64,000 nucleotides of DNA from Patescibacteria group bacterium (GTDB taxonomy: Bacteria; Patescibacteriota; JABMPQ01; JAQVVF01): the NCBI GenBank assembly GCA_041662665.1, contig JBAZSC010000001.1, positions 449,511 through 513,510 of the forward strand, read 5' to 3'. Numbering within the stretch: position 1 is the first letter of the stretch; the number at the start of each line of letters is the position of its first letter. This document shows positions 1-64,000 of the stretch, in pieces. A program made the position numbers and the translations under genes. Below the pieces are notes generated by a model, which saw only the letters and a list, made by a program, of their open reading frames with translations, ran no database searches and had not been told where the DNA came from.

Positions 1-115
1 CAGTGAAGATGAAAAATTTAAGACTAAAGAAGATTTAGATAAATTAGTTGATGAATACAATAAGAAAATTGAAGATATCAGAAAGAAAAAAGAAGAAGAA
101 ATCCTGACTGTCTAG
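1..115 (+). CDS. frr: Ribosome recycling factor, C-terminal fragment. The gene starts upstream of the window.
   Basis: Frame 2 reads ...SEDEKFKTKEDLDKLVDEYNKKIEDIRKKKEEEILTV*, matching the conserved RRF C-terminal helix pattern (..DxLQKLTDxYIKKIDExxxxKEKEIMxV). Stop TAG at 113-115. Confidence 0.55.
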   Translation, partial: SEDEKFKTKEDLDKLVDEYNKKIEDIRKKKEEEILTV

Positions 116-276
116 AAAATTATAAATTCTAAATACTAAACTCTAAACAAATTCAAAAGCCAAATTTTCAAAATTAAAAAGAATCGGTTTTGAGCATTTA
201 AAATTTTGAATTTTGGGCTTGTTTAGGATTTAGAATTTAGGATTTAGAATTTTATTTAATTTTTTTAAAAAAATAT

Positions 277-1476
277 ATGATAACTTTAATAACCTTTATA
301 ATAATTTTAGGTCTGTTGATCTTTGTTCACGAGCTCGGTCATTTTGTTGCTGCAAAAAAAGCAGGAATTAAAGTTGATGAATTCGGTTTCGGCTATCCAC
401 CAAGAATTATTGGCACTTACAAAGATCCTAAAACAAAAAAGTTTGTTTTGGTCTTACCCAAAAGAGGCAAAGGAAAAAAGCAATTAGCAGCTGTTGCAGG
501 TCAAGAATCAGAAGAAAATTTTCCAGCAACAGTATATTCATTAAACTGGTTGCCATTGGGCGGTTTTTGTAAAATGAAAGGCGAGAATGGCGATGGCAAA
601 TCAGATCCAGATAGTTTTTCAGCAAAAAAAGCTTGGCAAAGAATTATTGTTTTAATCGCTGGCGTTGCTATGAATTTTGTCTTAGCGGCATTAGTATTAA
701 TGATTGGCTTCAAAGTTGGCTTGCCAACAGCAATAGATTCTCAAAACAAAAGTTATGCCAAAGATCAAAAAGTACAGATCATGTCAATCTCCACAGATTC
801 ACCAGCTGAAAAAGTTGGCTTAAAAATTGGCGATCAAGTTGTATCAATAAATAATAAAAAATTAGAGAACGTTACTCAAGTTCAAAAAGCAATTGATAAA
901 AATAAAGGCAAGGAAATTGATTTAAAAATTAAAAGATATAATGAAAATTTAGATATAAAAATAGAGCCTAGAAAAAATCCGCCAGAAAATCAAGGCGCTT
1001 TGGGTGTCGGTTTAGTTGAGACTGGTATCGTTTCCTATCCATGGCTTACATCAATTTGGAAAGGCATAACAGCAACATTTAGTTTAACTATTGCTTTGAT
1101 AGTTGGTTTTTACGATATTATTAAAAATCTTTTTGTTGGCAATAAAATTGGCGCTGATGTTGCCGGTCCAATTGGAATTGCTGTTATGACTGGCCAAGTT
1201 ACAAAAATGGGATTTAGTTATGTTTTGCAATTTGTTGCATTATTATCAATTAATTTAGCGATTATCAATGCCTTGCCAATTCCTGCAATTGATGGCGGAA
1301 GAATATTATTTATTATCATAGAAAAAATCCGCCGCAAACCAATTTCTATGAAAGTGGAAAATATAATTCATACTACAGGCTTTGCTTTATTGATTTTATT
1401 AATGGTTGTTGTTACTTTCAGAGATGTATTTAAATTCAAAGATATCTTTATAAATTTATGGAATAAAATTTTTTAA
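277..1476 (+). CDS. rseP: Site-2 protease, RseP/RIP zinc metalloprotease with a PDZ domain
   Basis: N-terminal TM helix with HELGHF (HExxH) motif. Central PDZ-like segment. C-terminal LDGG motif (AIDGGRILF) typical of S2P. Confidence 0.85.
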   Translation: MITLITFIIILGLLIFVHELGHFVAAKKAGIKVDEFGFGYPPRIIGTYKDPKTKKFVLVLPKRGKGKKQLAAVAGQESEENFPATVYSLNWLPLGGFCKMKGENGDGKSDPDSFSAKKAWQRIIVLIAGVAMNFVLAALVLMIGFKVGLPTAIDSQNKSYAKDQKVQIMSISTDSPAEKVGLKIGDQVVSINNKKLENVTQVQKAIDKNKGKEIDLKIKRYNENLDIKIEPRKNPPENQGALGVGLVETGIVSYPWLTSIWKGITATFSLTIALIVGFYDIIKNLFVGNKIGADVAGPIGIAVMTGQVTKMGFSYVLQFVALLSINLAIINALPIPAIDGGRILFIIIEKIRRKPISMKVENIIHTTGFALLILLMVVVTFRDVFKFKDIFINLWNKIF

Positions 1477-1485
1477 TTTTTAATT

Positions 1486-2736
1486 ATGTTACAATCACAA
1501 CTTTTTACCAAAACTAAACAAACTGCGCCAAAAGATGAAATTTCATTGAACGCAAAACTTCTAATTCAAGCAGGTTTTATAAATAAAGAAATGGCTGGAG
1601 TTTATGATCTTTTGCCTTTAGGTTTAAAGGTTGTAAACAAAATTAGAAAAATTGTTAATGAAGAAATGGAAAAAATAGATTCTGAAGAAATAAGCATGTC
1701 TAGTTTACAGAATAAAGAAATTTGGAAAAAAACTGGAAGATGGGATGATAAAGCTGTTGATGTTTGGTTTAAATCAAAATTTAAAAATGATACAGAAGTT
1801 GGTTTTGGTTGGTCTCATGAAGAGCCAATTATTGAAATGATGAAATCTTTTGTCGCTAGCTATAAAGATTTGCCAAGATATGTTCATCAATTTCAAAATA
1901 AAATGAGAAATGAAGTTAGAGCAAAAAGCGGTATTATTAGATGCCGAGAATTTTTAATGAAAGATATGTATGCCTTTGCAGCATCCGAAGAAGATAATAT
2001 GGCTTTCTATAAAAAAACTACTGATGCTTATTTAAAAGTGTTTGATAGAGTTGGACTTGGCGATATCACATATGTTACATCAGCTTCTGGCGGAGTTTTT
2101 ACTGATAAATTCAGTCATGAATTTCAAACTATTTGCGATTCTGGTGAAGATATTATTTATGTAAATAAAGATAAAAAAATTGCTGTTAATGAAGAAATAT
2201 TTAATGAAGAAACTGTTAAGAAAATGGGAATGGAAATGAAAGATTTTGAACAAAAAAAAGCAGCTGAAGTTGGCAATATCTTCAATTTTGGCACAGGCAA
2301 GTGCGAGCAAATGGGTTTATATTTTATAGATAAAGATGGTACAAAAAAACCAGTTCATTTAAGTTCTTATGGTATAGGTATTACGAGATTAATGGGCGTA
2401 TTGGTAGAAGTTTTTGCAGACAATAGAGGAATCATTTGGCCAAAACAAGTCGCACCATTTCAAATTCATTTATTATGTTTACAGCAAGATAATCAAGAAG
2501 TTTCAAATAAAGCAAAAGAAATTTATGATTCTTTACTGAAAAACAATTATGACGTATTATATGATGATAGGAAAGAATCAGCAGGATACAAATTAAAAGA
2601 TTCAGATTTGCTTGGCATGCCATTGCGAATTGTCATTAGTCAAAAAACATTAGAAAAGAATTCAGTAGAGATAAAAGAACGTCAAGAGCAAAATTCCAAG
2701 TTAATTGAAATAGACGAGATTTTCAGTAACATTTAA
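1486..2736 (+). CDS. proS: Prolyl-tRNA synthetase, short bacterial-type form without the INS editing domain
   Basis: Class II aaRS motifs aligned to ProRS: HEEPIIEM, REFLMKDMYAF, SHEFQ..GED, YGIGITRL, IWP..APFQ. Only 416 aa, so the editing insertion is absent. Confidence 0.8.
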   Translation: MLQSQLFTKTKQTAPKDEISLNAKLLIQAGFINKEMAGVYDLLPLGLKVVNKIRKIVNEEMEKIDSEEISMSSLQNKEIWKKTGRWDDKAVDVWFKSKFKNDTEVGFGWSHEEPIIEMMKSFVASYKDLPRYVHQFQNKMRNEVRAKSGIIRCREFLMKDMYAFAASEEDNMAFYKKTTDAYLKVFDRVGLGDITYVTSASGGVFTDKFSHEFQTICDSGEDIIYVNKDKKIAVNEEIFNEETVKKMGMEMKDFEQKKAAEVGNIFNFGTGKCEQMGLYFIDKDGTKKPVHLSSYGIGITRLMGVLVEVFADNRGIIWPKQVAPFQIHLLCLQQDNQEVSNKAKEIYDSLLKNNYDVLYDDRKESAGYKLKDSDLLGMPLRIVISQKTLEKNSVEIKERQEQNSKLIEIDEIFSNI

Positions 2737-2813
2737 TTTAATTAAAAGAAAACAGAAAACAGAAAACAGTCAACGAGAACTGTTTCCTATTTTCTATTTT
2801 CTATAATATTTTT

Positions 2814-3878
2814 ATGTCCATAGTTAATAATATTTTAGGACGCTTTTCCAAAGATATCGGAATTGATTTAGGAACAGCAAATACTTTGGTTTACGTTAAA
2901 GACAAAGGCATTGTTATCAACGAGCCTTCTGTTGTTGCAATCAACAAAAGAACAAATCAAGTATTAGCAATCGGTAATGAAGCCAAAAAAATGGTTGGAA
3001 AAACTCCAGCTCATATTGTTGCAACTAGACCTCTCGTTGATGGCGTTGTCTCTGATTTTGAAGTCACAGAACAAATGCTTCGTTATTTTATTGAAAAAGT
3101 CCATCAAGAAGGTTTCACAATCTTTCCGCGTCCTCGTGTTGTCATTGGCATTCCATCTGGAGTTACTGAAGTTGAAAGAAGGGCAGTAGAAGATGCCTCA
3201 ATTAGCGCTGGAGCTAGGCAAGCATTTTTGATCGAAGAACCTATGGCTGCAGCAATTGGCGCGCGCCTTCCAGTTCAAGATGCATCTGGAAATATGATTG
3301 TTGATATTGGCGGAGGTACTACCGAAGTTGCTGTAATTTCTTTAGGCGGATTAGTAACTGCAAAATCATTGAGAATTGCCGGCGATGAATTAAATCAAAA
3401 TATTATTGAATACGCTCGCTCTGAATTTAATTTGCTTCTAGGTGAAAAAACAGCAGAAGATATTAAGATCGCCATTGGTTCAGCTTCAAAATTAGACGAA
3501 CCGCTTGAAACAACAATGCGCGGCCGCGATTTAGTTACTGGCTTGCCAAAAGAAGTTGTTATTAATGATGAACAAGTTCGTGAAGCTTTAATGCGTTCAG
3601 TGAGAACAATTGTTAATAATATAAAAACTACAGTTGAAGAAACACCTCCAGAATTAGTCGCTGACATTATGAAAAGAGGAATAGTTTTGGCTGGCGGTGG
3701 ATCTCTACTTCGTGGCTTAGACAAAGTTTTAGCCGAGCAAACTCAAATGCCTGTTCATATTGCTGATGATCCATTGACATGTGTTGTTCGTGGTTGTGGT
3801 ATCGTTCTAGAGGATATTGATTCCTTAAAAGACGTTTTGATACCAACACAATACGAAAAACCACCAAGAATATTTTAA
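2814..3878 (+). CDS. mreB: Rod shape-determining protein MreB (actin homolog)
   Basis: DIGIDLGTANTLVYV phosphate-1 motif. DIGGGTTEVAVIS. Length 354 aa. Followed by mreC. Confidence 0.95.
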   Translation: MSIVNNILGRFSKDIGIDLGTANTLVYVKDKGIVINEPSVVAINKRTNQVLAIGNEAKKMVGKTPAHIVATRPLVDGVVSDFEVTEQMLRYFIEKVHQEGFTIFPRPRVVIGIPSGVTEVERRAVEDASISAGARQAFLIEEPMAAAIGARLPVQDASGNMIVDIGGGTTEVAVISLGGLVTAKSLRIAGDELNQNIIEYARSEFNLLLGEKTAEDIKIAIGSASKLDEPLETTMRGRDLVTGLPKEVVINDEQVREALMRSVRTIVNNIKTTVEETPPELVADIMKRGIVLAGGGSLLRGLDKVLAEQTQMPVHIADDPLTCVVRGCGIVLEDIDSLKDVLIPTQYEKPPRIF

Positions 3879-3889
3879 AGGCTTAATAG

Positions 3890-4693
3890 ATGATTAATAA
3901 ACAAGAATCGTCAACAACTTTATTTATAGTTAGCGGAGCGATAATTGTATTATTGATTATTCTTCATGTCTTTAAGATTTTGAGTCCAATTGAAAATATA
4001 GTTATTAGAATTTTTTCGCCAATTCAAAGGTATGTTTATCTTTCTGGCAATCGATTTTCTGGCAGTATAAAATTTTTTACTTCAATTAAAGATTTGAGCA
4101 AAGAAAATAAAGTTTTAATTGAAAAAGTAAATAAATTGACTTTTGAAAATTCAGAATTAGTTAGATTACAAAGTGAAAACAAAGATTTGCGTGCCCAATT
4201 AGGATTATTGAAAAAAGAAGAATTTAAATTAGTTGCAGCAAATGTTATTGGACAAGATCCAAATAATTTAATTCAATTTATTAACATTGATAAAGGAAGC
4301 AGTGATGGCATAAAAGAAAATCAGCCAGTTATCATTGCAAACAATTTTTTAATTGGCAAAGTATCTGAAGTTCAGAGCCATTCTGCAAAAGTCGTTTTAA
4401 TTACAGATGCCAGAAGTAAAATAAATGCGCAGATTCAAGGTGCTGACGCTAATGGTATTGTCAATGGTGAACATAATTTAGGTTTGGCAATGGAAATGAT
4501 TCCGCAAGACAAGATTATCCAGCGTGGAGATAAAGTCGTTACTTCTGGAGTCGGCGGTGACATGCCTGTCGGTTTATATATTGGCGAAGTCGAGGAGGTC
4601 AAGACAACAGACAATGAATTATTTCAGTCAGCCAGAATTAAAACTCAAGCTGATTTTAAAACCCTCAAAGTCATTTTTGTTATTCTAGAATAA
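3890..4693 (+). CDS. mreC: Rod shape-determining protein MreC
   Basis: N-terminal TM helix, coiled coil (ENSELVRLQSENKDLRAQL), then a beta-rich domain. Sits between mreB and mreD. Confidence 0.8.
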   Translation: MINKQESSTTLFIVSGAIIVLLIILHVFKILSPIENIVIRIFSPIQRYVYLSGNRFSGSIKFFTSIKDLSKENKVLIEKVNKLTFENSELVRLQSENKDLRAQLGLLKKEEFKLVAANVIGQDPNNLIQFINIDKGSSDGIKENQPVIIANNFLIGKVSEVQSHSAKVVLITDARSKINAQIQGADANGIVNGEHNLGLAMEMIPQDKIIQRGDKVVTSGVGGDMPVGLYIGEVEEVKTTDNELFQSARIKTQADFKTLKVIFVILE

Positions 4694-4817
4694 AATTAAT
4701 AAATTTCTCGTAACTCTTTATACACGATTCCGCGTGTAATCAGTTATATCCGTTTTTTCGATAAATATCAAGAAGCAAGTTGATTTGTAAGTCAAAAAAA
4801 ATTTTGTAATCAAGTTT

Positions 4818-5351
4818 ATGCGTATCGCAATTTCCATAATTAGTTTAATAATCCTATCTTTTTTGCAAATTTCTTTTCTGCCAAATTTTGTCATTTTAGG
4901 TTCAGTACCAAATTTAATTTTAATAGTTGCAATAAGCTGGTGTATTGTCGGAAATTTTAAGGAAGCAATTTTTTGGGGAATTGCAGGTGGAATTATTCTT
5001 GATCTTTTTTCTCCGTTTTATTTTGGAATTATTTCTTTGAGCAATATAGCAATAATTGCAGCTATTTATTTTATTGTTAAAAACATTATTAATAGCGATG
5101 ATCGAGTCTCTGTTGCTGCAATTTGTGCGATTGCCACATTATTATACAATTTCTTTTTGATATTTTTTATATTAATTGCAAATTTAGTTAAATTAGATAA
5201 TTTAATTCAGCCATTAAGTTTTCAATTTTTGCTTTCAATTTTTGTCCAGATAATTTTTAATACGATTTTAATTTCTCTGGTTTACAATTATATTAAATCT
5301 ATCCAAGAAATTGAAAGCTATTACGAACAAAGACGACAAATAAAAGCATAA
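4818..5351 (+). CDS. mreD: Rod shape-determining protein MreD (polytopic membrane protein)
   Basis: 177-aa, highly hydrophobic, multi-TM protein directly downstream of mreC and upstream of PBP2. Confidence 0.6.
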   Translation: MRIAISIISLIILSFLQISFLPNFVILGSVPNLILIVAISWCIVGNFKEAIFWGIAGGIILDLFSPFYFGIISLSNIAIIAAIYFIVKNIINSDDRVSVAAICAIATLLYNFFLIFFILIANLVKLDNLIQPLSFQFLLSIFVQIIFNTILISLVYNYIKSIQEIESYYEQRRQIKA

Positions 5352-5407
5352 ATTAACAATTAACAATTCTAAAGTTAAATGTTAACTGTTAAAAGTTAAT
5401 TGTTCAC

Positions 5408-7399
5408 ATGCGCGACCCATTTCAAATTAAAAATTCATTAAATTTTGATAGTCGGGCAACAAACTCCGATTATGGATCAGATTGGGATGTTGATCCTTTT
5501 TTTTCTTCAAAAAGCTCGCGTCCTGATATCAAAAAACCTTTTTATAAGCATCAAAAAATTAGATGGCTTTATTTTGTTGTACTTGGAGTTTTTATTGTCC
5601 TAATTAGTCGAACATTTTTTTTGCAAATTGTTCAAGGAAATTCCTTAAAAGCAGCAGCAGAGGAAAATAGATACAGAATAAATATTACTCGAGCGCCAAG
5701 AGGAGTAATTTATGATTCTAAAAAACAAATGCTCGTGAAAAATGTGCCAAGTTTTGATGCAACAATAATTCCAGCAGATTTGCCCTTAGAAAAAAATACG
5801 GATACAGGCGAAAGAGAATGTAAAGAAAAATGTCAAAAAGTTTATTCTTTATTAAAAGACATTTTAAAAATATCAAATGATGATTTCAATGAAGCATTAA
5901 AAAAAATTGATTATACTTCTTATGAAGTATTATTAGTTAAAGAAAATGTTTCTCGCGATGAAACTTTAATAATAAATTCCAGAGATGCAGAATTGCCAGG
6001 AGTCATCATTGAAAAAAATCCAATTCGCGATTATCAATTTTCAAGCACTTTTGCTCATCTCATGGGTTACATTGGAAAAATAACTTCCGAAGAATTGGAT
6101 CAAAAGCAGAATGCTCCAAAAAAATATTTATTGAACGATTATATCGGAAAACAAGGATTAGAATTATCATACGAAGAAACATTAAAAGGTATTAATGGAC
6201 AGCAACAAGTTGAAGTTGATTCTACCGGCCGAGTTAAAAAAATTGTTAAACAAGAAGAGCCTCAAGCTGGCAATGATCTTGTTTTAAGTATTGATAAAGA
6301 TTTTCAAATCCAATTAGAAAAATCTTTAAAATCAGGAGCAGAAGTTACTGGCTCAAAAAAAGCAGCTGCAGTTGCTATGAATCCTCAAAATGGAGAAATA
6401 TTGGGTTATGTGTCTTTGCCGACATTTGATAATAATTTATTTGCTAAAGGAATTTCTGAAAAAGATTATCGCCAAATTGCTAACGATGAAAATAAACCTT
6501 TGCTTGATAGAATAATTGATGGCGTTTATCCGCCAGCTTCAACGATTAAACCAGTTGTTGCATCAGCAGCTTTAACAGAAGGCTTAATTAATGAAAATAC
6601 AACAGTTGAAGACAAAGGTTCAATTACAGTTAGAAATAAATATAATTCTGATATTATCTATAATTTCGTCGGTTGGAATCCGCAAGGTTTAGGTCCAGTT
6701 AATATTTATAGTGCAATTGCGGAATCTTCAGATATCTATTTTTATTATGTTGGTGGCGGTTTTGAGGAATTTCAGGGACTTGGAGAAAAAAAACTCGAAG
6801 AATATTACAAAAAATTTGGCCTAGGCGCTCAAACTGGCATTGACTTGCCAAATGAAGCAGAAGGTTTAATTCCAACACCATCTTGGAAAGAAAAAGCAAA
6901 AAATGAAGTTTGGTATTTAGGCGACACTTATCATATGGCAATCGGACAAGGTGATGTGCTTGCAACTCCATTGCAAGTTGCAAATTGGACTGCAATTGTT
7001 GCTAATGGCGGTACATTTTACAAACCTCATCTTGTTAAAAAGATAATTGATAATAAGCAGAATATGATTAGCGAGGTAGAATCAAGAATTGTTAGAGAAA
7101 ATTTCATTCCAAAGGGCCATATTGAAACTGTAAGGCGTGCCATGAAACAAACAGTCGAAGATGGTTCAGCAAAGATGTTGCAAGGATTAAAAGTTTCATC
7201 TGCAGGTAAAACAGGAACTGCAGAACATAGTGGAAGTGATAAAAACCACGCATGGTTTACTGTTTTCGCTCCTTATGAAAATCCAGAAATAGTTTTGACA
7301 GTTTTGGTTGAGGAAGGTATAGGCGGTGAATCTGCAGCAGTACCTATTGCCAAAGAAGTACTTCAGTGGTATTTTAATAACAAGACTAATAGTAACTAG
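5408..7399 (+). CDS. mrdA: Penicillin-binding protein 2 (elongation-specific transpeptidase)
   Basis: N-terminal TM helix. Dimerisation domain. Transpeptidase motifs STIKP (SxxK), SSD and KTGTA. Gene order mreBCD-mrdA. Confidence 0.85.
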   Translation: MRDPFQIKNSLNFDSRATNSDYGSDWDVDPFFSSKSSRPDIKKPFYKHQKIRWLYFVVLGVFIVLISRTFFLQIVQGNSLKAAAEENRYRINITRAPRGVIYDSKKQMLVKNVPSFDATIIPADLPLEKNTDTGERECKEKCQKVYSLLKDILKISNDDFNEALKKIDYTSYEVLLVKENVSRDETLIINSRDAELPGVIIEKNPIRDYQFSSTFAHLMGYIGKITSEELDQKQNAPKKYLLNDYIGKQGLELSYEETLKGINGQQQVEVDSTGRVKKIVKQEEPQAGNDLVLSIDKDFQIQLEKSLKSGAEVTGSKKAAAVAMNPQNGEILGYVSLPTFDNNLFAKGISEKDYRQIANDENKPLLDRIIDGVYPPASTIKPVVASAALTEGLINENTTVEDKGSITVRNKYNSDIIYNFVGWNPQGLGPVNIYSAIAESSDIYFYYVGGGFEEFQGLGEKKLEEYYKKFGLGAQTGIDLPNEAEGLIPTPSWKEKAKNEVWYLGDTYHMAIGQGDVLATPLQVANWTAIVANGGTFYKPHLVKKIIDNKQNMISEVESRIVRENFIPKGHIETVRRAMKQTVEDGSAKMLQGLKVSSAGKTGTAEHSGSDKNHAWFTVFAPYENPEIVLTVLVEEGIGGESAAVPIAKEVLQWYFNNKTNSN

Positions 7400-7465
7400 A
7401 AATTAGTAACTAGTAATTCGGGTCGTTTTCGAGTTACTAATTACTAGTTACTTGTTACCGAATTT

Positions 7466-8296
7466 ATGCTAATCAACGGAACACAATCTGCTCGAAAAAT
7501 CCTTTCCAATATTCAAAGAAAGGTTACTATTTTGAAACAGCAAGGCCGACATTTAAAAATGGCTGTTGTTTTAGTTGGCGAAGATAAAGCTTCTTTGAGT
7601 TTTATTAGAAAAAAAGAAGAATCCTGCAAAAAAATCGGCATTAATTTTGAATTATTTAAATTTCAAGCCGATATTGATACTTTAAGTCTTGCTCAAAAAA
7701 TTAAAATTATTCAAGAAGATCCGAGATTATCAGCTTTAGTCATTCAGCTTCCATTGCCTCCAAAAATCAATACTCGCCAAGTTTTAGAGATGATCGATCC
7801 AAGACTTGATGTCGATTGTTTGACTTCACATAATTTAGGAAAATTAGCTGCTGGTATTTACAAAATTTTACCTCCGACTCCAGCTGCGATTCTACATCTC
7901 ATTAAAGAATATAATATTAATTTATTAAGAAAACATATTGTAATAGTTGGAAAAGGCGAGTTAGTAGGAAAGCCATTAGGAATTTTGCTTACTCAGGACC
8001 AAAATACTTTAACAATTTGCACAAAATTTACTAGAAACTTAGGAAATTATACAAGACAAGCTGATGTCATAATTACAGCTGTTGGAAAGCCGAATTTAAT
8101 CACTGGCGATATGGTCAAAGACAATGTTATAATTTTAGATGCTGGCACAAGCTATAAAGGCAAAAAACTTTACGGCGATGTCAATTTCAAACAAGTTTCA
8201 GAAAAAGCAAAAATGATTACTCCAGTACCTGGTGGAATTGGACCAGTCACTGTTGCAAAATTATTAGAGAATATTTTAATATTAGCTAATTTATAG
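7466..8296 (+). CDS. folD: Bifunctional methylene-THF dehydrogenase/methenyl-THF cyclohydrolase
   Basis: FolD architecture with Rossmann GKGELVGKP and C-terminal PVPGGIGPVTVAKLL. Confidence 0.85.
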   Translation: MLINGTQSARKILSNIQRKVTILKQQGRHLKMAVVLVGEDKASLSFIRKKEESCKKIGINFELFKFQADIDTLSLAQKIKIIQEDPRLSALVIQLPLPPKINTRQVLEMIDPRLDVDCLTSHNLGKLAAGIYKILPPTPAAILHLIKEYNINLLRKHIVIVGKGELVGKPLGILLTQDQNTLTICTKFTRNLGNYTRQADVIITAVGKPNLITGDMVKDNVIILDAGTSYKGKKLYGDVNFKQVSEKAKMITPVPGGIGPVTVAKLLENILILANL

Positions 8297-8536
8297 TATT
8301 AAAAAATCCTAAGCACTAATTTCTAAATACAAAACAAATCCAAATTTCCAAATTACCAAATTTTTAAAACGCGAATAAAGTTTTGGGTTTAATCTTTTGT
8401 ATTTTGAATTTGTTTAGAGTTTAGGATTTAGAATTTAGGATTTTTTCTCTGTGGATAATTAAGTTTGACAATAATTCAAGCTTAGAGTATATTAGTAGCA
8501 TTATCATCATACATAATCATACATAATCATACATAT

Positions 8537-8992
8537 ATGACACCATTTTACATTACAAAAGAAGGTCTAGAAGATTTGAAAAAACAATTAATAACATTAA
8601 AAAGCTCAAAAAGAAAAGAAGTTGCAGCTCGTCTTAAACGTGCTTTAGAACAAGGCGATTTATCTGAAAATGCAGAATATCAAGATGCCAAAGACGAACA
8701 AGCTTGGACAGAAGGAAAGATTGCAGAGCTTGATTCCAAAATTAAAAATGCTCAAATTATTTCTAAAGACAGAAATGGCAATATTTCTATTGGTTCACAA
8801 ATCAAGATAAAAAATGGCGGTCGCGCTTTAGAATACACAATTGTTGGTTCACAAGAAGCCAATCCAGCAGAAGGTAAGATTTCCAATGAATCACCAATCG
8901 GCATGGCATTTTTAGGCCACAAAAAAGGTGAGCGTGTTAAAGTTCAGACACCTGATGGATTTATCGAATATAAAATTTTGCAGGTTAGCTAG
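8537..8992 (+). CDS. greA: Transcription elongation factor GreA
   Basis: TKEGLEDLKKQL..L...R.EVAARLKRALEQGDLSENAEYQDAK coiled-coil N-domain plus FKBP-like C-domain. 151 aa. Confidence 0.9.
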   Translation: MTPFYITKEGLEDLKKQLITLKSSKRKEVAARLKRALEQGDLSENAEYQDAKDEQAWTEGKIAELDSKIKNAQIISKDRNGNISIGSQIKIKNGGRALEYTIVGSQEANPAEGKISNESPIGMAFLGHKKGERVKVQTPDGFIEYKILQVS

Positions 8993-9111
8993 GACGTATT
9001 TAAACACTAAAACAACGAAACACAGAAACAATCGCCATTAAAACTGGCGATTTTTTATAGCCAAAATCAACAAAACTTGATAAAATAAACATATTATAAC
9101 TTTAAATAATT

Positions 9112-9189
9112 TGTCATTCTGAGCGAAGCGAAGAATCCCATTATTACTATCTATTCACGGGATCCCTCACAGCGGTTCGGGATGACTTG
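9112..9189 (+). promoter_or_regulatory. Long imperfect inverted repeat in the lysS leader. Terminal arms gtcat/atgac, inner arms aatccc/gggatcc.
   Basis: Roughly 80 nt reading gtcattctgagcgaagcgaagaatccc...gggatccctcacagcggttcgggatgac, immediately 5' of the lysS ATG at 9196. Coordinates approximate. Confidence 0.35.
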
Positions 9190-9195
9190 TAAAAT

Positions 9196-11271
9196 ATGCA
9201 AAGTGAACTTCGCCAAAATAGAATCAAAAAATTAGAAGAAATCAAAGCTTTAAACATTGATCCATATCCAGCATATGCAGAAAGAACAAATACATGTCAG
9301 GAAATCATTAACGATTTTGACAAGTTTAAAGACCAAAAAAATATTATAGTTGGTCGTATTTTTTTATTTCGTCCATTTGGCAAAGCAACATTTGCCCAAA
9401 TTGGCGATGAGACAGGAAGAATCCAAGTTTATTTTAAAGAAGAAAATTTAAAAAAGAATTATGATTTAGTCAGAAAATTAGATATTGGCGATTTTATTCA
9501 AGCCACTGGCACATTATTTTTAACTAAAACAAAAGAAAAAACTGTCCAAGTCAGCAATGTAAAATTATTAACAAAATCAATTCTGCCTCTTCCGGAAAAA
9601 TTTCATGGCTTGAAAAATGAAGAAGAGCGCTATCGCAAAAGATATTTAGATTTAATTTCGAATAAAAAAACTTTTGATTTATTCAAAAAAAGAACTCAAT
9701 TCGTAAATTCAATTCGAAGCTTTATGCAAGAATCAGGTTTTATGGAAGTTGAAACTCCGACATTAGAGCATATTCCAGGCGGTGCAGACGCAACTCCATT
9801 CGTTACTCATCATAATGCATTAGACATCGATTTGTATTTACGCATTTCACTTGAGCTTCACTTAAAAAGATTAATTGTCGGCGGCTATGAAAAGATTTTT
9901 GAAATTGGCAAAGTTTTTCGTAATGAAGGAATTTCGCCTCAACATTTACAAGAATTCACAATGATGGAATATTATTGGGCTTATGCAACTTGGAAGGATC
10001 TAATTGGTTTTACTGAAAATTTTTACACCAAAATTATTAATGACACTTTTGGAACATTAAAAATAAAATACAAAGATCAAATTTTGGATTTTACAACTCC
10101 ATGGAAACAATATGATTACATAGAATTAATAAAAGACAAAACTGGTATTGATTTAAACAAAGCAAATACTTTTGAAAAACTGATCGAAGAAATTAGAGCC
10201 AAAAAAATAGAAGTTGAAAATGTAATTGGCTATGGCAGATTAGTTGATAATCTTTACAAAAAAACAGTTAGACCAAGTTTAATTCAGCCATGCTTTTTAA
10301 TTAATCAGCCTGTTGCAATTTCTCCATTAGCCAAAAAGAATGAAAATAATCAAAATACAACACAGCGTTTGCAAGTTTTAATTGCAGGCAGTGAATTAGG
10401 TAACGGTTTTTCAGAATTAAACGATCCATTAGATCAAAGACAAAGATTCGAGCAACAAGCAAAATTACGTAAAGAAGGGGACACAGAAGCGCAAATGATG
10501 GATGAAGATTTTGTTGAAGCTTTGGAATATGGCATGCCTCCAACTGCTGGTTTTGGTGTTGGCATTGATCGTTTATTAGCCATTCTTACAAATTCAGAAA
10601 ATATTAGAGATGTAATTTTCTTTCCACTAATGCGTCCCGAAAAAAATAATTTAGAAGCAAAGTCCAAGCCTTCAAAATATTCAGAAGTTGAAGAAGTGAA
10701 ATCAATGGATTCAGTTATTGACCGCAAAACAGCTTGGGAGTTATTAAAGCAAAATGTTAAAACAGAAAATTTAATTAAGCATTGTTTGGCATCAGAGGCA
10801 ATCATGAAAGCTTTAGCCAAAAAATTAAATAAACCAGAACAAGCTTGGGGAATTACTGGTCTTGTTCATGATTTAGATTTTGATTATACAAAAGAAAAGC
10901 CAGAAAAACATGCTTTGATGACAGCCGATATTTTAAATGAATATGAGGTACCAGAAGATATGATTGATGCAATTAAATCGCATAATTATGAAAATACCGG
11001 CATCACCAAAAAAACAGATTTAGATTTTGCTTTGTCGGCATCAGAACAGCTTAGCGGTTTAATTGTTTCTGCCACTCTAGTCTTGCCAGACAAAAAATTG
11101 CAATCATTAAAACCAGAATCAGTTCTGAAAAAAATGAAAGAAAAATCTTTTGCTAGAAATATCAGCAGAGAAGATATTCAAGATGTAGAAAAATTAGGAA
11201 TTAATTTAGATGAATTTGTTGCTTTAGCTATCAAGTCAATGCAAGAAATCAATAATGATTTAGGATTATAA
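9196..11271 (+). CDS. lysS: Lysyl-tRNA synthetase (class II) fused to a C-terminal HD-domain phosphohydrolase, roughly residues 515-691
   Basis: N-terminal OB-fold anticodon-binding domain. Class II motifs FRNEG, GGAD and GFGVGIDRL. Beyond ~aa 500 there is an extra ~180-aa region with HD signature (HCLASEAIM...GLVHDLD...KSHNYE). Confidence 0.85.
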   Translation: MQSELRQNRIKKLEEIKALNIDPYPAYAERTNTCQEIINDFDKFKDQKNIIVGRIFLFRPFGKATFAQIGDETGRIQVYFKEENLKKNYDLVRKLDIGDFIQATGTLFLTKTKEKTVQVSNVKLLTKSILPLPEKFHGLKNEEERYRKRYLDLISNKKTFDLFKKRTQFVNSIRSFMQESGFMEVETPTLEHIPGGADATPFVTHHNALDIDLYLRISLELHLKRLIVGGYEKIFEIGKVFRNEGISPQHLQEFTMMEYYWAYATWKDLIGFTENFYTKIINDTFGTLKIKYKDQILDFTTPWKQYDYIELIKDKTGIDLNKANTFEKLIEEIRAKKIEVENVIGYGRLVDNLYKKTVRPSLIQPCFLINQPVAISPLAKKNENNQNTTQRLQVLIAGSELGNGFSELNDPLDQRQRFEQQAKLRKEGDTEAQMMDEDFVEALEYGMPPTAGFGVGIDRLLAILTNSENIRDVIFFPLMRPEKNNLEAKSKPSKYSEVEEVKSMDSVIDRKTAWELLKQNVKTENLIKHCLASEAIMKALAKKLNKPEQAWGITGLVHDLDFDYTKEKPEKHALMTADILNEYEVPEDMIDAIKSHNYENTGITKKTDLDFALSASEQLSGLIVSATLVLPDKKLQSLKPESVLKKMKEKSFARNISREDIQDVEKLGINLDEFVALAIKSMQEINNDLGL

Positions 11272-11291
11272 TTTTTTAAAACCAAAACATA

Positions 11292-11942
11292 ATGCCAAAT
11301 CCAGAACAACCACAACCAATTCAAGAAAATTTAGCTGATGTTAAAGAGCCTCAACAAAATAATGTTGAAGGTCTTGAAGTTGCTCATGGGGAAGAATTAG
11401 AAAATGTTGTTGATGCAGCAAATGCCTTAGCAGGAAAAATTGAACGAGATGAAAAAGTTACAAAAGGAGAAGTTTATGATTTGCGAGAAGCTTTGGGACA
11501 AGTTAAATTTGATATTGGTGGAGAAATGATGACAATAGAACAGATTAAGCAAATTCCAGATCTGAAAACAAATCTTCCAATATTTCAAGAAATTCAAGCC
11601 GGGAATCTTAAGAGAGTGACAATGCTTTCGTTCTTACCTAAAAATATTGCAGAATCATTGAGCCACCATCATGGTGATCTTTATCTTATCGGTCTTTCTT
11701 CCTTATCTGATGAAGCTGCAGAATCATTGAGCCATCATCAAGGCGATCTTGATCTAAGAAATCTTTCTTCTTTATCTGACGCATCCGCAGAATCATTAAG
11801 TCATCATAACGGTGTTCTTAGTCTCTCTTTCCTTTCTTCTTTGTCTGATAGAGCTGCAGAATCATTGAGCCATCATCAGGGAAATTTAATTACTTCACCA
11901 AAAATTCAAGAACAAATCGATAAATTTAAAACCAAAAAATAA
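11292..11942 (+). CDS. Array paralog P1: conserved acidic N-domain, four 24-aa LRR-like repeats (LSSLSDxAAESLSHHxGxLxL), KFKTKK C-tail
   Basis: Starts MPNPEQPQPIQENLADVKEPQQ. First member of a 9-gene head-to-tail array. The 5' ~230 nt are ~90% identical to P4 and P8. Confidence 0.8.
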   Translation: MPNPEQPQPIQENLADVKEPQQNNVEGLEVAHGEELENVVDAANALAGKIERDEKVTKGEVYDLREALGQVKFDIGGEMMTIEQIKQIPDLKTNLPIFQEIQAGNLKRVTMLSFLPKNIAESLSHHHGDLYLIGLSSLSDEAAESLSHHQGDLDLRNLSSLSDASAESLSHHNGVLSLSFLSSLSDRAAESLSHHQGNLITSPKIQEQIDKFKTKK

Positions 11943-12548
11943 ATGCCAAATCCAGAACAACCAATGCAAGAAAAAATAGCTGATGTTAAAGAACCTCAAC
12001 AAAAAGTTGAAGGTCTTGAAATTGCGAAAACAGAAGAATTAAAAAAAGTAGTTGCTGCAGCAAATGTTTTAGCAGAAAAAATTGAAAGAAATGAAAATGT
12101 CACAGCCGGAGATGTTTTAGATTTAAAAGAGGCTTTGGGACAAGTTAAATTTGATTTCTACGGAGATCCATTAACATCAGAAGAAATAAAAAAGATTCCG
12201 AATTTACAAAAAAATATCGAAGTTTATAAAGGGATTAAGGCGAAAAAATTTTTGACTGGAGATTTATCTATACTTACTTATCTACCAGTAAAAATTGCAG
12301 AAACTATTAAGCGAGATTTTAAAAGCTCAATGCTATTTCTAAATGGCCTCACTTCTTTATCTGAAGAAGCTGCTAACAATCTCAAGGATTGGTTGAATGA
12401 ATCAAATTTCAGGACTCTTAGTATTACTGGAATTACTTCATTATCGCCTAAAGTAATTCAAATTCTTGCTCAATTTAAAAGAGAGCCTGCTGTTTCTGAA
12501 GAAATTGGCAATCAAATTGATAAATATAGACGACAATCTTATTTATGA
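11943..12548 (+). CDS. Array paralog P2 (divergent C-terminus ...QIDKYRRQSYL)
   Basis: Same conserved N-domain (MPNPEQPMQEKIADVKEPQQ...KIERNENVTAGDVLDLKEALGQVKFD). Start codon directly abuts the P1 stop. Its stop overlaps the ATG of a ribL 5' remnant. Confidence 0.75.
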   Translation: MPNPEQPMQEKIADVKEPQQKVEGLEIAKTEELKKVVAAANVLAEKIERNENVTAGDVLDLKEALGQVKFDFYGDPLTSEEIKKIPNLQKNIEVYKGIKAKKFLTGDLSILTYLPVKIAETIKRDFKSSMLFLNGLTSLSEEAANNLKDWLNESNFRTLSITGITSLSPKVIQILAQFKREPAVSEEIGNQIDKYRRQSYL

Positions 12549-12663
12549 AAAAAATACTCATCTTCGGCACATTTGATCTCTTGCATCCAGGCCATCTTGA
12601 TTTTTTAAAAATAAATATTTATAAAAGATGCTACAGAAATTTAAATTTAAAACCAAAAAATAA
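12545..12663 (+). pseudogene. Remnant of the 5' end of the RibL-like nucleotidyltransferase gene, fused to a paralog 3'-tail/junction sequence
   Basis: ATGAAAAAAATACTCATCTTCGGCACATTTGATCTCTTGCATCCAGGCCATCTTGATTTTTT matches the first ~60 nt of the intact gene at 18674 (MKK.LIFGTFDLLHPGHLDF). It then switches to ...gaaatttaaatttaaaaccaaaaaataaATG, which is the array junction. Confidence 0.7.
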
Positions 12664-13410
12664 ATGCCACATCCAGAACAACCAATGCAAGAAAATTTAG
12701 CCGACATTAAAGAGCCTCAACAACAAAAAGCTGAAGGTCTTGAAATTGCAAAAACTCCAGAATCAGAAAGAGTTATTGAATCTGCAAATAATTTAGCTGG
12801 AAAAATTGAACGAGATGAAAAAGTTACAGCTGGAGAAGTTTACGATTTAAGAGAAACTTTGGGACAAATGAAATTTGATTTTTATGGCAATAATCTGACA
12901 ATCAAAGAAATTAGGCAAGATCCAAATATTCAAAAAAATATTGGAATATGGCAAGAAATAGAAAGTGGAAATTGGAGAAATCGTGAAAAGCTTACAATGC
13001 TTCCACCAAAAATAGCCAGAGCTTTTAAAAATGTACCTGGAGATGATGTTTATCTAAATAATCTTTCTTCGTTGCAACCAGAATCAGTCAAAGCAATAAA
13101 AGATTGGGAAAAGGTTAGATTTTTACATCTTGATGGGATATCAAATATTTCAAAAGATGTCGCAACAGCTTTAGCGGCCTGGCATGGAGAAAATTTACAT
13201 TTACGCGGGCTTACAACAATATCACAAGAGGAAGCTAAAGCATTAAAAGATTGGTCAGGAACAAGGTTGTATCTTTCAGGACTCATTTCTATATCTGATG
13301 AAGCTGCAGAAGAACTTAAAAAATTTAGTGGTTTTATAGATTGTCCAGATGAAATTCAAAAACAGATTTATGGAATTAGTTTAGTTAGAAGAAGAATTCC
13401 AATGAGATAA
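12664..13410 (+). CDS. Array paralog P3 (MPHPEQ... variant, divergent C-terminus)
   Basis: Conserved N-domain with the TPESERVIESANNLAGKIERDEKVT variant, shared with P6/P7. LRR-like repeats follow. Confidence 0.75.
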   Translation: MPHPEQPMQENLADIKEPQQQKAEGLEIAKTPESERVIESANNLAGKIERDEKVTAGEVYDLRETLGQMKFDFYGNNLTIKEIRQDPNIQKNIGIWQEIESGNWRNREKLTMLPPKIARAFKNVPGDDVYLNNLSSLQPESVKAIKDWEKVRFLHLDGISNISKDVATALAAWHGENLHLRGLTTISQEEAKALKDWSGTRLYLSGLISISDEAAEELKKFSGFIDCPDEIQKQIYGISLVRRRIPMR

Positions 13411-13443
13411 AAAAGATTTATTAAAAATTTCTCAAATCTTAAT

Positions 13444-13561
13444 ATGAAAAAAGTTTTAATTTTCGGTACATTTGATCTCTTGCATCCAGGCCATCTTGAT
13501 TTTTTAAAAATAAATATTTATAAAAGATGCTACAGAAATTTAAATTTAAAACCAAAACATA
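13444..13561 (+). pseudogene. Second remnant of the RibL-like gene 5' end plus junction sequence
   Basis: Near-identical to 12545-12663 (atgaaaaaagttttaattttcggtacatttgatctcttgcatccaggccatcttgattttttaaaaataaatatttataaaagatgctacagaaatttaaatttaaaaccaaaacataATG). Confidence 0.7.
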
Positions 13562-14311
13562 ATGCCAAATCCAGAACAACCACAACCAATTCAAGAAAAT
13601 TTAGCTGACGTCAAAGAACCTCAACAAAATAATGTAGAAGGTCTTGAAGTTGCTCATGGGGAAGAATTAGAAAATGTTGTTGATGCAGCAAATGCTTTAG
13701 CAGAAAAAATTGAAAGAGATGAAAAGGTTACAGAAGGAGAAGTTTATGATTTGCGAGAAGCTTTGGGACAAATGGAATTTAATTATGGTGGAGATTCAAT
13801 GTCTATCACTGAAATTCAGAAAATTAAAGATTGGAAGAAAAATCTTGAAATCCTAAAAGAAATTAACGCCGGTAGCTTTAAGCATATTAGAGAGCTTACT
13901 TTTTTGACTGTCTCAGCTGCAGACGCTATAAGAAAAAAACGAGATGTAGATTTTTTGATAGGAGATTCAACCATACCTTTTGATAGTCTTGCTTCACTTT
14001 CTGATAGAGCCGCAGAATTGCTAAGTCATTGCAAATTGTCAAATTTACGCTTTGACAAGATAACCTCTTTATCTGATCAAGCTATTGAACATTTATCAAA
14101 TTTTTTTGGAGAACTTTATCTCAAAGGTCTTACTTCTTTGTCTGATAATGCTGCAGCTTCATTATCTAAATCTGAATGTTTAGTTCTTGCGCTTGATGGT
14201 TTAACTTCTTTGTCTGACAAAGCTGCAGAATCACTCGCTGAATATAAGGGTCAATTAGCAATAAAAAAAGAATTCAGACTGAAAATCAATCAATTTAAAA
14301 CCAAAAAATAA
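13562..14311 (+). CDS. Array paralog P4
   Basis: 5' end near-identical to P1 and P8. Has LRR-like repeats (LTSLSD.AAESL) and a ...NQFKTKK tail. Confidence 0.8.
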   Translation: MPNPEQPQPIQENLADVKEPQQNNVEGLEVAHGEELENVVDAANALAEKIERDEKVTEGEVYDLREALGQMEFNYGGDSMSITEIQKIKDWKKNLEILKEINAGSFKHIRELTFLTVSAADAIRKKRDVDFLIGDSTIPFDSLASLSDRAAELLSHCKLSNLRFDKITSLSDQAIEHLSNFFGELYLKGLTSLSDNAAASLSKSECLVLALDGLTSLSDKAAESLAEYKGQLAIKKEFRLKINQFKTKK

Positions 14312-14312
14312 T

Positions 14313-15173
14313 ATGCCAAATCCAGAACAATCGCAACCAATGCAAGAAAATGTAGCAGATGTTATAGAGCCCAAACAAAATACTGAGCCAAATATTGAAA
14401 TTGCCCAAACGCCAGAATTAGAAAACGTTGTTGACACAGCCAACGTTTTAGCAGAAAAAATTGAAGGAGATGAAAAAGTTACAGAAGGAGATGTTTATGA
14501 TTTGCGAGAAGCTCTGGGACAAATGAAATTTGATATTGGCGGAAAAATGATGACCGCAAATGAGCTCAGAGAAAATCCAGAATTACTAGCAAATTATAGG
14601 ATTTTGCAAGAAATGAAAAAAGGTAATTTTTCTAATATTCAAAATCTAACTAATCTTTCTTCTGAAACAGCAGAATTTCTTGTAAAACAAGGATTTAAGG
14701 TTGGAAATATATTAGACTTTAGAAAAATAAAAAAATTATCTTTAGATTCATTGAGAATTTTATCGAAATGGGAAGGAACTGCAATTGATTTTAGCGGATT
14801 AACTGATATGCCAAAAGAATTAGCTCGAATTTTGAAAGATTTTAAAGACGTTAGAAATTTAGACTTTAATGGTCTAACTGATTTGCCAAGCGAATCAGCA
14901 GCTATTTTAAAAGACTGGAATGGAGATTGTCTCTCTTTTGATGGACTTGCAACAATATCAAGAAATACAGCAAAAGAACTAAGCAAATGGAAAGGATTTT
15001 TTTTAGAGATAAGAGGAATCAAAACTCTTGATCAAGAAACAGCAAAAATTTTAGGAAAATGGGAGAGCACAAAACCCCGAGTACCATTATTTCCAAAAAT
15101 AGGTCATCGTACTTACTCAAGACGTTTCATCGAGGCTCCAATCAATATTTTAAATCAAATTCATGGAAGATAA
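14313..15173 (+). CDS. Array paralog P5 (divergent tail)
   Basis: Conserved N-domain. Repeats of type GLTDLPSESAAILKDWNGDxL. C-tail diverged from the KFKTKK consensus. Confidence 0.75.
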   Translation: MPNPEQSQPMQENVADVIEPKQNTEPNIEIAQTPELENVVDTANVLAEKIEGDEKVTEGDVYDLREALGQMKFDIGGKMMTANELRENPELLANYRILQEMKKGNFSNIQNLTNLSSETAEFLVKQGFKVGNILDFRKIKKLSLDSLRILSKWEGTAIDFSGLTDMPKELARILKDFKDVRNLDFNGLTDLPSESAAILKDWNGDCLSFDGLATISRNTAKELSKWKGFFLEIRGIKTLDQETAKILGKWESTKPRVPLFPKIGHRTYSRRFIEAPINILNQIHGR

Positions 15174-15178
15174 ATAAT

Positions 15179-15979
15179 ATGTCAAACCCAGAGCAACTAA
15201 TGCAAGAAAATTTAGCAGATGTCAAAGAACCTCAACAAAATGTTGAAGGTCTTGAAATTGCCAAAACACCTGAATCAGAAAAAGTTATTGAATCTGCAAA
15301 TAATTTAGCTGGAAAAATTGAACGAGATGAAAAGGTTACAGAAGGAGAAGTTGATGATTTGCGAGAAGCATTGGGACAAATGAAATTTGATATCAATGGA
15401 GAAATGATGACCATAGAACAGATTAAAGAAAATCCAGAAATGAAAATAAATTTCAAAATATTTCAAGAAATTCAATCTGGAGATCTACAAAGAAAATATA
15501 ATGTCGGACTTACGTTAGGGATTACATTTCTTCCTAAAAATATTGCTGAAGTGTTGAGCCATTATAATGGAACGCTTAACTTTCACAGACTTTCATTCAT
15601 ATCGGATTCAGCCGCAGAAGCATTGAGCCATCATAAAGGCACTCTTCATCTTAATAAACTTTCCTCTTTATCCGATAAAGCAGCGGAGTCATTGAGTCGT
15701 CATCAAGGATTTTTTCTCTATCTTATTGGGCTGTCTTCCTTATCTGATAAATCTATAGAATCATTGAGCCATTATCATGGTGGGCTTTTTCTCAGTGGTC
15801 TTTCTACTTTATCGGACAATGCCGCAGAATCATTGAGTCATCATCAAGAAAGTATTTATCTTGAAGGTCTTTCTTCTATATCTGATGCTGCCGCAGAATC
15901 ATTAAGCCATCACGACAAGTATTTAGGTGTCTCGCCAAAAATTCAAGAACAAATCAATAAATTTAAAACCAAAAAATAA
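15179..15979 (+). CDS. Array paralog P6 (MSNPEQ... start; first in-frame ATG of ORF 15059..15979)
   Basis: ATG at 15179 sits 5 nt after the P5 stop. Five LSSLSD.AAESLSHHxG repeats. ...INKFKTKK tail. Confidence 0.75.
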   Translation: MSNPEQLMQENLADVKEPQQNVEGLEIAKTPESEKVIESANNLAGKIERDEKVTEGEVDDLREALGQMKFDINGEMMTIEQIKENPEMKINFKIFQEIQSGDLQRKYNVGLTLGITFLPKNIAEVLSHYNGTLNFHRLSFISDSAAEALSHHKGTLHLNKLSSLSDKAAESLSRHQGFFLYLIGLSSLSDKSIESLSHYHGGLFLSGLSTLSDNAAESLSHHQESIYLEGLSSISDAAAESLSHHDKYLGVSPKIQEQINKFKTKK

Positions 15980-15980
15980 T

Positions 15981-16628
15981 ATGCCAAATCCAGAACAACC
16001 AATGAAAGAAAATATAGCCGACATTAAAGAGCCTCAACAACATAATGTTGAAGGTCTTGAAATCGCAAAAACACCTGAATCAGAAAGAGTAATTGAATCT
16101 GCAAACAATTTAGCAGGAAAAATTGAACGAGATGAAAAAGTTGCAGCTGGAGAAGTTTATGATTTGCGAGAAGCATTAGGACAAATGAAATTTGATGTTG
16201 GCGGAGAGATGATGACAAAAGAACAAATTAAGCAAATTCCTGATCTGCAAGAAAATCTAAAAATAATGAAAGAAATTAAAGCTAGAGATTGTCGTAGAGC
16301 AAAGCAACTTACATTTTTAACGCAAAAAACAATAGAAAATTTAGGCAAACTTGTTTATAATTTTCATTTAGACGGGATAACATTTTTGACTGATACTACC
16401 GCAGAATCATTAAGCCACCATCACGGAGATCTTTATCTGCTAAACCTCACTTCGTTATCTGACGCTGCTGCTGAATCATTGAGTCACCATCAAGCAGCAC
16501 TTTTTTTTAACAGACTATCTTCTTTATCTGATGCAGCTGCCGAGTCACTCAGTCGTCATTCAGGACTTCTTGGCCTCAATAACAGCAATCTCAAAAGACA
16601 GATAGATAAATTTAAAACCAAAAAATAA
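15981..16628 (+). CDS. Array paralog P7
   Basis: ATG at 15981 (residue 19 of track ORF 15927..16628), 1 nt after the P6 stop. ...IDKFKTKK tail. Confidence 0.75.
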   Translation: MPNPEQPMKENIADIKEPQQHNVEGLEIAKTPESERVIESANNLAGKIERDEKVAAGEVYDLREALGQMKFDVGGEMMTKEQIKQIPDLQENLKIMKEIKARDCRRAKQLTFLTQKTIENLGKLVYNFHLDGITFLTDTTAESLSHHHGDLYLLNLTSLSDAAAESLSHHQAALFFNRLSSLSDAAAESLSRHSGLLGLNNSNLKRQIDKFKTKK

Positions 16629-17474
16629 ATGCCAAATCCAGAACAACCACAACCAATTCAAGAAAATATAGCCGACGTTACAGAGCCTCAACAACAAAAT
16701 GTTGAAGGTCTTGAAGTTGCTCATGGGGAAGAATTAGAAAATGTTGTTGATGCAGCAAATGCTTTAGCAGAAAAAATTGAACGAGATGAAAAGGTTACAG
16801 AAGGAGAAGTTGATGATTTGCGAGAAGCTTTGGGACAAATGAAAATAGATGTTGGCGGAGAAATAATGACACTAGAAGAATTCAAAGGAACTTATCTTGA
16901 AATCTTAAAAGAAATCAAATCTGGAAATTTAACAAGAAGTAACGAGCTCCGCTTTTTGACTGATTCTGTTGCTACGACGTTGGAAAACAGTAGAGGTACA
17001 ATTTTTCTTAGTGGACTTACTTCATTGTCTGATTCAGCCGCTGAAATTTTAAGTCATCATCATTTTGATATTATTCTAAATGGCCTTACTTCTTTATCTG
17101 ATTCTGCTGCCGAGTCTTTTGGCCATCACCGTGGAAATCTTTTTCTTAGAGGTCTTACCTCTTTATCAGACAAAGCAGCTAAATCTCTGGGCCATCGCTA
17201 CGGAGATCTATACCTCGATAGTCTCAAAACTTTATCGGATTCTGCTGCTGAATCTTTGCGCCATCTTGATGGAAGCCTTTATCTTGATGGTCTTAGTACA
17301 TTATCGGATTCTGCTGCTGAATCGTTCAGCAATCAAAGCTGGCGAGTTTATTTTATGGGCTTAGTCTCATTGTCAGACCAGGCAATCGAATCATTAAGTC
17401 ATTTCAAAGGTAATTATCTTGGAGTTCCAGATAACATTAGTGATAAAATCAACAAATTTAAAACCAAAAAATAA
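16629..17474 (+). CDS. Array paralog P8 (six LRR-like repeats)
   Basis: ATG immediately follows the P7 TAA. 5' end near-identical to P1/P4. Confidence 0.8.
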   Translation: MPNPEQPQPIQENIADVTEPQQQNVEGLEVAHGEELENVVDAANALAEKIERDEKVTEGEVDDLREALGQMKIDVGGEIMTLEEFKGTYLEILKEIKSGNLTRSNELRFLTDSVATTLENSRGTIFLSGLTSLSDSAAEILSHHHFDIILNGLTSLSDSAAESFGHHRGNLFLRGLTSLSDKAAKSLGHRYGDLYLDSLKTLSDSAAESLRHLDGSLYLDGLSTLSDSAAESFSNQSWRVYFMGLVSLSDQAIESLSHFKGNYLGVPDNISDKINKFKTKK

Positions 17475-17475
17475 T

Positions 17476-18657
17476 ATGCCAAATCCAGAACAACCAATGC
17501 AAGAAAATTTAGCAGATGTCAAAGAACCTCAACAACAAAATGTTGAAGGTCTTGAAATTGCAAAAACTCCGGAATTAGAAAAAGTTGTTGACGCAGCCAA
17601 CGTTTTAGCAGGAAAAATTGAACGAGATGAAAAAGTTACAAAGGGAGAAGTTGATGATTTAAGGGAAGCTTTGGGGCAAATGAAATTAAATGTTGCAGGA
17701 ATCGAAATGACACTTGAAGAAGCAAAAACAAAAGGAAAATTCTACATTGAATTTCTGCAAGGAAAATTTGAACATCATTCAGAGTTAACAATTCTAACTC
17801 CAGAAATGGCACAAATAATCGCTGATAGTCACCGTTGGTTCAGCTTCCCAAAAGTTACAGAAATTTCAGACGAGACAGCGAACATTTTGGGTCGGCATGA
17901 CAGAGATTTAAATCTTTCGGGCTTAACCTCATTAACTGATAGCGCTGCTAGAGCACTTGCTAGACACAAGGGTAACATGAGTGCCTTAGGTTTATCTGGC
18001 TTAACCGAAATTTCTGATGAAGCTGCAAGATGGTGGGGAATGAACAGAAATAGCAGATTATTTTTTAACGGCGTAACAACTCTTTCTGGAGTTGCTGCAG
18101 CAAGATTATCAGCACATGAGTCTGATCTTTATTTGGAAAAATTAGTTGCTCTTCCCGAAGACGTTGCTGAAGGACTTGGTCGTTTTGGAGGCTATGAATA
18201 TAATACTCATATTTTAGATCTGTCTGGCGTTGAAGATCTTTCAGCTGAAAGCGCAAAAAATTTAGTTTCTAATCCCTATAAAAAAATTAATTTAGGACTA
18301 AAAAATATTTCTGATGAAGTTGCTGAACATCTAGGTAAATTAAAAGGTGATTTGCATCTTGAATCTCTGACCGAAATTTCATTAGAAGCTGCTGAGGGGC
18401 TATCTCATATTGAAGGTGCTTTAGTTTTATCAGGACTTACCTCAATATCGGATGATATAGCGAAAAAATTGGCAAAGGTTAAAGGCGCTCTAAATTTGCA
18501 GGGCTTAAAAGAGTTGACTCCAGATGTAGCATCAGCACTCGCAACACATACAGACGAAGATGTTTTGTGGTTGCCAAAACTTCCTGATACTCCAAAAGAA
18601 GTTGAAGAAATTCTTGCTGACAAAACAAAAAAAAGATTAGTTATGTGGTGGAAGTAG
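17476..18657 (+). CDS. Array paralog P9. The longest member, 393 aa, with ~10 regular 24-aa LRR-like repeats and no KFKTKK tail.
   Basis: ATG at 17476 (residue 20 of track ORF 17419..18657). Repeat consensus LxLxGLTxISDxAAxxLxxHxGxL. Confidence 0.8.
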   Translation: MPNPEQPMQENLADVKEPQQQNVEGLEIAKTPELEKVVDAANVLAGKIERDEKVTKGEVDDLREALGQMKLNVAGIEMTLEEAKTKGKFYIEFLQGKFEHHSELTILTPEMAQIIADSHRWFSFPKVTEISDETANILGRHDRDLNLSGLTSLTDSAARALARHKGNMSALGLSGLTEISDEAARWWGMNRNSRLFFNGVTTLSGVAAARLSAHESDLYLEKLVALPEDVAEGLGRFGGYEYNTHILDLSGVEDLSAESAKNLVSNPYKKINLGLKNISDEVAEHLGKLKGDLHLESLTEISLEAAEGLSHIEGALVLSGLTSISDDIAKKLAKVKGALNLQGLKELTPDVASALATHTDEDVLWLPKLPDTPKEVEEILADKTKKRLVMWWK

Positions 18658-18673
18658 CTTTAACAATAAATAT

Positions 18674-19081
18674 ATGAAAAAAGTTTTAATCTTCGGCACA
18701 TTTGATCTTTTGCATCCAGGCCATCTCGATTTTTTCAAGCAAGCAAAAAAACTAGGGGACTATCTTGAAGTTATTGTTGCTCGTGATCAAACAGTCAGCG
18801 CAATCAAAAAACATCGGACATTATTCAATGAAAAAGACAGATTAGCCAATGTCAAAAATCAAAAGATTGTTGATGAAGCAAAATTGGGAAATTTAGATGA
18901 TCCATACAAAATAGTAAAACAAGAAAAGCCAGATATTATTGCCTTAGGCTATGATCAAAAATCATATACAGAAGAATTAGAAGACAAAATCAAGGAATTC
19001 GGTTTTAAAACAAAAATCGTCAGATTAAAATCATTTAAACCAGAAAAATATAAATCATCGAAATTAAAATTAAATTTGTAA
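18674..19081 (+). CDS. Cytidylyltransferase-family nucleotidyltransferase, RibL-like FMN adenylyltransferase
   Basis: IFGTFDLLHPGHLDF (HxGH motif), VIVARDQTV and KPDIIALGYDQ align closely with archaeal RibL (AGTFDILHPGH...VIVARDETV...KPDIIVLGPDQ). 135 aa. Confidence 0.6.
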   Translation: MKKVLIFGTFDLLHPGHLDFFKQAKKLGDYLEVIVARDQTVSAIKKHRTLFNEKDRLANVKNQKIVDEAKLGNLDDPYKIVKQEKPDIIALGYDQKSYTEELEDKIKEFGFKTKIVRLKSFKPEKYKSSKLKLNL

Positions 19082-19122
19082 ACGGTAGCGACAGGGCACT
19101 GCCCTGTCGCTACGCCATACAA
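19082..19122 (+). terminator. GC-rich perfect palindrome ggtagcgacagggca-ctg-ccctgtcgctacg
   Basis: Roughly 13-bp stem between the RibL-like gene and cutA. There is no U-tract. Confidence 0.4.
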
Positions 19123-19123
19123 T

Positions 19124-19441
19124 ATGAACATATTCTATGACATCCACACAACCTGTAAAAATCTAGAAGAAGCCAGAAAAATTGGCCATGCTTTAGTTTT
19201 ACAAAAATTAGCAATTTGTGTTAATATAATAGAAAAGGTCAATTCAATCTATTGGTGGGAAGGAAAAATAGTTGATGAGAGTGAATCCTTGTTATTATTA
19301 AAAACAAAAAAAGAAAAAGTCGATCAAGTAATCAAGTTGATAACTAAAATGCACAGCTATAAATTGCCAGGCATTTCAGTTTACAAAATCGACAAAGTCA
19401 CAAAAGAAATAGAAAAATGGATTAATGAGTCGTTGAAGTAG
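19124..19441 (+). CDS. cutA: Divalent-cation tolerance protein CutA
   Basis: 105-aa CutA1 fold signature (...LAICVNIIEKVNSIYWWEGKI...ESLLLLKT). Confidence 0.7.
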   Translation: MNIFYDIHTTCKNLEEARKIGHALVLQKLAICVNIIEKVNSIYWWEGKIVDESESLLLLKTKKEKVDQVIKLITKMHSYKLPGISVYKIDKVTKEIEKWINESLK

Positions 19442-19544
19442 TATTCGTAATTCGCAACATTTGCATTATTTGTACTTTGTCCGCCGAAGTCCCGCAGGAC
19501 GAAGGCGGAGATTTGTATTATATTTATTTAATAAAACCAAACAA

Positions 19545-20786
19545 ATGAAAACAAAAATCCTCGTTTTTGCTTTCGCATTGTTGCTCTTGCTACCGATCGG
19601 CTTTGTTTCAGCTTATGACATCAGGAGTACAGAAGGAACAGCAACAATCTCAAGCACAGAAACAATTCAAGACGATCTCATGATCGCCGGACAATCAGTC
19701 CAAATTGATGGCGTTGTCTCTGGCGATGTTTATGCAGTTGGACAAACAGTCACAATAAGTTCAGACGCAAAAGTTTTAGGAAATTTATTTACTGCTGCTC
19801 AAATAGTAAATATTGATGGAACTGTTGAAGGCGATGTTTTTGCTGCTGGCGCAAATGTAAATATTACTGGCTCAGTAAAAAATGGCATTATGGCTTTTGC
19901 TGGAATGATTTCTGTTGCTCCAAAAGCAACTCTAGATAGCAATAATGCAACATTTTTCGGTGGCACAATTGATATTAGTAAAAATGCCAATTTCTCAAAA
20001 GATTTAATTGTTAATGGCGGTGTAACTAATTTCAAAGGTACAGTTGATAATAATTTAACAATTAATGCTGGTACAGTTGATGTTTCAGGACAAGTCAAAA
20101 AAGATGCAACAATTACTGCTTCGGACAAATTAGTTTTTAATTCCGGTGCTAAAGTTGATGGCAATTTAAATTATACAGCTCCAGAAAAAGCAGAATTTAA
20201 GAGCGGATCAAGTGTCTCTGGTGAAACAAAATTTACTCAATTTACAAAAGAACAACAAAAAAATGTTGGCAAGAAAAATCATTCAAACTGGTTTGCAATG
20301 TCAGCATTCAAAATCGCTTCAGGTTTTGTCAGCATGATTTGTTTAATTGTTGTTTCAATTATTACGGCTGCAGTTGCAAAAAAATACAGCTTAAATTTTG
20401 TTGAACAATTAAAAACAAAGACTTGGGCATCATTAGGTTGGGGCCTATTAGTTGTTTTTGTTGCACCGATTGCTATGCTAATCTTGTTTGTAACAATTAT
20501 TGGAATTCCATTGGCTTTGCTAGTTTTACCAATTTACATTGTCTTAATGTATTTTGCAAAAGTATTTGCTTCAATCTGTACAGGCTACTTCATTATCAAA
20601 TCAATCAACAAAAAAGAACCAAATTTGATCTTATCAGCAGTTTTAGGTGTTATTGTTTTGAGCATAATAATGATGATTCCATTTATAGGATTTTTAGCAA
20701 AATTAGCTGTAATTTCTCTAGGTATTGGTGGTATTATTCTAGCTTGCAAAGCATATCATAAGAATTCTTCAGCAAAAAAAGCCTAA
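19545..20786 (+). CDS. Secreted/membrane protein: signal peptide, bactofilin-like beta-helical repeats, C-terminal multi-TM domain
   Basis: First ATG at 19545 (MKTKILVFAFALLLLLPIGFVSA). Repetitive V.G.V.G.V segments. Four or five C-terminal TM helices. Confidence 0.55.
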   Translation: MKTKILVFAFALLLLLPIGFVSAYDIRSTEGTATISSTETIQDDLMIAGQSVQIDGVVSGDVYAVGQTVTISSDAKVLGNLFTAAQIVNIDGTVEGDVFAAGANVNITGSVKNGIMAFAGMISVAPKATLDSNNATFFGGTIDISKNANFSKDLIVNGGVTNFKGTVDNNLTINAGTVDVSGQVKKDATITASDKLVFNSGAKVDGNLNYTAPEKAEFKSGSSVSGETKFTQFTKEQQKNVGKKNHSNWFAMSAFKIASGFVSMICLIVVSIITAAVAKKYSLNFVEQLKTKTWASLGWGLLVVFVAPIAMLILFVTIIGIPLALLVLPIYIVLMYFAKVFASICTGYFIIKSINKKEPNLILSAVLGVIVLSIIMMIPFIGFLAKLAVISLGIGGIILACKAYHKNSSAKKA

Positions 20787-20895
20787 CTTAGTTACAGATT
20801 GACAATTTCGTGATTTTCTTATAACTTATAAGCAAACAGTTAACAGTTAACATTTTACAGTTAACAGTTAATTGTTAATAGTTAAGTGTTATTTT

Positions 20896-22164
20896 ATGCT
20901 TGATATTAATCTTATCAGAAAAGACAAAAAATTAGTCATGAAAGCTCTTCATGACCGCAATATGAAGTTTGATATTGATCATCTTTTAGATTTAGATTTG
21001 GAAAAAAGAAGATTGCAAATGAAAGTTGACGAACTTCATGCCAAACAAAATAAAGCATCTGATGAGATTGCAAAGCTTGAAGGCTCAAAAAAACAACAAG
21101 CCATTCTTGATATTAAAGGTACTTCTGAGAGATTAAAAGACCTAGAATCAAAATGCAACAAATTAGATGAAGAGCTTGAAAAATTAATGTATGAACTTCC
21201 AAACATACCAAGACCAGATGTTAAAGTTGGCAAGAATGAATCTGAAAATGAAGTTATTAAAAAAGTAGGCGAGCCAACTAAATTTGATTTTGATCCAAAA
21301 GATCATTTAGCCTTAGGCGAAAAATTAGATTTAATTGACACAAAGAGAGCTGGAAAAGTTTCTGGTTCTCGTTTTAATTATTTAAAAAGAGAATTAGTTT
21401 TGTTAGAATTTGCTTTAGCCAGATTTGTCATTGATGAATTAACTAAAGACGGATTTATTCCAGTTATTCCTCCTCAAATCGTTTCTGAAAAATCAATGCA
21501 AGCAATGGGTTATCTTGCTCATGGCGGAGAAGAGGAGACTTATCATTTTGCAAAAGACAAACAATATTTTATCGGTACTTCAGAACAATCGGTTGGTCCA
21601 ATGCACATGGATGAAATTTTTAAAGAATCAGATTTACCAAAACGTTACATTGCATTCTCAACTTGCTTTAGACGAGAAGCAGGATCCTATGGCAAAGATA
21701 CTTATGGAATTTTACGCCAGCATCAATTTGATAAATTAGAAATGTTTGTTCTTGCCAAGCCAGAAGAATCAGACAAAGAGCATGAATTTTTATTAGGTCT
21801 TGAAGAAAGATTAGTCAAAGCTCTAAATTTGCCTTATCAAGTTGTCAAAATGTGTACAGGCGATTTAGGTGATCCAGCAGCTCGAAAATATGACATTGAA
21901 ACTTGGCTTCCATCACAGAAAAAATATCGTGAAACTCATTCTGCATCAACTTGCACAGATTTTCAAGCTCGCAGATTAAACATCAAATATCGCGATACAG
22001 AAAAAAATAAAAATGAATTTGTTCATACTTTGAATGGCACAGGTTTTGCCATCGGCAGAATCTTAATTGCTATCATGGAAAATAATCAACAAAAAGACGG
22101 CTCAATAAAAATTCCAGAAGTTCTATGGGGATATTGTAATATCAAAGAGATCAAGCGTTCATAA
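20896..22164 (+). CDS. serS: Seryl-tRNA synthetase
   Basis: N-terminal coiled-coil tRNA-binding arm. Class II core with SerRS-like motifs (FRRE.GS, GTGFAIGRILIAIMENNQ). First ATG is residue 9 of the track ORF, which uses TTG. Confidence 0.9.
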   Translation: MLDINLIRKDKKLVMKALHDRNMKFDIDHLLDLDLEKRRLQMKVDELHAKQNKASDEIAKLEGSKKQQAILDIKGTSERLKDLESKCNKLDEELEKLMYELPNIPRPDVKVGKNESENEVIKKVGEPTKFDFDPKDHLALGEKLDLIDTKRAGKVSGSRFNYLKRELVLLEFALARFVIDELTKDGFIPVIPPQIVSEKSMQAMGYLAHGGEEETYHFAKDKQYFIGTSEQSVGPMHMDEIFKESDLPKRYIAFSTCFRREAGSYGKDTYGILRQHQFDKLEMFVLAKPEESDKEHEFLLGLEERLVKALNLPYQVVKMCTGDLGDPAARKYDIETWLPSQKKYRETHSASTCTDFQARRLNIKYRDTEKNKNEFVHTLNGTGFAIGRILIAIMENNQQKDGSIKIPEVLWGYCNIKEIKRS

Positions 22165-22271
22165 TTTTTGTCCATTTGTTTCATCCGCGTGAAATCAGTT
22201 GAATCAGTTTCGGCGGATTTAACGGATTGCAAGCGGATATGTATCGATTTAAATAATGTAATTCAGCAAAA

Positions 22272-23420
22272 ATGATTAATTACAGAACATGGCTTGAGAT
22301 AAATGAGCAAGCCCTAATTTATAATTTACAGCAATTCAGAAAAATTATCGGCTCTCAAAAAATTTTAGCAGCAGTAATAAAATCAAATGCTTATGGGCAT
22401 GGACTTTTAGAAGTTGCTAAAATTTTAGAAAAATCAGAAGCTGATTGGTTTATTGTTGACTCAATTGATGAAGCACTCACACTAAAACAAAAAAACACTA
22501 AAACAAAAAAACAAATAATTATTTTAGATTATACAATTTTAAATAGATTAGAAGATGTTGTTAAAAATGGTTTTCGTCAAGTAGTTTATAATAAAGAAAC
22601 AATACAAAAGCTTGGTGAAATTTCAAAAAAATTAAACAAAAAAGTTTATATTCATTTGAAATTAGAAACTGGTATTTCTCGCCAAGGAGTTTTAGAAGAA
22701 GAGATCAAGGATATAATTAAATTAATTAAGAAATTTCCAAATTTAATTTTGGAAGGTATCTTAGCTCATTTTGCAAATATAGAAGATACAACTGACCATT
22801 CTTATGCGCAAATGCAATTAGAGAGATTCAAGAAAATGATTGCTATTGCTGAAAAAGAATATGGCCAAAAAATTAAAATCAAACATACTGCAAGTTCTGC
22901 AGCAACAATATTATTTCCAGAAACTCATTTTGATCTAGTTAGAACTGGCATTAGCATTTATGGCTTTTGGTCATCAAATGAAACAAAATTATCAGCTACT
23001 CACAAAAAAATTAATTTTAATTTAAAGCCAGTTCTAGAATGGAAGACAATAATTGTAAAAATTAAAAATCTAAAAGCTGAAACTCCTGTTAGCTATGGAC
23101 TAACAGAAATTTTGCATCAAGATTCAAAAATCGCTGTTGTGCCAATTGGATATTATGATGGTTTTGATCGCAAATTATCTAGCATTGGAAATGTTTTGAT
23201 TAAAGGCAAGCGCTGCAAAATTTTAGGTCGTATCTGCATGAATATGTTTATGGTTGATGTCTCGCATATTGAAAATTTGAAGCTTGAAGATGAAGTTATT
23301 TTGATAGGCAAGCAAGGCAATGAACAAATTACAGCTGATGAAATTGCCAAAAAGATTAATACAATAAATTATGAAATTGTGACACGTATTAATCCGCTGA
23401 TTAAAAGAATTATTGTATAA
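22272..23420 (+). CDS. alr: Alanine racemase
   Basis: PLP-lysine motif AVIKSNAYGHG. 382 aa. Adjacent to murI. Confidence 0.85.
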   Translation: MINYRTWLEINEQALIYNLQQFRKIIGSQKILAAVIKSNAYGHGLLEVAKILEKSEADWFIVDSIDEALTLKQKNTKTKKQIIILDYTILNRLEDVVKNGFRQVVYNKETIQKLGEISKKLNKKVYIHLKLETGISRQGVLEEEIKDIIKLIKKFPNLILEGILAHFANIEDTTDHSYAQMQLERFKKMIAIAEKEYGQKIKIKHTASSAATILFPETHFDLVRTGISIYGFWSSNETKLSATHKKINFNLKPVLEWKTIIVKIKNLKAETPVSYGLTEILHQDSKIAVVPIGYYDGFDRKLSSIGNVLIKGKRCKILGRICMNMFMVDVSHIENLKLEDEVILIGKQGNEQITADEIAKKINTINYEIVTRINPLIKRIIV

Positions 23421-23516
23421 ATTACAAATCCCAAATCCCAAATCCCAAACAAATTACAAATAACAAATTACAAAGATTTTTGTTTGTGATTTGGAGCTTG
23501 TGATTTGTTTGGAATT

Positions 23517-23550
23517 TGTCACCCTTCGGGTGATCTCCCGTAGGGAGAGA
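23517..23550 (+). terminator. Twin GC hairpin element cacccttcgggtg + ctcccgtagggag. A second copy is at 34877-34907.
   Basis: Two adjacent 5-6 bp GC stems with tetraloops (ttcg, gtag) in the AT-rich spacer downstream of alr. Confidence 0.4.
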
Positions 23551-23579
23551 ATTTGGAATTTGTTTTTTAAGTTAATATT

Positions 23580-24371
23580 ATGATAGGAATTTTCGATTCC
23601 GGCGTCGGCGGTCTGACCGTTGCTCGCCAAATTATAAAAAAATTACCAGAATATCAGATTATTTATTTTGGTGATACAGCTAGGACTCCTTACGGAAATA
23701 AAAGCAAAGAAACAATTATTAAGTATGCAATTCAGGATACTAAATTTTTATTGAAAAATGGTGCGAAAATAATTGTTATTGCTTGCCATACAGCCTCAGC
23801 AGTCGCTGCAACAGAACTTCGAAAAAAGTTTCCAGATGTCCCAATTTTTGATGTTGTAAAAGCTGGATTGATTAAAGCTGAAAGAGTCACAAAAAATAAT
23901 AAAGTTGGAATTATCGGAACAAGAGCAACAATTTTTAGCCAAGTCCATGAAAATTATTTAAAAAAACTTAATAAAGACATCAAAGTTTATACTGAAGCTT
24001 GTCCATTGATTGTTCCACTAGTTGAAGAAGACTGGATCAATCGTCCTGAAACAAAAAAAATTGTAAAATATTATCTAAAGCCTTTTCGAAAACAAAAAAT
24101 AGACACTTTAGTTTTAGCTTGCACTCATTATCCTTTAGCAAAAGAAGCAATCAAAAAAGCAATCAAAAGAAAAATTAACATTATCGATCCAGGAGAAGAA
24201 GTAGCAAAAGAATTAGAGCTATTTTTGAAAAATCATCCAGTAATTGAAAAAAGATTATTAAAAAGCAAGAAACACAAATTCTTTGTCAGCGATATTCCAT
24301 TCAAATTTCAAGAATTTTCCGAAAAAATATTAGATCAAAAAATAAAAGTCAAACAAATAAGTCTTGATTAA
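23580..24371 (+). CDS. murI: Glutamate racemase
   Basis: IGIFDSGVGGLTV and ACHTAS (Cys motif) and ACTHYP. Confidence 0.9.
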   Translation: MIGIFDSGVGGLTVARQIIKKLPEYQIIYFGDTARTPYGNKSKETIIKYAIQDTKFLLKNGAKIIVIACHTASAVAATELRKKFPDVPIFDVVKAGLIKAERVTKNNKVGIIGTRATIFSQVHENYLKKLNKDIKVYTEACPLIVPLVEEDWINRPETKKIVKYYLKPFRKQKIDTLVLACTHYPLAKEAIKKAIKRKINIIDPGEEVAKELELFLKNHPVIEKRLLKSKKHKFFVSDIPFKFQEFSEKILDQKIKVKQISLD

Positions 24372-25495
24372 TGGAAATATTATTTACCAAATTTAATTTC
24401 GTACTAGCATTTGCTTTGGCTTTTTTGGTTACTTTATTATTCACTTATCTAATTAGAAAAGTAGCTTTACAGTATCAGATTGTTGATCGTCCCAACAAAA
24501 AAAGAAAAATTCACCGAAATAATATGCCACTCATGGGAGGACTGGCAATTTATCTCGGTTTTTTTATTTCGCTTAGCTATTTCATTTTAATCGACAGAGA
24601 TTTTTTTAGTGGTTACATGTTGCCAAAATATATTTTAGGATTAGCACTGGGAGGATTAATCCTAATTATTGGTGGAATTATTGATGACAAATATAATCTA
24701 AGTCCAAAAAAACAATTTATTTTTCCTATTATTTCTTGTTTAATTGTTATAGTTTCTGGAATCGGAATTACATTTATCAGTAATCCATTCGGCAACACAA
24801 TCAATTTAGATGAAATAAAAATACAGCTTTTTACGATTAATAATATTCCATATTTTTTCACAGTTTTTGCTGATATTTTTACATTGATTTGGTTGCTTGG
24901 CATGATTTACACTACAAAATTCTTAGATGGTATGGATGGATTAGTTTCTGGAATTTCTGTAATTGCATCAGTCATATTATTTTTCTTAAGCTTGAGTACA
25001 AAAGTCATGCAACCAGAAACAGCTTTGCTCTGCATTATTTTAGCTGGTGCATCATTAGGATTTTTAATTTTTAATTTTCATCCAGCCAAGATATTTTTAG
25101 GCGAAGGCGGAAGCACACTCATCGGATTTATGTTAGGCGCACTAGCTATAATATCTGGTGGCAAAATCGCAACAGCATTATTAATAATGGGCATACCAAT
25201 TCTTGATGTTATTTGGGTAATTTTAAGACGTATCTTTAAACACAAATCTCCATTCGAAGCAGACAGGCAACATCTTCATTTTCGCCTTTATGATTTAGGC
25301 TTCTCACAAAGAACAGCTGTCATTTTTCTCTGGTCAATTTCAGCATTATTTGGCCTTTTTGCACTCTTTATTCAAGGCAAGGATAAAATATTAGCCTTTG
25401 CTATATTACTTGGCTTAATGGTCATTTTAGCGATTTTACTTGTAATTTTTTTCAAGAAAAAACAGACTAGAAAGTCTGTAAAAGGTTCAAGGTAA
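24371..25495 (+). CDS. Polyprenyl-phosphate sugar-1-phosphate transferase, WecA/TagO/MraY family
   Basis: DRPNKKRKIHRNNMPLMGG motif (WecA-like DxPxxRKxH..P..GG). About 10 TM helices. Confidence 0.65.
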   Translation: MEILFTKFNFVLAFALAFLVTLLFTYLIRKVALQYQIVDRPNKKRKIHRNNMPLMGGLAIYLGFFISLSYFILIDRDFFSGYMLPKYILGLALGGLILIIGGIIDDKYNLSPKKQFIFPIISCLIVIVSGIGITFISNPFGNTINLDEIKIQLFTINNIPYFFTVFADIFTLIWLLGMIYTTKFLDGMDGLVSGISVIASVILFFLSLSTKVMQPETALLCIILAGASLGFLIFNFHPAKIFLGEGGSTLIGFMLGALAIISGGKIATALLIMGIPILDVIWVILRRIFKHKSPFEADRQHLHFRLYDLGFSQRTAVIFLWSISALFGLFALFIQGKDKILAFAILLGLMVILAILLVIFFKKKQTRKSVKGSR

Positions 25496-25873
25496 AATGC
25501 AACAAGGATCAGCAATGATTTGATCACAAAGATCTTTACAAAGTGGCAAATGAGGGATGCCTTTCATTTGGCAAAGTTCAACAACCTGAGGCCCAATAAT
25601 TTGTCCGCCAACTTCTTCTGCATAAAGTACGATTTTGATTTTGCTAGCAACACCATCCATTAAATCATTGTTAGCAGCATGAATGTCAGTTACTTGAATA
25701 ACAGTATAGGTTTGCATCAACTGTCTGTTCATTCTAACTCGAAATTCATTTCTTAAATCACTGACAATATAAATAACGAAATTCTTATACTTATCGCTTT
25801 CTTCATCAACACTTGGTTTTCCTTCAGTTTCGCTATCTACAGCAGGATCCTTAGCAAGCTTTTTTCGGCCCAT
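25487..25873 (-). CDS. Hypothetical protein, GC-elevated, Cys-rich C-terminus. Start taken at first ATG; the track ORF begins at an upstream TTG.
   Basis: ORF downstream of the receiver-domain gene. Own RBS ggaggg. A GCAGAT-n7-ATCTGC palindrome and promoter-like TTGACA lie in the 70-bp spacer. Confidence 0.45.
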   Translation of the reverse strand: MGRKKLAKDPAVDSETEGKPSVDEESDKYKNFVIYIVSDLRNEFRVRMNRQLMQTYTVIQVTDIHAANNDLMDGVASKIKIVLYAEEVGGQIIGPQVVELCQMKGIPHLPLCKDLCDQIIADPCCILP

Positions 25874-25977
25874 CTCTTTTTTCCCTCCGCGCCTCCGATC
25901 CAAATATAGAATAGCAGATTATTTGCATCTGCACAAATTTAAATAAAAAAAAGACAGGTTTACTGTCAAAAAAAGAG

Positions 25978-26325
25978 CTACAGCTTTGAAAAAATTGAAT
26001 GAACGAGGTCGACCAAGATCGGAATCTCAGTCTTCCCCCAGAAATACTCATAGTTTTCCGCCAGCTCTTCTCTCGCACTGCTCATCACAATGCAAGGAAT
26101 ATTGGCAGAATCACAGTATCTCTTCACCACATCGCCACAGGCAATAGGCATGTGGTAATCAGTGATCACGAGGTCGAAATGCCCCTGATTATTGAGAACA
26201 TCCAGGGCGTTTCGTCCATCGCGAGCACATGAAATTTCATAATCTTCCATCTCCAGAAACATCATGATCGTTTCCCTGTTATCAGCATTGTCATCGACCA
26301 CCAGGATCCTCTTGCTCCCCCCCAT
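25978..26325 (-). CDS. Stand-alone CheY-like response-regulator receiver domain
   Basis: MGGSKRILVVDDNADNRE..., DLVITDYHMP (phospho-Asp) and IVMS. Start at the first ATG after a G-rich RBS. Confidence 0.7.
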   Translation of the reverse strand: MGGSKRILVVDDNADNRETIMMFLEMEDYEISCARDGRNALDVLNNQGHFDLVITDYHMPIACGDVVKRYCDSANIPCIVMSSAREELAENYEYFWGKTEIPILVDLVHSIFSKL

Positions 26326-26436
26326 TTCACCCCCCCTTTGCCACCCCCCAGGTGACAAATAATGATATCATAGAACATCAAAAAAGTCAAGAGAAAAAGA
26401 CTTGACCAATCTAAAAAATAGGCATATACTGAATCT

Positions 26437-26751
26437 ATGACAAAATTTGCAATTATAAAAACAGGCGGAAAACAATACAAAGTCTCTGAAGGAGACATTA
26501 TTTTAATTGACAAAATTCTAGAGCCAAAGAAGACTTTAGAATTTAAAGAAGTGCTTTTATTCGTTAATGAAAAAGATACTAAGATTGGTGCACCAAAAAT
26601 TTCAGGAACAAAGGTAGAAGCTGATGTTTTGAGAGCAGAAGTAAAAGGCGATAAGGTTTTGACTGTTAAATACAAGTCTAAAAAAAGATTCAAAAAAACA
26701 GTTGGTTTCAGACCAAGATACACAGAAGTAAAAATTACAAAGATTTCGTAA
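26437..26751 (+). CDS. rplU: 50S ribosomal protein L21
   Basis: MTKFAIIKTGGKQYKVSEGDIILIDKI. 104 aa. Confidence 0.9.
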   Translation: MTKFAIIKTGGKQYKVSEGDIILIDKILEPKKTLEFKEVLLFVNEKDTKIGAPKISGTKVEADVLRAEVKGDKVLTVKYKSKKRFKKTVGFRPRYTEVKITKIS

Positions 26752-26909
26752 TATAATACGAATTTACGAATTTATGCAAATGTTGCAAATATGCGAATCA
26801 TACAAATACTAATATAATAATAAAAAAGACTGCTAGAAATAGCAGTTTTTTGTTATTAAAAAACCGCATATAAATTAACGGTTTTAAAATTAGAAATTAG
26901 AAATTAACG

Positions 26910-27512
26910 CTAGTATTCTTTTCTTCCTTTCATCGCATTACTTAAAGTCACTTCATCAGCATATTCCAAATCTCCGCCAGAAGGAAGACCGCGAGCAATT
27001 CTTGTCGTTTTTATACCTAATGGTTTTACTAATTTTGCAATATACATTGCTGTTGCTTCACCCTCAAGATTTGGGTTAGTTGCCAATATAATTTCTTTTG
27101 TTTCTGGATTTTGTTTTAAGCGATTCAGCAATTCATTAATTCTAAGATCTTCAGGACCGACATTATTTATCGGAGAAATTGAGCCATGCAAGACATGATA
27201 TTGACCATTGAATTCGCCAGAAGAATTAATCGCTACAATATCCATTGGTTCTTCAACAACGCAAATCAAAGATTTATCGCGTCTAAAATCAGAACAGATC
27301 GGGCAAGGATTTTTTTCAGTCAAATTAAAACAGCAAGAACAGAAAGTTACAGTCCTTTTTAATTCAGATAAGGCTTTTGCAAAAGATTCAACATCAGAAG
27401 CATTGGATTTTAATAAATAAAAAGAAAGCCTAGAAGCAGTTTTAGGACCAATGCCAGGAAGTTTGGAAAATTCAATTATTAAATTTTGTAATGGTATTGG
27501 GAGTATGTTCAT
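26910..27512 (-). CDS. recR: Recombination protein RecR
   Basis: HhH ([12 protein letters not shown]). C4 zinc finger (CSCC...CPIC). Toprim domain. The first ATG is residue 15 of the track ORF. Confidence 0.9.
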
Positions 27513-27657
27513 AAATAAATAACAATTAAGATACAAGAAACAAGATACAAACAAATTACAAATTCAAAAAATCAATAACCAAACACTTTTAACACTAGCT
27601 AGTTTGGTTATTATAATTTGGATATTGAATATTGTTTGTTTCTTGTATCTTTTAGTT

Positions 27658-27951
27658 CTACATTTGTGGCATTTGGATTTCACCAGATTGCATTTTTCTC
27701 ATCATCATAGCTTGCAATTCTTTGTTTGCTTTTGAAAAAGCATCTTTGATTGCGTTTTGCAATTTGTCTTGATTACCAGCAACTAACAATGATTCGTCAA
27801 TAAAAACTTCTTTAATTTTCTGACTGCCATCCATTGAAATTTTTACTTGGCCATTTAATGCCTCGCCAGTTATTAATTCTGATTCTAATTGTCTTTTCAT
27901 TTCGCTAGCTTGTTTTCTTAAACTAGCTAAATTTTTTAGCTGCTCAAACAT
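27658..27951 (-). CDS. ybaB: Nucleoid-associated protein YbaB/EbfC
   Basis: 97-aa protein with the YbaB signature (MKRQLESELITGEALNGQVKISMDG). Sits upstream of recR as in the conserved dnaX-ybaB-recR arrangement, though dnaX is elsewhere here. Confidence 0.85.
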   Translation of the reverse strand: MFEQLKNLASLRKQASEMKRQLESELITGEALNGQVKISMDGSQKIKEVFIDESLLVAGNQDKLQNAIKDAFSKANKELQAMMMRKMQSGEIQMPQM

Positions 27952-28002
27952 TATTTTAAAAATTACTTTATAAACTTTATAACTTTAAGAACTTTATAAC
28001 TT

Positions 28003-30858
28003 TTATATTTCGCGTCTTTTCTCCAGATTTCTAAAACTCGCTACATTTTGTTCAAAGAATAAATCAACAACTCCTGTTGGTCCATTTCTATGTTTTTTAA
28101 TATGAATTTCTGCAATATGTTTTCGATCTGTATCTTTTTTATAAACTTCTTCGCGATAAATAAACATAACAACATCAGCATCTTGTTCAATACTACCACT
28201 TTCTCTTAAATCTGACAATTGTGGTATCTGCGGAGTTCTATTTTCTACAGCACGAGACAACTGCGATAATGCCAGTACTGGCACATTGAGTTCGCGAGCA
28301 ATACCTTTTAGCGCTCTAGATATTTCTGAAACCTCTTGAACTCTGCTTTCTGTATTTCTTCCTTCCATCAACTGCAAATAATCAACAACCAAAAAACCTA
28401 ATCCATGTTCAGCATGCAATCTTCTTGCTTTTGTTCTGATTTCCATAATGTTTGAAGAAGGGGAGTCATCAATGAATAATGGCGCTTCTGATAAGACGCC
28501 CATTGCATGTCCAATTCTTGGAAAATCATCATCTTCTTCGCGATCAGAAAGTTTTCCAGTTCTCATTCTCCACAAATCAACATTCGCTTCAGAACATAAT
28601 ATTCTATCAACCAATTGTTCTTTTGACATTTCAAGACTGAATATGCCAACTGGAATCTTTTGCTTGGCAATATTTTTAGCAAAATCAAGAGCAAGAGATG
28701 TATTATGTACCAAAAAATCATTAGCGATAAAATTGTGCGTTGAATTTATTGATAAATCATAAACTTGTTTTTTGCCAATATATTTTATACTTTTTATTTT
28801 ATCCCAAACTATGTCGCTTTCAGCTAATTCTAAAAGCTTTTTTGATTTTAAAACTGTTGCTAATTTTTTAATAGTTTCTCTTCTTGGATTTCGTCTAAAA
28901 GCATGAATATTATGAGTTAACGGCAAATTTAATTTTTTATAAATTTCTTGCCATGTTTTTTTGCCTTTCGCTTTTTTGACTAAATGCCAAACCTCAATTG
29001 GCAGAGTATCATAAGTCCAGCCAGATGTTTTTTTATTTACGAATTTTTCTAATTTTGCAAGCTGTTTTTCTTTGCCAAAAATTCCAATTTCTTTTGCAAA
29101 TCTGCTAATATTTTCTTTATTCCTTATTTCTATTTCAAAAGCAGTTCTTACTTCATTATTATATTTAATTTTTTTAATTCTTAATTTGCTTATTATGCCA
29201 AATCTCAATAATAAATGTTGGATTTGTTTTATTAATTTTTCCGATATTGATGAATAGGATAATCCATAATTATTTTTGCCTAAATAAGCAGAGCCATCAC
29301 AAGAGAATAGGCGATTCAAAAATAATGCAACAAATTCTTTTTTTAAGCTAAATATAATCTCTGGTACGAACTTATTGCCAGCTGATTTACCCATTAGATC
29401 TAATTGTTTTAACCACTTAGTAACAGAATTACTATCTTCCAATTCATTACGCAACTTTTTAATTTGGTTTTGAGTTTTAAGCGGCAATTTTAAATAATCT
29501 AATATACTTTTTAAAGTTTCACATGTTGGCAACCAATGACCATTGATAATAGCTGAAAAACCCGCGTGGCTTAAACCAATACTTTTTTCAATATCCATTT
29601 GTTTTTGATTTGTTTTTATAACAAATGTTTTTAGCAATTCGCCAAACTTTTTTATTTTTTGCTTATCTTTAATTTTCGTACTAGAAACTCTAAAACTTGG
29701 AGTTCTTTTTCCGTTAAAATCAGATAACATAAATTTCACATTAGGAAATTTAGTAACTGAATTTTGAAAATCAGAAATTATCTTTTTATTATTGTTTGTA
29801 AAAATAGGGCAGTGTGTTGTTAAACCACCATCAGCAATAAAATAAGCAAGGCATTTAACTTTATGAGATTCAAGACTTTTTTTACCAAATATCGGAATGA
29901 CTCTAGGACGACCAATCCGCTGACCAGCTTTTAATTTTAATAATGGCTTCCATCCGTCAATTGTCAAAAAAGGATGCGTCAAAGTTGTCTTGATTTTATA
30001 TCCAAGCGCTGTTTCAATTTCATAAACTGGTTTTATATGATCATCCAAATAATTGCTAATTTCAGTTTTCTGTATTTTTAACTCATTATTTAGAGTCAAA
30101 ATATTTCTTAATTTTTCTTTGTATGCCTTTTCAATTGTTAACATACTGCCTGTTTCAGGATCAATTATTTCCGTATCTGCTGTAACGCATTTTCCCATAC
30201 TAGGTCTAGCAGCTAAAATAATCAAATCAGATCGCTGAAATCCAGCCAATACATTATCAAGATCTGGAAAGCCAGTTGGAATTCCACGCAATTTACTGCC
30301 ATCTCGATGCAATTCATCAATTCTCTCAAAAGCATCAGTTAAAACATCTTTAATAACAATAAAATTTTGTTTTAAATATTTTTGAGAAATGCCAAATAAT
30401 TTTTGTTCAGCTTCATCCAATAATTTTTCTATATCTTTTCCTTCTTGATAACCTAATCTTGAAATATCGCCAGCTGCAGTAATCAATTTTCTTAAGGTTG
30501 ATTTTCTCTGAACTATTTTAGCATAATGAATAATATTTCCAGCTGTTGGCACAATGTTTGCAAGAGAAACAAGATAGCTTCTTCCGCCAATTAAATCCAA
30601 ATGTCCTTTGTCAGTTAAAGAGTTCGCCAAACTTACCACATCAATTGGTTCTCTTTTTTCGTACAACTCAAGCATTGAAGAAAAAATCATGCTATTCTTT
30701 TCTTCATAAAAATCTTCAGACCGCAAAAAATCAGAGACTTTGATAATCGCATCTTTATCAATCAAAAGAGAGCCTAAAACAGATTTTTCAGCTTCTTTGT
30801 TTCTTGGTGGCAATTTTTCAACAACGTCGTTTTGGTTTTCCATGATATAACAATACAT
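28003..30858 (-). CDS. dnaB: Replicative DNA helicase DnaB interrupted by an in-frame intein (951-aa precursor, ~455-aa mature helicase)
   Basis: N-domain and linker, then Walker A split as ARPSMGK|C...HN|TSLALDF. C-terminal RecA-like domain carries helicase motifs H2-H4. Confidence 0.9.
28702..30189 (-). mobile_element. DnaB intein, ~496 aa, inserted in the P-loop. Contains a LAGLIDADG homing-endonuclease domain.
   Basis: Starts at Cys1 (CVTADTEI, block A). TLTHPF block B. Two LAGLIDADG motifs ([16 protein letters not shown]). Ends ...FLVHN before Thr+1. The flanks rejoin as GKT. Coordinates ±3 nt. Confidence 0.8.
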
Positions 30859-31074
30859 CTCGTTATGGCTGGTTTCAGAGTCCTCTCTGAAACCACATCA
30901 ACGATTATTAAGTGGTTGCAGAAAGGATTCTGCAACCAGCGATTACGTGAAATTAAATTACAATGTATTCATATCAATATATCATTTTAACATAAAAAAA
31001 CAATCCTCAAAGTTGAGGATAATTTAATAATAAAAAAAGATCCAGAAGGATCTAAATAAAGAACATGATTATGT

Positions 31075-31434
31075 TTAGGCAGAAGGCGCGTGCATTACAA
31101 TGAGGTTGAGAAGCTGAGTCTTATCGAGTCCAAGCCTCGTTGCCCAAGAACCAAATGTGTCATGACGAGAGTCAACATTCATCTGACGACTCAATTCATC
31201 AATAAAGAAATGAAGGCAGGCTCCCATTTGCTTTTCGTCTTTGCATGGGCATACCATTTTTACAATGCGACCACGACGCTTTTCGCGAGTGTAAATAAAA
31301 ATGGAACGGCTTTCTGCACCAGCTTTTGGACAATCCTCAGTAACGTCAACAACCTTTTCAGTCACGCAAGTTACACCTGTGGCAGAATCAGACAAGCCAC
31401 TTTTATACGTAAAAGGATTGAGCACCTTTGCCAT
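31075..31434 (-). CDS. Hypothetical small protein, 119 aa, GC-elevated cassette
   Basis: Strong RBS AAGGAGG 7 nt upstream of the ATG. Preceded by a ~95-bp promoter/5'-UTR block that is duplicated upstream of the next gene. Confidence 0.5.
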   Translation of the reverse strand: MAKVLNPFTYKSGLSDSATGVTCVTEKVVDVTEDCPKAGAESRSIFIYTREKRRGRIVKMVCPCKDEKQMGACLHFFIDELSRQMNVDSRHDTFGSWATRLGLDKTQLLNLIVMHAPSA

Positions 31435-31666
31435 GTCTTTCTCCTCCTTGGCCTGGTTTTCCGGCCATCAAAAAAAGCATTAATCATAATAGCTCTTTTT
31501 TAATAAAATATCAAGATTTTGTTATCTTTATAAGTTCCCTTAAGGTTGAGGATAATTATGGTATAAAAAAATTCTCAAAAAGAGAATCATCAAGGATCTT
31601 CGTAAAAAGCATAAACAAAATCATCTTTGTCATAATCATATTCAGTTTTAAGACGTGCACAAAAAT

Positions 31667-32080
31667 TTACCTTCCAAAGACATCTTCCCAGGGATTTGGA
31701 TCTACATAAAGAGCATAAACATAATCATCTTTGTCATAATCATGGCCAGTTTTAGACGTGCCCAAAAATTTACCATTACAAGTTATTTCATTCCATTTCT
31801 CTAGTGTCACCGTTTGAATAATTATTCCAGTAGTGCCTGGCGAAGCATCAGTTTTTTCTTTGCAATTAAGCTGAGCATCTTTTTTTCTCAGAACAATATA
31901 AACAACACCATCTGATGAAAATTTTTCAATCTTCCTAATATAACCGTCGAGACATAACACTGTGAACTCGAGTTCATTACCCGTAAGATCAGATATCCCA
32001 AGATGTCCAATCTTTTTTGCTAATTTGTTATAAAGAGCAAGCTTTTGACGCATTTCTTGAATTGGCGTCTTCGATCCCAT
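31667..32080 (-). CDS. Hypothetical small protein, 137 aa, GC-elevated cassette
   Basis: Same duplicated upstream block (TTGATA-N17-TATTAT promoter, ggccggaaaaccaggcc hairpin, AAGGAGG). Confidence 0.5.
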   Translation of the reverse strand: MGSKTPIQEMRQKLALYNKLAKKIGHLGISDLTGNELEFTVLCLDGYIRKIEKFSSDGVVYIVLRKKDAQLNCKEKTDASPGTTGIIIQTVTLEKWNEITCNGKFLGTSKTGHDYDKDDYVYALYVDPNPWEDVFGR

Positions 32081-32154
32081 CGCTTCCTCCTTGGCCTGGT
32101 TTTCCGGCCATCAAAAAAGAGCTTTAATAATAATAGCTCTTTTTTAATAAATTA

Positions 32155-33495
32155 TCAAGATCTTGTTATCTTTGCTCCTTTTTCAGTATCTTCAATTTCA
32201 AATCCTGCTTCTATAATTTTGCTTCGCAATTCATCGGCTTTTTTCCAATCCTTATTTTGACGGGCAAATTCACGTTCTTCTACTAATCTGTTTACAAATT
32301 CCGGAACATCAATTTTTTCAATCTTTTTTAAATTTAATCCCAAAACTTTATCAAAATCAATTAGAGTTGCTTTTTTAATTCCATCATCTAAATCAGACTT
32401 TAGCATTTCCCAAACAACAACCAAAGCCTTTGGCATATTTAAATCATCATTTACAGCCTCTAAAAATTTTAGCTCATACTCTTTATCAATTTTACCAATC
32501 TTACTAATTTTACCGATTCTTTCATGAAGTTTATTCAAAGAATTTTGAGCAGATTTCAATCCAGACCAGCTGAAATTTAATTTTGTTCTATAATGCGCTG
32601 TTAAACATAAATATCTAAAGTCAAGAGGGGAGAAGCATTCTTTTTTTAAGTCATTTAGAGTATAAAAATTGTGCAAGCTTTTTGACATTTTTTTGCCATC
32701 TGCTAAAAGATGCTCGCCATGAATCCAATAATTTGCCAAAGGTTTTCCTGTTTTACTTTCTGATTGAGCAATTTCATTTTCGTGATGGGGGAATATTAAA
32801 TCAACGGCACCAGCATGAATATCAATTGTGTCTCCCAAAGCATCTTGAGCCATTGTTGAACATTCAATATGCCAGCCAGGTCTCCCCTTGCCTAATTTTG
32901 TCTCCCAAAAAACTCCGCCATCTTTTTCTGTCCAATTTTTCCATAGCACAAAATCCCGTAAATTATCTTTATCATATTCATCAACATTTACTCTCGCGCC
33001 AATTTTTATTCCTGCTTTATCAAGATGGGAGAGTTTGCCATAATCTTTAAACTTATTAATTTTGAAATAAACAGATCCATCATCTACCTTGTAAGCAAAG
33101 CCTTTGTCTAGTAGTACCTGAATAAAATCAACCATTTTTTCGATATACTTTGTTGCATTTGTAACAACATCAGGTTTGATTATATTTAATTCTTTTAAAT
33201 CTTCAAAAAATTTATTTTCATAATTCTTTGTCAATTTTGCCAATTCATTTTTATTGCCATTAGCTGCTTTAATAGTTTTATCATCAACATCAGTAATATT
33301 CATGACATGTTTTACTTTGAAATTATTATAAAGCAAAACTCTCTTTAGAATGTCTCCTAAAGTATAAGTCCGCAAATTACCAATCTGAGCATAATTATAA
33401 ACAGTCGGCCCGCAAACATATAGACCAACTTGATTATCTTTTAATGGTTTAAATTCTTCAATTTCTCTTGATAATGTATTGTAAATTTTTAGCAT
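32155..33495 (-). CDS. cysS: Cysteinyl-tRNA synthetase
   Basis: Class I motifs CGPTVYNYAQIGN (HIGH-like) and KMSKSLHN. 446 aa. Confidence 0.9.
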   Translation of the reverse strand: MLKIYNTLSREIEEFKPLKDNQVGLYVCGPTVYNYAQIGNLRTYTLGDILKRVLLYNNFKVKHVMNITDVDDKTIKAANGNKNELAKLTKNYENKFFEDLKELNIIKPDVVTNATKYIEKMVDFIQVLLDKGFAYKVDDGSVYFKINKFKDYGKLSHLDKAGIKIGARVNVDEYDKDNLRDFVLWKNWTEKDGGVFWETKLGKGRPGWHIECSTMAQDALGDTIDIHAGAVDLIFPHHENEIAQSESKTGKPLANYWIHGEHLLADGKKMSKSLHNFYTLNDLKKECFSPLDFRYLCLTAHYRTKLNFSWSGLKSAQNSLNKLHERIGKISKIGKIDKEYELKFLEAVNDDLNMPKALVVVWEMLKSDLDDGIKKATLIDFDKVLGLNLKKIEKIDVPEFVNRLVEEREFARQNKDWKKADELRSKIIEAGFEIEDTEKGAKITRS

Positions 33496-33516
33496 AGTTT
33501 TGGTTAAGGGTTACTA

Positions 33517-33605
33517 CCCAGCTTTTGCTGGGGTTCGGTGAACTTTAGTTCACAGTCGAGTTTCTTGCTGCAACTAAAGTTGCCCAAACCCCAACTAAAG
33601 TTGGG
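33517..33605 (-). promoter_or_regulatory. cysS 5' leader: four consecutive tetraloop hairpins
   Basis: cccaac-uuua-guuggg, gcaac-uuua-guugc, ugaac-uaaa-guuca and ccccagc-aaaa-gcugggg, all directly upstream of the cysS ATG. Confidence 0.4.
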
Positions 33606-33705
33606 TCATAGATTTCTACCTTTAAAATATCATTTTTAAAATTATTTTACAAATAGCGCATTCGAAAAAGAATTAGTAAGATTCGAAAACGCATTCGAGT
33701 GAGGC

Positions 33706-33733
33706 ACAAAAAAAGAGACCAATAATAGTCTCT
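33706..33733 (-). terminator. Rho-independent terminator of the LOG gene (gagac-caataatag-gtctc plus U7)
   Basis: Stem overlaps the TAG stop and is followed by uuuuuuu on the minus strand. Confidence 0.6.
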
Positions 33734-34262
33734 AAACCTCCAAAAAATGAACGATTTCTGCCTCAATTAATTCAAAAGGACGTCCTTTCTTGATCTTTAA
33801 AATCATTCCAACATCAATTCCAGAAAATTCAGAAGAAGTCAAAAGCGCCAAGAAATGCGGATTAAAATTTCCGATCATGACAAGCTTTTTCTTTGTCTTC
33901 AATCTGCCAACAAGTTCATCATATGTTCCAATTCCGCCCTCAAAAGCAATCACCAAATCTGGCGCATCAATCAAAAGTTGCCGTCTGATTGCAGGTCCGA
34001 AATCAATTTCTTCAAAACCAGGAAATTGAAGTTTTAACAAGCTTGTATTGATTGAGCCAGGCGTTGTGATCTTTTTTTCAAGCAATGACTGATAAACGAT
34101 TCCAGTTCCGCCTCCAATGAAGCAAGCCTGCATAATACCCGAGTTGATACCTCCATGAACTACTAAATGTCCTAATTGAATCAATCTTTGCGTAATTCTT
34201 TCCGCCAATTCTTTGTCCAAACCACCGCACACTGCTCCGCCAATGATTGCGATTCTGGCCAT
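33732..34262 (-). CDS. LOG-family (TIGR00730) nucleotide phosphoribohydrolase
   Basis: MARIAIIGGA...GGPGIMEA-like GxGxxG and GGIGTYDEL motifs. Start at ATG after AAGGAGGG (residue 17 of the track ORF). Confidence 0.7.
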   Translation of the reverse strand: MARIAIIGGAVCGGLDKELAERITQRLIQLGHLVVHGGINSGIMQACFIGGGTGIVYQSLLEKKITTPGSINTSLLKLQFPGFEEIDFGPAIRRQLLIDAPDLVIAFEGGIGTYDELVGRLKTKKKLVMIGNFNPHFLALLTSSEFSGIDVGMILKIKKGRPFELIEAEIVHFLEV

Positions 34263-34284
34263 CTCTCTCCCTCCTTCTTTGTGG

Positions 34285-34752
34285 CTAGGAAAACAGAAGA
34301 CTAAGCACAATGAAGATAATTATTGTTACGAGCGCAATAATCCAATGAAATGACGTTTCAAGATAAATAAAGAATAGATCATACTTCGTCAGTGGTGTCG
34401 TTTTCTTAGCTGCAAGGCAAAGTATCTGGAGTCCAAACATCAACGCAAAAAATACAATGATTAGGGTATTCAGCCAAGATGGTGAATTATAAAAATATGT
34501 TGCGGTCCGAGAGTGAAAAGAGACAGCTACTGTACAAACGCAAGAAATAAGAAATGCCATGGCAAGCTTGATATTAGTCGGAGAATGTGTTTCATAAAGC
34601 TGATCTACGCTTATTCTCTTACCAGCATTATAGTCAGCGAGAGCAGTCATCAGAGGTCTAACTTTTGATGCAATATATTTGTAGGTTAGAACAATTGCAA
34701 CTGTCATAGCAAGAAAAATAATAACTTCAAAAACAATTGTTCCTGTGCTCAT
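34285..34752 (-). CDS. Hypothetical 4-TM membrane protein
   Basis: Hydrophobic 155-aa ORF with RBS gggagga. GC-elevated. Confidence 0.45.
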   Translation of the reverse strand: MSTGTIVFEVIIFLAMTVAIVLTYKYIASKVRPLMTALADYNAGKRISVDQLYETHSPTNIKLAMAFLISCVCTVAVSFHSRTATYFYNSPSWLNTLIIVFFALMFGLQILCLAAKKTTPLTKYDLFFIYLETSFHWIIALVTIIIFIVLSLLFS

Positions 34753-34981
34753 TGTTCCTTATCCTCCCTCTCTTCTGGACTATACATTTTATTGTCAAAA
34801 GAACAATCAAAAAATTATATAATCAAAATACTTTTTTGTCAAATCAAAAAAGCCAGTATTTAACTGGCTAATATTTCACCCTTTGGGTGACCACCCGTAG
34901 GGTGGTAATATCCGAATTTCCTAATATCCGAATATTCTAATTTCTAATATTCCAAAATATTTCTAAAAATCAAAACGAAAA

Positions 34982-36385
34982 TTAAAGACTTCCAGAATTA
35001 CGGACATCAGCTCTTTTCATCGGCCATTCTGCTTTTCCAGATTTATCAAAAAAATCAGACAAATTCCAGATATAAACGGAACTATCAGAAAGGCTAGAAA
35101 TAACTTCCAAAACCTTGTTATTATCAACATCAGATAAAGATGGATATGTTAAAAAATTTCCACCTTTTGATTCAGTAGCTAATGGCCATGAATCTCTAAT
35201 TTCTTCGCCATTATTTTTCCAAGCATAAATTCGATCATCAGAAGTACCTAAGACTTCAATATTTTTATCATCATTAATATCCGCCAAATTAATATATTTT
35301 ATTGTCTGTGCAGCAGTTTTTGGCCAGCCCTTAATTTCGGATCCTAATTCGCCTAAGACATGTACTCCAGATTTATTAGCAAAAGAAATATTGGCAATTT
35401 CATTATTATCAACATCACCAAGAGCTAAATCAGAAACTCCATCTTCAAAATTTATTGTCAGTAATTGCTCTCCAGTTTTTGAATAAACTAAAATGTCTTT
35501 TTCCTTTGTACTAACAATAATATTCATGTCAGTCTTGTTAGTAACATTTCCAATTACAACTTCCATATTAGCAGAAGCAGAATCAATTGTTTTAGGATAT
35601 CCAGATAATGTTTGTCCATTATTTTTTAAAACAGAAAGCTCATTTTTTCCTGAAGACAAAGAAGTGAAAATAATTTCAGATTTTGTGTCAGAATCTAAAT
35701 TGGCAGTTGCTAAATCAGAACTTATTTTTTCACTTGTTTCTTTTGGCCAGCCAGACACAATTTCGCCAGCATTAGATATGACATAAATAATTCGATCGCC
35801 AAATGCAGCAATTTCCATTTTATTATCAGAAGTAATATCAGAAATAACAGGAGTTCTTTCTGATGCCAAATTATCTAATGTTTTTGGAAAACCATTTTTA
35901 ATATCAGCATTGCCGCTAAACGCGTAAACAGCTTTGTTTGTTGAAATCACAACATCAAGCTTGCCATCCAAATCCAAATCTCCAATTGCTGGAACTGATG
36001 TACCTAAATATTCATCAATTTTTATTGGCCAATTTGGAACTTCGGATCCATCATCATTTAAAGCATAAACTAAATGCTCATTTGTCCCAAAAATAATTTC
36101 TGGCTTTTTGTCAGCATCAATATCACCAACAGTTGTTCTTGATGGAAGACCGCTGATACTTCTTGGCCAGCCAGCTTTGTAAACCAAAACAGGAAATAAA
36201 TCTTTAATGTTTGGTCCGCTAGCTTTTTTCTTTACAATTGATTGTGGAATGATCTGTTCATTTTTGTAGGCGCCTTTATATACAGTATATCCCATTGCTG
36301 CCATCATCGCAGCACCAGCAAATAGAACGCCAATCAAAGTGCCAACACGAACTTTGGTTTTTGTTTGTGTTAGTGTTTCGGGCAT
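34982..36385 (-). CDS. Membrane-anchored FG-GAP/VCBS-repeat beta-propeller protein
   Basis: N-terminal TM helix. Repeated GDxDxDGxxDxV motifs (GDLDLDGKLDVV, GDVDNN, ADINDDKNIEV). Confidence 0.6.
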   Translation of the reverse strand: MPETLTQTKTKVRVGTLIGVLFAGAAMMAAMGYTVYKGAYKNEQIIPQSIVKKKASGPNIKDLFPVLVYKAGWPRSISGLPSRTTVGDIDADKKPEIIFGTNEHLVYALNDDGSEVPNWPIKIDEYLGTSVPAIGDLDLDGKLDVVISTNKAVYAFSGNADIKNGFPKTLDNLASERTPVISDITSDNKMEIAAFGDRIIYVISNAGEIVSGWPKETSEKISSDLATANLDSDTKSEIIFTSLSSGKNELSVLKNNGQTLSGYPKTIDSASANMEVVIGNVTNKTDMNIIVSTKEKDILVYSKTGEQLLTINFEDGVSDLALGDVDNNEIANISFANKSGVHVLGELGSEIKGWPKTAAQTIKYINLADINDDKNIEVLGTSDDRIYAWKNNGEEIRDSWPLATESKGGNFLTYPSLSDVDNNKVLEVISSLSDSSVYIWNLSDFFDKSGKAEWPMKRADVRNSGSL

Positions 36386-36412
36386 AATTTTGTTATTTAG
36401 TTATTTTGTTAT

Positions 36413-37534
36413 TTAGTCATTAATTTCTTTTCCAGTCCATTCTTCCAAAACTTCATCAATATCAATAGCTTTTATTTCAGGAAGTTTTGTTCCTGCTTTA
36501 TCCTCTTGTGCTGACAATTGCAATCTTTCAATTTTTTCATTAACCTCTAATTCTTTTTGAGATAATTTTTTAATTTCTAATGGAGAAGTTGTTTTTTCTC
36601 TTTGTTGCTGAACTTTCAAAAGTTTTTCTTCAAGTTGCTTAATTTTGCCAGGAGCATCAATAACTTGCAATCTAACCATTGCCGAAGCTTCATCAATTAG
36701 ATCAATTGCTTTGTCTGGCAGATATCTATTTTTGATATATTTATCAGATAATCTAGCAGCTGCCTCAATTGCTTCAGGAGTAATAATTACTTTATGATGA
36801 TCTTCATAAACTTTTTTTAGACCATTTAAAATTCTAATTGTCATTTCAACATCAGGTGGCTCAACCATAACAGGCTGAAAACGTCTCTCCAAACTCGCTT
36901 CTGGTTTTATGTATTGATTATATTCATCCAAAGTTGTTGCACCTACAGCCTGCAGATCACCACGAGCTAATGCTGGCTTAATAATATCAGAAGGATCCAA
37001 AGCGCCTTCAGCGCCTTTTGATTGAACAATAAGATGAACTTCATCAATAAATAAAATAATTGTTCTATTTGAAGCTTTTAATTCATCCATTACTTTTCTT
37101 AATCTTTGTTCAAATTCTCCTCTATATTTTGTGCCAGCAATCAAACTACTAACATTGAGAGCTAATACTCTTTTGTTTTGCAAACTTTCTGGAACTTTTT
37201 TCTCAACAATTCTTTGCGCTAATCCTTCAACAATTGCAGTTTTTCCAACGCCAGCTTTACCTAAAAGAATTGGATTATTTTTTGTTCTTCTAGATAATAT
37301 TTGAGTGATTCTTTCAATTTCAGATTCGCGGTCAATGACTGGATCCAATCTTTTTTCTCTGGCATCAGTAGTTACATCTCTAGAATAAGAATCCAAAATT
37401 GGAGTTTTTCCTCCGCCCTTAGGCATTTTATAACTAGATCCTCCTGATCTTTTGAATCGATCGCGATTCATCCAAATTAAATAACCTAAGGCAACAACAA
37501 CCAAAAAAACAATTCCCCAAATACCAGTTGACAT
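36413..37534 (-). CDS. Membrane-anchored Clp/Hsp100-like AAA+ protein containing only the NBD1 module plus a coiled coil
   Basis: TM helix, then the ClpA/ClpB D1 signature (LLGKAGVGKTAIVEGLAQRI, ILFIDEVHLIV, sensor ALARGDLQAVGATT). C-terminal coiled coil. No NBD2. Confidence 0.65.
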   Translation of the reverse strand: MSTGIWGIVFLVVVALGYLIWMNRDRFKRSGGSSYKMPKGGGKTPILDSYSRDVTTDAREKRLDPVIDRESEIERITQILSRRTKNNPILLGKAGVGKTAIVEGLAQRIVEKKVPESLQNKRVLALNVSSLIAGTKYRGEFEQRLRKVMDELKASNRTIILFIDEVHLIVQSKGAEGALDPSDIIKPALARGDLQAVGATTLDEYNQYIKPEASLERRFQPVMVEPPDVEMTIRILNGLKKVYEDHHKVIITPEAIEAAARLSDKYIKNRYLPDKAIDLIDEASAMVRLQVIDAPGKIKQLEEKLLKVQQQREKTTSPLEIKKLSQKELEVNEKIERLQLSAQEDKAGTKLPEIKAIDIDEVLEEWTGKEIND

Positions 37535-37712
37535 AAAATTTTATTTTAATTTTAAATTTGATCTTAGAAGAATTTAACTTTCTTCTTCTACCTATATTTT
37601 AATAAATAAATTATACAATAAAATAAAAAAAATAACCAACTAACAATTAACAATAAAGCAATTTAACAATTTTTAATTATATGTTAATATATTTGTAAGT
37701 TAACATTTATCT

Positions 37713-38162
37713 ATGGCAACAAAACAACACGAAACAGCTCCAGACGTAGAATCGGAAATCGAAAAACTAAAAGCTCAACTTGAAGAAAAAGAAAAAATGC
37801 TTGCAACTCAAAAAGCTGAAGCACCACAAGAAGCAACACAACAAGTTGAACAAAAAGAAGAATTAGAAAAAAGAGAGCAAGCAGAAAAAGCAGTCGCTGA
37901 AATAAAAACAGCGCCAGCAAAAGAACAAAAAACTGTTTCACCTTCAATGACTGATGCTGATTTAGTCAAAGATCTCCAAAGTGTAATGACTATGGACAAG
38001 CCTCAACAAGTCAAGACCTTGATCTATTTAGCATTTAAAAAAGGAGTTCGATATTCTTTTAGCATTGCAAAACAATTAAAAGATCCATATCTTTTAGACG
38101 AATTCCATGATACACTAGTAGATGAACTTTATCAGCAATTGTTGAAAAAACGCAAAATTTAA
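37713..38162 (+). CDS. Hypothetical coiled-coil protein, E/K/Q-rich
   Basis: 149-aa ORF immediately upstream of the VirD4-like gene. No recognisable motif. Confidence 0.4.
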   Translation: MATKQHETAPDVESEIEKLKAQLEEKEKMLATQKAEAPQEATQQVEQKEELEKREQAEKAVAEIKTAPAKEQKTVSPSMTDADLVKDLQSVMTMDKPQQVKTLIYLAFKKGVRYSFSIAKQLKDPYLLDEFHDTLVDELYQQLLKKRKI

Positions 38163-38180
38163 ATAAAACAAATCTAAAAA

Positions 38181-40700
38181 ATGCAAAATCAAATCCAAAG
38201 CTTAATTAGCTCAATTAACCAGTCTTATTTTGGTATTATTTTTATTATCGGTTTTTTTGTTTTAGGAATAATTTTGATTTTCATTTTATTATCAGTAATG
38301 CGTAATAGAAATGTCATTCCGCATTCTTTAAATATGATTACTTTGCTTATCTCGGTTCCAAAAGAAGGCAAGCAAGCCATGGAAGAAGCAAGAAAGGAAG
38401 AAAAAGAAATGATTTCTGTTGCTGAAACAATGTTTGCAAATATTTATTCAATAGAGACAGCATCAAATCGTTTTATGTCTGGACTTTATGGCAAGGAATA
38501 TGTTGCTTTTGAAATTGTTGCACACAATGGAGAAATTCGTTTTTATGTTTCAACTCCAAGAAGACTAAAAGATTATGTAGAGAAAACAATTCATTCTCAA
38601 TATCCAAAAGCCTACATTTCCGAAGAAGGCGAATACAATATTTTCAAACCAAAGAGCCAAGTAAAAGGCACAATGTTAGTTTCTGAAAAACAAAATTTTT
38701 TACCTATTAAGACTTATCAAACACTAGAATCAGATCCTCTTAATGCAATTACTAATGCCTTAAGCAAATTAGATGAAAAAACAGAAGGCGCAGGAATTCA
38801 GTACTTAATTAGACCAGCAAGTAAGGCTTGGATGAAAAAAGGTCCATTTATCGCCAGAAAAATGCAACGAGGTGAAACTTTTGAATATGCTTCTGCAGGT
38901 CTTTTTGGTAAACTTTTTAAAAGAAAACAAGAAGGCAAATCTACAGTTTTAGAGCAAGCTATTTTGCCAGGTACGAATCCTCAACAGCAACAAATGGAAC
39001 AAACAATGCTCTCTCCAATGATTCAAGAACAATTAAAAGCATTGGAAATCAAATCTTCTAAGCTTGGCTTTGAAACAAATATCAGAATTATTTCGTCATC
39101 AGATATGGAAACAAAAGCAGAAGCAAATTTAAGAAATATTGTCGGTGCTTATACACAATATGTTGATAATAATGCTAACAAATTTATAGAAAAAAAAGTC
39201 AGCACAAAAAACGTTGTTCAAGGCTTCATTTTTCGAACTTTTGATGAAAAGAGAAAATGCATTCTAAATACCGAAGAATTAGCTTCATTATTTCATTTGC
39301 CAACAAAATTTACTGAGACTCCAAATATTCATTGGCTATTAGCGAGAGATGCTCCAGCTCCTCCAAACACTCCAAAAGAAGGATTATTATTAGGTAAAAA
39401 TGTTTTTCGTGGAATTGAGACTCCTATTCATATTAAAGATGATGATCGAAGAAGGCATATGTACATTATCGGTCAAACTGGTGTCGGTAAGTCAAATCTT
39501 CTTACAAATATGATTATTCAAGATATTCAGAATGGCAAAGGACTTTGCGTTATTGATCCTCATGGCGATTTAGTAGAAAGCATTTTACCTTTTGTTCCAA
39601 AAGAAAGAGTTGATGATATTATTTTATTTGAGCCATTTGATATTAATCGTCCAATGGGTTTGAATATGCTTGAATTTAAGACCGAAGATCAAAAAGATTT
39701 CGCTGTTCAAGAAATGATGGCAATTTTCTATAAATTATTTCCTCCAGAAATGATTGGTCCTATGTTTGAGCACAGCATGCGTAATGTCATGCTGACATTG
39801 ATGTCTGACAAAGAAAATCCAGGAACTTTAGCAGAAATTCCTCGTATGTTTACAGACAATGATTACGCAAAAGAATGGATTGCAAAATTAAAAGATCCAA
39901 TTGTTAAAGCTTTCTGGGAGAAAGAAATGGCAAAGACCTCAGATTTCCACAAATCTGAAATGCTCGGTTATTTAATTTCAAAAGTTGGTCGTTTCGTTGA
40001 AAATGAAATGATGAGGAATATTATTGGTCAAAGCCATTCTTCATTTGATTTAAGAAAAATAATGGATGAAGGCAAGGTTTTGCTCGTTAATCTTTCCAAA
40101 GGCAAAATGGGAGAAGCAAATTCATCTTTGCTTGGTTTAATTATCGTTTCAAAAATCCAAATGGCTGCATATTCAAGAGCTGATATTCCAGAAGAAGAAA
40201 GACGAGATTTTTATCTTTATGTTGATGAGTTCCAAAATTTCGCAACAGATAGCTTTGGCTCCATTCTGTCTGAAGCTAGAAAATATCGACTAAGCTTAAT
40301 TGTTGCACATCAATATATTGCTCAGCTTGAAGAAAAAATTAGAGATGCTGTCTTTGGCAATGTCGGTTCTTTCTGTTCATTTAGAGTCGGCGTTGCAGAT
40401 GCCGAAATCGTTGCCAAAGAATTTGATCCAGTTTTTAATGAAAACGATGTTATCAATATTGAAAAATTTCATGCTTATATCAGATTAATGATTGAAAGCG
40501 CAAAATCAAAAGCATTCACAATGGGAACTTATCCGCCATCAGAAGGAGCAAATCAAAAAATCGCTAATGCTGTTCGAGAATTATCTCGCTTGCAATATGG
40601 CAGAAGCAGATCAATGGTAGAATCAGAAATCATGGAACGAGCTCAAATCGGTGTTGCCGAAAAAAAGGCACTTGAAGTAGCTGGAGAGAAAACTTTATAG
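38181..40700 (+). CDS. VirD4/TraG/TraD-family type IV coupling-protein-like ATPase
   Basis: N-terminal TM helix. Walker A GQTGVGKS with DPHGD. Walker B/TraG-D_C region LYVDEFQNF. 839 aa. Confidence 0.65.
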   Translation: MQNQIQSLISSINQSYFGIIFIIGFFVLGIILIFILLSVMRNRNVIPHSLNMITLLISVPKEGKQAMEEARKEEKEMISVAETMFANIYSIETASNRFMSGLYGKEYVAFEIVAHNGEIRFYVSTPRRLKDYVEKTIHSQYPKAYISEEGEYNIFKPKSQVKGTMLVSEKQNFLPIKTYQTLESDPLNAITNALSKLDEKTEGAGIQYLIRPASKAWMKKGPFIARKMQRGETFEYASAGLFGKLFKRKQEGKSTVLEQAILPGTNPQQQQMEQTMLSPMIQEQLKALEIKSSKLGFETNIRIISSSDMETKAEANLRNIVGAYTQYVDNNANKFIEKKVSTKNVVQGFIFRTFDEKRKCILNTEELASLFHLPTKFTETPNIHWLLARDAPAPPNTPKEGLLLGKNVFRGIETPIHIKDDDRRRHMYIIGQTGVGKSNLLTNMIIQDIQNGKGLCVIDPHGDLVESILPFVPKERVDDIILFEPFDINRPMGLNMLEFKTEDQKDFAVQEMMAIFYKLFPPEMIGPMFEHSMRNVMLTLMSDKENPGTLAEIPRMFTDNDYAKEWIAKLKDPIVKAFWEKEMAKTSDFHKSEMLGYLISKVGRFVENEMMRNIIGQSHSSFDLRKIMDEGKVLLVNLSKGKMGEANSSLLGLIIVSKIQMAAYSRADIPEEERRDFYLYVDEFQNFATDSFGSILSEARKYRLSLIVAHQYIAQLEEKIRDAVFGNVGSFCSFRVGVADAEIVAKEFDPVFNENDVINIEKFHAYIRLMIESAKSKAFTMGTYPPSEGANQKIANAVRELSRLQYGRSRSMVESEIMERAQIGVAEKKALEVAGEKTL

Positions 40701-40887
40701 CGAGAATTATGAATCAAGAATTACGAATCATGAAATCATTATTCTTTATTCATAATTCATTATTCATCAAAAATACTTGCTTATTTTAATAAATATGCTA
40801 AAATAAAACCATTACATTCGCATATTTGTAACATTTGCATAAATTCGTATATTCGTATTATACTTTAAATAAAATAAAAACAAATAT

Positions 40888-41481
40888 ATGTCAAATCAAA
40901 AACCAGTAGACTTAGAATTTTTGCGACAGATGCTTCAAAGCGCTGAGCGCAATATTCAAAGCGCAATGCGACTTTTAGAAGACAAAAAAGAATTAACTTC
41001 TGCCGAGATCAAACAGCTTGAAAAAAGAGATAATGATTTCAAGAAAAAAGCAAAGAAACTTTCTATATTAGAAAAAGACAAGATAATCGAAGGTGTTTTT
41101 GATGGACAAAACATGATTGGACCTGATGAAAAACAATATCCAATTCCTGCAAATTATGCTTCAAAATCAAAATTAGTTGAAGGCGATGTTTTGAAATTGA
41201 CAATTGCTGGTGACGGCACATTTATGTACAAGCAAATTGGTCCAATAGAGAGAAAGAAAATAATTGGTACGATTATCAAAGAAGATGGTGAAATAAAAGT
41301 TAATGCAGAAAATAAAAAATACAAATGTTTGACAGCATCTTTGACATATTTCAAAGCTGAAGAAGGCGATCAAGTCACAATTATTGTTCCAAAAGATAAA
41401 GAAAGCACTTGGGCTGCTGTAGAAAATGTCATCAAAAAAAATAATGGTGACGCTGTTTTGTCAGATGATTTAGAGATCTAA
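40888..41481 (+). CDS. Hypothetical protein
   Basis: 197-aa ORF preceded by an attcgtat/atttgcat word-repeat promoter region. No recognisable motif. Confidence 0.4.
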   Translation: MSNQKPVDLEFLRQMLQSAERNIQSAMRLLEDKKELTSAEIKQLEKRDNDFKKKAKKLSILEKDKIIEGVFDGQNMIGPDEKQYPIPANYASKSKLVEGDVLKLTIAGDGTFMYKQIGPIERKKIIGTIIKEDGEIKVNAENKKYKCLTASLTYFKAEEGDQVTIIVPKDKESTWAAVENVIKKNNGDAVLSDDLEI

Positions 41482-41542
41482 CGCAACAGATTTTCACAGA
41501 TTTAAGACAGATAATGACAAATTACGCAGATTAATTTTACTT

Positions 41543-42004
41543 ATGAACTTCATAGATAAAATCACTCAAAAATATCCAACAGTATATCAATTTTTTAAAT
41601 TTGTTGTTACTGGCGGTATAAATACTATTGTTGATTTTGGCGTTTTGAATATTTTAATTTTTTCGACTAGCAAATCATCTGGAATTTATTTTTCAGTTTT
41701 TAAAGGTATTTCATTTACTGTCGCAGTTATCAACAGTTATTTTTTCAACAGATTCTGGACATTCAAAGACCGTCAAGAAAAAAATCCAGCAGCTCAATTT
41801 GGTAAATTCATTTTAATTAGTGTTATTGGTTTTGGAGTTAATGTCGGAGTCGCATCTTTGATTGTAAACGTTATTGGCGCGCAATTTGGAATTACCGAAC
41901 ATCTATGGGCTAATATCGGTGCTCTTTTAGCAACTGCAGTCTCATGGATTTGGAATTTCACAGGTTATAAATTTTGGGCTTTCAAGAAAACAGTTAACAA
42001 TTAA
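41543..42004 (+). CDS. GtrA-family membrane protein
   Basis: FKFVVTGGINTIVDFGVLNIL... Four TM helices. 153 aa. Confidence 0.7.
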   Translation: MNFIDKITQKYPTVYQFFKFVVTGGINTIVDFGVLNILIFSTSKSSGIYFSVFKGISFTVAVINSYFFNRFWTFKDRQEKNPAAQFGKFILISVIGFGVNVGVASLIVNVIGAQFGITEHLWANIGALLATAVSWIWNFTGYKFWAFKKTVNN

Positions 42005-42028
42005 CTTTTAACAGTTAACAAACTAAAA

Positions 42029-42403
42029 ATGTTTACGAGGGATAAAACATTTAGGTTCCGAAATTTTAAGGTATACAAAGATTCTAAAATTTTTTATAGA
42101 AATATAAATAATATTACAAAGATATTTCCAAAAGATTGCCTTTATGAATTAACTAGTCAGTTAAAAAGAAGTGCACTATCAATTGTTTTAAATATTGCTG
42201 AAGGATCAGCAAAAGAATCGGATAAAGATTTCAAGAGATATTTAGGCAATTCTCTTGGATCAATTAATGAGGTAGTAGCTTGTTTAGATATAGCTTTTGA
42301 AAGTAAGTATGTTTCAAATGAGGTCTACTTGAAACTTGTTGACCAGGCTCAAGGTATAGCAAAACAGTTAGGAGGATTTTACAAAAAATTAAAAAATAGT
42401 TAG
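42029..42403 (+). CDS. Four-helix-bundle protein (TIGR02436; 23S rRNA IVS-encoded protein family)
   Basis: FKxYxDSKxFYRxI...LxSQLxRSALSIxLNIAEG signature. 124 aa. Flanked by GTTAAC-word repeats. Confidence 0.7.
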   Translation: MFTRDKTFRFRNFKVYKDSKIFYRNINNITKIFPKDCLYELTSQLKRSALSIVLNIAEGSAKESDKDFKRYLGNSLGSINEVVACLDIAFESKYVSNEVYLKLVDQAQGIAKQLGGFYKKLKNS

Positions 42404-42464
42404 TATTTAATAGTTAACATCAGTCAATTGTTAACTGTTAAATGTTAACTGTTAACTGTTAATT

Positions 42465-44141
42465 ATGTTGGCTCTATACCGTAAATACCGACCGAGCAAA
42501 TTTCAGGAGGTTATCGGCCAGGATCATATTACACAAACATTAATCAATTCTTTAAAGATGGGCAAAATGCAACATGCCTATCTTTTTTGTGGTCCAAAAG
42601 GAACAGGAAAAACAACAATGGCAAGGATTATTGCCAAAGCTGTCAATTGTTTAGATTTAGAAAATTTAAAACAAACAGGCGAGCCATGTTTGAAATGCGA
42701 AAATTGCAAAGAAATCCAAAATAATTCTTTAGATATTATTGAAGTTGATGCTGCTTCAAATCGAGGTATTGATGAGATTCGAGAGCTTCGCGATGCTTCC
42801 AGATTTACGCCATCAAAATTAAAATTTAAAGTTTTCATTATTGATGAAGTCCACATGTTAACAAAAGAAGCTTTTAATGCGCTTCTTAAAACATTGGAAG
42901 AACCGCCAGCTCACATTCTCTTTATTTTAGCAACAACCGAACATTTTAAAGTTCCAGATACAATCAAATCTCGTTGTCAGCGCTTTGATTTAAGAAAGAT
43001 TTCAATTGATAATCTAATTTCTCATTTAAAAACTATTGCAGAAAAAGAGAATATTAAAATAGATGATAATTCTTTAAAATTAATTTCTGCAAATGCCAGC
43101 GGTTCATCAAGAGATGCTTTAAGTTTATTAAGCAGTCTATCCGCATTTGCTGATTCCAATTTAACTTATGAAAAAGTTAAGGAAATATTAGGCATTACTG
43201 ATCAAATCATTTTAACAAAGTTTGTTGATTTCATAATTAACAAAGATTGCCAATCAGCAATTAAACAAATTAATGAATTAGTTGATAATGGCGTTAATTT
43301 AAATCAATTCAGCTTAGATCTAATTGATTATTTAAGAAAATTATTGTTATTGAAAGTAAGTCCAGAATTATCAAATCTTTCCGGATTTAGTATTTCGGAT
43401 GAGCAAACAAAAAAAATGCAAGATCAAGCTTCAAAAATTGATCAGATTTTTTTATTAAAATTTATTGATTCAGTAATAAAAAGAAGCAAAGAAATTAACG
43501 ATACGCCATTTGTCCAACTTTCACTTGAATTAGCAATTATTGAAAATTTGCCAGAAAAAACAAATGTTCAACAACAACCAGAATTGCCAGTAGCGCCAGA
43601 TTTGCAAAAGCCTATTGTCGAAAATAAAATAGAACAGCAAACTGTTAGCCAAGCAAAACCAATAATCAGCGAAACACCAAAAACAGAAATTGCCAAGCCA
43701 GTTGTTGCAAATAATAATGAAGCTGCAAAACCAATTACTCAAAATAACTTGCCAAGCCAAAATCAACCATTTAGCGATTTGAATATTTCTAAAATTCAAG
43801 GACAATGGCCGAAAATAATTGCCGAGATAAAAAAAGCAAATTATTCTTTAGCAGGCATTTTGAATACTTTGAAATTAATCAGTTTAGAAAATAATTTCTT
43901 AACTCTTGCATGTCCATATCCATTTCATCAAGAAATAATTCATGAAATGAAAAACAAGATTTTACTTGAGGAAGCAATTACTAAAATAGTTAATACAAAA
44001 ATATTAACGAAGCTCATCTTGATGAAAGATTTGCCAAAAGAAGTTCAAGAAAATATTAATAAAGAAAACGTCCAAAAAGAAAAACAAAAAACAGCAGATC
44101 TTTATAATGCTGCTGTCTCTGCGTTCACAGACAATATATAA
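42465..44141 (+). CDS. dnaX: DNA polymerase III subunit gamma/tau
   Basis: RPSKFQEVIGQDHI. Walker A GPKGTGKTT. Zn module CLKCENC. SRC motif. Confidence 0.9.
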   Translation: MLALYRKYRPSKFQEVIGQDHITQTLINSLKMGKMQHAYLFCGPKGTGKTTMARIIAKAVNCLDLENLKQTGEPCLKCENCKEIQNNSLDIIEVDAASNRGIDEIRELRDASRFTPSKLKFKVFIIDEVHMLTKEAFNALLKTLEEPPAHILFILATTEHFKVPDTIKSRCQRFDLRKISIDNLISHLKTIAEKENIKIDDNSLKLISANASGSSRDALSLLSSLSAFADSNLTYEKVKEILGITDQIILTKFVDFIINKDCQSAIKQINELVDNGVNLNQFSLDLIDYLRKLLLLKVSPELSNLSGFSISDEQTKKMQDQASKIDQIFLLKFIDSVIKRSKEINDTPFVQLSLELAIIENLPEKTNVQQQPELPVAPDLQKPIVENKIEQQTVSQAKPIISETPKTEIAKPVVANNNEAAKPITQNNLPSQNQPFSDLNISKIQGQWPKIIAEIKKANYSLAGILNTLKLISLENNFLTLACPYPFHQEIIHEMKNKILLEEAITKIVNTKILTKLILMKDLPKEVQENINKENVQKEKQKTADLYNAAVSAFTDNI

Positions 44142-44164
44142 TTTTTATAACCATTAGATATATT

Positions 44165-44220
44165 TTCTGCATTTTCTGCGATTAATAATTTTGCAATCAA
44201 AAATTATTAATTCTGCGTCA
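44165..44220. repeat. Palindromic intergenic element ttctgcg-ATTAATAATTTTGcaatcCAAAATTATTAAT-tctgcg (copy 1)
   Basis: 13-bp perfect inverted arms flanked by TTCTGCG words. A near-identical copy is at ~61000-61074. Confidence 0.5.
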
Positions 44221-44259
44221 AAAATTTTGTCACAAAAATTTTTGACTCAGCGTAGATAA

Positions 44260-44922
44260 TTATTCTTCGCCTCCAGTCCCGCCACCGCCAGTTTCACCTC
44301 CGCCTCCTCCTTGTCCGCCAGAAAGCATTGAGTCAATTTTTGCTGCATTATCCTCTTCAGCTTTGTCCAGCTTTTCAAATTGATTTGATTTAGACGCTCT
44401 ATCAAAATATTTTGTTTGTTCACTTTGTTCCAATCTATCAATTTCTTCTTGAGAATATCTACTTCGATCAACATCAGAACTTGGCTGTCTCTGTAAGCCT
44501 TGCTGTTGTTGGCCAGCTTTCTGCAATCTAACGTCTTCTTCAACTTGTCTTCCAAAAGCTCCTGTTTGAGATATCTCGCCTTGTTGCTCAACTTTTTCTA
44601 CCCATTCAGGAGTTTTCATTCCACCTTTTTGCATTTCGCCTTTTTGTATCTCCTGTCCTTTTACTTCTCTTGAAGGCATTTCTGGTTTTTTGAAAGTTTC
44701 TTGTTTTGCTTGAGTTGGTTGCTCAATAGTTTTCATTACCTTTTTGGCACCGGATTCACTCATGCCTTTTTCCTTAAGAAATCTCTCAGTTTCACTTGTC
44801 GACATCTTGTAGCCTGGAGCTTCTTTTAGAATATTTTTTGCTGTTTGTCCGCCTCTTTGCGACCAAGATGTTTTTGAGCCTTTCATTGCTTGTTTTAATT
44901 CTCTTTTTCCGATGTATGCCAT
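44260..44922 (-). CDS. Hypothetical low-complexity protein (K/E/Q-rich, Gly-rich C-terminus)
   Basis: 220-aa ORF 12 nt downstream of the preceding minus-strand gene. Overlaps alternative-frame ORF 44247..44591. Frame choice is uncertain. Confidence 0.35.
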   Translation of the reverse strand: MAYIGKRELKQAMKGSKTSWSQRGGQTAKNILKEAPGYKMSTSETERFLKEKGMSESGAKKVMKTIEQPTQAKQETFKKPEMPSREVKGQEIQKGEMQKGGMKTPEWVEKVEQQGEISQTGAFGRQVEEDVRLQKAGQQQQGLQRQPSSDVDRSRYSQEEIDRLEQSEQTKYFDRASKSNQFEKLDKAEEDNAAKIDSMLSGGQGGGGGETGGGGTGGEE

Positions 44923-44933
44923 ATTTTTATATT

Positions 44934-45338
44934 TTAATTTTTTAAATTATAGGATTGTTTAAGCCATTTCATCAATTCTGCATTAATATCTTTTTGATCA
45001 TGAACATCTATGCAAATTTTATAAAAATTTGCAGAAATTAAAACGCATTGTTTCAATCTTAATTTTTTAATTTTCTTATCAAAAGCAAATCTTATTTCCA
45101 GACCATCTTTTTTAGGTAATATTGCGACAAAATCATAATTGCCATATAAATGTATGCAACACGGCAAAGAAATTATTTTGCATTTTCCAACTTTTTTATT
45201 AACTTGTTCAACAAAATAATCAAAAATTTTCTTAGCCTTTTCTTTATTTTTAAAATGTTGTTGAAGAGGAATTTTTTGGCAGCTATGAGGTTGTCCTGTT
45301 TTTTCAAAAATCCTTCCGCATTTTTTGCAAGTCCACAT
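44934..45338 (-). CDS. Hypothetical protein with an N-terminal CxxC...HxC zinc-binding motif
   Basis: MWTCKKCGRIFEKTGQPHSC. 134 aa. Confidence 0.4.
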   Translation of the reverse strand: MWTCKKCGRIFEKTGQPHSCQKIPLQQHFKNKEKAKKIFDYFVEQVNKKVGKCKIISLPCCIHLYGNYDFVAILPKKDGLEIRFAFDKKIKKLRLKQCVLISANFYKICIDVHDQKDINAELMKWLKQSYNLKN

Positions 45339-45470
45339 AATTATTTCTTAATATTTTAACATTTTTAGTATATCATATTTGACAATATTTTAAAGCAAGG
45401 ATAAAATATTCGTAATGTTAAGTTCAAAGTAATTTTTCATTTATAATTTAGCATTTATAATTCGCAACGT

Positions 45471-45541
45471 TCCGGGGTCGTCTAATGGTAGGACAGTAGC
45501 CTTTGAAGCTGCTTATCTTGGTTCGAATCCAAGCCCCGGAG
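45471..45541 (+). tRNA. tRNA-Gln (anticodon UUG)
   Basis: Hand-folded cloverleaf. Acceptor TCCGGGG/CCCCGGA (U1:A72). D-arm GTCT-AATGGTA-GGAC. Anticodon arm GTAGC-CTTTGAA-GCTGC (U33, UUG, A37). T-arm CTTGG-TTCGAAT-CCAAG. Discriminator G. No encoded CCA. Confidence 0.75.
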
Positions 45542-45567
45542 TTTTTGTACTTAAAAATTAGTAAAAC

Positions 45568-46101
45568 ATGAAAATAAATTGGGATAAAATTAGCGAAAAA
45601 AGTATAGAAAAATCAAAATGGCGTAAAATGATTAGAAGAAAATTTGCATTTCCAAATGGCAAAGCAGTCGATTTCGATTTAAAAAAAGAAGGTCCATTTG
45701 TTTGCATTTTAGCGATAACAAAAAATAATAAAGTAATACTTGCAAAACAATTTCGTCCAGGTCCAGAAAAAATATTATTAGAATTGCCAGGCGGTTATAT
45801 AGACAAAGGCGAAACACCAGCAAATGCAGCTAAAAGAGAATTATTAGAAGAAACAGGATATATTGGCAAAATAAAATTTATTGGCAAAAGCTTAGACGAT
45901 GCATATTCAACTTTAATTAGATATAATTTTGTTGCAACTAATTGCATTAAAAAAGATGTTAAAAATATTAAAAAAGATCAAAATGAATTTATTAAAATTG
46001 TCGAAATGCCAATTAAAAAATTTCGTCAGCATTTACAAAGTGGTATGCTGACTGATATTGAAGTCGGATATCTTGGATTGGATTTTCTCAAATTACTTTA
46101 A
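45568..46101 (+). CDS. Nudix hydrolase (ADP-ribose pyrophosphatase-like)
   Basis: Nudix box GGYIDKGETPANAAKRELLEETGY. Confidence 0.8.
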   Translation: MKINWDKISEKSIEKSKWRKMIRRKFAFPNGKAVDFDLKKEGPFVCILAITKNNKVILAKQFRPGPEKILLELPGGYIDKGETPANAAKRELLEETGYIGKIKFIGKSLDDAYSTLIRYNFVATNCIKKDVKNIKKDQNEFIKIVEMPIKKFRQHLQSGMLTDIEVGYLGLDFLKLL

Positions 46102-46209
46102 AATTATAAAAAAAGCTGCAACAAAAAATATTACCATTTTTAATTGCCAAAAAAAATGATATACTAAATATATAAAAATTATCTATAAAACAAAATTAAA
46201 TTTTAATTT

Positions 46210-46527
46210 ATGGCATGTTTTGTAGCACCAACTGTTGCAGCAATTATTGCAACTGCAGTTAGAAAAAAAGTTAGTCTAAAATATCATTTCGATTGGCTAT
46301 TATTAATGCTTTGGGGAGGTGTAATTGTTTTAGTTGTAGACCATTTAGCTAGTGGAGAATTAATTTTAAGATTCCCATTTTTGACAAGGAGTTTGTCTGA
46401 TATTGTTCCAGAAATAATAAAAGTCGGAATACCAATGACCATTGCAATCTTTAGTGCATGGATAATAATGGTTTTTCTCTCGTTAAAGATTAAAAAACCT
46501 AAAAACAATTTATTAACTAATCATTAG
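46210..46527 (+). CDS. Hypothetical small membrane protein
   Basis: Three TM helices. 105 aa. Confidence 0.4.
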   Translation: MACFVAPTVAAIIATAVRKKVSLKYHFDWLLLMLWGGVIVLVVDHLASGELILRFPFLTRSLSDIVPEIIKVGIPMTIAIFSAWIIMVFLSLKIKKPKNNLLTNH

Positions 46528-46610
46528 CAAATAATTAGCAGTTACAAAAAATTGAATAAATTTTTTTAACAGCAAATGATTAGCGACTTATTAATTAACA
46601 TAAAAACAAA

Positions 46611-46997
46611 ATGGAAATCTTAGCATCAATCCTAGGGATCATGCTTGCAGCTGCAGCCATTGCCGCAGTCATCAGCGCATTTTTCTTTTGGATTGGAGGT
46701 AAAATCGTCGGTGTAAAAAAAGCAACATTCGGCAGAGCAATTTTAGCAGCTATTGCTGCAGCAGCTGCAACTTGGATGATTTCATGGTTAATGTCATTCA
46801 TTCCAGGTGTTGGCACAGTTTTAGGATTCATTTTAGGTGCAATTATCGTCATTTTCATTATTAAAGCATCATTTGAAATTGACACTTATGGCAAGGCATT
46901 TTTGGTTTGGATTTTCTATTTAATTGCACAAGGAATTGCAATTTTTATCGTTCTTCTTACTTTTGGCGGAGCTTTGATTGACTTATTCAACAAATAA
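46611..46997 (+). CDS. Hypothetical small membrane protein, Ala/Ile-rich
   Basis: 128 aa, four TM helices. Chosen over the antisense ORF 46595..46885. Confidence 0.4.
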   Translation: MEILASILGIMLAAAAIAAVISAFFFWIGGKIVGVKKATFGRAILAAIAAAAATWMISWLMSFIPGVGTVLGFILGAIIVIFIIKASFEIDTYGKAFLVWIFYLIAQGIAIFIVLLTFGGALIDLFNK

Positions 46998-47155
46998 AAG
47001 CTTTCAATTTAAAAAGACTAGTATCATCATATTAGTCTTTTTATTTTGTAAAAATTTAAATTTACTAAAAGCATTGCAAAATTTTAGTAATGTGGTATAA
47101 TAATATACCGTAAATTCTAAGCTAATTATCAGGAAAAATCTATACTTTAAATTTC

Positions 47156-48106
47156 ATGAATTCAAATAAACTTCAGGATAAAACAAAATTTATCAGACGT
47201 AAAATAATCCAATGTTTTTTGGCATTATTTGTCTTGGCAATTAGCTCTTTATTAATTAAAGAGCATTATTTCAATAAAAAAGATATTAATATTACAAAAG
47301 AAGCAGAAGCAAAGTCAGAAGAAATAGTGCCAAAACCTGTACAATTGCCAAAGGAGATTGATCCGACCCAAACAACAAAATCATTAGAGAATTATTTAAC
47401 AAATTTGTCTGGAGAATATGGATATTCTGTCATTGATTTAAAAAGCAACAAAAGTTATGGTTCAAGAGAGAGTAATCAATATTTTATGGCTAGCACTTGC
47501 AAAGTTGCTATTTCAGCCTATTTGTATAGTCAGATAGAATCAGGTAAGATTAATCCAAATACTAAACTTATTTTCCAAAAAAGGTTTTATGAAAATGGTA
47601 CTGGTATTTTGCAGTTTGAAAAACCAGGAAAATCATACAAAATTAGCTATCTAAATGAGTTAATGATTCAAAAAAGCGATAATGTTGCGACAAATATTTT
47701 AATTAATTATTTAGGAGTCTCAAATATTCAGACTTTCTTAAATAATTATAAAATCACAGGAATGAATATTTCAAGCAATACTACAACTCCAAAAGCGATG
47801 TCATCTTTACTGCAAAAAATTTATAAAAATGAGATCATTTCCAAAGAATCAACAGACAAGTTAATTTATTTAATGATTAATTCGATTGATGATGATCGCA
47901 TCGTTGCCGGTGTTCCAGCAAATATCATTGTTGCTCATAAAATTGGCAGTTATGGAAAAACAACTAATGATGTTGGCATAGTTTACTTGAAACATCGACC
48001 ATACGTAATTAGCATCTATTCCAAAAAAACATTAAAACAAGATATTGCCGAAATAGCGATTGCCAAAATTTCGCAAACAATTTTTGAATTTGAAGATTCA
48101 CAATAA
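47156..48106 (+). CDS. Class A beta-lactamase-fold serine hydrolase
   Basis: N-terminal TM/signal. STCK (SxxK), SDN (KSDNVATN) and a KTG-like HKIGSYGKT. Confidence 0.65.
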   Translation: MNSNKLQDKTKFIRRKIIQCFLALFVLAISSLLIKEHYFNKKDINITKEAEAKSEEIVPKPVQLPKEIDPTQTTKSLENYLTNLSGEYGYSVIDLKSNKSYGSRESNQYFMASTCKVAISAYLYSQIESGKINPNTKLIFQKRFYENGTGILQFEKPGKSYKISYLNELMIQKSDNVATNILINYLGVSNIQTFLNNYKITGMNISSNTTTPKAMSSLLQKIYKNEIISKESTDKLIYLMINSIDDDRIVAGVPANIIVAHKIGSYGKTTNDVGIVYLKHRPYVISIYSKKTLKQDIAEIAIAKISQTIFEFEDSQ

Positions 48107-48233
48107 TTATAAATAAAATGAGGTAGCATGTCTGCATTTTCCGCGTTAGCTTCCGCGCAATTCCGCGTAAATATATAATCACAGAAAAACGCATAAATGA
48201 ACGCAGAAAACACAAAATAATATCTCAACATAA

Positions 48234-49475
48234 ATGAAAATACAATACGATTTAATAGTAATTGGTGCAGGTCCAGCTGGAATCATAGCTGCTGGCAGAG
48301 CAGGCGAGAGAGGTCTTTCCGTACTTTTGATTGAAAAAAATCCAAGAATTGGCGCAAAATTATTATTAACAGGCAAAGGCAGATGCAACATTACTCATCA
48401 AGAAGATGATCCAAAAAATTTCATCAACCAATTTGGCAAAAACGGAAAATTTTTATACAAAGCTTTAAATAATTTTAGCATTCAAGATACATTAAATTTC
48501 TTTCATAAATTAGGTATTAAAACAAATGTTGAGCGAGGCAATCGAGTTTTTCCATCAACTGGTTCAGCATTAAACGTTGTTATGGCATTAGAAAGATATT
48601 TGATCAGAAACAAAGTTCAATTATCAGCAGACACTAGAGTTTTAAAAATTGTTAAAGAAGGCAACAGAATAATTAAAATCAAAACATCAAAAGGCGATTT
48701 TATAGCCAAAAATTATTTATTAACAACTGGCGGAAAATCATATCCAGAAACAGGCGCAACAGGCGATGGCTTTGAATTTGCAAAAGAATTAGGGCATAAT
48801 ATAATTCCTCCAAAGCCAGCATTAACTCCAATTCTAGTTAAGGAACAATTGATTAAAGATCTGCAAGGTCTGAATTTAGAAAATGTTAATATCAGTGTTT
48901 ACCAAAATAACAAAAAGCAGGATGAAAGATTTGGTGAAGCGTTATTTACTCATGAAGGAATGAGCGGACCAATCATTTTAGACATGAGTAAAAAAATTGG
49001 AGAGTTGCTAAAAAATGGACAAGTTGTTTTGCAAATAGATTTTAAACCAGCACTAGATTTTCCAAAATTAGATTTAAGAATTCAAAGAGATTTCAAAGAA
49101 TTCCATAATAAAGAATTTAAAAATAGCTTAAATAAACTTTTACCGCAAAAATTGATTCCAGTAATTGTTAAATTATCCAATATCAATCCAGATAAAAAAG
49201 TAAATTCAATTACCAAAGAAGAAAGAAAAACCTTGATTCATTTATTAAAAGAATTTAAACTAGAAGTTCAGGGGCTAACTGGTTTCAAAAAAGCAATTGT
49301 AACTTCAGGCGGAATAGATTTGAAGGAAATTGATCCAAAGACAATGAAATCAAAAATTATTAATAATTTATATTTTGCAGGTGAAATCCTAGATTTAGAT
49401 GGACCAACTGGCGGATATAATTTGCAAGTTTGCTGGAGTACTGGATATTTGGCTGGAGAAAACGTTACTAAATAA
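48234..49475 (+). CDS. HI0933-family FAD-dependent flavoprotein (TIGR00275)
   Basis: [16 protein letters not shown] dinucleotide fold. GKGRCNITH motif. Confidence 0.75.
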
Positions 49476-49753
49476 AAAAACGGTATGAACCGTTTAGTAA
49501 TGAGCAAAAAATATTCTTTAAAAGTTTAGTGGAGAAAAAGATTAAGGCAAAGGAAATCCAAGAACAAAATGGCCAAAAGCAATGTAACCTGCACAGAACA
49601 AAAAGCATAAAAACATTAATTTTAAAAAAGCCTGCCAATCGACATAATCAATATTCCATGAGACTGTCCATTTGCGCATCCGTCTTCTCCTTTTCTAGAA
49701 TGAGCTAAACTAATCATAATCTTACCTAATAATTTGTCAATTAATTAAATCTA

Positions 49754-50308
49754 ATGAAAAAAAGTTACATCGCAATCGCAGTCGTTATCATCGCAATTAT
49801 TTTAATTTTTATTTTTACAAAAATGAACAACAAAACAACAACAAACGAAAATCAAAATCAAGAAAATACAAATCAAACAGAAGTTGCTAAAAATGAGAAT
49901 GCTAATGTAAATGCAAGCGTTAACGAGCCAAAAAAAGCTAATGAAGCTAACGAAGTTGGAGATGCAAAATTAGGAGATGCTAATGGTCTTAAATCTGAAA
50001 TTTTGAAACCAGGAACAGGTGATAAGCAAGTCAAGAATGGTGATCTTGTTTCAGTTCATTACAAAGGAACATTAGAAAACGGCAAAGAATTTGATTCAAG
50101 TTACAAATATAATCAGCCATTTGAATTTACAGTTGGAGCAGGCGAAGTTATTAAAGGTTGGGATTTGGGTTTAGTTGGCATGAAAATTGGAGAAAAAAGA
50201 AAATTAACAATTCCATCAGAATTAGGCTATGGCGAAAGAGGTGCAGGTACTGTTATACCTGGCAATGCAACTTTAATTTTTGAAATAGAATTATTAGAGA
50301 TAAAATAA
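49754..50308 (+). CDS. FKBP-type peptidyl-prolyl cis-trans isomerase (signal-anchored)
   Basis: VHYKGTLENGKEFDSSY...GAGEVIKGWDLGLVGMKIGEKRKLTIP...IFEIELL. Confidence 0.85.
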   Translation: MKKSYIAIAVVIIAIILIFIFTKMNNKTTTNENQNQENTNQTEVAKNENANVNASVNEPKKANEANEVGDAKLGDANGLKSEILKPGTGDKQVKNGDLVSVHYKGTLENGKEFDSSYKYNQPFEFTVGAGEVIKGWDLGLVGMKIGEKRKLTIPSELGYGERGAGTVIPGNATLIFEIELLEIK

Positions 50309-50445
50309 TATCAGATTTGACACAAAGATAATAATTTAGTATACTAAATCTACGAAATTCTACTGAATTTTCAGTAGAATTTTTGTTTTAAGCTTCCGCA
50401 TTTTCTGCGTAAGCTTCTGCGTTTTTCCGCGTAAAAATAATTCTT

Positions 50446-52251
50446 ATGATAAACATTAGAAATATCGCAATCATCGCTCACGTTGATCATGGCAAAACTA
50501 CTTTAGTTGATGCGCTTTTGAAGCAATCAAAAACACACATGAAAAAAGAGGTTTCTGAAAAAACCTGCATTATGGATAGTAACGAATTAGAGCGTGAAAG
50601 AGGAATTACAATTTTCTCCAAAAATGCTTCAGTAATTTATAAAGGAACAAAAATTAATATTATTGATACTCCAGGTCACGCTGATTTTGGAGGTGAGGTG
50701 GAAAGAGTATTAAAAATGGCTGATGGCTGTTTGCTTTTGGTTGATGCCAAAGAAGGTCCAATGCCTCAAACAAGATTTGTTTTGAAAAAAGCATTAGAAA
50801 TGAAACACAAAATTATTGTTGTTATCAATAAAATAGACAAGCCATTTGCAAGACCTCAATATGTTTTAGACAAGACTTTTGAATTATTCTTAGAATTAGG
50901 CGCTGATGATGAATCAGCTGATTTTCCAGTTATTTATGCATCAGCAAAACAAGGAAAAGCTGGCACAACTCCTGAATTAGAAAAAATGACTGATATCACT
51001 CCATTGTTTGATTCAGTTTTAGAAAATATCAAAGCTCCAACTGGAAGTGATAGCGAGCCATTGCAAATGTTAGTTACTTCAGTTAGTGAAGACAATTTTA
51101 AAGGCAGAATTGCAATCGGCAGAATTTACAATGGCCAAATTAAAAATAAGCAAGAAGTTATTCAAATCAATCGCGAAGGCAAACACATCAAAGCTTGGTT
51201 AACAGCATTGATGACTTTTGATGGTTTAGAGCGATGCGAAGTTGATCAAGTTGGTTGTGGAGATATTGTCGCAATTTCTGGAATTCCAGAAGTTAAAATT
51301 GGCGAGACAATCGCTGATCCAGCAAATCCAAAAGCATTGCCATTATTGAGTATTGAAGAGCCAACTATAAAAATGACTTTCAGTATTAATGATTCTCCAT
51401 TTGCAGGAAATGAAGGTAAATTTACAACTTCAAGACAAATTGCTGAAAGATTACACAAAGAATTAAAAACTGATATGGCTCTAAAAGTTTTAGATACTGC
51501 CGAAGGAACTTGGATTGTTTCAGGACGCGGTGAATTGCATTTGGCAATTTTAATCGAAAGAATGAGACGTGAAGGATTTGAATTCCAAGTCTCTCGTCCT
51601 CAAGTAATTTACAAAGAAGTCGATGGACAAAGAATGGCTCCTTATGAGAGAATTTTTATTGAAGCTCCTGAAAAATATCAAGGCATAATTATTCAAAAAT
51701 TAGGCAGTCGCCATGCCGAATTAGTTGATATGAGAATTGACAGCGGAATCGTTTATTTAGAATTTACAATTCCAACAAAAGGCTTGTTCGGTTATCGCAG
51801 TCAATTTAAAACAGATACTCATGGCTTAGGCATTATGAATGCAAGTTTTTACAAATATCAGCCAGATAATTTTGTATGGAAAGAAAGAGATCAAGGATCT
51901 TTAATCTCAAATGAAAAAGGCAAAACTTGTCATTATGGTTTAACAAACGTTCAAGATCGCGGTGTCATGTTTTTCCATCCTGGTATTGATGTTTACGAAG
52001 GCCAAGTTGTTGGTCAGCATTCTAGATCAAATGATTTAGTTGTTAATGTTTGCAAAGAAAAAAAATTATCAAATATGCGTTCAAAAGGCGAAGGTGTTGC
52101 TGTCCATTTTAATGCTCCAAAAGTAATGGATCTAGAAGACGCATTAGAATATATTGCTGATGATGAATTAGTCGAAGTTACTCCTTTAAATATCAGAATC
52201 AGAAAGAAATATTTATCAGAAAATGACAGAAGAAAACACACACGTAAATAA
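50446..52251 (+). CDS. typA: Translational GTPase TypA/BipA
   Basis: IRNIAIIAHVDHGKTTL, DTPGHADF and NKID. 601 aa with the BipA C-terminal domain. Confidence 0.9.
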   Translation: MINIRNIAIIAHVDHGKTTLVDALLKQSKTHMKKEVSEKTCIMDSNELERERGITIFSKNASVIYKGTKINIIDTPGHADFGGEVERVLKMADGCLLLVDAKEGPMPQTRFVLKKALEMKHKIIVVINKIDKPFARPQYVLDKTFELFLELGADDESADFPVIYASAKQGKAGTTPELEKMTDITPLFDSVLENIKAPTGSDSEPLQMLVTSVSEDNFKGRIAIGRIYNGQIKNKQEVIQINREGKHIKAWLTALMTFDGLERCEVDQVGCGDIVAISGIPEVKIGETIADPANPKALPLLSIEEPTIKMTFSINDSPFAGNEGKFTTSRQIAERLHKELKTDMALKVLDTAEGTWIVSGRGELHLAILIERMRREGFEFQVSRPQVIYKEVDGQRMAPYERIFIEAPEKYQGIIIQKLGSRHAELVDMRIDSGIVYLEFTIPTKGLFGYRSQFKTDTHGLGIMNASFYKYQPDNFVWKERDQGSLISNEKGKTCHYGLTNVQDRGVMFFHPGIDVYEGQVVGQHSRSNDLVVNVCKEKKLSNMRSKGEGVAVHFNAPKVMDLEDALEYIADDELVEVTPLNIRIRKKYLSENDRRKHTRK

Positions 52252-52517
52252 TAACCGCTAATTTCTAATTTCTAATTTTAAATTTCTAATTTTCATTAAA
52301 TTTTCAATATTTAATTTCTAAACACTACGAAAAGCAAATGAAAATTTAAGCATTAGATATTTAATAGAAATTAGTAATTAGAAATTGAAAATTCGTCAGT
52401 TCAGAAAATCTATTTACTTTTTTAAATAATAGTATATACTATATTTAAGCTTACAAGTTGTCTTAAACAACTTGAGGTCGAGTAGGCGGTTATATTAAAT
52501 TTTAATTACAAAAAACG

Positions 52518-52835
52518 ATGTTTAATAACGATAACGGCGCTCCAAGACAAATGGTACAAGGTAACTGGACATGTTCAGATTGTGGTAAAGAAATCACAGA
52601 ATTACCTTTTCAACCATCAGGAGACAGACCAGTACATTGCAAAGAATGTTGGGCAAAAAAAAGATCAGAAAATAGATCAAGTTTTCAAGACAGAGCACCA
52701 AGACAAATGGTGCAAGGAAATTGGGCTTGCTCAGAATGTGGCAAACCAATAACAGAATTACCTTTTGAACCAAAAGGTGATCGCCCAGTATTATGCAAAG
52801 ATTGCTGGAGAGCAAAAAGACCAGCAAGATTCTAA
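52518..52835 (+). CDS. Tandem-duplicated CxxC-x17-CxxC zinc-ribbon protein
   Basis: Two ~50-aa repeats APRQMVQGNW.CS.CGK.ITELPF.P.GDRPV.CK.CW. Own hairpin leader. Terminator gaccgc-ugua-gcgguuuuauu at ~52900-52925. Confidence 0.55.
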   Translation: MFNNDNGAPRQMVQGNWTCSDCGKEITELPFQPSGDRPVHCKECWAKKRSENRSSFQDRAPRQMVQGNWACSECGKPITELPFEPKGDRPVLCKDCWRAKRPARF

Positions 52836-52941
52836 TTAGATTCTTAAAAAGTCTTTCTTAGTCAGCCGTAGTGCTTTGCACGAAGGCTGATGATAAATAA
52901 GACCGCTGTAAAAGGCGGTTTTATTGTGCAAAAATATTTTC

Positions 52942-52969
52942 TTGATTTAAATATTTATAGTGCTATACT
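52942..52969 (+). promoter_or_regulatory. Sigma70-like promoter TTGATT-N16-TATACT for small gene A
   Basis: Followed by 5'-UTR hairpin acuggc-aacaa-gccagu and AAGGAGG. Confidence 0.4.
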
Positions 52970-53017
52970 AAACAAACTGGCAACAAGCCAGTTCACGCGA
53001 CAAAGGAGGAAAGAAAA

Positions 53018-53383
53018 ATGGGACCAGGTGAAAAGCCGATCCATTTGCACGTTGCTGAATTAATCCGAGTTTGTGCCTGCAGATGCTCCAATTTAGCAGA
53101 AATTCCTGCCGAAGAAAAAATCCACTTGCCTCGAATTTTGCGACTGCTATGTTCAATCCTTGAAAATTCAAAGCTAAGTGAGATTGAAATACCAGAAATT
53201 GAGCATGAATTAGAAGGAGTAATCGGCATATACTGCAGAAAAGATGAGAGAATTAATCCTAATGATGAAGCAAATGTAAATGAAATCAGATTCGATGATT
53301 TTGATGCCCAAACGAGAATAACATTGTTAAGTCTAAAATTAGAACTGGAAAGAAAGCGTCAAGAATCAAAGAAATCAAGTTAG
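53018..53383 (+). CDS. Small-protein family member A, 121 aa
   Basis: Shares the RLLCSILE...EIEHELEGV core with B and D. Own terminator at 53396-53417. Confidence 0.55.
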   Translation: MGPGEKPIHLHVAELIRVCACRCSNLAEIPAEEKIHLPRILRLLCSILENSKLSEIEIPEIEHELEGVIGIYCRKDERINPNDEANVNEIRFDDFDAQTRITLLSLKLELERKRQESKKSS

Positions 53384-53748
53384 CTGTACCTTTTTATGAG
53401 CATTTGCTCATTTTTTTATCCACAATTATATTATCTTTACATTAAAAATCATGTTGTTATACTTAAGCATACATAATTTTCAATTACAAAACATTAATTT
53501 AGCATCCGAATAATCCGCATGTAATCCGTAAGACTCCGTGAGAATCTATTGACAAAAGGTAGGGTATCTGCTATACTAATATATTAATTTTTAACAAGGC
53601 AAAGACCATAATACAATGATGCAAAACGATGATGTCCCTCTTCCTGAGGAAAATTATCAAGTAAGCAAAACAATCATAAATTTAATAACTACTAACAGAA
53701 GTCACTAGTTTTTTGGGCTTCTTTTTTAATTTACAAAATAATTTATAT

Positions 53749-56241
53749 ATGAAAAAAAACAATTCTTTAGAAGGCAAAACAATTCTCTTAGTCAATACTG
53801 GCACATCCAAGAAAAAATTTATCATCCAAAGATTAAAAAAACTTGGCTTGAATATTGTTGTTTTACATAAAGAAAAAAACTGGGCAAAAGATTATGTCAA
53901 AGATTGGATTATTGCCGATACATATAATCATACCGAATCATTATCAAGAGTTCGAGAATATATTGAAAATCATCCAAAAAGAAAAATTGATGGTGTTATT
54001 ACTTTCTGGGAAGATGATATTTTGTTAACTTCAAAAATTGTTGATCGATTCAATTTTATTGGCATTCCTTATGACATTGCTCGTCAATGCCGTAACAAAT
54101 ATTTATTCCGCCAATTCTGTGAAAAAAATGGCATCAAAGCTCCAAGACATAGAATTGTTCATACAAAAAAAGATTTAATCAAAGTTGCCAAAGATTTTAA
54201 ATTTCCATTAGTTATAAAACCAGCTTTTGGTTCTTCTAGTGCTTATGTTGTCAAAGTTCACAATATGGAAGAATTAGCTGAAACATTTAATTATGTTAAA
54301 AAGAATATTTCTACAGATTCAGAATCAGCTTTGACTGATGGTTTTGAAATTTTCGTTGAAGAATATTTAGATGGCGATGAAGTTGATATTGATATTTTAA
54401 TGCAAAATGGCAAAGCTAAATTTCATTCAATTTCTGATAATTATAATAAAAGCCATAATCAATTTTTCGTTGATAGTGGACAAGCTATTCCTTCCAGTTT
54501 GCCAGCAGAAAATCAGGAAGAATTATTAGACTTAGCTGAAGAAACATTAGAAAAATTTGGCATTCAAAATGGCTGTATTCACTTTGAAGCAAAATCTACT
54601 CCAAAAGGAGCTTATCCAATTGAATTGAATTTGCGTATGGGTGGAGATTATGTTTATTCTTATACTAAATCAGCTTGGAATATAGATTTGATTGAAAATT
54701 CTGTCAAAATCGCAACTGGTGAATTTATAAAAATTAAACAAAAAGAAACACCAGATAAATATCTAATTGGTTGGGATTTGCATCCTGATCAATCAGGCAT
54801 GCTAGTTGAATTAGACATTGATGAAGAATTAAAAAATAAAAAATGTTTAGAAGATCTTAATTTATATAAAGAAATAGGTGATCCAATTTTGATTCCTCCA
54901 GAAGGTTATGAAAGAATTGGCTGGCTTACTGTTTCTGGTGAAAATCCATTAGACGCTCAAGATAATTTAAAAGATGTTTTAAAGCACATCAATTTTCGAG
55001 TTACCAAATTTGATAATGAATCATCTTTAGGCAAGACATCTCGTCTTAATAGTTTATCAGCTGCAGTATTCAATAAAAACTTATTATTAAGCGCTGCAAA
55101 ATTCGCCAAAGTCAGACGCATTGATAAAAAAGACCAGCGTAATCTGCATATTGGCATAGTTGGCAATGCAGTTGATTATTCAGTTTCAAATACTTTTAAA
55201 ACTGAATCAATTGGTCAAGCAATGGTCAAAACTTTGCGCAATCGCGGTTATCAAGTTACTTTTTTTGACTTCAATAATTTAACAAAAGCGTTTAACGAAT
55301 TAAAGCACAGCGATATTGATCTAGCCATAAATATTTGTGATCGTTTAAATAATTCTGAAAAAGCGCAAGCAGAAGCTGCTGCAATTCTTGAATCATTGCA
55401 AATTCCTTATGTCGGTTCTGATTATTTTACGCTTGCTTTATGCCAAGACAAAATCAAAGTTAAAAAATTATTAAGTTATCACAACACACCAACACCAGCT
55501 TGGGATTATGCTTATGAATTAGATGAAGAAATTAATCCAGATTTAAAATATCCATTAATTGTCAAGCCAGGAAATGCAGACAGCGCTATTGGCATTACAA
55601 ATGATTCAGTTGTTAAGAATAAAAAAGAATTAAAACGACAATTGAAAAAAATTATCGGCGAACTTGGCATGCCAGCTTTGGTTGAAGAATATATTGAAGG
55701 CGATGAATATGATGTTTCAATTTTAGGAACAGAAATAGAAGACATTAAAGTTTTACCTTTAGCTCGTTCTAGTTTCAAAAAACTTCCAAAAGATTATTGG
55801 CACATTTATACTTATGACGCAAAGCATCAAAAAAATCATCCAATTTACAAAAAAATTAGAGTTGAACGTCCAGCCAAAAATTTAAGCAAAAAATTAGAAG
55901 CTTTAGTAACAGAAATTGCAATTGATGCTTATGCAATTCTTGATTGTCGCGATTATGGTCGCGTAGAAATCAGAGTTGATTCAGATGGCAATCCATATGT
56001 TTTGGAATTAAATCCAAATACATCAATTGGTAATATTGACTTTTTGCCTCAAGCAGCAAAATTAATGGGTCTTGAATATGCGGACTTTTTAGAAGAAATA
56101 ATTAATCTAGCAATCACTAGATATAAATCTCAAAAAACTCCAGTGCCATTTGCTAATGGACATGCTAAAAAGAATAATGTCCTAAGGCAAACTGCAAAAA
56201 TCAAAAATATTTCGCCAGAAGCAATAGCTGTTCAGCAATAA
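53749..56241 (+). CDS. Tandem double ATP-grasp ligase, ~830 aa. N-terminal ATP-grasp_4-like module plus a C-terminal D-Ala-D-Ala-ligase/RimK-like module.
   Basis: Module 1 has PLVIKPAFGSSSAYVVKV...EEYLDGDEVDIDIL...IELNLRMGGD. Module 2 has YPLIVKPGNADSAIGI...EEYIEGDEYDVSILG...RVEIRVDSDGNPYVLELNPNTS. First ATG is at 53749; the track ORF starts at TTG 53713. Confidence 0.7.
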   Translation: MKKNNSLEGKTILLVNTGTSKKKFIIQRLKKLGLNIVVLHKEKNWAKDYVKDWIIADTYNHTESLSRVREYIENHPKRKIDGVITFWEDDILLTSKIVDRFNFIGIPYDIARQCRNKYLFRQFCEKNGIKAPRHRIVHTKKDLIKVAKDFKFPLVIKPAFGSSSAYVVKVHNMEELAETFNYVKKNISTDSESALTDGFEIFVEEYLDGDEVDIDILMQNGKAKFHSISDNYNKSHNQFFVDSGQAIPSSLPAENQEELLDLAEETLEKFGIQNGCIHFEAKSTPKGAYPIELNLRMGGDYVYSYTKSAWNIDLIENSVKIATGEFIKIKQKETPDKYLIGWDLHPDQSGMLVELDIDEELKNKKCLEDLNLYKEIGDPILIPPEGYERIGWLTVSGENPLDAQDNLKDVLKHINFRVTKFDNESSLGKTSRLNSLSAAVFNKNLLLSAAKFAKVRRIDKKDQRNLHIGIVGNAVDYSVSNTFKTESIGQAMVKTLRNRGYQVTFFDFNNLTKAFNELKHSDIDLAINICDRLNNSEKAQAEAAAILESLQIPYVGSDYFTLALCQDKIKVKKLLSYHNTPTPAWDYAYELDEEINPDLKYPLIVKPGNADSAIGITNDSVVKNKKELKRQLKKIIGELGMPALVEEYIEGDEYDVSILGTEIEDIKVLPLARSSFKKLPKDYWHIYTYDAKHQKNHPIYKKIRVERPAKNLSKKLEALVTEIAIDAYAILDCRDYGRVEIRVDSDGNPYVLELNPNTSIGNIDFLPQAAKLMGLEYADFLEEIINLAITRYKSQKTPVPFANGHAKKNNVLRQTAKIKNISPEAIAVQQ

Positions 56242-56255
56242 AATATAATAAAATA

Positions 56256-56282
56256 AATCCTCGCTCATGCGGGGATTTTTGT
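56256..56282 (+). terminator. Terminator of the ATP-grasp gene (aauccucgc-ucau-gcggggauuuuu)
   Basis: GC stem plus U-tract 15 nt after the stop. Followed by promoter TTGACT...TATGCT for gene B. Confidence 0.55.
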
Positions 56283-56364
56283 TGACTTTTTTAAATTAAA
56301 ATAGTATGCTCTAACACGTAACCAACTCAACCAGAGTTGGTCGCTCATTCAGGAGGAGAGAACA

Positions 56365-56715
56365 ATGGCTGAAGAAAGAGAAAGATTTGATCAATTGATT
56401 TGTAAGGCAATCAAAGATTCATTCCGTAAAGTATTTTTTAGTAATGAAGTCAGTGAAGAAAGAGTTGAGATTGCGCGTCAAACTTTAAGGGACCTATGCG
56501 AAATGCTGGAGACTGCAGCTTACAAGAAAGAGCACATTCAAGAAACTGTTGATTTCTTAAAGCATATCAGTTACGATCCTTATCGTCACGATGATTGGGC
56601 AAGAAGATGTTTGGATAGTTGTATTTATCGACTAAAGGCAAGAGTAAATGCTCCTGAAGAAAGCAAGGTGTTGCAACCAAACGATTTTCCAAAAGACAAG
56701 CCAGGAGATGAATAG
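56365..56715 (+). CDS. Small-protein family member B, 116 aa
   Basis: MAEERERFDQLICK...LRDLCEMLE...KEHIQETV...LDSCIYRLKARVNAPEE. RBS AGGAGG. Confidence 0.6.
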   Translation: MAEERERFDQLICKAIKDSFRKVFFSNEVSEERVEIARQTLRDLCEMLETAAYKKEHIQETVDFLKHISYDPYRHDDWARRCLDSCIYRLKARVNAPEESKVLQPNDFPKDKPGDE

Positions 56716-56731
56716 CTGAACCTTCTTATTT

Positions 56732-56757
56732 AGTGAGTTACCCTCACTTTTTTTTTA
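56732..56757 (+). terminator. Conserved cassette terminator uagugaguuacccucacu + U9 (copy 1 of 3)
   Basis: Near-identical copies at 57166-57188 and 57709-57732, each directly after a family member. Confidence 0.7.
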
Positions 56758-56820
56758 CATTTTTTAGAATTTAGTATAATCTAATTAGTTGTTGCTCTGG
56801 CAGAACAGACAGGAGGAAAC

Positions 56821-57138
56821 ATGCCGAACCCAAAGTTGTTTCGAGAAAATGTGCTTGCAAATATTGACGCCTGCTGTCAAAAAGGTTTTTCTTTATCGCT
56901 TGCAAGACCAGATGATAAAAGTTATCTATCAATTCGCCTTGATTATCTGATTGCGCAATGTGAATTACTCGAAGGGTCAGCAATGAATGCAGATGAAATG
57001 AAATCAACAATCCATGCATTGTTGCAAGCTAGCATCAAAATTGTCATCGATTCAGGTTCTCGTAGTTTTGGTATTTTGGGATGTAGAATCATTGAAAGCT
57101 GCATTTATCGTCTTCAAAACAGATTGGCAACTTTGTAA
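56821..57138 (+). CDS. Small-protein family member C, 105 aa
   Basis: MPNPKLFRENV...LDYLIAQCELLEG...IIESCIYRLQNRLATL. RBS AGGAGG. Confidence 0.6.
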   Translation: MPNPKLFRENVLANIDACCQKGFSLSLARPDDKSYLSIRLDYLIAQCELLEGSAMNADEMKSTIHALLQASIKIVIDSGSRSFGILGCRIIESCIYRLQNRLATL

Positions 57139-57165
57139 AATATAATCAGTAGGCGATCTTTTTCA

Positions 57166-57188
57166 TAGTGAGTTACCCTCACTTTTTT
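57166..57188 (+). terminator. Conserved cassette terminator (copy 2)
   Basis: uagugaguuacccucacuuuuuua. Confidence 0.7.
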
Positions 57189-57293
57189 ATTTGCTCAAAA
57201 AAATAATTTCTCTTTACTTTAAGCAAAGAAATGCTATCTTAGAGCTAGCTGGCTCGCAGACAAGAGCCATGTACTTTGGAAGAGGAGGAGCAA

Positions 57294-57698
57294 ATGGCAG
57301 AGCCAGAAAAATCAAAGTTGATGCACGAATTGATTTGCAAGGAAATGCTAAAAATCGTTGAATTGGCTTTTGGAAAGATTGAAGGTGTTGTTTCCGCAAA
57401 TTCTGCAAAGAATATTTGTTTGGATGTTGTGAGAAGGCTTTGTTGTATTCTTGAAGAAGTTGAAATGAAACCAGAGCACATCAAAGAGACAATAAAATCT
57501 CTTGGCCGGACGCAAGGTTTCATCAGATTGCTTGAAGGTGCAACTTTTGAAATTTCGACAGATGATTCAGACCGGCTTGACAGAATTCTTGAAAGTTGTA
57601 TTTCGCGCCTTCATATCAAGCTAAATCCGCCTGAGCAACCAGGTCCAAGCTTTGTTGGGAGTTGTGAAAGAAAACCTGATCCAGGTGCATTGCGATAA
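57294..57698 (+). CDS. Small-protein family member D, 134 aa
   Basis: MAEPEKSKLMHELICK...VRRLCCILEEVEMKPEHIKETI...LESCISRLHIKLNPPEQ. ATG after GAGGAGG (residue 7 of the track ORF). Confidence 0.6.
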   Translation: MAEPEKSKLMHELICKEMLKIVELAFGKIEGVVSANSAKNICLDVVRRLCCILEEVEMKPEHIKETIKSLGRTQGFIRLLEGATFEISTDDSDRLDRILESCISRLHIKLNPPEQPGPSFVGSCERKPDPGALR

Positions 57699-57708
57699 AC
57701 AGAACCTT

Positions 57709-57732
57709 TAGTGAGTAATCCTCACTTTTTTA
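57709..57732 (+). terminator. Conserved cassette terminator (copy 3)
   Basis: uagugaguaauccucacuuuuuuu. Confidence 0.7.
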
Positions 57733-57861
57733 TTTGTCCAAAAAAATAAAATCATGCTATAATAAATTCAACAAAAAATTAGTGTATTCGCAGTATTCGC
57801 ATATTCGTATCATTTGCATTATTTGTATATTCGTATTATATATTTAAAAATAAAAAACAAT

Positions 57862-58401
57862 ATGAAAACAGGTACATTGTCTAGTTATTCGTGGGCGATG
57901 ATTCTTAGAGGTGTCATTGCAATTTTATTCGGCGTTCTAGCATTATTTTGGCCAGATTTGACATTAGAATTGTTAGTCTTTTTATTTGCATTCTATGCTT
58001 TGTTTGATGGCATTATCGCAATTATCGCTTCAATCAGTTCAATCAAGCATCACAAAAATTGGTGGGCATTTATGTTAGAAGGTTTGCTTGGCATTGCCGC
58101 TGGAATTTTCGCTCTAATTTTACCGGAAGTTACATTATTTATTTTGCTTTATGTCATTGCTGCATGGGCAGTAATAACAGGATTAATGGAAATAATAGCT
58201 GTCTTTTCTGTTGGTTGGGACGAGCCAACAAAATTATTAATCGGTTTAGCAGGTTTAGCTTCAATTATTTTGGGAGTAATTATGTTCTTATATCCATCCG
58301 GAAGTTTATTAGTTTTGTCATGGCTATTAGGAATTTATGCTTTAATATTTGGAATATTATTAATGATGTTCGGTGTCCAAATAAAGAAAATTGATAAATA
58401 A
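57862..58401 (+). CDS. hdeD: HdeD-family (DUF308) membrane protein
   Basis: ILRGVIAILFGVLALFWP... Six TM helices with the repeated GxxxG pattern. First ATG is residue 17 of the track ORF. Confidence 0.65.
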   Translation: MKTGTLSSYSWAMILRGVIAILFGVLALFWPDLTLELLVFLFAFYALFDGIIAIIASISSIKHHKNWWAFMLEGLLGIAAGIFALILPEVTLFILLYVIAAWAVITGLMEIIAVFSVGWDEPTKLLIGLAGLASIILGVIMFLYPSGSLLVLSWLLGIYALIFGILLMMFGVQIKKIDK

Positions 58402-58484
58402 TTTTAAAGTATTTGTATTATTCCGCATGTAATCCGTCGAATCCGCGTACGCGGATATAACGGATTAAATGCGGATAAAAATTT

Positions 58485-59162
58485 ATGCAGGAGCATATTA
58501 AACCTCACAAACTTAAAGATGTTTTGAAGGAAAGTGATCTGTGGATAAAAAATGTAAAAAATACTGAACGCATAATGGATTTTTGCAGTGCGATTTTTGC
58601 TTTTTCCGTTACCTTACTAATAATTCAAATTGCTGTTCCGATAGATTGGACTGAAAAATCACTTTATGATGAATTTCAAATTTTATGGCCAGAGGTCTTA
58701 GGTTATCTTATTTGTTTTTATGTTATTGTAAAATTTTGGATGAGCAATCTGCATATGTTTAGTTACATCAAGATTTTAAATAGAAATTTCTTGATTTTAA
58801 TCTGTGTTATGCTTCTAACAATTACTTTTTTGCCATTTCCATCAGATCTTTTTAGTACTCATTTTAATAAAATTACAACAACTATGATTTTCGGTTTGAG
58901 CATTGCTCTTGTTGCTTTTATGACTTTTCTAGTCTGGCTTTATTTATACTTTCACAAAGAATTGCATTTCGAAAATATCGATAAAAAAGTAATTTTATAC
59001 AATTCATTTTTAGCTTTCAACATTGCATTATCATTCGGATTAGCTGTTGCTTGTATGATGTTAACAAATAACATTAATCTGATGTGGATATTCTATTTAA
59101 TCTTTATCATTTTATTCAATTTCATCACTCGCAAAATCGCAAAAAATTACGCAATCAAATAA
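58485..59162 (+). CDS. TMEM175-like (DUF1211) putative K+ channel
   Basis: RIMDFCSAIFAFSVTLLI (RxxxFSD-like motif in TM1). Six TM helices. 225 aa. Confidence 0.6.
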   Translation: MQEHIKPHKLKDVLKESDLWIKNVKNTERIMDFCSAIFAFSVTLLIIQIAVPIDWTEKSLYDEFQILWPEVLGYLICFYVIVKFWMSNLHMFSYIKILNRNFLILICVMLLTITFLPFPSDLFSTHFNKITTTMIFGLSIALVAFMTFLVWLYLYFHKELHFENIDKKVILYNSFLAFNIALSFGLAVACMMLTNNINLMWIFYLIFIILFNFITRKIAKNYAIK

Positions 59163-59178
59163 TAAATCATAAATCAAA

Positions 59179-60567
59179 ATGAAAAAAATTATTGTAAGCG
59201 CATTAGCACTTATCGGTTTGTGTTTTAGTCTTAGTCAAGTATTAGCTTATGACACATCATCTCCAGAATTAAAAATCTATAATGCTAATACATTACGATT
59301 AAACAAAGGTTTTTTTGCTTACGACAAAAACTTTAAGGGCGGTGCAAGTGTTGCTTTTGCAAAATTAGATGACAGCAATAATAATTTTATAATCACTGGT
59401 GCTGGTTATGGTGGCGGACCTCAAGTTAAAATTTTTGATAAATTTGGAAACGAAAAATATTCATTCATGGCTTTTTCATCAAACTTCAAAGGTGGAGTTA
59501 ATGTTTCTGCTGGAGATGTTAATAAAGATGGCTATGACGAAATAATTTGTTCTCAAGCAAGTTCTGGCCAAGCTTGGATAAAAGTTTATGACAAAACAGG
59601 TAAAAAAGTTATTTCAAATTTTTTAGCATTTTCATCAGGCTTTAAAGGCGGAGCAAATGTTGCCTCAGGCGATATTAATGGCGATAAAAAAGATGAAATA
59701 ATTGTTGGCGCAGGCTATGGAGGCGGTCCACAAGTTCGAGTTTTCAATAAAAAAGGCAATCCAATATTTTCTTCTTATCCTTTCGCATTTGATTACAAAG
59801 GCGGAGTAAATGTTGCGTCTGGAGACGTTGATAATGATTTAAAAGATGAAATTATTGCAAGCCAAGCATCAGAAGGTCAAGCTTGGGTAAAAGTTTTCAA
59901 AGCTAATAAAGATGTCACTGTTCTTGGAAATTTTTTAGCCTATGATAGCAAATTTAAAGGCGGTGCAACTGTTTCAGCAATTGATGTTAATAATGATAAA
60001 AAAGCAGAAGTCATAACAGGTGCTGGATTTGGTGGCGGTCCTCAAGTCAAAGTTTTTACAGCTTCAGGCAATTCTTTAGGCAAAGATTTTTTTGCCTTTG
60101 ACCAAAATTATAAAGGCGGAATTAATGTTGCTTCTGGCAAATTAACTAATACAGGAAAAAACAAAATTTTAGCATCAGTTGCAAGCTACAAAGGAGAAAG
60201 AGGAAATTATCCATATCAAAAATACATTGAAGTTGATATTAGCGAACAATGGTTGAAATATTTTCAAGATGGCAGAAAAATAGGTTATTCTCTAGCATCA
60301 ACAGGTAATTATGGCACAGACACTCCATTGGGCACATTTTTCATTTTTTCCAAAAGGCTTTCAGTTCGAATGTCAGGGCCTGGTTATGATCTTCCAGGAG
60401 TTCCTTATGTATTATCATTCTTAGGTCCATATACAATTCATGGCACTTATTGGCATAGCAATTTTGGACACAGAATGAGCCATGGCTGTGTTAATCTGCC
60501 AACACCTTTTGCAGCACAAGTTTATAATTGGGCAGATATTGGTACTCCAGTTGTGATACATTCGTAA
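59179..60567 (+). CDS. Secreted FG-GAP-like repeat protein with a C-terminal L,D-transpeptidase (YkuD) catalytic domain
   Basis: Signal peptide. Four GAGYGGGPQVK.F / SQAS.GQAW.KV repeat pairs. C-terminal YkuD domain with catalytic HGTYWHSNFGHRMSHGCVNL. Confidence 0.75.
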   Translation: MKKIIVSALALIGLCFSLSQVLAYDTSSPELKIYNANTLRLNKGFFAYDKNFKGGASVAFAKLDDSNNNFIITGAGYGGGPQVKIFDKFGNEKYSFMAFSSNFKGGVNVSAGDVNKDGYDEIICSQASSGQAWIKVYDKTGKKVISNFLAFSSGFKGGANVASGDINGDKKDEIIVGAGYGGGPQVRVFNKKGNPIFSSYPFAFDYKGGVNVASGDVDNDLKDEIIASQASEGQAWVKVFKANKDVTVLGNFLAYDSKFKGGATVSAIDVNNDKKAEVITGAGFGGGPQVKVFTASGNSLGKDFFAFDQNYKGGINVASGKLTNTGKNKILASVASYKGERGNYPYQKYIEVDISEQWLKYFQDGRKIGYSLASTGNYGTDTPLGTFFIFSKRLSVRMSGPGYDLPGVPYVLSFLGPYTIHGTYWHSNFGHRMSHGCVNLPTPFAAQVYNWADIGTPVVIHS

Positions 60568-60794
60568 AAATATAAAAAACTAAAAATAAACTTTTTTAAT
60601 AACATTTTTTATATTTTTAAGTTTTTAGTTTTTATCAGCAGTCATTCGTATGTGCCCTTTCGCTAAGGCTATTCGCATACTGTGTATAACTCAATTTACT
60701 TTTTACCCTATTTTTGCTAAGCTTTTATAAGAACGAAGAGAGACAAATTTATTAATAATTTAATTTTCCCACAACTGGGAAACAGGAGAAAACA

Positions 60795-60938
60795 ATGGAA
60801 GCATATTGTGTAAAATGTAAAGCTAAACAAGAAATGTCAGACGCAAAAGAAATCAAGATGAAAAATGGCAGACCAGCAACAACTGGTAAATGCCCAAAAT
60901 GCGGAACAAAGATGTTCAGAATCGGAAAGGCAAAATAA
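60795..60938 (+). CDS. Small (47 aa) zinc-ribbon protein, CxxC...CxxCGTKMFRI
   Basis: MEAYCVKCKAKQEMSDAKEIKMKNGRPATTGKCPKCGTKMFRIGKAK. Not in the ORF track (<60 aa). 5'-UTR hairpin uucccacaacugggaa, RBS AGGAG. Terminator agagcgcaaagcucuuuuuu at ~60963-60986. Confidence 0.55.
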   Translation: MEAYCVKCKAKQEMSDAKEIKMKNGRPATTGKCPKCGTKMFRIGKAK

Positions 60939-60999
60939 TTTTTTAGAAAACTAAAAATATCAAAAAGAGCGCAAAGCTCTTTTTTGATTTGTAAAATTT

Positions 61000-61074
61000 G
61001 TTTCTGCGTATTTCGCGATTAATAATTTTGCAATCCAAAATTATTAATTCTGCGTTATTCTGCGAAAATATGAT
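61000..61074. repeat. Palindromic intergenic element, copy 2 (gcgATTAATAATTTTGcaatcCAAAATTATTAATtctgcg)
   Basis: Matches 44165-44220 over ~45 nt. Flanked by TTCTGCG words. Confidence 0.5.
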
Positions 61075-61259
61075 TTCGGATTTAACGGAAAATGATTCAA
61101 AAAATATTAAAATATTGTAATCCATAATTTGAGCTGTTATAATCAAATTAAGTCAACCTGCATGCCTTAATTTACATTTGAAATTTATTTCTGGATTCAT
61201 CTATTTTTCTGGATCTAATTTTTCAAATAGTATGCATTCCGGTTGACAGGTGAAACATT

Positions 61260-62015
61260 ATGATTAAGAAATTAGCTTATAGCATTATATTTCTGGGTTT
61301 ATTGGAATCAATTATTTATTTTCAAAAATCAAATATTATTCTCATTATTGCTTGTGTTCTATTATTTCTACTTTCAATTGTCTCATCTGTTCGTCTTAAA
61401 GCATTACAAAAAATTGGTTTTTGGGGACAAGTAAATATTTCGATTTTGCCTTTATCTTATATTTTGAGTACTTCTGTCTTTCTGTTTTTCATTCCGGAAT
61501 TATTCAATCTCCAGCAGATTTATATTGCGCTCGTTGTTATTATATTTTATGGCGCTTTAAAACTTGTTGATAATGTTTGTAAAGATATTAACAGTCGTAA
61601 ATCATTTAAAACCTGTGATTTTCTGATTACAATTTCAGCTTTTCTATTTTATTCTAGTATTTTTGGAATGTATCTTTTTTTAAAATGGCCATCATGGATT
61701 TTTCTCATCCTCTTGGCTTTAGTCACTTTTATTTTAACTTACGAATTTTTTTGGCATAATATGCTCCTCAAAAAGCATATTGTTTATTCGTTGATTTTGA
61801 CCTTAATAATATCAGAAATTAGTTGGGCACTGACACTTTGGCCAACAGGCTTTTTGCCAAGATCAATGGTGATTTTTGCAGTTTTTTATGCTTTTACCAC
61901 TCTATCTAAACATAATTTTAATAAGACTTTAAACAAGAAAACTGTTATCAGCATAATCATAATTTCTATAATAATGCTATGTTTGGCTTTGCTAACGACA
62001 CAATGGGAATTCTAA
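61260..62015 (+). CDS. Hypothetical polytopic membrane protein
   Basis: 251 aa with 7-8 TM helices. Confidence 0.45.
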   Translation: MIKKLAYSIIFLGLLESIIYFQKSNIILIIACVLLFLLSIVSSVRLKALQKIGFWGQVNISILPLSYILSTSVFLFFIPELFNLQQIYIALVVIIFYGALKLVDNVCKDINSRKSFKTCDFLITISAFLFYSSIFGMYLFLKWPSWIFLILLALVTFILTYEFFWHNMLLKKHIVYSLILTLIISEISWALTLWPTGFLPRSMVIFAVFYAFTTLSKHNFNKTLNKKTVISIIIISIIMLCLALLTTQWEF

Positions 62016-62139
62016 CGTGAATTGCTCCATTGCTCCATTGTTAAATTGTTAACTGTTTTTGAAGATTAACAATTTAGCAATTTAACAATTAAACAATTTA
62101 GCTTAATTAAAGCAAAAGACGCTGTATTACCAAAAAGTC

Positions 62140-62168
62140 TTGACAAATAAACCGCGTTATGTTATATT
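62140..62168 (+). promoter_or_regulatory. Consensus sigma70-like promoter TTGACA-N17-TATATT upstream of the Wzz-like gene
   Basis: The track ORF's TTG 'start' at 62140 is the -35 hexamer. The first ATG (62176) follows the -10 by 9 nt. Confidence 0.5.
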
Positions 62169-62175
62169 TAGACGT

Positions 62176-62961
62176 ATGAAAAATTTACTTAATCTAAAAA
62201 AATATTGGTTAATTCTTATTGCCTTCACTCTAATCTTTAGTGTGATAGGTTTTGTTGCTTCTGTTGTCCAAACTCAAAAATATGAGTCAACAGTCCAACT
62301 TTTAGTTATTCAGAAATATGGTGATCAGTTTGATGCTTTTACAGCCAAAAGATCAGCAGAAACAGTTGCTGAAACATTATCAAGCGTTGTTTATACAAGC
62401 TCATTCATGAATCAAACTTTAAATGCGCCTCTTGGCATAACTGATAATTTTCCAAAAGATTTAAAGGAAAGAAAACAAGCTTGGAAAAAAGAAATCAATG
62501 CTAGATTATTAGAAGGCGGTAATTTCCAAATTATCGTTCGTGATAAAGATAGAGATCAAGCTGAAAAAATAGCTTATGGCGTTGCCTATATATTTGTTAC
62601 AAATGGTAGCGAATATCATGGTGGTGGTCAGCAAGTTGATATTAAAATGGTTGAAAAACCAATTACTTCAGTCAAACCTGTTAGCCCAAACATCTATTTA
62701 AATACAATCTTAGGCTTTGTTGCTGGTTTATTCACAGCAATTGGAATTATATTCTTGCTTCCTGAAAAAAAGGAAGTAAAGAAGACTAAAATAATTAAAA
62801 AAGCAGAGCCAAAATTTCCATTCAAAAAAGCTACTTCAACTGTTCCAGAGAATTTACCAATAGCTAAAACTTTCGAAAAATCAGAAGATAAAAAAGGTTA
62901 TACTGGCGAGGAATACTCTGAAAATAAGGTTGATGAATGGGTGAAATCAGGAAGAAAATAA
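62176..62961 (+). CDS. Wzz/polysaccharide co-polymerase-like chain-length determinant, two TM helices
   Basis: N-terminal TM (YWLILIAFTLIFSVIGFVASVV). Periplasmic domain. C-terminal TM (ILGFVAGLFTAIGIIFLLP) plus a basic tail. Confidence 0.55.
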   Translation: MKNLLNLKKYWLILIAFTLIFSVIGFVASVVQTQKYESTVQLLVIQKYGDQFDAFTAKRSAETVAETLSSVVYTSSFMNQTLNAPLGITDNFPKDLKERKQAWKKEINARLLEGGNFQIIVRDKDRDQAEKIAYGVAYIFVTNGSEYHGGGQQVDIKMVEKPITSVKPVSPNIYLNTILGFVAGLFTAIGIIFLLPEKKEVKKTKIIKKAEPKFPFKKATSTVPENLPIAKTFEKSEDKKGYTGEEYSENKVDEWVKSGRK

Positions 62962-63071
62962 TTTAATAATTTCAATATAAAAACGAGTTTCAAAAAGAGA
63001 CTCGTTTTTTGTTTGTAAAAAAATATTAGAAATTAGAAATTAGAAATTTTTACGAGTAAATTATCCAATAT

Positions 63072-64000
63072 CTAATTTCCAATTTCTAATATTTTAGCTA
63101 ATTTCTTCACCAACTCGTTCCAATCAAAATCCTTCTTTACGCGTTCATACCCATAATTTCCTAGATCATTAGCTAATTTCTCATCACGTAAAATTTTAAT
63201 TAAACTATCAGTAATTTCCTTAATATTCTCTGGATTTACTAATATGCCAGTTTGACCATCTAAAACAGCTTCAGCAACACCACCGGAATTTCCGGCAATT
63301 ACCGGCTTTTTACAGGCATTTGCTTCAAGATAAACAAGACCAAATCCTTCAATATCTTTTTTATTTTCCATCTCTTTTGAAGGCATAATAAAGACATCGC
63401 AAAGATTATAATAAAAATTCAAATCTTTATCAGTGATTTTAGTATAGATTTTGACCTTGTCATCTAGCCTTAAATTTCTGATTAATAATCTTAATTTTTC
63501 AAGAGTTGGTCCATTGCCAATAATGTAATATTTTGCATTTGGAACGCGTTTCAAAACATTTGGCATTGCTTTGATCACTAATTCATGATTTTTGCGTGGC
63601 ACCAATCTTCCGCAAGTTAAGATAATCTTTTGATTCTCTAGTTCAAATCTTTGTTTAATTTTAAGGGAATCTAAAGGATGAAAAAGCTCGGTATTTACGC
63701 CAGGTGGAATTTTAATAAACTTTTCAGATAACATGTTTTCAGTTTCTGAATTAGTTGTTTTATCATCGCTTTTCAAAAAGCCAAATTTAGAAGCAATATA
63801 ATCACGCATAAAATCAGTTGTCACAACAATATTCTGCGCATCGTCCAAAACCCTTTTCATCATCTTTTTGTGAAATCCAGACTTGCTATCAATCTCTTTG
63901 ATTTCTGTTCCATGAGTATAAACAATGTAGGGGATATGTAATATTTTTTTAGCCAAATAAGCAGTCATGCCCATTGGATGAATATGACCGCAGTGGATAA
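63072..64000 (-). CDS. GT4-family (GT-B) glycosyltransferase. The N-terminus lies beyond the window end.
   Basis: EGFGLVYLEANACKKPVIAGNSGGVAEAV (E-x7-E motif). The reading frame stays open to position 64000. Confidence 0.75.
   Translation of the reverse strand, partial: IHCGHIHPMGMTAYLAKKILHIPYIVYTHGTEIKEIDSKSGFHKKMMKRVLDDAQNIVVTTDFMRDYIASKFGFLKSDDKTTNSETENMLSEKFIKIPPGVNTELFHPLDSLKIKQRFELENQKIILTCGRLVPRKNHELVIKAMPNVLKRVPNAKYYIIGNGPTLEKLRLLIRNLRLDDKVKIYTKITDKDLNFYYNLCDVFIMPSKEMENKKDIEGFGLVYLEANACKKPVIAGNSGGVAEAVLDGQTGILVNPENIKEITDSLIKILRDEKLANDLGNYGYERVKKDFDWNELVKKLAKILEIGN

Follow-up and report, generated by a model that had tools for sequence, protein, structure and literature searches.

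Why should two small genes lying between the housekeeping genes cysS and dnaB of a Patescibacteria genome each be preceded by nearly the same stretch of about 90 nucleotides? An earlier note on this DNA read the two as small-gene cassettes sharing a duplicated promoter and 5' leader, perhaps highly expressed or mobile. We analysed the locus within the window, by which we mean the whole stretch of 64,000 nucleotides, and in related genomes. We think it likely that the repeat, about 91 nt long and in the same orientation both times, was left behind when a segment of the cysS-dnaB spacer was duplicated in tandem, and that a different gene later took over the coding part of the second copy. The features of the locus, from cysS to dnaB, are as follows.

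32155-33495, minus strand: cysS in the ORF list, cysteine-tRNA ligase, 446 aa (Pfam tRNA-synt_1e, E=1.5e-107)
32085-32173, minus strand: repeat copy B, with cysS codons K-I-T-R-S-stop, terminator T1, the GGCCGGAAAACCAGGCC hairpin and the Shine-Dalgarno sequence (SD) AAGGAGG (32092-32086)
32158-32153 and 32135-32130, minus strand: promoter-like hexamers of copy B, -35-like TTGATA and -10-like TATTAT, the latter in the T1 loop
32145-32113 and 32109-32093, minus strand: hairpins of copy B, T1 (A6-GAGCT/AGCTC-T6) and GGCCGGAAAACCAGGCC
31667-32080, minus strand: ORF137, a small protein with no assigned function and one true homolog (P0013, 40-43% identity, E 2.8e-15)
31594-31774, minus strand: 104-bp tandem duplication at the ORF137 3' end, its downstream copy out of frame and decayed
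31565-31587, minus strand: T2, intrinsic terminator of ORF137, ATTCTC-TTTTT-GAGAAT then T6, identified by reading and folding; the same terminator follows the homolog in the relative L077
31537-31557, minus strand: T3', a truncated copy of the ancestral spacer terminator (AATTATCCTCAACCTTAAGGG), 3' arm decayed, no T-run
31530-31536, minus strand: AACTTAT, a novel junction between T3' and the cysS-end relic
31442-31529, minus strand: repeat copy A, beginning with the non-coding cysS-end relic AAAGATAACAAAATCTTGA, which reads K-I-T-K-S-stop as in L077
31514-31509 and 31491-31486, minus strand: promoter-like hexamers of copy A, TTGATA and TATTAT
31501-31470, 31466-31450 and 31449-31443, minus strand: T1' (one base deleted in the 3' arm), hairpin and SD of copy A
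31075-31434, minus strand: ORF119, GC 44.4%, 11-sequence family, AF2 pLDDT 90.8
31031-31053, minus strand: T2*, terminator of ORF119, AGATCC-TTCT-GGATCT then a T-run
30993-31020, minus strand: T3, the intact ancestral terminator ATCCTCAACTTTGAGGAT then TGT7, 92-96% conserved in four related genomes
30971-30992, minus strand: block ATGTTAAAATGATATATTGATAT with the extended -10-like TGATATATT (30984-30976), in all four genomes
28003-30843, minus strand: dnaB, with an intein in the window's genome; its start, MENQND at 30843, was placed as in the relatives

The duplicated block is there as claimed. A gapped alignment of the two direct copies (32173-32085 against 31529-31442) spans 89 nt at 94.4% identity, and a 28-nt core, TCCTCCTTGGCCTGGTTTTCCGGCCATC, occurs exactly twice in the window where none was expected (100 shuffles). 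Each copy lies directly 5' of a minus-strand ORF that starts with ATG, of 137 aa in one case and 119 aa in the other. Read 5' to 3', the repeat comprises the final 19 nt of cysS (stop codon included), T1, the GGCCGGAAAACCAGGCC hairpin and AAGGAGG; copy B begins at 32173 and thus overlaps the 3' end of cysS, whose stop codon is at 32155-32157. Copy A retains AAA (Lys), as does L077, at a position where the present cysS has AGA. The second hairpin (GGCC...GGCC) abuts AAGGAGG and is identical in both copies; the first was described as perfect in each, which is correct for the cysS-proximal copy but not for the other, with its 1-nt deletion in the 3' arm. TTGATA-N17-TATTAT is present in both copies (10/12 matches), in an AT-rich region without an excess of promoter-like sites over shuffles (7 versus 5.3 +/- 2.7), and the leaders of both units fold better than shuffled sequences (z = -4.1 and -3.4). 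The differences between the copies are unevenly placed: all 6 fall within the first 57 nt, and the final 34 nt (31442-31475 and 32085-32118) are identical (p about 0.06 under uniformity), which may reflect selection or gene conversion on the hairpin-SD part as opposed to a single clean duplication. Identity stops exactly at AAGGAGGA.

In the sequence searched, the block shows no sign of dispersal. Searches of the window allowing up to 3 mismatches returned only the two known copies, and IMG/VR returned none. The 24-nt hairpin-SD core and a 28-nt pattern from T3 and the putative dnaB promoter each gave 0 matches in JGI metagenome contigs, a collection that evidently lacks the L077 contig, so that both are weak negatives. 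Rfam returned nothing for the repeat at E<=1 except a meaningless lncRNA match of 13 bits, and the only gathering-level match in the window is one tRNA.

The history of the spacer can be read from its relatives. The species of the window is absent from the GTDB representative set, where the best CysS match reaches 62%, and we compared it with three genus-level relatives. The simplest arrangement is that of L084, with cysS, T3 and dnaB and a spacer of 97 bp. L085 has cysS, T1, T3 and dnaB without any cassette, and L077 has cysS, T1, an SD, a homolog of ORF137, T2, T3 and dnaB, with T1 and T3 present once each. L077 lacks the GC hairpin but keeps the SD, and the conservation of AGGAGGA ahead of this 43%-identical homolog speaks for a functional SD. 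A block comprising T3 and ATGTTAAAATGATATATTGATAT, which we infer to be the probable dnaB promoter, is 92-96% identical in all four genomes, and across three of them the stem of T1 is constant and its loop variable, which suggests that T1 is a functional hairpin. The first 60 nt of the repeat are the cysS stop region and T1, found in the same place in relatives, and the notion of an autonomous or mobile promoter module does not hold. Across the four related genomes the conserved cysS-dnaB junction is empty, holds one gene or holds two, and these alignments point to it as a place where the genus readily gains and loses small genes. The K-I codons of cysS were considered as a hot spot for shared breakpoints, an idea dropped because point mutations explain the difference seen in L084.

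Both ORFs are lineage-specific additions to a widely conserved junction: cysS adjoins dnaB in two of the three genus-level relatives and in 12 or more Patescibacteria further removed, where neither ORF119 nor ORF137 occurs at that site. Among the four genomes only that of the window has the second unit; the first has a counterpart in L077, in the homolog of ORF137. No genome was found with ORF119 alone at the locus or with two copies of ORF137.

The two genes have nothing in common beyond their flanks. The proteins are unrelated (BLASTP E=4.2), and the coding regions show no residual similarity as protein or DNA. Neither could be assigned to a known family: ORF137 has no Pfam, PHROGs, PADLOC or phage match, and ORF119 has no Pfam or PHROG match and two insignificant PADLOC matches (E 0.016-0.018). 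Both were said to be GC-elevated, which is clear for ORF119 and modest for ORF137 (35.7%, only 4-5 points above its surroundings; cysS 30.8%, window 32.1%). We rejected a toxin-antitoxin or defence pair, as terminators lie between the genes, each occurs alone elsewhere, and there is no significant PADLOC or Pfam match.

ORF137 is not a recent arrival in this genome, because its homolog P0013 occupies the same cysS-dnaB locus in L077. A second HMMER match, P0014, is a 439-aa tandem-repeat protein aligned over a 34-residue stretch only, and was judged spurious. The downstream copy of the 104-bp duplication is out of frame and decayed, so the C-terminus of ORF137 has been rewritten. Its AF2 model (pLDDT 45) is unusable.

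ORF119 has 11 homologs with no common neighbours. In low-GC Patescibacteria they are non-syntenic, solitary GC-rich genes, which exceed their flanks by 10-18 GC points (56 versus 38, 54 versus 39, 46 versus 36, 44 versus 32; ORF119 itself by about 12). In two 60%-GC contigs the gene has the GC content of the contig; these contigs (L006 and L083, with distant homologs) are prophage-like, with an integrase, DNA methyltransferases and an endolysin (PHROGs), and in both the homolog neighbours DNA methyltransferases. The homologs come with terminators of their own and with a AAGGAGGA of their own some 7-8 nt ahead of ATGGCA, and two consensus terminators lie 3' of ORF119. To judge from this distribution and composition, ORF119 behaves as a horizontally mobile, self-contained gene, and it is probably a GC-rich gene of phage origin; the mobility suggested for the cassettes is supported for this gene. 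No relative was found in IMG/VR or INPHARED phages. The confidently folded model of ORF119 has no Foldseek match in PDB or BFVD at E<0.1, and the sequence has no PDB profile match, so this phage-linked, 11-member family resembles no solved or predicted viral structure in those sets.

The homology of the two units extends to their 3' ends. The flanks following ORF137 and ORF119 are collinear, each with a T-run and, at the same position after it, the 13-nt exact match AATTATCCTCAAC inside 27/34 identical positions, a homology whose shortness tells against the duplication reading. Before the duplication, cysS would have ended in T1, and a short leader with a strong SD would have driven ORF137, with T2, T3 and the dnaB promoter after it. 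In the window's lineage a head-to-tail duplication would then have copied some 0.55-0.64 kb, from the last 19 nt of cysS to the T3 stem, and left the illegitimate junction GGG/AACTTAT/AAAGATAAC. Since the interiors of the two units are unrelated, a replacement step must be added: within the distal copy, ORF119 would have been swapped in for everything between the 3' edge of the SD and a point some 24 nt beyond the stop codon. As the relatives of ORF119 carry their own AAGGAGGA and terminator, the swap could have used these short matches, with microhomology at the SD and the T-run. Allelic replacement in a sister strain, with a later unequal crossover, would be an equivalent route.

The outcome would be two monocistronic units insulated by terminators and served by the same leader, each with a candidate sigma-70 promoter (its -35 over the true or relic cysS stop codon and its -10 in the T1 loop) and a 17-nt GC hairpin abutting a perfect SD, which may protect the mRNA 5' end or keep the SD exposed. 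A derivation of this hairpin from the dnaB start codon region (ATGG..AAAACCA) was set aside, the match being too short to tell from chance. Understood as duplication and replacement, the locus is ordinary genome micro-evolution and requires no new mobile element or mechanism. It offers a cleanly resolved case of gene gain in an ultra-small Patescibacteria genome, in which the newest gene, ORF119, would be carried by a second copy of the terminator, leader and ribosome-binding scaffold of the gene next to it.

The leaders also belong to a wider pattern. SD strength in the window is bimodal: of its 66 genes, 8 are preceded by a near-perfect SD and the others lack one. These 8 are shorter and GC-richer than the others, so the small-gene class that had been suspected in an otherwise SD-poor genome is real within the window. 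The succession of hairpin, AGGAGG, small ORF and terminator recurs, as described, at 53.0, 56.4, 56.8, 57.3 and 60.8 kb; what these genes share with the pair is architecture and not sequence. The anti-SD motif has been reported absent in about half of Parcubacteria (PMC9297842). A two-class split of ribosome-binding sites that marks small GC-rich orphan genes bears on translation start in this group.

In an unlikely alternative the repeat is a shared cis-regulatory RNA, kept twice so as to co-regulate both small genes, with the duplication secondary. It might act as a terminator/antiterminator, as a protein- or ligand-binding hairpin, or through a short upstream ORF from the ATG in GATGGCC. 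The full identity of the 34 nt that hold the GC hairpin and SD, against about 10% divergence in the remainder, would suit it, as would the folding of both leaders beyond that of shuffles and the similar hairpin-before-SD leaders found elsewhere with ORF119 homologs and, in the window, with further strong-SD genes. Yet no Rfam family matches the repeat even at E<=1, the GC hairpin is missing from the leader of the ORF137 homolog in L077 although the SD is there, and two copies are too few for a covariation signal. It would also leave the duplicated cysS relic and the duplicated T3 unexplained.

Less probable still are two independent insertions of self-contained foreign genes, with the likeness of the flanks due to gene conversion between the units. 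The genes of the ORF119 family elsewhere are complete units of promoter, hairpin, SD, ORF and terminator, the spacer is prone to gain and loss, and the identical 34-nt core would suit a recent conversion. Such a history, however, requires two blocks to have been copied separately, one of 91 nt on the 5' side, useless cysS relic and all, and one of 34 nt on the 3' side, and is less parsimonious than one duplication; in addition, AACTTAT joins T3' directly to the cysS relic, as a head-to-tail duplication predicts.

A more general mechanism, which we hold at similarly low probability, would make the spacer 3' of cysS a recombinase-free gene-capture slot: a conserved scaffold (terminator-embedded promoter, hairpin and perfect SD at one end, T-run and T3 at the other) in which foreign ORFs are swapped or stacked via AAGGAGGA and the terminator T-run, with a supply from DNA uptake, which Patescibacteria rely on. 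If so, the small GC-rich ORFans with a strong SD in an otherwise SD-less genome would be its visible product, and might come from phages of higher-GC hosts, with privileged SD-dependent translation.

We consider site-specific mobile cassettes very improbable, whether the repeats are taken as attC-like sites, with ORFs captured by a recombinase in trans, or as attL and attR of a very small integrative element that inserts at the cysS 3' end and regenerates it. Unrelated ORFs are indeed parted by conserved repeats of about 90 nt with imperfect palindromes, the repeat does include the 3' end of a target gene, as in elements that integrate there, and the locus does vary among close relatives. Against this, none of the ten genes between 26.9 and 37.5 kb encodes a recombinase (RecR, YbaB, DnaB, the two ORFs, CysS, SLOG-family, membrane and FG-GAP proteins and an AAA ATPase), and no GTTRRRY or RYYYAAC core lies at the repeat ends on either strand. 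The repeat is also missing from the rest of the window, JGI metagenome contigs and IMG/VR, its first 60 nt are present in L085 without any cassette, and in L077 ORF137 has a single T1 and a single T3 and so is not bracketed by repeats.

An assembly artefact, that is, a chimeric contig built from a collapsed or misjoined repeat, can be dismissed almost entirely: the repeat does confuse assemblers, as Logan contig L008 terminates within its identical core, but the 6 differing positions make the copies distinguishable, and an independent ENA contig (L007) that spans the end of cysS, ORF137, ORF119 and the start of dnaB is 100% identical over 2503 bp, both copies included.

Several known systems resemble parts of the locus. 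As in integron cassettes and attC arrays, unrelated small ORFs alternate with conserved repeats of about 90 nt containing imperfect inverted repeats. Unlike them, the locus has two units only, no integrase nearby and no attC cores, and its repeat lies upstream of each ORF and is built from a housekeeping stop codon and a terminator; the palindromes are a terminator-like A/T-flanked stem and a GGCC stem, with no R''/L''-L'/R' cores on either strand. As to integrative elements at gene 3' ends, the repeats contain the cysS 3' end, but the ORF137 that they bracket has a homolog at this locus in L077 with a single repeat copy, and no integrase lies nearby.

Stem-loops at the very 5' end of an mRNA act as stabilisers together with a strong SD in the leaders of E. 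coli ompA and B. subtilis aprE and ermC. The leaders described here are similar in that a short predicted GC hairpin lies in about 45 nt directly 5' of a perfect AAGGAGG, a layout shared by other strong-SD genes of the window; they differ in that the hairpin would be about 15 nt from the predicted transcription start if TTGATA/TATTAT is used, further than in the classical cases.

Phage morons are self-contained units, each a gene with its promoter and terminator, that deviate in composition and have been inserted between conserved neighbours. ORF119 is likewise small and stands alone, with terminators of its own and a candidate promoter; its GC content is 12 points above that of its surroundings, and it lies between genes that are adjacent in relatives; its family is also found in prophage-like arrays. 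In contrast to a moron, it resides not in a phage genome but in a bacterial chromosome among housekeeping genes (cysS, dnaB, ybaB, recR), and its leader would have been borrowed from the resident neighbouring cassette, not brought along.

The duplication that we favour can also be set beside tandem segmental duplication in general. The locus departs from it in that the interiors of the units are unrelated genes, so that a second event is needed (coding-sequence replacement or unequal crossover between strains), for which no intermediate was observed. In all other respects compared it conforms: two units stand head to tail, homologous at both the 5' and the 3' end and joined by a single novel junction, the relatives are single-copy or empty, and the region holds a further tandem duplication, of 104 bp.

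The duplicated block that the earlier note placed upstream of two minus-strand ORFs is confirmed by alignment, shuffles and an independent ENA assembly, and is real and specific. On the minus strand, the cysS-proximal copy B (32173-32085) matches the distal copy A (31529-31442) with 94.4% identity over 89 columns and a single 1-nt indel, including a 34-nt stretch that is 100% shared (31442-31475 and 32085-32118). The ATG of a minus-strand ORF follows 5-8 nt past the end of either block. A 28-nt core occurs exactly twice in the window with up to 3 mismatches allowed (0 expected from 100 shuffles). The independently assembled ENA contig is 100% identical across 2503 bp, from the cysS end through ORF137 and ORF119 to the dnaB start, and a Logan contig terminates within the identical repeat core, as expected of a de Bruijn assembler at a true repeat. 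The features of the locus, all on the minus strand, are:

32157-32155, minus: cysS stop in copy B, closing AAAGATAACAAGATCTTGA, the final five cysS codons and stop (K-I-T-R-S-*)
32145-32113, minus: T1 of copy B, a long hairpin, A6-GAGCT / AGCTC-T6
32109-32093, minus: GGCCGGAAAACCAGGCC of copy B, abutting the SD
32092-32086, minus: SD AAGGAGG of copy B, with the ATG next
31667-32080, minus: ORF137 (ORF list)
31557-31537, minus: truncated T3 copy downstream of ORF137 (flank alignment)
31075-31434, minus: ORF119 (ORF list)
31020-31003 plus T-run, minus: T3, intact terminator downstream of ORF119 (terminator prediction)

The block had been read as a duplicated promoter and 5'-UTR. The duplication stands, but what was duplicated is better described as a scaffold of cysS stop, terminator and leader, arising by local tandem duplication. 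In copy A the last 19 nt of cysS persist as a non-coding relic, with AAA where the present cysS has AGA, and T1 is weakened by deletion of 1 nt. RNA folding of both leaders beats shuffles (z = -4.1 and -3.4). The proposed promoter, TTGATA-N17-TATTAT, is present in both copies, its -35 overlapping the cysS stop and its -10 lying within the T1 loop, but such sites are no commoner in the region than in shuffles (7 versus 5.3 +/- 2.7).

The 3' flanks of ORF137 and ORF119 are also homologous and collinear (27/34 matches, exact core of 13 nt): past the T-run of its own terminator, either ORF is followed by AT-N5-AATTATCCTCAAC-YTT-RAGG. The truncated T3 copy is linked by AACTTAT to the cysS relic that opens copy A. 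The locus therefore consists of two head-to-tail units, each with cysS-3' relic, T1, hairpin and SD, then an ORF, then its terminator and T3. Only the interiors are unrelated, in both protein and DNA comparison, which bears out the claim that the two proteins are unrelated to each other. The ORF137 C-terminus has been rewritten by a distinct 104-bp tandem duplication.

Both leaders also contain an ATG within GATGGCC (32111-32109 and 31468-31466), preceded by a U-rich unstructured stretch and opening short out-of-frame ORFs of 27 and 21 codons. Their first 9 codons (MAGKPGQGG) are identical, and in either copy they span the hairpin, SD and main start codon. This ATG could open a translated uORF in a genome with mostly SD-less starts; the upstream ORF is absent in the relative L077.

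The window comes from a 645-kb contig of a Patescibacteria MAG. The order cysS, dnaB, (ybaB), recR recurs in at least 12 distant Patescibacteria, with neither small ORF at the cysS-dnaB site. Three genus-level relatives (L077, L084 and L085; CysS 74-76% identical to the window, 90% between L077 and L084) have the following spacers:

L084: cysS, 97 bp with only T3 and a conserved TGATATATT block, dnaB
L085: cysS (C-terminally extended), T1, T3, dnaB, without an ORF
L077: cysS, T1, AGGAGGA, the ORF137 homolog P0013, T2 (the ORF137 terminator), T3, dnaB
Window: the L077 layout with a GC hairpin in the leader, then the second unit with ORF119

The T3/dnaB-promoter block is 92-96% identical across all four genomes. 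T1 keeps its stem and varies in its loop across three genomes, as a functional hairpin would, and is probably a cysS terminator. P0013 is 40-43% identical to ORF137 (E 2.8e-15). Comparison with relatives, as the earlier note had suggested, confines the second unit to the window among the four genomes; the leader GC hairpin, a DnaB intein and an 88-nt dnaB-leader hairpin are likewise found in the window alone.

We propose, as the most likely history, a tandem duplication of the scaffold from cysS -19 nt through the T3 stem. This would have created a second slot, insulated by terminators and headed by the same leader, whose coding interior would then have been replaced by an incoming ORF119 unit. 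Copy identity ends precisely at AAGGAGGA, and in ORF119 homologs elsewhere AAGGAGGA lies 7-8 nt ahead of ATGGCA and the gene ends in a T-run terminator; recombination at these short matches would thus fit the junctions and may have mediated the swap. The same outcome would arise if the replacement took place in a sister strain and unequal crossover followed. Divergence is 6.5% between the copies, well under the ~23% that separates the cysS of the window from that of L077; the duplication is therefore younger than the L077 split. Differences number 0/34 in the hairpin-SD segment and 6/57 elsewhere (p about 0.06), a hint of selection or gene conversion on that segment.

Eleven members make up the ORF119 family, in which the motifs EKVVDVT..C, GRI and a C-terminal HAP are strongly conserved. 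The correct ORF119 start is the ATG behind the perfect SD; the NCBI call is shorter by 13 codons. The gene exceeds its flanks by 10-18 GC points in low-GC hosts, where homologs bring their own promoter-like site, 5' hairpin, AAGGAGGA and terminator; in two ~60%-GC prophage-like contigs (L006 and L083) its GC equals contig composition. There the homologs lie near DNA methyltransferases (PHROG 799 and 111), in arrays also containing integrase and endolysin. In both contigs homolog and methyltransferase gene belong to one small-ORF array, the homolog immediately downstream of the methyltransferase gene in L006 (1030-1932) and ~1.9 kb upstream of it in L083 (706-3493). These neighbours hint that the family may act in restriction-modification or anti-restriction. 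No two non-redundant family loci have common neighbours. The AlphaFold model is confident (pLDDT 90.8) and comprises a five-stranded sheet followed by three helices, with no significant structural match in PDB or BFVD and no sequence-profile match of the family to PDB. ORF119 probably came from a phage, the best-supported reading of its origin. The idea of a mobile cassette holds insofar as ORF119 moves horizontally, but a dedicated mobility mechanism is unsupported: there is no recombinase among the ten genes at 26.9-37.5 kb, no attC-like core in the repeat, and no further repeat copy in the window, JGI metagenome contigs or IMG/VR.

SD-anti-SD pairing energy is bimodal across 66 window genes: 8, with a near-perfect AGGAGG, lie at or below -10 kcal/mol, 1 lies at -7.4, and 57, with essentially no SD, lie above -4.1. 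The eight strong-SD genes (ORF137, ORF119, the SLOG-family gene at 33732, and those at 34285, 53018, 56365, 56821 and 57294) are shorter (median 127 aa, versus 257 aa in the other genes, p=0.001), GC-richer (37.5 versus 32.3%, p=2e-4) and preceded by more structured upstream regions (p=0.01), and most lack a Pfam match. The small-gene class proposed earlier survives as an architecture common to these genes, but not as a common sequence. The SD before the ORF137 homolog in L077 is retained at only about 40-43% protein identity, which argues for a functional SD. The anti-SD motif is reported to be missing from about half of Parcubacteria (PMC9297842); the window contains no rRNA, including 16S. 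Many SD-less genes have A-rich leaders, such as AAAACCAAAACATA, ahead of the ATG. The interval 56365-57698 contains three small paralogs in tandem (ORFs of 116, 105 and 134 aa) with a common SCIYRL motif and no Pfam family; a separate -10-like box, 5' hairpin and AGGAGG belong to each, and their terminators (TTAGTGAGTTACCCTCAC-T8) are nearly identical. A 105-aa ORF at 52518-52835, made of two treble-clef zinc-finger modules (PF23477, E 4.8e-27), has a promoter-like box and 5' hairpin upstream, without an SD.

Variable features also flank the locus. Between the T3/dnaB promoter block and the dnaB ATG (30860-30948, minus strand) lies the near-perfect hairpin of ~88 nt (RNA MFE -46 kcal/mol, z=-6.6), with only weak miRNA-precursor-like matches in Rfam. 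It is missing in L084 and L085, and L077 has another palindromic insert there (~82 nt, GTCATTCTGAGG...); the two look like palindromic MITE/REP-like elements that inserted independently, or else like a regulatory leader. DnaB (28003-30858) has 951 aa versus 450 aa in close relatives, whose proteins align solely to residues 1-227 and 720-951, indicating an intein of about 490 aa. Upstream of cysS, a strong-SD pair at 33732-34752 (GC up to 46%) encodes a SLOG/LOG-like protein and a membrane protein of 155 aa. Of the three relatives, only L085 shares the SLOG gene; L077 and L084 lack it. Each of the three has a minus-strand ORF of 116 aa here, and the interval is another variable islet flanking cysS.

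The locus is a fresh instance of known processes; part of its interest lies in the orphan ORF119 protein family and the two-class SD usage.
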